A stretch of DNA of 28,280 bases from an uncultured virus (IMG/VR IMGVR_UViG_3300034096_001156) (IMGVR_UViG_3300034096_001156), one strand, 5' to 3'. Positions 1 to 28,280 are shown, counted from the stretch's first letter. Notes: generated by a model from the letters alone, not told the origin. A program made the numbers and translations.

Positions 1-36
1 TACTGACTTGCTTAGGTCACTAAATTTTAAAACCAT

Positions 37-930
37 CTAAGGAAAGATAAATTTTACTGGCATAGATGCAACCTTATCCTTAAATGCTTCTAGGGTAATA
101 ATTGCATCGTATTCTTTACGGGAAAGCTTATCCTGTAAATACTCATGGTATTGAGATTTTAAGTCAACTATTTTTGACTGCCCCCAATCACATTTCGAGA
201 AAAATTCTAATTCTGCATAAAAGTCTTTACTAGGATGAGACTTAAACTCTTCACAGAATGCAAGAAAATGATTATAAAGTAAATTCTCGGAAACGAAAGG
301 ATTATCATCGGTTTGGGAAACATATAACCGCATAGTGTAATCTCGATTTTCCTTGCCATTACCAAAATAAATTGTAAAATCTACTTTGTCATATAGCCCG
401 TTACTTGGCAAGTTTTTAGGGTCATTTTTGTACCAAGATTGTATATGTTTGATGAATTGATCATCGGAATTAAAAACAGAACTATTAAAAACAATTGATT
501 CTATTTTGTATTCGCTTGGTTCATCGACTTGTTCTATTTCTGCTATTTTTTCTTCATAGTATCCGTCAGGAAGTACACTAAAAAACTCGTTGTTAGCCAC
601 TTTATAGAGGTCAGCGTAAATATAGGGATCGTATTTTTCGTTCTCGATATTTAGCATTACTTTAATTTCATCAAACATTGCGTCTAAGTCGTTATTACTT
701 ACGCTAACAATAGTATCTCCTGTATATCCACCATCAAGAGAATCTGAAACGTAGCTATGATATTTATTAGTAACCAATTTAATTTCTGACATTGTATAAG
801 AAGAACCTATTAACCCTTTGACATCTACAGAAATCTTATCAATAACACCTTTATTAGTTTTTACAGAAAACTTTAACTCTGGGAATGCTTGGGTTAGTTC
901 TTTCTTTAGTTGCTGTGCTTTGGTAGCCAT
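37..930 (-). CDS. Polyvalent-type phage protein, LPD29-like N-terminus and LPD25-like C-terminal region
   Basis: 297-aa ORF. LKKELTQAFPELKFSVKT resembles LPD29; GLYDKVDFTIYFGNG...YTMRL resembles LPD25. Lies under the conserved promoter at 943-1028. Confidence 0.6.
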   Translation of the reverse strand: MATKAQQLKKELTQAFPELKFSVKTNKGVIDKISVDVKGLIGSSYTMSEIKLVTNKYHSYVSDSLDGGYTGDTIVSVSNNDLDAMFDEIKVMLNIENEKYDPYIYADLYKVANNEFFSVLPDGYYEEKIAEIEQVDEPSEYKIESIVFNSSVFNSDDQFIKHIQSWYKNDPKNLPSNGLYDKVDFTIYFGNGKENRDYTMRLYVSQTDDNPFVSENLLYNHFLAFCEEFKSHPSKDFYAELEFFSKCDWGQSKIVDLKSQYHEYLQDKLSRKEYDAIITLEAFKDKVASMPVKFIFP

Positions 931-942
931 TGTTTTAATCCT

Positions 943-1028
943 TGTGTGTTTTGTTTACTCTTTTATCTTAGATCGTTCTCCCATAAATGTCAATAGATTG
1001 GGAGAATCTTTTCTGAGCGGATGTACTA
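943..1028 (-). promoter_or_regulatory. Conserved sigma70 promoter with palindromic operator, copy 1
   Basis: TTGACA (988-993)-N17-TAAGAT (965-970). TTCTCCCA (976-983)-N15-TGGGAGAA (999-1006) straddles the -35. Leader GTAAACAAAACACAC. Confidence 0.85.
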
Positions 1029-1030
1029 AT

Positions 1031-1058
1031 AAAAAACACTTAGCTTAGTTAAGCGTTT
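1031..1058 (-). terminator. Probable intrinsic terminator of the 1087-2043 gene
   Basis: Minus strand AAACGCTTAAC-TAA-GCTAAGTGTTT, imperfect hairpin running into a T tract. Confidence 0.5.
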
Positions 1059-1086
1059 CTTATTGCTGACTAAGAGATAAGTGTAC

Positions 1087-2043
1087 TCATGAAGCTTTAG
1101 CCTTAATCTTGTCATCAAAAGCATCTATGATGTTTTGCCCTATTTTTGCTTTTTCAATTGCGCTAGACTTATTCCATTCTAAGTAAGAACCTGGAATGTC
1201 AATGTTAGCGGCGACCAACTTTTTGACAGCTAATTTAGCTGCTTCTTTTTCGCTTAGATTTTCGTACTTAACTGGGTTTCTAGTTTTAAATCCTACACTA
1301 GACATTATTTCTAATCCTGTTGGGATGTGATGAATGCTGTAAGCGTCATTTTCTCCCGCAGAAATCAGATAATCGCCCAACGCTTCTCCTTTTACTTTTC
1401 TAGTTTTACCTTCTTTGTTTAGAATAGATATAGTCTGTTTGGTAAATTTTGTGTTATCGATTACTTCTTGAAACTTATTTACGCATGGCATCTCACAAAA
1501 GAGATTTAATTCTAATTGTTTGGCTCTGAGTTCAATTACTTGAGTTTCGGCTATATTAATTTGAGGCTTAGATTCATTAATTGCCTTTTCTGGTTTCCGA
1601 TGAAATTCGTCTTTAAATGCTTGTTTTTCCTCGATCCATAAACAGTATTTTTCTGTTAATCCTCTTTTATTCATTTCTTGTTGGTATTGATCAACCCAAT
1701 AAACTACCTGTAAAAGGAGATGGCGATCTCCCCATTGAATATCTTTTTGCGTTCTAAAGTCTCTTTGCATTGATTGGGCAGCTAAAGAATACTTCCATCC
1801 GTCAATAATTTCTTTGTCTGTCAGTTTAGAAGATGGTACTTTGCAGTGTTTTTTAAGGGTAGAAACACTAACAGGGATTTTAATAGTTATATCTTTTACC
1901 TTTATTTCTTTTTTGGGCTTTAACTGCTCAATAGCTGATTCTACTTTTAGAATTTCTATAACAATCTTAGCCTTGGCACGATTGCCTTTTGTAATTTTAA
2001 GTTGAGATTCCAATCGAGCTAATTTAATTTGTAAAGTGTTCAT
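1087..2043 (-). CDS. Hypothetical phage early protein
   Basis: 318-aa ORF directly downstream of promoter copy 2; no family recognised. Confidence 0.75.
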   Translation of the reverse strand: MNTLQIKLARLESQLKITKGNRAKAKIVIEILKVESAIEQLKPKKEIKVKDITIKIPVSVSTLKKHCKVPSSKLTDKEIIDGWKYSLAAQSMQRDFRTQKDIQWGDRHLLLQVVYWVDQYQQEMNKRGLTEKYCLWIEEKQAFKDEFHRKPEKAINESKPQINIAETQVIELRAKQLELNLFCEMPCVNKFQEVIDNTKFTKQTISILNKEGKTRKVKGEALGDYLISAGENDAYSIHHIPTGLEIMSSVGFKTRNPVKYENLSEKEAAKLAVKKLVAANIDIPGSYLEWNKSSAIEKAKIGQNIIDAFDDKIKAKAS

Positions 2044-2051
2044 GTCGTCGT

Positions 2052-2138
2052 TGTGTGTTTTGTTTACTTTTCTATCTTAGATCGTTCTCCCAATAAAGTC
2101 AAGTATGTGGGAGAATTATTTCTGAGCAGATGTACTAA
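2052..2138 (-). promoter_or_regulatory. Conserved sigma70 promoter with palindromic operator, copy 2
   Basis: TTGACT (2097-2102)-N17-TAAGAT (2074-2079). TTCTCCCA (2085-2092)-N15-TGGGAGAA (2108-2115). Same leader as copy 1. Confidence 0.85.
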
Positions 2139-2157
2139 GTATATTTACCTGTTACCA

Positions 2158-2596
2158 TTGTAGATAGATTGTAAATAGGGTGATCGACAACCGAAACCGT
2201 TACCCTGTAAAGGTTCTAGACTTTGTAGATAATGTCGATGTCTTATAAAGGAAAAAGATAAAAGAATAAACCAGACTGGACAATAAAAAATTGTAGAGTA
2301 AAAAAGCAACCAAGGTCAACAGCAAGGCTGTTGGATTGTGATTCGATTGTAGATAAGGTTATCTACAATCGAAAGCCTTGCAGGGTATAGGTTTCAAAGT
2401 TTGTTTATCTTGTTGGCACTTTATGCAGGGGAGAGAAAAAATAGGGAGAGATAAACGAACTGGACAATAAGAGAAGGATAAAAAATCTTGACACAGGGAA
2501 ATAGAGTGACAATATAAACAAAGTCTAGAACCTATATATATCAATGCTTTTTATTGTTGATCACCTTATCTACAATCTATTTACAAACCAACAAAC
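2158..2596. repeat. Left octamer-unit array (3 units: forward, forward, reverse)
   Basis: Units at ~2158-2250, ~2335-2420 and ~2500-2596. TTGTAGAT-like boxes flank an imperfect palindromic core, 32-bp gap in each. Palindrome with perfect 15-bp arms at 2342-2373. Confidence 0.85.
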
Positions 2597-2630
2597 TATA
2601 AACCCCTTATGAGTCCATAGGGGGTTTATA
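2597..2630 (-). terminator. Hairpin terminator after the left Bro-N-like gene
   Basis: TATAAACCCCTTATG-AGTC-CATAGGGGGTTTATA; positional counterpart of 16636-16664. Confidence 0.7.
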
Positions 2631-2645
2631 TGGGTTTAGGTATTT

Positions 2646-3350
2646 TTACCGTTTTTTATCGTTTCTCATGAGCATTCGACCGCCTCGCCATCCCCGTGCT
2701 TTTTCTCGTTCGGTTTCGAGTAGGTTGAATTTAGCTATATCGCGCTCTTTTTCAGCGTGTAATTCTTCGATCACTAGCCGCTTATAGTCAAGCATCGAGT
2801 TTTTACTGCTAAAGTCAGCGATCATAGTCTTTTGAGTTTTGATCAACTCCTCTAGTATTTGCTTCTCTTCGCTTAGTTTGACGATTTGGCTCTCAAGTTG
2901 CCTTACCTCTTTAATTGCCTCGCTCTTGACGCGAAAACCAGCTAATGTGTGAAGGAATAATTGGACTCCTAGCTTAAGCACTTGAGAGGCTAACTCAGGA
3001 TTATCCTTTGGCAACCACTTACAGATTAGGTCTTCTGGGATTAGATAAACCCCTTGCAACCCGCCCTCTGTTTGAATTTGAGCCTGTTTTAGCAATCCTA
3101 ATCCTAACCCCATTGTGTTACCCCCTTGTAACTTGCTCCCTGTTTAAATTTGAGGGCGATTTGGAGATTCAGAAGTTACCCCCTTGCTATCTTCTTTAGA
3201 TAGCCGGGTTAACCGCATAGTGATAGCGTTGGAGCTTTTCCCAGACATACGAGCATATCCTTTGATTGAGGCAAAGCTTTCACCGGTCTGAGTGTCGATA
3301 ATTAGCTCGATGCCGTCGTGATCAAAACGTTGTAAAATTAGATCAGCCAT
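2646..3350 (-). pseudogene. Bro-N/antirepressor-like DNA-binding protein with coiled-coil tail, split by an in-frame TAA at 3144-3146
   Basis: ORFs 3144-3350 and 2646-3113 share a frame and together align with the intact paralogue 16028-16552 (QRFDHDGIELIIDTQTGESFASI; AQIxTxGGLQGV). The stop looks like CAA>TAA. Confidence 0.75.
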
Positions 3351-3382
3351 GTTAGCCTCTACAGTAGGTTGACTTAGTTAGT

Positions 3383-3415
3383 CCCTCGCGTCAACGAGGG
3401 CATATTAATATTGTA
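3383..3415 (-). promoter_or_regulatory. -10 box and 5' GC hairpin of the left Bro-N-like gene
   Basis: TACAAT (3410-3415), then CCCTCG-N6-CGAGGG (3383-3400); homologous to 15964-15996. Confidence 0.65.
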
Positions 3416-3591
3416 CTACATTAAATAATCAATTATTCCCCAATATAGAATTTTCTATATTAGGGAATCTGGACACAAAAAAACGAGAATCGGGAAACCT
3501 ATTAACAGTAGCAACAAACTAATAAAACGTATATATATCAATACTTTTCACTGTTAATATTGCTAACAATCTGTTAGCAGTGTATTAACTA

Positions 3592-3619
3592 AAAACCCGT
3601 CAATCAATTGACGGGTTTT
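3592..3619 (-). terminator. Intrinsic terminator (bidirectional-looking)
   Basis: AAAACCCGTCAAT-CA-ATTGACGGGTTTT, perfect 13-bp arms, just after the stop at 3622. Confidence 0.8.
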
Positions 3620-3621
3620 GA

Positions 3622-3903
3622 TTAATTAAATTTTTTGTACTCTTGTAGTATTAGGTCGGTTGCCTCCTCAAATTGGTTTCCTTTTGATAGCAGTTCAAGG
3701 ACTTTAGCCAGAACTTGTCTGACTCGTTCTTTACCTATTCCTAATTCTGCTGTAGTTGATGCCACTCTAAAGCGATAGTTCCGATGCCGGGAAGTAACAG
3801 GCACTGGGTCAAGATTATTGTTTTTTGCCCACACCAGATAGATGTAGGCTTGTCTAGGTGTTATTACTTTTGTTTTTCTAATTTTAATTTTTGAAAACAT
3901 CAA
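3622..3903 (-). CDS. Small HTH protein, sigma70 region-4-like
   Basis: TTAELGIGKERVRQVLAKVL matches the region-4 HTH pattern; abuts the upstream gene. Confidence 0.6.
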   Translation of the reverse strand: MMFSKIKIRKTKVITPRQAYIYLVWAKNNNLDPVPVTSRHRNYRFRVASTTAELGIGKERVRQVLAKVLELLSKGNQFEEATDLILQEYKKFN

Positions 3904-4443
3904 TCACCTGGTATTCTTTGTTAAATCAAGGGAATATACACTCCAAATATGAGCGTCTAAAAAGTTGATTCCCGCATTTTTTGCCGCTAATTTATCTTCT
4001 TCTCGATCTCCTACCATTAAAATATCGGTAGGTTCTTTGGCGAAGGCTCTTAAAGCGGCAAAAATCATCCCAGGATTAGGCTTTCTGAATTGCTCAATAA
4101 GATCGGGGTACAGTTTATCAATTTGCACGCAGGAATGTTTTTGCGTGAGAAAACATTCCCGTCCTTTAAAATCAGGACAAAAATAAATGCAAGAAAGCCG
4201 TGGAAATATTTCTAAAGTTTTTTGCTGTTCTTCGATTGCGCTTTTTAAGGATTTATAGCCGGCGGCTACTCCGCCCTGATTGGTGATTCCTATCATCGTC
4301 CATCCCTCTTGATGGTAAATTTCCATAGCTTTTATCGCCCCTTCGATTGGTTCCTGATCGTTTGGATCTTCGATGAATTTTCCATTGGTAGATTGGCGGA
4401 TCGTGCCATCAAGATCGAGTAATAAAGCTTTAAATTTATCCAT
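3904..4443 (-). CDS. HAD-IIIA family phosphatase (GmhB / polynucleotide 3'-phosphatase-like)
   Basis: Motifs LLLDLDGTI, ITNQGG, RKPNPGM, MVGDREED. Confidence 0.9.
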   Translation of the reverse strand: MDKFKALLLDLDGTIRQSTNGKFIEDPNDQEPIEGAIKAMEIYHQEGWTMIGITNQGGVAAGYKSLKSAIEEQQKTLEIFPRLSCIYFCPDFKGRECFLTQKHSCVQIDKLYPDLIEQFRKPNPGMIFAALRAFAKEPTDILMVGDREEDKLAAKNAGINFLDAHIWSVYSLDLTKNTR

Positions 4444-4460
4444 CTTTTCTTTTGAGGATT

Positions 4461-4730
4461 CTATGCAGGCTTTTTGTTATGGAAATAGTGTAAATTTTTC
4501 AATCGATCAACTATGCCTGGATCATACTTGGGAGTAGTGAGGGAAGCTTTAATATTGCCATCCTTGAAAAAAATTAATCCGATCTGGCCTTTTGGTAGCT
4601 TTGTCATCTGCCGATCTAGCTTTCGCAAAGTTTCTGGGATCAGGGATTCGTACCATTCGCACCATTCGCACCATTCGCACATTAATTTGGAAGTTTTTTC
4701 GATTTGGCTATCAAGATGGTAGTTTTCTAT
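4461..4730 (-). CDS. Hypothetical protein; start uncertain (ATA at 4730 behind GGAG, or the ATG of MCEW)
   Basis: The track start (4877) overlaps the upstream gene. A leader AGTAAAACAAAACACACGGAG precedes the in-frame ATA. A 9-bp tandem repeat encodes CEWCEWCEW. Confidence 0.5.
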   Translation of the reverse strand: MENYHLDSQIEKTSKLMCEWCEWCEWYESLIPETLRKLDRQMTKLPKGQIGLIFFKDGNIKASLTTPKYDPGIVDRLKNLHYFHNKKPA

Positions 4731-4791
4731 GATAGGTAATCTCCGTGTGTTTTGTTTTACTGATAACTGATTAACTAATGCACGATAGAGA

Positions 4792-5367
4792 TTATAGATT
4801 ACTAAAGTCAATATTGTTTCTATTTTCGATCCACCATTTAGCAGAAATAGGGATTTTGATTTCTTTTTTCCATGCACTTACAATCTCTTGTAAGTGTTTT
4901 AAAGCTATATCTTTTGCCCATTTTACTTGTTTTTCACTTCCTTGAAACTCGGTATTTTCTACCCAGTTCATTGCATCTTCTAAGTCACTTTCGGAAGGAA
5001 TACTAAAAGTATAGTATCCGCTTTCAGTTTTTTCAATTTCATCTGGAAGCTTATCTATTGTTTCTGCATCTAGTTTTTGCTCGATTTGTAATTCTCGCCA
5101 AAAATTAGCAATAATCCAATCAGCCATTTTTTTAAAATCCATTTGTTCACGGCATGAATGCCAGTAATCAATATCGTTGTTTTTTTGCCACCAATAGTAA
5201 AAAGCATTCCAGACTTCTTGCCGCGTTTCTTCGGCAAGAAGAAGATTAATTCGGGTAAGTACCTTTCCTCGATAAGAATCAAGGGAAGTGATAGATCGGT
5301 GATTAAAATTCTTTGAGCGATCAAAGAATATTTCGGAATTTACGGGATTACTAGAAGGGAAAAACAT
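4792..5367 (-). CDS. Hypothetical phage protein with GSEKQVKWA motif
   Basis: 191-aa ORF with GAGG RBS and conserved leader GTAAGCAAAACACA; the GSEKQxxWA motif recurs in phage proteins. Confidence 0.75.
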   Translation of the reverse strand: MFFPSSNPVNSEIFFDRSKNFNHRSITSLDSYRGKVLTRINLLLAEETRQEVWNAFYYWWQKNNDIDYWHSCREQMDFKKMADWIIANFWRELQIEQKLDAETIDKLPDEIEKTESGYYTFSIPSESDLEDAMNWVENTEFQGSEKQVKWAKDIALKHLQEIVSAWKKEIKIPISAKWWIENRNNIDFSNL

Positions 5368-5393
5368 TGTTCTGTCCTCTTGTGTTTTGCTTA

Positions 5394-5460
5394 CATTTCT
5401 AATGTAGATTAATCCTCTTGATAAGTGTTGGCGAAGTGTGCCAGTTTATCAAGTGTCACT
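5394..5460 (-). promoter_or_regulatory. Promoter with upstream GTGNCA-N10-TGTCAC palindrome, copy 1
   Basis: -10 TACATT (5401-5406), no good -35, palindrome at 5438-5459. Confidence 0.6.
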
Positions 5461-5487
5461 GGAATAACTAAGAATCTATTTAAAGTA

Positions 5488-5675
5488 ATAAGCACTAGAC
5501 CAAGTGCGTGCGTCAGCCGACTACTATTTCAAATCGGTTACTGGAATTACACCAGCAAGCTTAGAACGACTCATTAACCAGTCTCACCAGCCGACTACTA
5601 TTTCAAGTCGGTTACTGATCTGCCCAGTAGCTTATGGAGGCTCTAATTAATGGATGCACTCGGTTTAGTGCTTAT
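5488..5675 (-). ncRNA. Candidate structured ncRNA: 22-bp closing stem with two tandem two-hairpin domains
   Basis: Inverted repeats at 5488-5509 and 5654-5675. 30-nt direct repeats at 5514-5543 and 5588-5617 (29/30 identical). -10 TATATT lies 6 nt before 5675. G-U pairs in the internal hairpins favour the minus strand. Confidence 0.7.
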
Positions 5676-5740
5676 ATTTTAAATATATCATGATAATTTT
5701 CAGATAGTTGGCAAAGCGTGACACTTTATAAACTGTCACT
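5676..5740 (-). promoter_or_regulatory. Promoter with upstream GTGACA-N10-TGTCAC palindrome, copy 2 (candidate ncRNA promoter)
   Basis: -10 TATATT (5682-5687), palindrome at 5718-5739; 5707-5740 is similar to 5427-5460. Confidence 0.6.
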
Positions 5741-5759
5741 GTGGATACTTTTGTACTGA

Positions 5760-6809
5760 TTATTCTGTAAACCACTGTAAATAAATCTGATGCGCTATCT
5801 GTGCAGTCATTACAGGAGGAACTGACATACCAATTAAATACTTTGGATCGATATTTTTAAAGTTGTAATCGAGTGGATAGCTACCAATTAGGCAAGTTGC
5901 TTTATTTGATATATAATTATTTAAGTTACTGTGTATTAGTTTATTTTTGTTTGCTATTACTGTTAAAGGCGTTTGATTTTCTAAGCAAACAAAAGTAAAT
6001 CCAATACCGCCGATTTTGCCATTTAAACTTTTTTTATGTGTTTGTAACGCACCTGTTGATGTTATAGGGTTTTTTAAAAGTTTTTTTATATAATTACATT
6101 TAATTGCTTCTCCAATTTCATTTGTTCCAAATTCACCAAACAAAATTGGCTCTTCATTAAAATTTAACTCTAGATTTTTAAAGTTTAAATCATTCCTTTG
6201 ACAAATAAAGAACACTCGCTCACGTTTTTGAGGCACTCCCATGCTTGCGGCATTCAAAAGAAATAACTGTACTTTATATCCTGCTTTTTCAAATTCATCT
6301 TTTATTCGCTTTACATACGCTTTGGCATTACCTTGAATAATTCCTTTAACATTTTCAGCGATAACGACCTTTGGCTGTAGTTTTTTTGCTAATCGTATGT
6401 AATCAAAGAAAAGGTCATCAAGTCGCTGTTTAGCCTGACCTTCCCTAAATACTTTTTCTTTCCCCCAGTCTTTTTCTCTATTTCCTGCCATGCTAAATGA
6501 AGAGCAGGGAGGTGAGCCGTCTAAAATATCTAGGTTGTAAAGTTCATCAGGAAGAGTTGCACGATCAGCAAAATCTCTTATATCTTCAATAAATAAATAT
6601 TTAGGATTGTGGTTAGCTTTATATATATTAGCTACTTGCGGGTCTATTTCAACACCTCCTAAATGGTCAAAACCTGCTAACTTGTAACCCATAGTCGAAC
6701 CACCGCCACAGATAAAAGTACCAAATACTTTTAACCCATGTTTTTCAATTCCAGGTGCTGGGTATCCATCTGACAAATTCCACTTATATGCAAATTTATG
6801 TTTAGTCAT
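5760..6809 (-). CDS. DNA (cytosine-5) methyltransferase, no cognate endonuclease seen
   Basis: Motif I variant TFICGGG, catalytic GSPPCSSFS, ENV, PQKRERVFF, C-terminal IGMSVPP. Confidence 0.93.
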   Translation of the reverse strand: MTKHKFAYKWNLSDGYPAPGIEKHGLKVFGTFICGGGSTMGYKLAGFDHLGGVEIDPQVANIYKANHNPKYLFIEDIRDFADRATLPDELYNLDILDGSPPCSSFSMAGNREKDWGKEKVFREGQAKQRLDDLFFDYIRLAKKLQPKVVIAENVKGIIQGNAKAYVKRIKDEFEKAGYKVQLFLLNAASMGVPQKRERVFFICQRNDLNFKNLELNFNEEPILFGEFGTNEIGEAIKCNYIKKLLKNPITSTGALQTHKKSLNGKIGGIGFTFVCLENQTPLTVIANKNKLIHSNLNNYISNKATCLIGSYPLDYNFKNIDPKYLIGMSVPPVMTAQIAHQIYLQWFTE

Positions 6810-7506
6810 TACCTAAAAGCTTCCATACTGCTTGTTCGGGTGTCGATGCTATTTTACTTAATTGTTCTTTTACTTGCCAGTATTCATTTTCTGTATAACT
6901 TAATTTAATTATCATTTGCCCATCTATACCCTCGATGTCAATTTCTTTGTTTTTTCCCGAAAAATTATCTGTTATATTCGATTCAAAATTATCAGAATTA
7001 TCTAAATTATCTGAAGTATTTAAAGCTTCTAGGATTGAATTTAAATCGCCGATTACTCCTAAATTTTCCCCCCCTTCATCAAGGTATTCAGCTTGGCTAA
7101 TTAGTAAGTCAGTATCAAAAAGCTTTAATTCCGTAGCAAGGTCAAGCCCCGCCCCGTGAATCGTAGAATGGTTGTGAATAATCGAGTATTTTATAGCTTG
7201 AGCCTCATTTTTAGCGTGAACTCCTACTAAAATAGGAACCATCCACTCCCCATCGTTGTCAATATCTATACCTCTAGGTCGATCTATTTTGCGCTTTTTA
7301 ATTGCTAATAGTGCGGCACACCGATCATGACCCTCAGTAATCCCCCCTTTTCCGCCGTTTAAGCTCGGATCGTAGCCAATTGGGTCTTTAAATCCCATAT
7401 CCAATATTGAAGCTATTGTGTTTTCAGTGGCGTGTTTTTTGGAATTACCCTTTAGTTGTTTTAGGTCGCAAAGCCGTCGATACTCAATTTCTAATTTATC
7501 TGTCAT
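6802..7506 (-). CDS. ParB/Srx-like N-terminal domain protein
   Basis: NSKKH...SILDMGFKDPI...ITEGHDRCAAL is a ParB_N-like pattern. ATG at 7506 preferred over the track start. Overlaps the methyltransferase start. Confidence 0.75.
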   Translation of the reverse strand: MTDKLEIEYRRLCDLKQLKGNSKKHATENTIASILDMGFKDPIGYDPSLNGGKGGITEGHDRCAALLAIKKRKIDRPRGIDIDNDGEWMVPILVGVHAKNEAQAIKYSIIHNHSTIHGAGLDLATELKLFDTDLLISQAEYLDEGGENLGVIGDLNSILEALNTSDNLDNSDNFESNITDNFSGKNKEIDIEGIDGQMIIKLSYTENEYWQVKEQLSKIASTPEQAVWKLLGND

Positions 7507-7547
7507 GATTGATGTAAGATTAAGTAACTCTACTACTATAATAACCA

Positions 7548-8312
7548 ATGGTTGTCACTAATCGAGGCAGAAAGCGTACATACTCTATTCATGAAGAGGT
7601 AATCGAGTTTACCAAATATCCTATCTGGGAACGGCAAGAACTAGAAACCCCTGACTGGTTTGAAAGATTTCAGATTTTTTACCTTCCTATTCCTTCAGGC
7701 TATCGCACTTTAAATCGAGCCTACGGTAACTGCGGGGAAGCTTCTGGGGAACAGATAGAGAAGACTAAATTTAAACGAGCTAAAACTGTCCCCGATGACT
7801 GGCAGTTAGCGCATAAAAACTATCGATGGGAAGAGCGGGCGAAAGCCTATTGGCTTTTAAAGATTCAAGAGCAGCAAGCTTACACTGATAGCATTTTACG
7901 AGAAATCCGAGAGAAGACTCTAAAGATTACTCTAAAAAACCTCGAAAAGATTGAACAGATGACTAATTATCCGATTTCTCGCCGTCGGATAGATTCTGTA
8001 GATGAATCGGGCCGTCCGATTGCCATAACAATTGAACCTAACGGAAATTGGAATCATAGAGACGCAGTGACTATGGCTAAAACGTTGACTGATACCTTTG
8101 AAAAAGTTTTAGGTTTTGACACCATCGAGTACGCAATTAATATTGTTCAAAAGCACGGATTAGCTGTTATTGACCCTGACGGAAAACTTATAGGACATTC
8201 TGGCATAGAGAAACTCGATGACGGACTGACCTCGATTATTCGTGATAGTGCAGAATTTGATGATGATGTAATGGTTCCCACTAAAATAAGCGATGACGAT
8301 GAAAGCGAGTAA
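7548..8312 (+). CDS. Probable terminase small subunit
   Basis: 254 aa, overlaps the terL start; WxxxxxxYRWEERAKAY helical motif; position typical for TerS. Confidence 0.6.
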   Translation: MVVTNRGRKRTYSIHEEVIEFTKYPIWERQELETPDWFERFQIFYLPIPSGYRTLNRAYGNCGEASGEQIEKTKFKRAKTVPDDWQLAHKNYRWEERAKAYWLLKIQEQQAYTDSILREIREKTLKITLKNLEKIEQMTNYPISRRRIDSVDESGRPIAITIEPNGNWNHRDAVTMAKTLTDTFEKVLGFDTIEYAINIVQKHGLAVIDPDGKLIGHSGIEKLDDGLTSIIRDSAEFDDDVMVPTKISDDDESE

Positions 8313-9948
8313 ATTATCATTAAAAAATCTCTCAAAGATAAAAACAGCGACCGAAAAATATAAACTTATTAATACCAAAGAAGAAATTGTTTTCCCTCAA
8401 TTACAAGAGGGAAAACAAGCTTTATTTGGAAAAATTGACGCTGATGTAATTATATTCGGTGGAGCCGCAGGAGCAGGAAAAACCAGAGCCTTATTAACTG
8501 ATTTTGTTCGTCAAGAATATATTGACAATCCTGATTACCGGGCTGTCATGTTTCGCCGGACTTATCCTGAATTTACTCAAGCTGGGGGATTAGTAGATGA
8601 AAGTCGTAAAATCTATTATCCTATCAAGGGTACTTTTATAGAAAAGCCTAGTCTTGAATGGCGGTTTCCTAGTGGTGCTAGGGTATCTTTTAGGCATTTA
8701 CAGCATGAAAAAACCGTGCATATTTATCAAGGCTCTCAGATTACTAGGATCGGGTTTGACGAACTAACCCATTTTACGCAGGAACAGTTTTTCTATCTTC
8801 TCTCTAGAAACCGGTCTGTATCAGGAATTAAACCTGCTGTTAGAGCAACCTGTAACCCCGACGCTGATTCATGGGTAGCTAGTTTTATCTCTTGGTGGAT
8901 CAACCCAAAAGACGGCTATGCTATTGAAGAAAGGTCGGGAATAGTTCGATACTTTATTAGGCAGGGAGATACGGTTTATTGGGCTGATAATAAACAAGAA
9001 TTAATTGATAAATTTAGTCTTAAAGATAAGCTTTTTGAAATGATTCCTAATGATATTCAAAAAAAGTTTTTATTAAATGAAGAAATAAGCATTAAACCAG
9101 AAGACTTGATCAAGAGTTTTACTTTTATTCCTGCCACGATTTTTGATAATAGAGAACTGATAAAAGTTAACCCTACCTACTTAGCTAACCTTTATTCACT
9201 TCATCAAGTTGAACGAGAAAGACTTCTTAGAGGTAACTGGAAGATTAAATACGAAGCTGGTACAGTATTTGATCGGACTTGGTTTGAGATTCTCGATAAA
9301 ATACCTGACGATTGGAAGTTAATAGGTAAAGTAAGATTCTGGGATTTAGCGGCAACTGCTAAAGAGAATGCTGAGAACTATCATTGTTATACAAGTGGCA
9401 CTCTTGTTTATAAATACCAAAGAATTAAGAACACATTGCCAGATTCAACTGAGATTAAGGAATTTATTTATGTGATTGCCGATAATATCTGTGAGCAGAA
9501 AAAGGTCGGGGAAGTGGAATTAATGCTTAAAAATACTGCTGAATTGGATGGGAAAACTGTAGCTGTAAGATGGGAGCAGGAAGGGGGGTCGAGCGGTAAA
9601 TTTGTTGAAAATACCATTACTAATGTAATTAGAGAAAATCATCCGAACCATGACGTTAAAGCGATCGTACCTCAAGGGGATAAACTAACGCGAGCTTTAC
9701 CAGTAGCCACGGCAGCTAGTCGGGGACAAATCTTCATCTTAAGAGATGGGACGTGGAACACTCGGTTTTTAAATGCCTGCCAGGGTTTTGATGGTAGCAA
9801 AAAAACACCCCCGACTAATGACATTGTAGATAGCCTATCGGGAGCATTTTATTCCCTTGAAAATGAGTTTCAGGGACATGAAAAGGTTATTAGCACGATT
9901 ATTACTTCTGCTCCTGTTAATCGGTTTAGGAGCGGTTTTAGGGGTTAG
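8293..9948 (+). CDS. terL: Terminase large subunit (Terminase_6-like)
   Basis: Walker A GGAAGAGKT, Walker B IGFDELTHF, ATCNP, nuclease FWDLAAT and DIVDSLSGAF. Confidence 0.93.
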   Translation: MTMKASKLSLKNLSKIKTATEKYKLINTKEEIVFPQLQEGKQALFGKIDADVIIFGGAAGAGKTRALLTDFVRQEYIDNPDYRAVMFRRTYPEFTQAGGLVDESRKIYYPIKGTFIEKPSLEWRFPSGARVSFRHLQHEKTVHIYQGSQITRIGFDELTHFTQEQFFYLLSRNRSVSGIKPAVRATCNPDADSWVASFISWWINPKDGYAIEERSGIVRYFIRQGDTVYWADNKQELIDKFSLKDKLFEMIPNDIQKKFLLNEEISIKPEDLIKSFTFIPATIFDNRELIKVNPTYLANLYSLHQVERERLLRGNWKIKYEAGTVFDRTWFEILDKIPDDWKLIGKVRFWDLAATAKENAENYHCYTSGTLVYKYQRIKNTLPDSTEIKEFIYVIADNICEQKKVGEVELMLKNTAELDGKTVAVRWEQEGGSSGKFVENTITNVIRENHPNHDVKAIVPQGDKLTRALPVATAASRGQIFILRDGTWNTRFLNACQGFDGSKKTPPTNDIVDSLSGAFYSLENEFQGHEKVISTIITSAPVNRFRSGFRG

Positions 9949-9955
9949 TAGTAGT

Positions 9956-10132
9956 TCATCCACATTCCCAAACGATACCAGAAGTATTAATGTTAATACG
10001 CTCTATTTCGATTGGATTGTCGTTATTGCCATCAAAATAGCTGCACCAATGCCAGATAGCCTCTGTTTCTGATTCTGATGCAATAAGAAGACCAAATGAT
10101 GTAACTGAATCTCTAATTAAGTACAGATTCAT
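9956..10132 (-). CDS. Small hypothetical protein (58 aa, not in the ORF track)
   Basis: Hand-translated MNLYLIRDSVTSFGLL...IVWECG*, with GAGG RBS. Confidence 0.6.
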   Translation of the reverse strand: MNLYLIRDSVTSFGLLIASESETEAIWHWCSYFDGNNDNPIEIERININTSGIVWECG

Positions 10133-10161
10133 AAATCCTCGTTAATAGTTGTAAAAATATT

Positions 10162-10440
10162 CTAATCAATTTGATTTACTAGAGACTCTCGATAAAGTCT
10201 TTCACGCTCTATCCAGAAACGAGCAGAAGGTACGCCTAAAGCTAATTCCATTTTATAAGCAATACAAACAGTAATTTCTGCCTTACCTTTTATGAGTTGA
10301 TTAATAGTCTTTTTCGGCAACTTCATGCGACTAGCAAATACTCGTCGGGGTATTTTTCTTTCTTTTAGGATTTCAGCAAGGGTTTCTCCTGGTGGAGAAA
10401 CAAAATCTGGTGTGTATGTGTTCTCGGTAGTATTAGTCAT
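10162..10440 (-). CDS. HigA-family XRE/HTH protein
   Basis: PDFVSPPGETLAEIL...INQLIKGKAEIT...ALGVPSARFW...Y pattern. Confidence 0.85.
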   Translation of the reverse strand: MTNTTENTYTPDFVSPPGETLAEILKERKIPRRVFASRMKLPKKTINQLIKGKAEITVCIAYKMELALGVPSARFWIERERLYRESLVNQID

Positions 10441-10455
10441 AGATTTGATCAATAG

Positions 10456-10992
10456 TTACAAAAAATCGTGAACAAAATAATTGACAACCTTGACCGCTTC
10501 CTTGACTCTTGGAATAAAGTCAATATCTAAGGTAATAAAAATAAAAGGGTCTTCTGTTTTTTTTGTGTTTTCCAGCTTATGGCAGCAGGATATGTCCAGC
10601 AGTAAAATATCTCCTGCTTTTAAGACTAATTTTTGAGTATCTTTTCTTTGGACTAATAAAAAGTTTATTTGATCATCCATACTTTTAAAGGGAGTATAAT
10701 TTTTCAAGAGTTTTTCTAAAGCATCATTGTTTGCTGTAGAAGAGTAGAGTTCATAGTTGTCACTTTGAACAACTAAAATAATTGAATATTTTTTATCTTC
10801 ATCAATGTCGTCAGTGTGCCATTCTAACCCCAATGTCCACCATAGAGAATAAGGATCAAACAACTCTAAAGGACTGTTAACCCAATTGTGTTTTGCTCTT
10901 GCAGAAAAGGTAGTAGAACTGCAAATCGATTCTACTATCTTGTTTAGCTTGTCTAGATTGTGATATTTGCCTAATTTATACAGAGGTTTTAT
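10456..10992 (-). CDS. Putative cupin / 2OG-Fe(II) oxygenase-fold protein; frame opens at ATA 10992
   Basis: WHTDD (HxD) and LKAGDILLLD...H. The frame is open 43 codons upstream of the track TTG. Confidence 0.55.
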   Translation of the reverse strand: MKPLYKLGKYHNLDKLNKIVESICSSTTFSARAKHNWVNSPLELFDPYSLWWTLGLEWHTDDIDEDKKYSIILVVQSDNYELYSSTANNDALEKLLKNYTPFKSMDDQINFLLVQRKDTQKLVLKAGDILLLDISCCHKLENTKKTEDPFIFITLDIDFIPRVKEAVKVVNYFVHDFL

Positions 10993-11017
10993 TTTTTATT
11001 TGGTTGATGTTTATTGA

Positions 11018-11048
11018 CTAATAACTGATAACTAATAACTGATAACTA
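11018..11048. repeat. ACTRATA heptamer tandem repeat (cyanobacterial STRR-like)
   Basis: ACTAATA ACTGATA ACTAATA ACTGATA ACT; also near 4759, 12849, 13431 and 13781. Confidence 0.75.
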
Positions 11049-12335
11049 TTTTTTGAGAATGAGTTTAGGCTTTTTGCTAAACTCAACTGATAGGTTTTTT
11101 TGCCGGCAGACAGTCCGGCAATCTGTCCATCTTTTACCGACCTTGGCAAGATAGGAGTCCTGGTTCCACTCCACCTTGTACCCTGCTTTTTCGCAGGCTG
11201 TCTTATAAGGAAGTTGAGATTCCTTCTGTTGAGCAGTAATCTGCTCTTCTCTAGCCTTTTCCAAGGCTTCTAGCTCGTTTTTGCGAGACTTAAAGGCTAT
11301 GGCTTCGATTACTGCTTGATGCAGTTCGGTAGCATCCTTCGGAAAGGATTCGTAACCATTCCTTAAATCGCGGCTACGGACTACTACCCGTCTTTCTTCG
11401 CCACTTGTAAGCCTTATTTGAATCCCTAAAGATAGGGATTCTTCGACAAGTTGGGGGAATCCCACCCCAAAATCTTCAATCAATTTTTGATTTGCTGAAA
11501 TAGGAGCAGGTTCGGGTTCGGAAACCGCTTCTACTTTAGGATTTTCTGTATCCCATTTTTTTCTAGTCCAGTAACCAGAGTTGTGGTTTAACACCCAGTC
11601 TTTTTCCGATCTGGGTTTTGGAGGGTTGGTTAATTGTTTGGCTTCCCCACTGGGAAGCTGATAGGTTACGACCCGAACGGTCACATAACCGCCATGGGAT
11701 CTCGATCCCATTCCGTCAGATGATGGGGTATCTGACCCCTCGGAATAAAACCTTTCGGTTCTTTCATTGATTACTATGCCGTGTGTCACGACATAATAAT
11801 CGCTATTTTCATAGCGGTCGTATTTTTTTAGCCTGTCTTTGATTGACAGGTAGTTACCCCATTCTTTTTCCCGCGCCTCTTCCCGCGCTTCTACGGCTCT
11901 TTTTTCCGCTTTTTCTCTTTCGGCTTGGCCAGTAATCCAAGCCTCTTTCGCCTTCCTAGAAGCCTCTAAAGAGGCTTCTAAAGAGTCCAGATAATTAATG
12001 ATTATCTGGTTGATTTCATCGTCTTTAAAACCTACTGAGTAGGTTGGGGAATCGATCTCATCGATTCCCCAAGCATTTGCCCACAGATTTCCGTCTGTAG
12101 TTATTTCCCCGCCTGGCAAATACAAACCGGCGTAATCGCCGTATGTTTGAGCCATTTCTGGCGTAACAGGAATCTCTGCCCAACTGGCAGTGGGCAAAGG
12201 GACGAGGCGGTCTTCAAACCCGTCATTGTACCAGAAGCACTCTCCTTTCCTTACCGCGATCACTTTCCCTTCGAACAATACTCCCCCGTCCTCAGTGTCA
12301 AAGGGGATGTATGCGAGTGTAATTTGAGGTTTCAT
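11046..12335 (-). CDS. Hypothetical protein, 429 aa, visibly more GC-rich than its flanks
   Basis: Long ORF with coiled-coil segments, under promoter copy 3. Confidence 0.8.
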   Translation of the reverse strand: MKPQITLAYIPFDTEDGGVLFEGKVIAVRKGECFWYNDGFEDRLVPLPTASWAEIPVTPEMAQTYGDYAGLYLPGGEITTDGNLWANAWGIDEIDSPTYSVGFKDDEINQIIINYLDSLEASLEASRKAKEAWITGQAEREKAEKRAVEAREEAREKEWGNYLSIKDRLKKYDRYENSDYYVVTHGIVINERTERFYSEGSDTPSSDGMGSRSHGGYVTVRVVTYQLPSGEAKQLTNPPKPRSEKDWVLNHNSGYWTRKKWDTENPKVEAVSEPEPAPISANQKLIEDFGVGFPQLVEESLSLGIQIRLTSGEERRVVVRSRDLRNGYESFPKDATELHQAVIEAIAFKSRKNELEALEKAREEQITAQQKESQLPYKTACEKAGYKVEWNQDSYLAKVGKRWTDCRTVCRQKNLSVEFSKKPKLILKK

Positions 12336-12350
12336 AGCTTGTTACTTCTC

Positions 12351-12433
12351 TGTGTTTTGTTTACTCTTTTATATTAGATCATTCTCCCAATAAAGTCAAG
12401 TATATGGGAGAATCTTTTTTGAACGTTTGTACT
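12351..12433 (-). promoter_or_regulatory. Conserved sigma70 promoter with palindromic operator, copy 3
   Basis: TTGACT (12394-12399)-N17-TAATAT (12371-12376). TTCTCCCA (12382-12389)-N15-TGGGAGAA (12405-12412). Confidence 0.85.
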
Positions 12434-12443
12434 ACTTGCTAAT

Positions 12444-12818
12444 CTAAGGCTTTTGTAAGAACAAGCACCCTAGAATCAGTCCGGGGTTATTTTTGTCTCG
12501 GACTAACGCGCCGGGCGCAAGACAGTCCGTGCGTCCTATCTTAGCGGCCGCAGAGGCTACTAATCCTGACACAATGTAGTAAATCCCCTCCTGATACTCA
12601 GGGAGTCCCTCGATCTCCCCATAAATGACGGATTCAATAGGAATCCCGTCAATTTCCCCTGCGGGGGAATTGCTCATAGAAACACGGGGAAGTATCCCAC
12701 TCGGAGGGATACTTCTGATAACTTCAACAGTTTCAGCAAGAAACTGTTTTTTGCTATCCTGTTCTACCCCTTGTTTAGAAACAAGGGTTATTTCGTGAGG
12801 GGTTGCGTTGATGATCAT
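12444..12818 (-). CDS. Conserved phage hypothetical protein
   Basis: IINATPHEI...GLPE...YIVSGLVA...RTD...LVRD pattern seen in phage proteins; AGGAG RBS. Confidence 0.75.
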   Translation of the reverse strand: MIINATPHEITLVSKQGVEQDSKKQFLAETVEVIRSIPPSGILPRVSMSNSPAGEIDGIPIESVIYGEIEGLPEYQEGIYYIVSGLVASAAAKIGRTDCLAPGALVRDKNNPGLILGCLFLQKP

Positions 12819-12871
12819 TTTTTACTCCTAAATAATTGTTAGCTGACAACTGATAACTAATAACTAATTCA

Positions 12872-13402
12872 TTAATCACAAACTACCCGAAAACCAATAT
12901 TGCAGCAAGATTTTTCAAAATAGTGATCGAGTCGTGCCGCACAACAGCTATAGGAGGAGGAGTCAAATCCGCCCCCACGGGGAACGTTTTGACACCATTC
13001 CCAGACGTTGCCGTGCATATCGTACAATCCCCAAGCATTAGGCCTTTTCTGACCCACAGGATGAGTTATAAGTCCAGAATTATCTTCGTACCAAGCGTAA
13101 TCTTTTAGCTGATCGAAATCATTACCAAAGCTAAATAGGGTTTCAGTCCCCGCACGACAAGCATATTCCCATTCTGAATTTGTAGGTAGGCGATAGTTTT
13201 TCCCTGTTATTCGTCTTAATTTCTGGTAAAAGGCTATAGCGTCGTCATAACTAACCTGTTCTACCGGATTTTGGGGTTTGTTCATAAAATAAGAGGGGTT
13301 GTTTCCCATTACCTCTTGATATTGTTTTTGAGTTATTGGATATTTTCCAATTTTAAAGGTTACGTTCGGAATCTCTATCATTTCAATCTCAATCTCAATC
13401 AT
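12872..13402 (-). CDS. FGE-sulfatase (SUMF1, C-type lectin fold) domain protein
   Basis: GKYPITQ, PVEQVS, YRLPTNSEWEYACRAG, GLYDMHGNVWEWC, GFRVV. Confidence 0.9.
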   Translation of the reverse strand: MIEIEIEMIEIPNVTFKIGKYPITQKQYQEVMGNNPSYFMNKPQNPVEQVSYDDAIAFYQKLRRITGKNYRLPTNSEWEYACRAGTETLFSFGNDFDQLKDYAWYEDNSGLITHPVGQKRPNAWGLYDMHGNVWEWCQNVPRGGGFDSSSYSCCAARLDHYFEKSCCNIGFRVVCD

Positions 13403-13459
13403 TTTTTTGACTCCTAAATAATTTGTTTTTACTGATAGCTAATAACTGATAACTAATAT

Positions 13460-13747
13460 TTAGTCAGGAATATCATACTCGTTACCGTACCCAGTCCAAA
13501 CTCGACCAACGATCTGCTCATCAATCCATTCTTTTAGACCCGGCGATAATTCAAGTGTTGTAATGACTGAATATGATGCAATTGGATCGTCGAATATTAC
13601 AATATATTGTTCAGTGTTTTCAATTTGCGGACAAGGTAATACATTCTCGTAAGTATCTAAAACACATAGTATGTATTTCGTACTGACAATAACAGCAATT
13701 TTGTCGCCTGACCTCGGAGAAAAACCTTCAATACGAATACCCTTCAT
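13460..13747 (-). CDS. Hypothetical protein
   Basis: 95-aa ORF with AGGAG RBS inside the conserved spacer. Confidence 0.7.
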   Translation of the reverse strand: MKGIRIEGFSPRSGDKIAVIVSTKYILCVLDTYENVLPCPQIENTEQYIVIFDDPIASYSVITTLELSPGLKEWIDEQIVGRVWTGYGNEYDIPD

Positions 13748-13796
13748 TTTTTTTGACTCCTAAATAATTGTTAGCTGACAACTGATAACTGGTATA

Positions 13797-14273
13797 TTAA
13801 AACTCTTGCCATGTCATCGGGTCGGTCATTGGTTCGCTGTACCGACTTAAATCCGACGGCTCAGTATCATCATAAATAAAATCGTCTGTAGGTTCGTTAC
13901 TAGGAATCTCATAGTAGCGTCCGCCACAAGCCACGAATCCCATCGTAGGGGAAATAACAAAAGATTTTTTGACGGGTTGAAATTTAATCTCAGGTAATTC
14001 GCGGTTGGGAAGTTTCCCATCGGGACTGAAACCACGGCTTAACTTGCCATTAAAGGTATCGAAAAACCATTCTTTACCAGTTTGCTGACAAATAACTCGG
14101 AGAGTGGTAATCTGTCCTTCTCCCCACACTTCTAAGGAGACATGGTGCTTTTGACCTCTGGCAATCATAGTGAAATTGCCAGACATAACGGGGACGCAAT
14201 TAGATTTGACAGAAAGAGAATTGGATGCTAACATGGCTTTTGACCTGATAAGGGTTGACGGAAAGGCGATCAC
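13797..14273 (-). CDS. Hypothetical protein
   Basis: 158-aa ORF (GTG start), first gene after the promoter at 14316-14345. Confidence 0.7.
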   Translation of the reverse strand: MIAFPSTLIRSKAMLASNSLSVKSNCVPVMSGNFTMIARGQKHHVSLEVWGEGQITTLRVICQQTGKEWFFDTFNGKLSRGFSPDGKLPNRELPEIKFQPVKKSFVISPTMGFVACGGRYYEIPSNEPTDDFIYDDTEPSDLSRYSEPMTDPMTWQEF

Positions 14274-14315
14274 ACTAATTTGGAGTTGGGAGTGGTCGTC
14301 TTTCTTTATATCTGT

Positions 14316-14370
14316 ATATTACCGCAAAGTCAGCAATATTGTCAAGCATTATTCCAAAAAAAGTTATAAT
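14316..14370. promoter_or_regulatory. Back-to-back promoters
   Basis: Leftward TTGACA (14340-14345)-N18-TAATAT (14316-14321); rightward TATAAT (14365-14370). Confidence 0.65.
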
Positions 14371-14397
14371 AAATTATAGAGACACAAAACTAATACA

Positions 14398-14601
14398 ATG
14401 GTACTAAAAAACAGGGTCAAGGAATTTACGCAGTCTAGAGGCATCACAATCTATAAATTCATTCAGCAAACAGGCATTGCGATGTCCACGGGATACAAGC
14501 TATCTCAGAATCCTAGTCACTTGCCGTCTATCACAGTTTTACAGGCAATCTGTGATAGGTACGAGATACAGCCTAACGAAATTGTCTATTGGATTGATTG
14601 A
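14398..14601 (+). CDS. Cro/XRE-family HTH regulator
   Basis: 67 aa; NRVKE...TIYKFIQQTGIAMSTGYKL...VLQAIC...QPNEIV. Confidence 0.85.
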   Translation: MVLKNRVKEFTQSRGITIYKFIQQTGIAMSTGYKLSQNPSHLPSITVLQAICDRYEIQPNEIVYWID

Positions 14602-14636
14602 AAAGCTAGAATTAAGGAAAATGTAGGCTAGGACAA

Positions 14637-15305
14637 ATGAAGCAAATTACAGCAATATTTAACACTTATCTGAAAAAAACTCCAGACTCAGTGTCTGATT
14701 TGAAAGAAGATCAGTTAATTTTTGTAGAAAAAAATCGAAATTATCCTGTAGATAAAGTTTTATCTGAATATGGATTGCACATTCAAGTAAAACTTAGCTA
14801 CAGCGCAGGTGATTGGTGGATATTCAAGCCGCATTGGGATTTATCTGATTTACCTAATACCTTACCCGTGACAGCCGTTTTTAAGTTTCCTGTAAGTCGA
14901 TCTCCTAAGTTGATTGAAGGAATTTTGCAATTTTATCGAGGAAATGATAAAGCAATTGAAGTAGTGGCTACCAGTGGCTCAATTGGGTATCAATACCGAG
15001 GTGCCGAAAAAATTGTAGGCAAGGGACAAATACCAGAAGGAAATCATTGGCAAATCAATACTAAGGGGTATTGGTTAAATACAAAAGGTGTTGAGGGGAT
15101 GTTTTTTCATATTACGCCTGATCCTTACAAAGGATCAGGGTTTTCTCGATCAGAACTTGGATTACATCGAGACGCTAATGTACCTGGAAGCGCGGGCTGT
15201 ATTGTAGTTAGAAACAGTCAAATCTTTAATAACCAAATAGTTGGTTATTTGGCTGGTCTAAGCCAGGAACAAAAAACAGTAAACTTATCAGTACAATACA
15301 CTTGA
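14637..15305 (+). CDS. Putative peptidoglycan-active enzyme (DUF2778/Tlde1, L,D-transpeptidase-like) with cyanobacterial SH3-like N-domain
   Basis: GQIPEG...RSELGLHRDANVPGSAGCIV His/Cys motif; N-terminal TYLKK...WWIFKPHW domain. Confidence 0.7.
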   Translation: MKQITAIFNTYLKKTPDSVSDLKEDQLIFVEKNRNYPVDKVLSEYGLHIQVKLSYSAGDWWIFKPHWDLSDLPNTLPVTAVFKFPVSRSPKLIEGILQFYRGNDKAIEVVATSGSIGYQYRGAEKIVGKGQIPEGNHWQINTKGYWLNTKGVEGMFFHITPDPYKGSGFSRSELGLHRDANVPGSAGCIVVRNSQIFNNQIVGYLAGLSQEQKTVNLSVQYT

Positions 15306-15331
15306 CATTTTGTTTTTTGATGCGCTAATAT
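15302..15331 (+). promoter_or_regulatory. tRNA promoter
   Basis: TTGACA (15302-15307)-N18-TAATAT (15326-15331), immediately before the tRNA. Confidence 0.7.
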
Positions 15332-15335
15332 AAAA

Positions 15336-15408
15336 GCGGGGTGAGTGAAATGGTTTACACATAGGCCTCATAAGCCTAAAACACTAGGTTCGACTCCTAG
15401 ACCCCACA
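15336..15408 (+). tRNA. tRNA with CAT anticodon (elongator Met or Ile2)
   Basis: Acceptor GCGGGGT/ACCCCAC, D arm GTG/CAC, anticodon arm TAGGC-CTCATAA-GCCTA, T arm CTAGG-TTCGACT-CCTAG. No encoded CCA. Confidence 0.85.
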
Positions 15409-15412
15409 TTAA

Positions 15413-15706
15413 TCAAGTAAAATTCCAATTAAGAGAATTATCAAATCCTTGAATGTCAGTAAGGAATTTTTCTCCTGATTGGGTAAGTCGATAGTATCTT
15501 TTTCTAGCACCGGCTCTATCGTTAGATCGCTCGGTTCCCCATCGAGATTTAATGAGTCCTTTTTCCTCTAATTTCTGAAATACAGGGTAAAACGAGCCAA
15601 TATCAAGACTTCTACCTTTAGTATTGGCTATAGATTCAATTATCTGTAGTCCCGACAATTCTTTATTGTAAAGAGTCTGCAAGACAAGGATTTCTTTGTT
15701 TGTCAT
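15413..15706 (-). CDS. PadR-family winged-helix regulator
   Basis: GSFYPVFQKLEEKGLIKSRW...RKRYYRLTQSG. Confidence 0.9.
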   Translation of the reverse strand: MTNKEILVLQTLYNKELSGLQIIESIANTKGRSLDIGSFYPVFQKLEEKGLIKSRWGTERSNDRAGARKRYYRLTQSGEKFLTDIQGFDNSLNWNFT

Positions 15707-15710
15707 TGCT

Positions 15711-15950
15711 TTAAAGTTTTCTAATCGGTCTTTTTCTGGGCGATTGTCGATCTTGAATTAAATCTTGGTTTTCCTCAAGGAAAGACTCTAGCTGATCATC
15801 GGGGATTTCTCGGAACTCGCCAGTTTTCAGCAAAACAATAACCCTAGATTGTGGTGGTTTGACGACATTCGACTTGAAATCAGGAGGAATACCCGGTAAT
15901 CGGTCAATTTTTGCTGAATACCCACCACATCGGTCAAATTTGTCAGACAT
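15711..15950 (-). CDS. Hypothetical protein
   Basis: 79-aa ORF ending 4 nt upstream of the PadR gene. Confidence 0.6.
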   Translation of the reverse strand: MSDKFDRCGGYSAKIDRLPGIPPDFKSNVVKPPQSRVIVLLKTGEFREIPDDQLESFLEENQDLIQDRQSPRKRPIRKL

Positions 15951-15963
15951 ATTTTAAATACGG

Positions 15964-15996
15964 TATAATATTGGTATGCCCCCGCGTTAACGGGGG
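15964..15996 (+). promoter_or_regulatory. -10 box and 5' GC hairpin of the right Bro-N-like gene
   Basis: TATAAT (15964-15969); CCCCCG-CGTTAA-CGGGGG (15979-15996). Confidence 0.65.
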
Positions 15997-16027
15997 ACTC
16001 ATCACAATTACTACTACAGAGTAAATC

Positions 16028-16552
16028 ATGACTAATTCTAGTTTACAGCGTTTTGATCACGACGGCATCGAGCTAATTATCGACACTCAGACCGGTGAGA
16101 GCTTTGCCTCAATTAGTGGATATGCCCGGATGTCAGGGAAAATACCTTCGACTATTTCTCGCCGTTTGACTATGAGTGGTTTGCGTGAAAAGGGTCTTGA
16201 ACAGGCTCAAATCGAGACAGCAGGCGGGTTACAAGGTGTTGCGTTGATACCAGAAAATTTAATCTGCCAGTGGCTAATTAAAGACAATCACGAACTAGCC
16301 CTAAAAGTAATGCAGTTGGGCGTTCGCTTATTCCTTCACACCTTAGCTGGTTTTCAGGTCAAAAGTGAGGCAATTGAGGCTAACAAGCGACTTGGCTCTC
16401 AAGTTGCTGAATTGACTGCCAAAATCGACGAATTGGATTATCGAGAAGTTGACTATATCGATGAAATCCTCGGCTTAAAAGACCAAATTAAAAAGCTTGA
16501 GAGCGAGAACTCTACTCTAGAGGAACAAATCGAGTTAATGGGGGGATATTAG
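16028..16552 (+). CDS. Bro-N/antirepressor-like DNA-binding protein with coiled-coil tail (intact copy)
   Basis: AQIETAGGLQGVALIPE resembles the Bro-N TxGGxQ motif; paralogue of 2646-3350. Confidence 0.7.
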   Translation: MTNSSLQRFDHDGIELIIDTQTGESFASISGYARMSGKIPSTISRRLTMSGLREKGLEQAQIETAGGLQGVALIPENLICQWLIKDNHELALKVMQLGVRLFLHTLAGFQVKSEAIEANKRLGSQVAELTAKIDELDYREVDYIDEILGLKDQIKKLESENSTLEEQIELMGGY

Positions 16553-16635
16553 GGGAAAAGCAGTAAACAAGGTTGTTTACTGCTAAAATAAAAAACAGAA
16601 ATTGACACCATAACTGGTACATAACTGATAAAGCT

Positions 16636-16664
16636 AACCCCTGTAGAGACTACAGGGGTTTTTT
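16636..16664 (+). terminator. Intrinsic terminator
   Basis: AACCCCTGTAG-AGA-CTACAGGGGTT followed by a T tract. Confidence 0.85.
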
Positions 16665-17345
16665 GTTTGTTGGTTTGTAATTAGATTGTAGATAAGGATA
16701 TTAACAATGGAAGTCTTGATATATATAGGCTCTAGACTTTGTTGATGTTGTTAGCCTTATTCCCGTGTCAGGATTTTTTATGTTTTTATTGCTGACCTCG
16801 ATTAATTAGATTGTTAGTTTGTAAATAGATTGTAAATAAGGGTATTTACAAAGATAGAAAAGATGAAAGTGTTGATATATATAGCTTTCATCCTTTTTTT
16901 ACTTCTTTGTAGATATTGTTAATAATTACCCCGTGTGTATTTTTTTTGTTTTACTGTTGAGCCTGTTTCTTTTTATTGCTGACCTTGTTTGGTTTCTTTA
17001 TTCTTTTCTCTCTATAGAGCATCAACAATATCTACAAAGCCTAAAACCTAGTCGGGGTAAGGATTTTGATTGTAGATAACCTTATCTACAATCAAATACA
17101 AAAAGAACAGATTAGCGATGAACCACTTCTCACCTCTAAAATCCTCTAGTTAGCCCAAAATACAGCTTTTTGTCAATGGAGCCAGTTTTGCGTTTAATCA
17201 CTTTTATTGCTGACTTTGCTGTATATCTTCTTTTCTCTCTTTTCCTCTATAAGGCATCGACAATATCTACAAAGTCTAAAGCCTATACTCAGCAAGGGTT
17301 TCGATTGTCGATAACCTTATTAACAATCTATCTACAACCTAACAA
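16665..17345. repeat. Right octamer-unit array (4 units: forward, forward, reverse, reverse)
   Basis: Units at ~16665-16760, ~16810-16925, ~17015-17100 and ~17250-17345. Inverted homologue of 2158-2596. Palindrome with perfect 15-bp arms at 17065-17096. Confidence 0.85.
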
Positions 17346-17600
17346 CCGCTCTGTAGTATTTGTAGTATATGTAATACGGATAGATAAAAAAAATACCGCT
17401 CCCTCGTAGGGCGGTAATCCAAGTCAATCTTTAAAAAAATTCTCTCATAGTCTTAATAGAATTGTCAAGACAAAAAAATAACCGCGCTCCCGGGTGCGGT
17501 ATAAAAGAGCGCGGCGGTGTAAATATGTTTTCCTTTTAATTATATCTCAAAAAAGAAAATTCAAGATATAATAATACAAGAAACAGTACACATCTCATCG

Positions 17601-18080
17601 ATGGCTCAAAAAGTCCTTACTGGTAACTATTTTCTTAAAGGGCAATCGTATCCTACGATTGCCAGTGAAATTGTTATTGAGATTAAAAAGGGTTCGACTT
17701 GGGATGAGGAGTTTTTTATTCAGGGAGATTTTACTACATGGAACATTAATTTTTATGTAGCAAAGCAATTTGGAGAAGATCGCATGGCAGTCGGTCGGAT
17801 CGATGGGTTGCAATTTGGCAATTTTATTTTACCTGCTTATGAAGAGGGAGAAGACCCAATTGAATATCAAAATTATACTTATTTTCATTTAATTATCGAT
17901 AGCAATATCACTGCTGAGATGGACGTTACTCCTGTCGCTTTTAAGGAAATCGGACAGCCAAAAGTGGGAAGAGATTACTGGCAAGCTGACTTAGAGGCAT
18001 CTAAAACTATTGCTAATCGGCTCGTTGTTGAACCTTTAGGACTAGATTTAATTCCCGTAGTCGTTAGGGGGGAAGTTTGA
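17601..18080 (+). CDS. Putative virion/tail-associated protein
   Basis: First gene of the co-oriented tail operon; beta-rich. Confidence 0.55.
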   Translation: MAQKVLTGNYFLKGQSYPTIASEIVIEIKKGSTWDEEFFIQGDFTTWNINFYVAKQFGEDRMAVGRIDGLQFGNFILPAYEEGEDPIEYQNYTYFHLIIDSNITAEMDVTPVAFKEIGQPKVGRDYWQADLEASKTIANRLVVEPLGLDLIPVVVRGEV

Positions 18081-18523
18081 TGCCAATTGAAATAACTGGA
18101 AGTTCTAGGCAAGTAATTGTTTCAGCTACTCTTGGAGGTGCTGGATGGTCGCCTATTTTGTCCCTAGTTACTGATGGTAATCGCCGGGTTTTTCAGGTAG
18201 TTAATTGGGTAGGAGGTTCAGGTACTCCTCCAGCAACGGGTGGGTATATTGGGATATCTGGATTAGTTTCTTCAATTAGCTCTGCTGTTGATGTTCGGGG
18301 TTCTCCTGGACTACCGGGAGAGGGAAGTGCTTTTTACAAGCATACTCAATCGCCTGCATCTGCAACCTGGACAATTATTCATAATTTAGGCTTTGAGCCA
18401 CAGACTCAAGTTTTTAGTTCAGGAGGAGTAAAAATAGAAGCTTTTGTACAAAACCTTTCTTTAAATACTACTCAAATTATTTTTAGTAGTCCCTTTAGCG
18501 GTTATGCAATTTTATCGAGGTAA
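18080..18523 (+). CDS. Putative tail-associated protein
   Basis: Short collagen-like GSPGLPG and WTIIHNLG motif typical of tail-fibre-associated proteins; its start overlaps the upstream stop. Confidence 0.65.
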   Translation: MPIEITGSSRQVIVSATLGGAGWSPILSLVTDGNRRVFQVVNWVGGSGTPPATGGYIGISGLVSSISSAVDVRGSPGLPGEGSAFYKHTQSPASATWTIIHNLGFEPQTQVFSSGGVKIEAFVQNLSLNTTQIIFSSPFSGYAILSR

Positions 18524-18535
18524 TTAGAGGTAATC

Positions 18536-19345
18536 ATGACATTCATCGAATTTTGGTCTGACACTGAATTTAAAGGAAAAATTCGGGCTTCTGTTGCCCC
18601 AGAAAATCCTAACGATTTGGTCAATTTTGGTACTTTAAATGCTCTTCTGGAAGGGTTTGATTACAAGGACGCAGTATTTGCTTCTGCCCCATCAAATATC
18701 AATTTAAATGCTCCTGGCTCGACAATTGGTGGGGCCACGATGACTTTAGCCAACTCTCGCTTTATTGCCGCAAATCAAACTAATAACACAGAGAACGGAC
18801 TTTATAATTGGAACGGAGCTTCTGTTCCAGCTACCCGCACTGCTGACGCTAGTACAGGAGCCGAACTCAGAAACGCAATCGTAACTGTTGCCTCTGGTAG
18901 TGGGAATAACGATGAGGGCGTGACTTACAGGCAGATTACTCAATCCGTGACTTTGGGAACTTCTCCTATAATCTGGCAAGTTCATGGGGCCGGAGTTCCT
19001 GACGCAAGTGAAACCACATCGGGTAAAGTACAGCGTGCTACTTTAGCCGAACTAGAAGCGGGAACAGACACAGCCAAATATGTCACCCCTTCCTTGCTTG
19101 CCAGTTGGTCTGGAAGACGGCGATCAGTAATTACCAATCCTTTTGGAGATGGGGTTAATACAGTTTTTGTGATCACACATACCCTGACTGATACTAATCC
19201 CAGCGTAGAAGTAATTCGCAATAGCGGTAATAGAGATACTGTAGGAGTTTTTACGGAACGATTGAGTAATACTTCAATCCGCCTAACTTTTGCTTCTACG
19301 GCAGTACCTTCTGTGAATGGATTTGTAGCTAAATTACTAGCTTAG
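18536..19345 (+). CDS. Tail fibre-like protein
   Basis: NQTNNTENGLY and PDASETTSGKVQRATLAELEAGTDTAKYVTP fibre motifs. Confidence 0.75.
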   Translation: MTFIEFWSDTEFKGKIRASVAPENPNDLVNFGTLNALLEGFDYKDAVFASAPSNINLNAPGSTIGGATMTLANSRFIAANQTNNTENGLYNWNGASVPATRTADASTGAELRNAIVTVASGSGNNDEGVTYRQITQSVTLGTSPIIWQVHGAGVPDASETTSGKVQRATLAELEAGTDTAKYVTPSLLASWSGRRRSVITNPFGDGVNTVFVITHTLTDTNPSVEVIRNSGNRDTVGVFTERLSNTSIRLTFASTAVPSVNGFVAKLLA

Positions 19346-19349
19346 TATT

Positions 19350-19760
19350 GTGAAAGAATTTCTCGGTCCTACTGACACTTTAGATTCGATCGCTACAGCC
19401 CGATGGGTTTCTACTCGGTTGCAAAGCGAGATAGTAACTATTACGAACATTTCTGCTGCACAGCAGATTCCTGTTACTTCTTTTCTAAGAGAAATTACTC
19501 TTTTAGAAGTGCGAAACTTACGTACTTCTGCGGGAAGTGCTACAATAACTTTTAGCTTTGGCAGTGGTGTTTCTTTTGGGGCAATACCAGGACTATCTAA
19601 TCTATCTCTTACTACCGCCCGGGCTAATTTTACAGTATCTGGACAAGGACAAATTATTACTACTGCTCAAGAAATTCGATTCGATATTACCAGCGTTACT
19701 GGTGGACCATTGAGTATCCCTTTTTTGTTAATTTTCCGCGAAACAGCATCGCTAACTTAA
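19350..19760 (+). CDS. Putative structural protein
   Basis: 136 aa, S/T-rich, in the tail operon. Confidence 0.6.
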   Translation: MKEFLGPTDTLDSIATARWVSTRLQSEIVTITNISAAQQIPVTSFLREITLLEVRNLRTSAGSATITFSFGSGVSFGAIPGLSNLSLTTARANFTVSGQGQIITTAQEIRFDITSVTGGPLSIPFLLIFRETASLT

Positions 19761-20195
19761 ATGCCTAATAGTTTAATTGCTCAAAGCTTATTTTTAAATA
19801 GTCCCGAATATATTGAAAGATACCAAATTGCATTAACAAATGTTTCTGGGTCTTTCAATGAAATGTCAACTAATTCAGCTTTTTTTGATAGTGAAATCAA
19901 GCCTAATTTAATCGATGATGAATCTGTCCGATTTTATGTTTATAAAAGGATTTTATCAGAAATGATCGTTTTTAATCCTTATGTCAAGCTGAATGTAGCT
20001 AAATTGGGAATGACGGCAGCAGTGTTTGGGGAAGCTCCAAGACTTGCGCTTTCTATTAATATTGGAGATAAATTAAATCCGATTTCTGAATCGGATATTT
20101 TGCAGGCAGTGACAGAACAATTCAACGACGAAAATCTGTTGGCTCAATTGTTGAATCAAAATATTCTCAAAGTGTCTGCGGTTTTTAATAATTAG
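19761..20195 (+). CDS. Hypothetical protein in the tail operon
   Basis: 144-aa ORF abutting the upstream gene. Confidence 0.65.
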   Translation: MPNSLIAQSLFLNSPEYIERYQIALTNVSGSFNEMSTNSAFFDSEIKPNLIDDESVRFYVYKRILSEMIVFNPYVKLNVAKLGMTAAVFGEAPRLALSINIGDKLNPISESDILQAVTEQFNDENLLAQLLNQNILKVSAVFNN

Positions 20196-20214
20196 GTCTT
20201 GTAGGAGTTTTGTT

Positions 20215-20445
20215 ATGTTTGAATCTAAAAAATCACAAGAATCGCAATTGTGGACACCAGTAGAACTAAAATCTAAAAGACTTTATCTCTGGTTTGACGC
20301 TACTGATAATACTACTTTTGGTTGCGATAAAAATAATAGTATTTTTATCTTAAAAGGTGGAAGTAATCAGCATTTTCTACAAAAAGTATTTGCTTTCTTT
20401 AGAAAAGCAGTAATTAATCTGATAGCGATTTTTAAAGGTCTGTAA
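20215..20445 (+). CDS. Short protein resembling the N-terminus of the next gene (possible remnant)
   Basis: LWTPVELKSKRLYLWFDA vs LWTPTNLGIKLLGWWDA; AGGAG RBS. Confidence 0.55.
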   Translation: MFESKKSQESQLWTPVELKSKRLYLWFDATDNTTFGCDKNNSIFILKGGSNQHFLQKVFAFFRKAVINLIAIFKGL

Positions 20446-20453
20446 TTTTAAAA

Positions 20454-21233
20454 ATGCTAATAATTAATGCCAGTCCCCCATTATGGACACCTACTAATCT
20501 TGGTATTAAATTATTGGGTTGGTGGGATGCCTCTCTTAGTGGAACTATTACTCTCGTCGATAATGCTGTATCACGATGGAATGATTTGAGCGGACAAAAC
20601 AATCATTTGATTCAACCAACAGCAGGAAAACGACCTATTACTGACATTTTTGCAGGACGACCTTGTGTTGCTTTTGACGGATCAAATGACTCTTTATTAA
20701 CAACTAATGTCTTACCACAAAATATAGCGATTTTTGCCGTTTTTGGATATCCAAATAATAATTCTCAACCTCCATTTGCTTGGTCAAGAAATGATGGAAA
20801 TAATTTTGCTAACTGTCAAGAGCTTCATTTGTCTTTCAATGGTTCAATAAGAGCCGTAAATAACGACAGTGGTCCGTATGCCGATACGCCGACTGGTACA
20901 CCCCAATCTTTTTACGATAATTGCATTATCGGCGGAGCTTACGGGGAGAGCGGCAACAACGTGACGCGAGCGCACTTAAATGGGAGAGCCGTACAAGCTA
21001 CGCCCGTTCGCCAAGACAATATTACATCTGTGCTATGCTTGGGTCAGCGCGATAATAATCTTCTTGCATCCGCTTCTCGCTTTACTGAAATAGCAATTTT
21101 TACCAATTGGACAATACCAGATATTCAGAAGATAGAAGGTTATTTCGCACATCGATGGCAGGGGCTTTTACTTTCAAGGTTGATTACAGATCACCCTTTT
21201 AAAAATCGTCCACCTCTTGTTTCTGATATTTAA
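20454..21233 (+). CDS. ConA/LamG-like lectin-fold protein, candidate receptor-binding protein
   Basis: GWWDAS...VSRWNDLSGQNNHL...FDGSND...KIEGYFAHRW motifs. Confidence 0.75.
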   Translation: MLIINASPPLWTPTNLGIKLLGWWDASLSGTITLVDNAVSRWNDLSGQNNHLIQPTAGKRPITDIFAGRPCVAFDGSNDSLLTTNVLPQNIAIFAVFGYPNNNSQPPFAWSRNDGNNFANCQELHLSFNGSIRAVNNDSGPYADTPTGTPQSFYDNCIIGGAYGESGNNVTRAHLNGRAVQATPVRQDNITSVLCLGQRDNNLLASASRFTEIAIFTNWTIPDIQKIEGYFAHRWQGLLLSRLITDHPFKNRPPLVSDI

Positions 21234-21354
21234 GGTAAAATAAAATCAGAAAATATTTGGAGAATTTAAATTGAATTACAGAAAATACTTAGCTGGAATT
21301 AGTATTCCACCAGCAGAATTGATCACATAGCAAGACAAGAGTGGCAATAATAAC

Positions 21355-21384
21355 CACCTTTTAGCACAACCGAAAAAAAGGTGG
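21355..21384. terminator. Hairpin between converging operons
   Basis: CCACCTTTT...AAAAGGTGG. Confidence 0.5.
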
Positions 21385-21418
21385 CATCAACGGCTTTCTG
21401 TCTTATCGAGCGATGCTG

Positions 21419-22486
21419 TTAAATATCATCCCATCCCGTTAAGCCAGAAGACATAACATAACTGGTAACAGTTGCTTCAAAAAAGTTTGACTTAGTGTGA
21501 CCTTCCCCTTGAGTATCAGAGAATTTCTCTAAATGGGAATAGGGAGATTTTTTGTATTTGTCCTCGGTAAAAATTGGATTTAAGCCGATGGCTTTTAGTC
21601 GAATATTGGCAAGGTATTTAGTATAGTGATCTATACTTTCTTCAGTAATGCCCAGTATTTGATTACCGATAATATGGTTGGACCAATTAATTTCTTGATT
21701 AACAGCCTCCAAGAAAGAACTTGCTATACCTTTTTTAATTGACTCTTTTGGGAATAATTGCAATGCTTCCACAATTAATTTTTGATACAATCGGACGTGA
21801 CTTAACTCATCTCGATTAATCATCCTAAAAATATCGGCACTTCCAGCCATTAGATGTCTAGAAGCTAGATTATAAAAATACTGGAACCCATTATAGAAAT
21901 ACAGTCCTTCTAGAATATAATTAGAACACAGAGAACCAAAATAATTACTCTGTGTTGGGCTGTCAATATATTTTTGATAAGAACTAGCAATAAATTCACA
22001 GCGATCCTTGAGAACTTTATCGGTGCGCCATAAATCATAAATTTCAGCCCTTTTGTTTGAGGGAATAATAGTCTCAATCAAGTATTGATAACTTTGATTG
22101 TGCATAGCCTCTTGAGAGATTTGTTCTGCCATACAAAGGCTGATCTCTGGGGCTGTGACGCAAGATTTTAAGTGAGGAATGTTACAGGTTTGTACAGAAT
22201 CAAGAAAAGTTAGATAGGATAAAATACCATCATAAGCGCGTCTTTCATCAAGGGTTAAGTTATTATAGTCAGTTATATCTTGAGTAATATCTATTTTTTG
22301 CGGAATCCAGAAATTTTCACGCATCTGTTGATATAAACCTACAGCCCAAGCGTAGCGGACATCATTTAATTGCATCAAGTTAGTAGTGTTACCAAACCAG
22401 ATCGAACGGTTTTTGATCGCATCATCCCCCGATGGATTGAAGATCGGGGAAATGGGCATTTTATTGCTAAGATTTGCTAATGTCAT
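21419..22486 (-). CDS. nrdB: Ribonucleotide reductase class Ia beta subunit
   Basis: FWIPQ, LTFLDSVQ, EAMHNQSY, LEGLYFYNGF, INRDELSH, NFFE. Confidence 0.95.
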   Translation of the reverse strand: MTLANLSNKMPISPIFNPSGDDAIKNRSIWFGNTTNLMQLNDVRYAWAVGLYQQMRENFWIPQKIDITQDITDYNNLTLDERRAYDGILSYLTFLDSVQTCNIPHLKSCVTAPEISLCMAEQISQEAMHNQSYQYLIETIIPSNKRAEIYDLWRTDKVLKDRCEFIASSYQKYIDSPTQSNYFGSLCSNYILEGLYFYNGFQYFYNLASRHLMAGSADIFRMINRDELSHVRLYQKLIVEALQLFPKESIKKGIASSFLEAVNQEINWSNHIIGNQILGITEESIDHYTKYLANIRLKAIGLNPIFTEDKYKKSPYSHLEKFSDTQGEGHTKSNFFEATVTSYVMSSGLTGWDDI

Positions 22487-22503
22487 AGTTTTGATTGAGT
22501 AAA

Positions 22504-22776
22504 TTATCTGAAGATTGATTTAAAAGCTTCTAGGTCAAGATGTATGTCGTATTTTTTCCAGTGAATATAGCTGCCGTCTTCTAGAATAGTAAATCTTGAT
22601 TGGTCGGATATTTCGATTCTTTTTAGTGCTGACAGAGAACTAAACGGAATCTGAAATAAATTTAAATTGCAATCAAAAACGATTAAGCTATCTTTAAAAA
22701 CAATAGCTGTACTAATCATCTTATTAGATGAACGCCATTTGTGAGCGATTATGATTCTTTTAATTATTGAAATCAT
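22504..22776 (-). CDS. DUF2442-like protein
   Basis: RFTILEDGSYIHWKKYDIHLDL pattern. Confidence 0.65.
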   Translation of the reverse strand: MISIIKRIIIAHKWRSSNKMISTAIVFKDSLIVFDCNLNLFQIPFSSLSALKRIEISDQSRFTILEDGSYIHWKKYDIHLDLEAFKSIFR

Positions 22777-23063
22777 GGTTTATCTGAAGGTTCCCAGTCT
22801 CTACATTGTACACAAGAAATAGAGGGATTTACACTACATTTCAGATTAAAATCTTTATGGGTTTCAGGATTATAATATTTACAAGAACTAATCCGATTAT
22901 ATTCATCTGTTAAATAGTATTTAAATTGTTTAACTGTGTAGATTAAATTAGTCTTAAATCTAAAAAACACTCTACACAAGACAACAGCAAAAATTAAAGC
23001 AGTATAAAGTAAAAATATACTTAATACAATAGTTGCTAGAAAGTTAATAATTATTATTGCCAT
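22773..23063 (-). CDS. Membrane-anchored Cys-rich protein (DUF6464-like)
   Basis: N-terminal TM helix; CKYY...CSVNP...CVQC. Confidence 0.55.
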   Translation of the reverse strand: MAIIIINFLATIVLSIFLLYTALIFAVVLCRVFFRFKTNLIYTVKQFKYYLTDEYNRISSCKYYNPETHKDFNLKCSVNPSISCVQCRDWEPSDKP

Positions 23064-23120
23064 AATGATTATTTATTTTTTCGAGTATTGATAAAATAAC
23101 AGAAAAAATGATATTCATGG

Positions 23121-25373
23121 TTAATTAGCACAACTAGAACAGCTATCTTTAAAGTTATCCTTCTGAACAGTCCGTACATAATAGACTGCTTTACATTCTG
23201 ATTCCCACGCTAAAACTAGAGTTTCGTAAATTTCTTTAACTGTTAATACGCGGTTAGGTTCGTCAGGAAAATAAACACCCTGATTAAGGTTAAATAGTAA
23301 TTCCATAGAAATCCCTGTATCAATCCATTTTTGCATTTCAGCAATCGCTTGAACAACAATCTTTTGATCAAGATTTTGATTCTCTTGGTAATACCAAAAG
23401 AAATCCTTAATAAAAGGAGGGCAATTAGGGATAGCACCCTTTGAGTTCTTTTCTGTAAATACCCGCTTAAAAACGGGCAAAACACTGGCAGTGCAACCTT
23501 GAATTAAGGAAGAAGTAGTGTTGGGAGCTACAGCAGTAATATGGGAATTTCTAATGCCAAATTGTTGAATACTTTTGGCTAATTGATGCCAATTATAGGT
23601 ATTATCAGAATTTACGTTGAACCATTCTAATGGTTTAGCCCCTAGTAATTTACCCTGACTCCATTCACTGCTGGAAAAAGCTTGATAAGCACCGCGTTCT
23701 TTAGCCAATCTCATCGAAGCGTGAGTACAATAATAGCTAATTCTTTCAAATAAATCATTGATAGATTTAAAGTCTTTATAAAATAATTTTTGTTTAGCTA
23801 ACCAGTCAGCTAATCCCATAACCCCAACTCCAATAGTGCGATAACGGTCATTATGTGTTTTGGCTTCACCAATCGGGGGACAAGTCAAGTCGATTGTATT
23901 GTCAAGCACTCTAACAGCAAGATGACACATTTCCGCTAAATTAGTAAGAGTGTCAATGTTGGCTAAATTAAGACTAACTAAATTACAGCAATGGGCTGTT
24001 TTACCCGGTGTGACATTAGAGAAGCTCTCACAGCACAAATTAACTTGAGGGATGTACCCGTCGTGTTTATTAGGATTAGCCCGATTAATGGTATCTTTAA
24101 AAGCAAGATAGGGCATACCTGTCTCGACTTGAGAGCGCATAACATCTTTAAATAACTCCCTAGCGTTAACTTTTCTGTAGAGAGTAATTTCTGTCCCTAG
24201 ATTATCTTCAATTAATTTGTAAGCATCTTCAAATTTTTCACCCCATAATTCTGCTAATTCTATCCCTAGTTTTGCCCGAACCTCATAAGGATCAACTAAT
24301 GTCCACTCGTCTTTATCTACTACCCGACGCATAAATTCGTCGGGAATAACTAATTGGGGGAAAACATCATAAGCTTTACGTCTTTGATCACCGTTTTCTG
24401 TCTGCATTTCTAAAAATTCTGGCACATCTAGATGCCAAATATCAACCCCAACAGTGACAGCCCCGGCGCGTCTCCCCCCTTGATTGACTGCAATAGCTGT
24501 ATCGTTGAGTAATTTAATCCAGGGTATAATCCCCCCGGAAGCATTAGCTTTCCCCATTACCCAGCTACCAGTGGCACGGATTCTACTTACATTTACCCCA
24601 ACACCGCCGCCATTTTTTGAGATGCGAGCAGTATTGGTAATCTCGCTAAAAATACTCTCTAGATTGTCTTCCATTGCTACGATGAAGCAACTACTCAAGG
24701 AACCATTAGGGGTTCTTAGATTGCCTAAAATTGGAGTAGCTAAAGAGATTTTTCTTTGAGCTATAGCTAAGTAAATTTGAAACGCAATTCTTAATCTATT
24801 CTCTGGGTTTTCCTCTACGCTCGCAAGCAATAAAGCGCAAGCCAGGAAAGCCTCTTGAGGTAATTCACAATCAAGCAAATACCTCTCTGACAACATGATT
24901 GCACCAGCGTAGTCAAAATCTTTATCGTATTCTGGGTATATCCAATCCCCCGCAATCTTTAAATCGTTTTCGTCATAGATTTCAGTAATTTTTGAATCAT
25001 AAACACCCCTATCCACTTGCCACTGGACATATTTAGCGTAGTCGGTTCCTTCCAATCTTCTAAAAACCGTACGAGATAAATAGCCGCCAAATTCTCTTTT
25101 AATCCTTGTATCTTTCCATAATCCCCAGATGTGAAGTCTTCCGGCTACATACTTCCAATCGGTTTCTTCTACACAAAACAATTGTGTAGCTACATTGACT
25201 AAATTGTCTTGAATTTCTCTAGTGGTAATCCCATCTCGTAATCGAGAAGTTAATCCTGATTCTAAAGCGAGGGGATTTACTTTTAACCCTTCACACGCCC
25301 ATTCAACTACTCGTCGAATTTTAGTGATGTCTAAGGGTCGAGTTTCTCCATTTCTCTGAATTACATTAATCAT
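23121..25373 (-). CDS. nrdA: Ribonucleotide reductase class Ia alpha subunit with ATP cone
   Basis: VIQRNG ATP cone, LSSCF, NLCCE, APNTTSS, YYVR, C-terminal CSSC. Confidence 0.95.
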   Translation of the reverse strand: MINVIQRNGETRPLDITKIRRVVEWACEGLKVNPLALESGLTSRLRDGITTREIQDNLVNVATQLFCVEETDWKYVAGRLHIWGLWKDTRIKREFGGYLSRTVFRRLEGTDYAKYVQWQVDRGVYDSKITEIYDENDLKIAGDWIYPEYDKDFDYAGAIMLSERYLLDCELPQEAFLACALLLASVEENPENRLRIAFQIYLAIAQRKISLATPILGNLRTPNGSLSSCFIVAMEDNLESIFSEITNTARISKNGGGVGVNVSRIRATGSWVMGKANASGGIIPWIKLLNDTAIAVNQGGRRAGAVTVGVDIWHLDVPEFLEMQTENGDQRRKAYDVFPQLVIPDEFMRRVVDKDEWTLVDPYEVRAKLGIELAELWGEKFEDAYKLIEDNLGTEITLYRKVNARELFKDVMRSQVETGMPYLAFKDTINRANPNKHDGYIPQVNLCCESFSNVTPGKTAHCCNLVSLNLANIDTLTNLAEMCHLAVRVLDNTIDLTCPPIGEAKTHNDRYRTIGVGVMGLADWLAKQKLFYKDFKSINDLFERISYYCTHASMRLAKERGAYQAFSSSEWSQGKLLGAKPLEWFNVNSDNTYNWHQLAKSIQQFGIRNSHITAVAPNTTSSLIQGCTASVLPVFKRVFTEKNSKGAIPNCPPFIKDFFWYYQENQNLDQKIVVQAIAEMQKWIDTGISMELLFNLNQGVYFPDEPNRVLTVKEIYETLVLAWESECKAVYYVRTVQKDNFKDSCSSCAN

Positions 25374-25420
25374 TTATTTACTCCTACAGATTTTTAATTT
25401 TACTTTAATAATCCTAGCGT

Positions 25421-25648
25421 TTATTCAATATTAGGACGGTCATTTTTTTCTGATTTTTCGTAAGTCGCTTCTATAGCTTTATCAATCCAAGCATTGATTT
25501 GATCATGCCTAATTTCTCCATAATCGGTTTCATCGTAAACTTCATTTTTACTCTTAATTCCTATATTTGAATAAAGTAATAAGAAATTGTATAAATCAAT
25601 TTCGTTGACCGATTGTATTAACTCTGCAAGAACTTGTTTAGCGTCCAT
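25421..25648 (-). CDS. Hypothetical protein
   Basis: 75-aa ORF co-oriented in the operon. Confidence 0.6.
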   Translation of the reverse strand: MDAKQVLAELIQSVNEIDLYNFLLLYSNIGIKSKNEVYDETDYGEIRHDQINAWIDKAIEATYEKSEKNDRPNIE

Positions 25649-25684
25649 TGTTATTTGTCTTGAGTGTAATTTAATTTGAAGTAA

Positions 25685-26083
25685 TTACATCTTTGTCGGT
25701 TGCCAATTGATTGATATTCTTAGTCTATCATAAGTTCCAGCTTTTATAAAGCCACACTCTTCTAAATATTCTATTAAAGGTTTAATTCGTGTTCTAGGAA
25801 ACCCTAGAGTATCAGCTAATTCTGTAATATTAATCATTGTAAATTTGCCGTTATTTTTTTCTTTTATTGACTTTGCAGTAGATATAATGATCTGTCCTTT
25901 TATAGCCAAATAAGCTTTTAAGTTGCCATAATATTTTTGTCCTTTTGCTGTCTTTAAAGAGTTAATTATAGCAGTCTCATTGCCGTTAAAACACAGGTTG
26001 CAAGGATTAACATAGCAAGGGCATTTATACAGATAAGTGCCGTCGGGAAGGGATTGTCCTTTTGGGATGATTTGTGTTGACAT
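25685..26083 (-). CDS. Hypothetical protein with Cys cluster and C-terminal winged HTH
   Basis: CPCYVNPCNLC; ITELADTLGFPRTRIKPLIEYLEECGFI. Confidence 0.6.
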   Translation of the reverse strand: MSTQIIPKGQSLPDGTYLYKCPCYVNPCNLCFNGNETAIINSLKTAKGQKYYGNLKAYLAIKGQIIISTAKSIKEKNNGKFTMINITELADTLGFPRTRIKPLIEYLEECGFIKAGTYDRLRISINWQPTKM

Positions 26084-27682
26084 TTATTTATCCTGAGTGT
26101 AATTTGTTTTTAGTTGAGATGCCCGTTCAATTTCTCTAGCTAGGTAGCCGATATGAAAAGATTGAATACTGGGACAATCGGCAATTATTTGACGGATTAG
26201 CTTCAAAGGATTCTTACCTTCCCATTTTCCCACAAATTCACCACTAGGGGTTAGCTGACTAACCGTGATATTATTGCCATCTGTTTCTACTAAGAAGTTA
26301 CCAGCAGGGTCACTGTAGCCTCGAAACTCTTGACTAATAATTGATTGGTATTGATTAGCAAGTAATTGTTCTACGGTTTCCCAACAGTCATCGTAAATAT
26401 GGGCTGATTGACTAATAGTAATCAGTGGACCCATTGTTAAATCGTACTCATGACTAGCAATTTCATCTCTGATATGACGCTGTAAAGCCCGTAATCCCAT
26501 TGCATTAGCCGGCCAAGCGGAAAACATATCATTACTTCTAAAGGTAGCTGTCAGGGATAGTTCATTATCTACTACTCTTACCCAGATATGATTTAGGCAA
26601 GGCGATCCGCCGTGATTATGATCTGAATCGCCTACCGAACGGCCTCCTCGGTCAATAGAATTTGGTACTATTCCCCACCCGTCAGAATCGAAAAAAAACT
26701 CGTTTGATCGGGAAAGCTGACTTTTTAAAGCCAAGCTATAACATCCACTGGTAAGACTTTGGGGGTTGCCACTCCCGCTATCCCAAAGGGACATAACGGC
26801 ACTAGCTGAGTCATTTTCTTCAATCAATTTGTTGATAACTGCTTTAATCTGGTCTTGACCAAACCAAGAGCGTAATCTTTGACCATAGGTATATTTAACC
26901 CCCTCCCTATAATCAGCATCACTAAGTATTTGTGGGATATAGTTCTTTAGATATTCTCTATCTAAAGGTAAGTAATTAGGTTCTGGAAAATAAAAATCTT
27001 CTGGTTCATCGGTAACTATCGCCATTAGGTCGATTAATTCTTGCCATTTACCGTCATAGCCAGTAGGTCTGATAGTGCCAGTAGTTTTGATTCTTTGCAG
27101 TATTTTTATCCAAGTTTCAGCAATGGTTTTACCTTCGATCCGATGACCATAGAGCGGGCCAGGTTTTACTTCTGATGTAGGTTCATTGTAGGGAAAAACC
27201 ATCGGTTCTGCCCACGGTTTATTAGCACCATAAACTGATAGCCTTAACATCAGAATTGCGTAAGTTGTGAGATTATCTCTTAAAGTAACAGAAGACCGTA
27301 ATTGATTTAAAACTTCTAAAGGAATATCTATATCAATATATCCTTTCACTAAAGAATCAATTACCCAACACTCTTTCCCTACATCATTTTTTCCTTTATA
27401 AACTCCATTCTCGAAGAAATCTTTCAAGCATTGAACACTACCAGAATTTTTGTCTTCACGAGTTGAATCCATTACAACAAGATCGCAAACGTGGGGATTA
27501 GCCAACAAATTGCGAACCAAAAAGTTAATTCCCCTTGATGCGCTATAGAGGTTCCCGATCACAGCATAATCGGAAGGATTGAGTTTTGCGGCTACTGACT
27601 TAGCAGGAGTCCATCCTGTACAGATAGCAATATAGCCACTGCCTAAAATCAACTGATTGGGCTTGTAGATTGCATTAAACAT
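26084..27682 (-). CDS. thyA: Thymidylate synthase (archaeal-like ThyA) fused to MtrA-like N-domain and DUF4346-like C-domain
   Basis: YTYGQRL, SPCL, FRSNDMFSAWPAN, SAHIY; N-terminal IGNLYS...GINFLVRNLLANP; C-terminal DPAGNF...HIGYLAREI. Confidence 0.85.
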   Translation of the reverse strand: MFNAIYKPNQLILGSGYIAICTGWTPAKSVAAKLNPSDYAVIGNLYSASRGINFLVRNLLANPHVCDLVVMDSTREDKNSGSVQCLKDFFENGVYKGKNDVGKECWVIDSLVKGYIDIDIPLEVLNQLRSSVTLRDNLTTYAILMLRLSVYGANKPWAEPMVFPYNEPTSEVKPGPLYGHRIEGKTIAETWIKILQRIKTTGTIRPTGYDGKWQELIDLMAIVTDEPEDFYFPEPNYLPLDREYLKNYIPQILSDADYREGVKYTYGQRLRSWFGQDQIKAVINKLIEENDSASAVMSLWDSGSGNPQSLTSGCYSLALKSQLSRSNEFFFDSDGWGIVPNSIDRGGRSVGDSDHNHGGSPCLNHIWVRVVDNELSLTATFRSNDMFSAWPANAMGLRALQRHIRDEIASHEYDLTMGPLITISQSAHIYDDCWETVEQLLANQYQSIISQEFRGYSDPAGNFLVETDGNNITVSQLTPSGEFVGKWEGKNPLKLIRQIIADCPSIQSFHIGYLAREIERASQLKTNYTQDK

Positions 27683-27818
27683 TAGCTTTTCCTTTTTCTT
27701 TAATATTGGGTTGCTTCCAAGTTTCTATTTCTTTCAGAAATAAATCAGATTTAGGTTTCCAGTTTTCTATTTCTTTAAGAAGCAAGTCTAATTTTGCGTT
27801 GATTTCTTCAAGAGTCAT
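27675..27818 (-). CDS. Small protein (47 aa, not in the ORF track) with internal repeat
   Basis: MTLEEINAKLDLLLKEIENWKPKSDLFLKEIETWKQ...; GAGG RBS; overlaps both neighbours. Confidence 0.55.
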   Translation of the reverse strand: MTLEEINAKLDLLLKEIENWKPKSDLFLKEIETWKQPNIKEKGKANV

Positions 27819-27957
27819 AATTGATTTTACCTCTACTTTGTTCAAGAGATTTTATTTCTGCTAATGTTTTTTTGATTGATTCTTTTTCATTGGCAAGCAA
27901 TTCTCTTACTTTTTGAAAAAGAATCAATATTCTTTTGTCAATTTCTGCAATAGCCAT
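27808..27957 (-). CDS. Small coiled-coil protein (49 aa)
   Basis: ATG at 27957 behind AAGGA. Confidence 0.5.
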   Translation of the reverse strand: MAIAEIDKRILILFQKVRELLANEKESIKKTLAEIKSLEQSRGKINYDS

Positions 27958-28019
27958 AAGTCCTTCTTTATTTGAGAATTTTTTACGAAGGGCAAATATT
28001 AGGGATGCGATCAGAAACT

Positions 28020-28280
28020 TTAACAAATGTACGAAAGGTTCATCGGAGGAGATGCAGGATGAGGTCTAACAAATACATGATGTACCAATCCAGCTAGTTG
28101 ATAAGTTCCAATGTATTGTCCTTTTTTATCTACCAAAGCGTCATCAGTATCGTCACCAGTATAGTAAGTCAAAATATCAAAAATCCTCTTAGGTTCTTCT
28201 GTTTCTACTAATGCCCAAAGTGTAGGAATATTATTCTGCAACTGAACGCATAATATCTTTGCGTTTAAAGGCATTTCAAT
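28020..28280 (-). CDS. Conserved phage hypothetical protein, probably 5'-truncated by the window edge
   Basis: IEMPLNAKILCVQLQNNIPTLWALV motif; frame is open to the window end. Confidence 0.65.
   Translation of the reverse strand: MEMPLNAKILCVQLQNNIPTLWALVETEEPKRIFDILTYYTGDDTDDALVDKKGQYIGTYQLAGLVHHVFVRPHPASPPMNLSYIC

Follow-up and report, generated by a model that had tools for sequence, protein, structure and literature searches.

The minus strand of an uncultured virus sequence (IMG/VR IMGVR_UViG_3300034096_001156) carries, between positions 5675 and 5488, a short repetitive stretch near the terminase genes, and the question that it raises is whether this stretch is a gene, a site recognised at the DNA level or a piece of mobile DNA and, if it is a gene, what its product could do. 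The 28,280-nt sequence analysed, referred to here as the window, is part of a ~85-kb phage that includes a large terminase, a ribonucleotide reductase and one tRNA-Met, with a G+C content of 37%. The tRNA-Met (CAT) gene is located at 15336-15408 on the plus strand (55.6 bits). DNA of the window is present in lake-water metagenome runs. No close cultured relative was found, the best terminase matches having an identity of 44% or less; named phage records did not match the element at blastn sensitivity, and the nearest related record (G001) is a 17-kb fragment that does not include the element's region. The element lies 2.6 kb from the terminase genes, within a variable region of early type and beside a C5 DNA methylase. 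A first-pass annotation had described it as a closed 188-nt RNA composed of two tandem two-hairpin units and had proposed that the identical loops of these units act as a sponge, a decoy or an aptamer.

Fold and anatomy of the element

Folding of the 188 nt from 5675 to 5488 of the minus strand gave a minimum free energy of -65.8 kcal/mol, as compared to -46.9 +/- 4.2 kcal/mol in 200 shuffles (z -4.55), none of which folded as well. The consensus structure generated by RNAalifold from 13 distinct sequences consists of 67 pairs, which define a terminal stem, named P0, and two domains (Table 1). As had been annotated, the closing arms 5675-5654 and 5509-5488 pair at 22 positions, including 19 Watson-Crick pairs, one G-U and two A-C; the consensus uses 19 pairs of this stem, which can be considered to be ~20 bp long. 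Each closing arm can also fold alone as GCACT-N6-AGTGC. The first bases of the 5′ arm, AUAAGCA, are similar to UAAGCA, with which the mRNA leaders found behind the same promoter module begin. The outer half of P0 is poorly conserved, being disrupted in the relatives L020 and L025 and weakened in L021.

The presence of two repeat units was confirmed: they have in common a 30-nt core with 97% identity and are located 74 nt apart. Each unit has its own closing helix, P1 (5652-5643/5581-5572) and P2 (5570-5565/5514-5508), and therefore both units are three-way junctions. In the RNAalifold structure P1 is a 10-bp helix plus a short extension and P2 has 6 bp, and in each domain hairpin B is placed one base after hairpin A. 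Hairpin A keeps its stem and has a different loop in each unit. Hairpin B, CCGAYU-UGAAAUAGU-AGUCGG, is found in exactly two copies (5611-5591 and 5537-5517) as compared to 0.00 expected in shuffles, and the sole difference between them is a C/U substitution that gives C-G in one copy and U-G in the other. Domain 1 is the unit that is duplicated, as a 90-nt duplication, in variants with three units.

All three frames of the minus strand reach stop codons within the first 11 codons, and a 50-aa ORF on the plus strand (5425-5577) is interrupted in relatives. Therefore, the stretch is not coding.

Table 1. Coordinates of the features of the RNA cassette and its surroundings. Positions are those of the window unless a locus is named.
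Feature	Position	Strand	Description and basis
Promoter/operator module, copy 1	5707..5741	minus	Palindrome GTGACA-N10-TGTCAC (5718-5739) then CTTTGCCAAC; upstream of the RNA
Extended -10 element TGATATATT	5682..5690	minus	Sequence; conserved in 19/19 distinct family sequences
5′ arm of closing stem P0	5656..5675	minus	Fold, alignment; X15 metatranscriptome contig begins at 5666
Domain 1, three-way junction	5572..5652	minus	P1 + hairpin A1 (5629-5613) + hairpin B1 (5611-5591, loop UGAAAUAGU)
Domain 2, three-way junction	5508..5570	minus	P2 + hairpin A2 (5558-5538) + hairpin B2 (5537-5517, loop as in B1)
3′ arm of P0	5488..5507	minus	Alone, a 5-bp hairpin then UUAUUACUUU, weakly terminator-like
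Conserved cassette tail	5456..5487	minus	Ends in GUUAUUCCAGUGA, the 5′ half of the relatives' terminator hairpin
Promoter/operator module, copy 2	5427..5461	minus	Heads the next gene, a 191-aa ORF (5367-4792)
CRISPR-like cassette	L311:6960-7060	minus	Hairpin + AUUGAAAC, conserved 34-nt 'spacer', second repeat-like hairpin

Compensatory changes and transcribed strand

Compensatory changes in homologues, on which the first-pass annotation had made the structure depend, were found: four pairs have changed on both sides, in an alignment whose low overall diversity (97% mean column identity) limits the statistical power of covariation. In 500 shuffles the number of such pairs was 0.5 +/- 0.7 and never reached four, and controls in which the partners were slid by 1-3 columns had 0-1. 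Three of the four pairs are located in hairpin B2 of a single lineage, L021, in which CCGAUU...AGUCGG is replaced by CUAUCU...AGAUAG; four of the six pairs of this hairpin are altered (three on both sides and one from U-G to C-G) and the 9-nt loop is unchanged. The fourth pair is a G-C to U-G change in the outer part of P0 of L016. Changes on one side are mostly swaps between G-U, A-U and G-C, three of which (G-U/A-U) are found in P1. When the structure predicted for the 13 distinct sequences is considered as a whole, 98.5% of the 871 pair cells hold standard pairs. Three changes speak against the fold, as on the minus strand they put A opposite C (L012 in P0, L021 in A1 and L007 in A2).

The C/U polymorphism of hairpin B, present in B1 in 5/13 sequences and in B2 in 2/13, gives C-G or U-G if the minus strand is read and A-C if the plus strand is read; therefore it points to an RNA produced from the minus strand. 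The loop of hairpin B is UGAAAUAGU in 11 of the 12 distinct unit sequences and UGGAAUAGU in the remaining one, and the loops of hairpin A vary. The RNA showed identities of 94.7% and 98.4% where those of the TerL DNA were 82.4% and 86.6%, a difference that may be due to selection or to recent exchange of the cassette.

Promoter, cassette end and metatranscriptome contigs

The window includes two copies of a promoter/operator module (four strand-hits of the pattern at two sites, as compared to 0.03 expected) with the layout GTGACA-N10-TGTCAC, CTTYGCCAAC, 19-20 nt, TATATT, 6-7 nt, UAAGCA. In relatives (L306, L332, L337 and others) it also stands ahead of ordinary protein genes, and the 35-nt 'direct repeats' that flank the element are copies of this module. 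The TATATT box at 5687-5682 ends 6 nt before A5675, as had been noted, and the TG ahead of it makes it an extended -10 element. The geometry of -10 box and start at the RNA promoter is common to the mRNA promoters driven by the module.

The other end of the molecule, which had been placed at 5488, is a putative one. The conserved cassette continues for ~30 nt past this position, and most relatives end it with a separate terminator hairpin of 13 bp followed by UGCUUU; in the L016/L021 lineage the hairpin has 15 bp and precedes UUUU. The window retains no more than the 5′ half of such a hairpin (5456-5470), fused to module copy 2 through a shared CCAGTGA, and the RNA gene therefore has no separate terminator there. 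The only terminator-like feature after the RNA in the window is the 3′ arm of P0 itself.

Two further observations concern terminator-like hairpins. One of 15 bp with a weak T-tail is found in the window at 3435-3468 (minus), in a 271-nt gap between the ORFs 3622-3903 and 3144-3350. In addition, an 81-aa HTH-like ORF is located ~60-300 nt after the RNA in the loci L339, L303, L322 and L324, following a terminator-like hairpin and with no module ahead of it; this ORF might be dependent on read-through from the RNA promoter.

Assembled contigs, rather than reads, of four metatranscriptome runs were used as RNA-library data, and the element is covered by contigs of three of them, which belong to three studies; the contigs of the fourth, X20, left the RNA uncovered. 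An 820-nt contig of X15 starts at 5666, near the predicted start, and continues through the RNA into downstream sequence, as a leader might be expected to do. Short contigs of X16 cover 5571-5660 at a word depth of 28-67 as compared to 0-4 over the flanking genes, which is not a measure of abundance, as contigs cannot rank genes and DNA may be present in RNA libraries. The depth peak on the RNA could also arise because the RNA is more conserved than its flanks, material from diverged strains then matching only the RNA. Contigs of X18 that bear what we take to be the adapter put read 1 on the plus strand at 5521-5652 and also inside a minus-strand gene, and are a weak hint of a minus-strand RNA.

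Distribution, empty site and number of units

A scan for exact hairpin B identified 25 IMG/VR contigs, all from one clade of ~85-kb lake phages. When the loop pattern was relaxed, IMG/VR yielded 36 stretches, namely the 25 contigs already known and 11 that lack the stem. The relaxed pattern gave at least 120 rows in contigs representing one genome per species; among the matches listed, none pairs at all six stem positions and six rows pair at five of the six, none of these with the surrounding unit, as expected of chance matches. A tandem-loop pattern in metagenome contigs gave at least 119 rows, and the seven true members among those listed are all near-identical to known forms, so that these matches provide no more distant homologue. 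The 54 locus rows that contain the whole element represent 19 distinct sequences, 16 with two units and three with three units.

The covariance model R1 matched 18 of 80 terminase-linked loci, all of them with a TerL identity of 85% or higher, and had no match at loci with TerL identities of 63% or lower. It found one locus in each of the four near-complete RNA-positive genomes, a recovery that serves as positive control for the negative searches, and none in five related whole records, three of which have TerL identities of 85-86% and are 86-100% complete and two of which have TerL identities of 61-63%. A precise empty site was identified in L332 (around 9080) and L342 (around 8343) by comparison with L306:7165-7446. 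In the empty form the same upstream flank is followed by one module that leads straight into the gene ATGAATAACC..., which in L306 is preceded by the arrangement module-RNA-module. Judging from these sequences, recombination between the flanking modules probably accounts for gain and loss of the cassette. The possibility that the element is a MITE or another small mobile repeat, which had been raised together with the original description, was ruled out by the presence of a single locus in each of the four near-complete genomes, and the 35-nt repeats are promoter modules that also stand before protein genes.

The description of two tandem units holds for the window and for most sequences, but the number of units is not fixed and can be two or three. 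The three-unit form is found in 4 of the 25 IMG/VR contigs (L004, L008, L010 and L013), in which a 90-nt copy of domain 1 has been inserted; its fold keeps P0 and has a z of -4.85. The loose ends of X16 contigs, at window positions 5571 and 5660, correspond to a three-unit variant with a junction 2 nt longer than that of the IMG/VR type. Since there are two junction types, the number of units must have changed by at least two different junction events.

The prediction of a phage-borne structured RNA that is encoded on the minus strand, has its own promoter and displays identical loops was supported in all these respects, and the phage gene at 5675-5488 (minus), which is optional and present in a single copy, encodes a structured non-coding RNA.

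Known RNA families

None of 4227 Rfam families matched the element, even at E<=10, in agreement with the initial impression that it belonged to no recognised family. Rfam 15 over the whole window had as its only match the tRNA at 15336-15408, and a search of 5300-5900 at E<=10 gave two matches at chance level, HOTAIR_1 (14.7 bits) and STnc150 (11.9 bits). The hairpin-B sequence was absent from the literature searched. The RNA is a new family; stand-alone structured small RNAs of phages are, as a kind, already known.

Several specific identities were considered and rejected. Retron msr-msd RNAs have an adjacent reverse transcriptase gene; RVT_1 was found in none of the four RNA-positive genomes (control, 3 of 14 known genomes), and the neighbours of the element are the methylase and the 191-aa ORF. 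Y RNAs and YrlA have a partner Rsr (TROVE) gene and a tRNA-like domain. TROVE was found in 0/4 RNA-positive genomes (control, 2 of 14 known genomes), there was no Rfam match, and the only Y RNA feature present in the element is the terminal stem. ToxI-like RNAs consist of near-identical tandem repeats of ~34-37 nt, followed by a terminator and the gene of an endoribonuclease toxin. An antitoxin RNA of a type III toxin-antitoxin system was discarded as the units measure 74-90 nt, only the 30-nt core is conserved and the downstream ORFs vary; the 191-aa ORF, the downstream ORF that was scanned, has one Pfam match, which is below the curated cut-off and is not to a toxin family. An essential packaging RNA was ruled out by the optional nature of the cassette in phages with near-identical terminase. 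With respect to interactions within the locus, the 8-mer common to hairpin A2 and the terminator is not conserved, and an anti-terminator pairing of the two was therefore rejected, as was loop-loop kissing of hairpins A and B, the A loops being variable.

A CRISPR-like cassette in relatives and the host

In relatives, a small CRISPR-repeat-like cassette with the same promoter/operator module is located beside the RNA. Its exact motif is present in 27 of 380 locus rows and absent from the window, and, with no window match to the repeat-like motif at three or fewer mismatches, repeat mimicry of the RNA anti-CRISPR (Racr) kind was rejected for the 188-nt RNA within the limits of this motif and of the 47 cyanobacterial genomes considered below. 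Among the Cyanobacteriota, the only phylum sampled, 62 of 401 genomes have a 37-nt CRISPR repeat, in most cases as arrays, and the 18-nt motif of the cassette equals the 3′ end of this repeat except for one mismatch. The seven IMG/VR matches of the 'spacer' all correspond to the cassette itself, which in three of them is preceded by another upstream sequence, and no protospacer is found among them. A likeness between hairpin B and the 'spacer' is limited to a 7-mer and is at chance level. The cassette may represent a phage crRNA or a solitary repeat of the Racr type, and its similarity to the cyanobacterial repeat suggests a cyanobacterial host and a variable region that is partly devoted to small RNA cassettes.

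The 188-nt RNA itself has no likeness to the cyanobacterial 37-nt CRISPR repeat. A host counterpart was sought in 47 array-bearing cyanobacterial genomes, in which the hairpin B pattern gave chance matches, fewer than the reversed control, and R1 gave none; the true host may be outside these 47. Two near-matches to hairpin B with 2-3 mismatches that recur in many cyanobacterial genomes end in ...GATATAATAGTCG and ...GGAATAGTAGTAG, and are probably conserved genes unrelated to the RNA.

Proposed function and alternative explanations

The candidate role that we favor, with a probability of about 0.4, is that of a trans-acting multivalent decoy or sponge RNA whose identical loops would titrate one partner. 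According to this model the RNA would be released, or would at least accumulate, as a stable molecule, and its identical hairpin-B loops would titrate a single partner in the course of infection by binding several copies of it. As partner, an RNA-binding protein or nuclease of the host or the phage is proposed, for example a component of host defence. Extra units would raise the binding capacity, and recombination between the flanking promoter modules would be the means by which phages gain or lose the cassette. Such a decoy would plausibly act in counter-defence or in host takeover. A more specific proposal, rather unlikely in this detailed form, is an anti-defence strategy of a new kind, in which the UGAAAUAGU hairpins would capture an RNA-guided or RNA-cleaving immune protein of the host, such as, in a bloom-forming cyanobacterium, a Cas accessory nuclease or a toxin with endoribonuclease activity. 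The number of units would then expand under selection, in a way comparable to the repeats of pseudo-antitoxins, and the RNA would form an 'RNA cassette island' together with the CRISPR-like cassette.

The main rival to the decoy model is a cis-acting RNA for processive antitermination similar to HK022 put (or nut), in which each unit would fold on the nascent transcript and bind the transcribing RNA polymerase, put acting on the β′ zinc-binding domain of the enzyme, and permit it to pass the next terminator and later ones into co-oriented early genes; we consider it unlikely. put RNAs are ~70-nt elements with two stem-loops that follow closely after early promoters and act by suppressing terminators (PMC9378689). 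The element has units every 74 nt, each with two hairpins one base apart, right after a promoter, and in most relatives the units are followed by a terminator hairpin and then by genes on the same strand. Six of the 13 loci examined have no operator/promoter module ahead of the next ORF, and the X15 contig that extends from 5666 through the element into downstream sequence also agrees with read-through. However, the cassette is absent from close relatives that keep the same downstream gene behind the same module, and consequently expression of that gene does not need the element. Moreover, in several relatives, as in the window, the RNA is succeeded by a complete promoter module, and a terminal stem that pairs both ends is not a feature described for put.

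A base-pairing regulatory sRNA was considered as a second alternative, in which the invariant loop would be a seed shown two or three times that kisses ACUAUUUCA-like sites in transcripts of the host or the phage. The loop of the element, invariant, single-stranded and repeated, would suit such a regulator, as would its organisation as a stand-alone gene that has a promoter and is completed by a terminator in relatives. The complement of the loop motif is nevertheless found nowhere else in the window and only singly in seven related loci of 17-22 kb, and the covariation of the B stem around a fixed loop fits a protein-recognition surface at least equally, which makes the regulator decidedly unlikely.

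It is improbable that the RNA is a tRNA-like or Y-RNA-like scaffold, whose Y-shaped domains would mimic the tRNA elbow, with UGAAA as the T-loop, and recruit or distract a tRNA- or RNA-processing enzyme. UGAAA and its variant UGGAA both have the U (position 1) and the A (position 5) that T-loops keep; in addition, the two ends of the RNA form a terminal stem and both domains have the shape of three-way junctions. Yet the loop has 9 nt instead of 7, and the one tRNA called by ARAGORN is the true tRNA-Met, located elsewhere in the window. Moreover, Rfam families of tRNAs or Y RNAs were not matched even at E<=10, and a TROVE/Rsr gene is missing from all four near-complete RNA-positive genomes.

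In many relatives a promoter is followed by the two similar junction domains, a terminator hairpin and an ORF, which is the classical layout of a riboswitch and suggests a tandem-aptamer riboswitch or attenuator acting on the downstream gene. We consider this model quite improbable. What follows the RNA differs from locus to locus (ORFs of 191, 155 and 125 aa, HTH-like ORFs of 81 aa, or the CRISPR-like cassette), and some relatives have the same gene without the element ahead of it. In addition, the next gene of the window is served by a promoter of its own, no terminator being present there, and no riboswitch family was matched. A riboswitch with a coherent regulon was rejected as well, as the differing downstream genes are often behind a promoter and a terminator is found only in some lineages.

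Finally, a DNA-level site (a palindromic site for protein binding, packaging or replication), which the distance of 2.6 kb to the terminase genes and the palindromic B hairpins with their fixed spacer would fit, is very improbable: in L021 both half-sites changed in B2 only, with B1 unchanged, which argues against a change in the specificity of a dimer, the C/U polymorphism that preserves G-U is strand-specific, and the element stands behind a promoter module of its own, is missing in relatives whose terminase is 85-86% identical and is covered by RNA-library contigs.

Comparison with known systems

Few phage-encoded structured RNAs have known roles and, to our knowledge, the RNA-based counter-defences are few, consisting of Racrs and pseudo-antitoxins. 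The element described here is compact, natural, optional and variable in copy number, has some covariation support, and presents an obvious functional surface, the invariant loop. It is carried by abundant lake phages that probably infect cyanobacteria, and can be considered a tractable candidate for a new phage-host RNA-protein interaction or for a second family of RNA-only antiterminators. By means of the promoter/operator module that they have in common, small cassettes can probably enter and leave the phage genome.

Bacterial YrlA, which also occurs in phages, has a long stem formed by its 5′ and 3′ ends and structured internal domains, and the element has both of these characteristics. 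It differs from YrlA in having no Rfam match, no Rsr/TROVE gene in 4/4 genomes and no canonical T or D arm. CsrB and RsmZ are abundant multi-hairpin RNAs that act as protein sponges by means of several copies of one short loop motif. The element likewise shows one short loop motif on several hairpins, an arrangement that implies titration of a multimeric or abundant binder; unlike CsrB and RsmZ, its loop has no GGA, there are only two or three copies, it is encoded by a phage, and no Rfam match to these families was found.

The closest parallel in layout for the antitermination alternative is putL/putR of HK022, which are ~70-nt units with two stem-loops, directly after a phage promoter and before terminators and co-oriented genes (PMC9378689), as the units of the element are. 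The position before terminators applies to the relatives examined, the window itself being without a terminator. In contrast to putL/putR, the units of the element are in tandem inside a terminal stem, are optional and are often followed by a promoter; layout is what is compared here.

With regard to the decoy model, phage PhiTE reportedly uses pseudo-ToxI repeats as an RNA decoy. Racrs are described as stand-alone small RNA decoys encoded by phages (PMC10651486). The units of the element are junction domains of 74-90 nt as compared to the 28-37-nt repeats of Racrs and pseudo-ToxI, and, unlike Racrs, the element shows no similarity to the cyanobacterial CRISPR repeat or to anything in the 47 cyanobacterial genomes. 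Like both systems, it is a small non-coding RNA gene with its own promoter in an accessory region of a phage, and is made of repeated units whose number varies between strains. The parallel with Racrs extends to the surroundings of the element, which in relatives adjoins a CRISPR-repeat-like RNA cassette.
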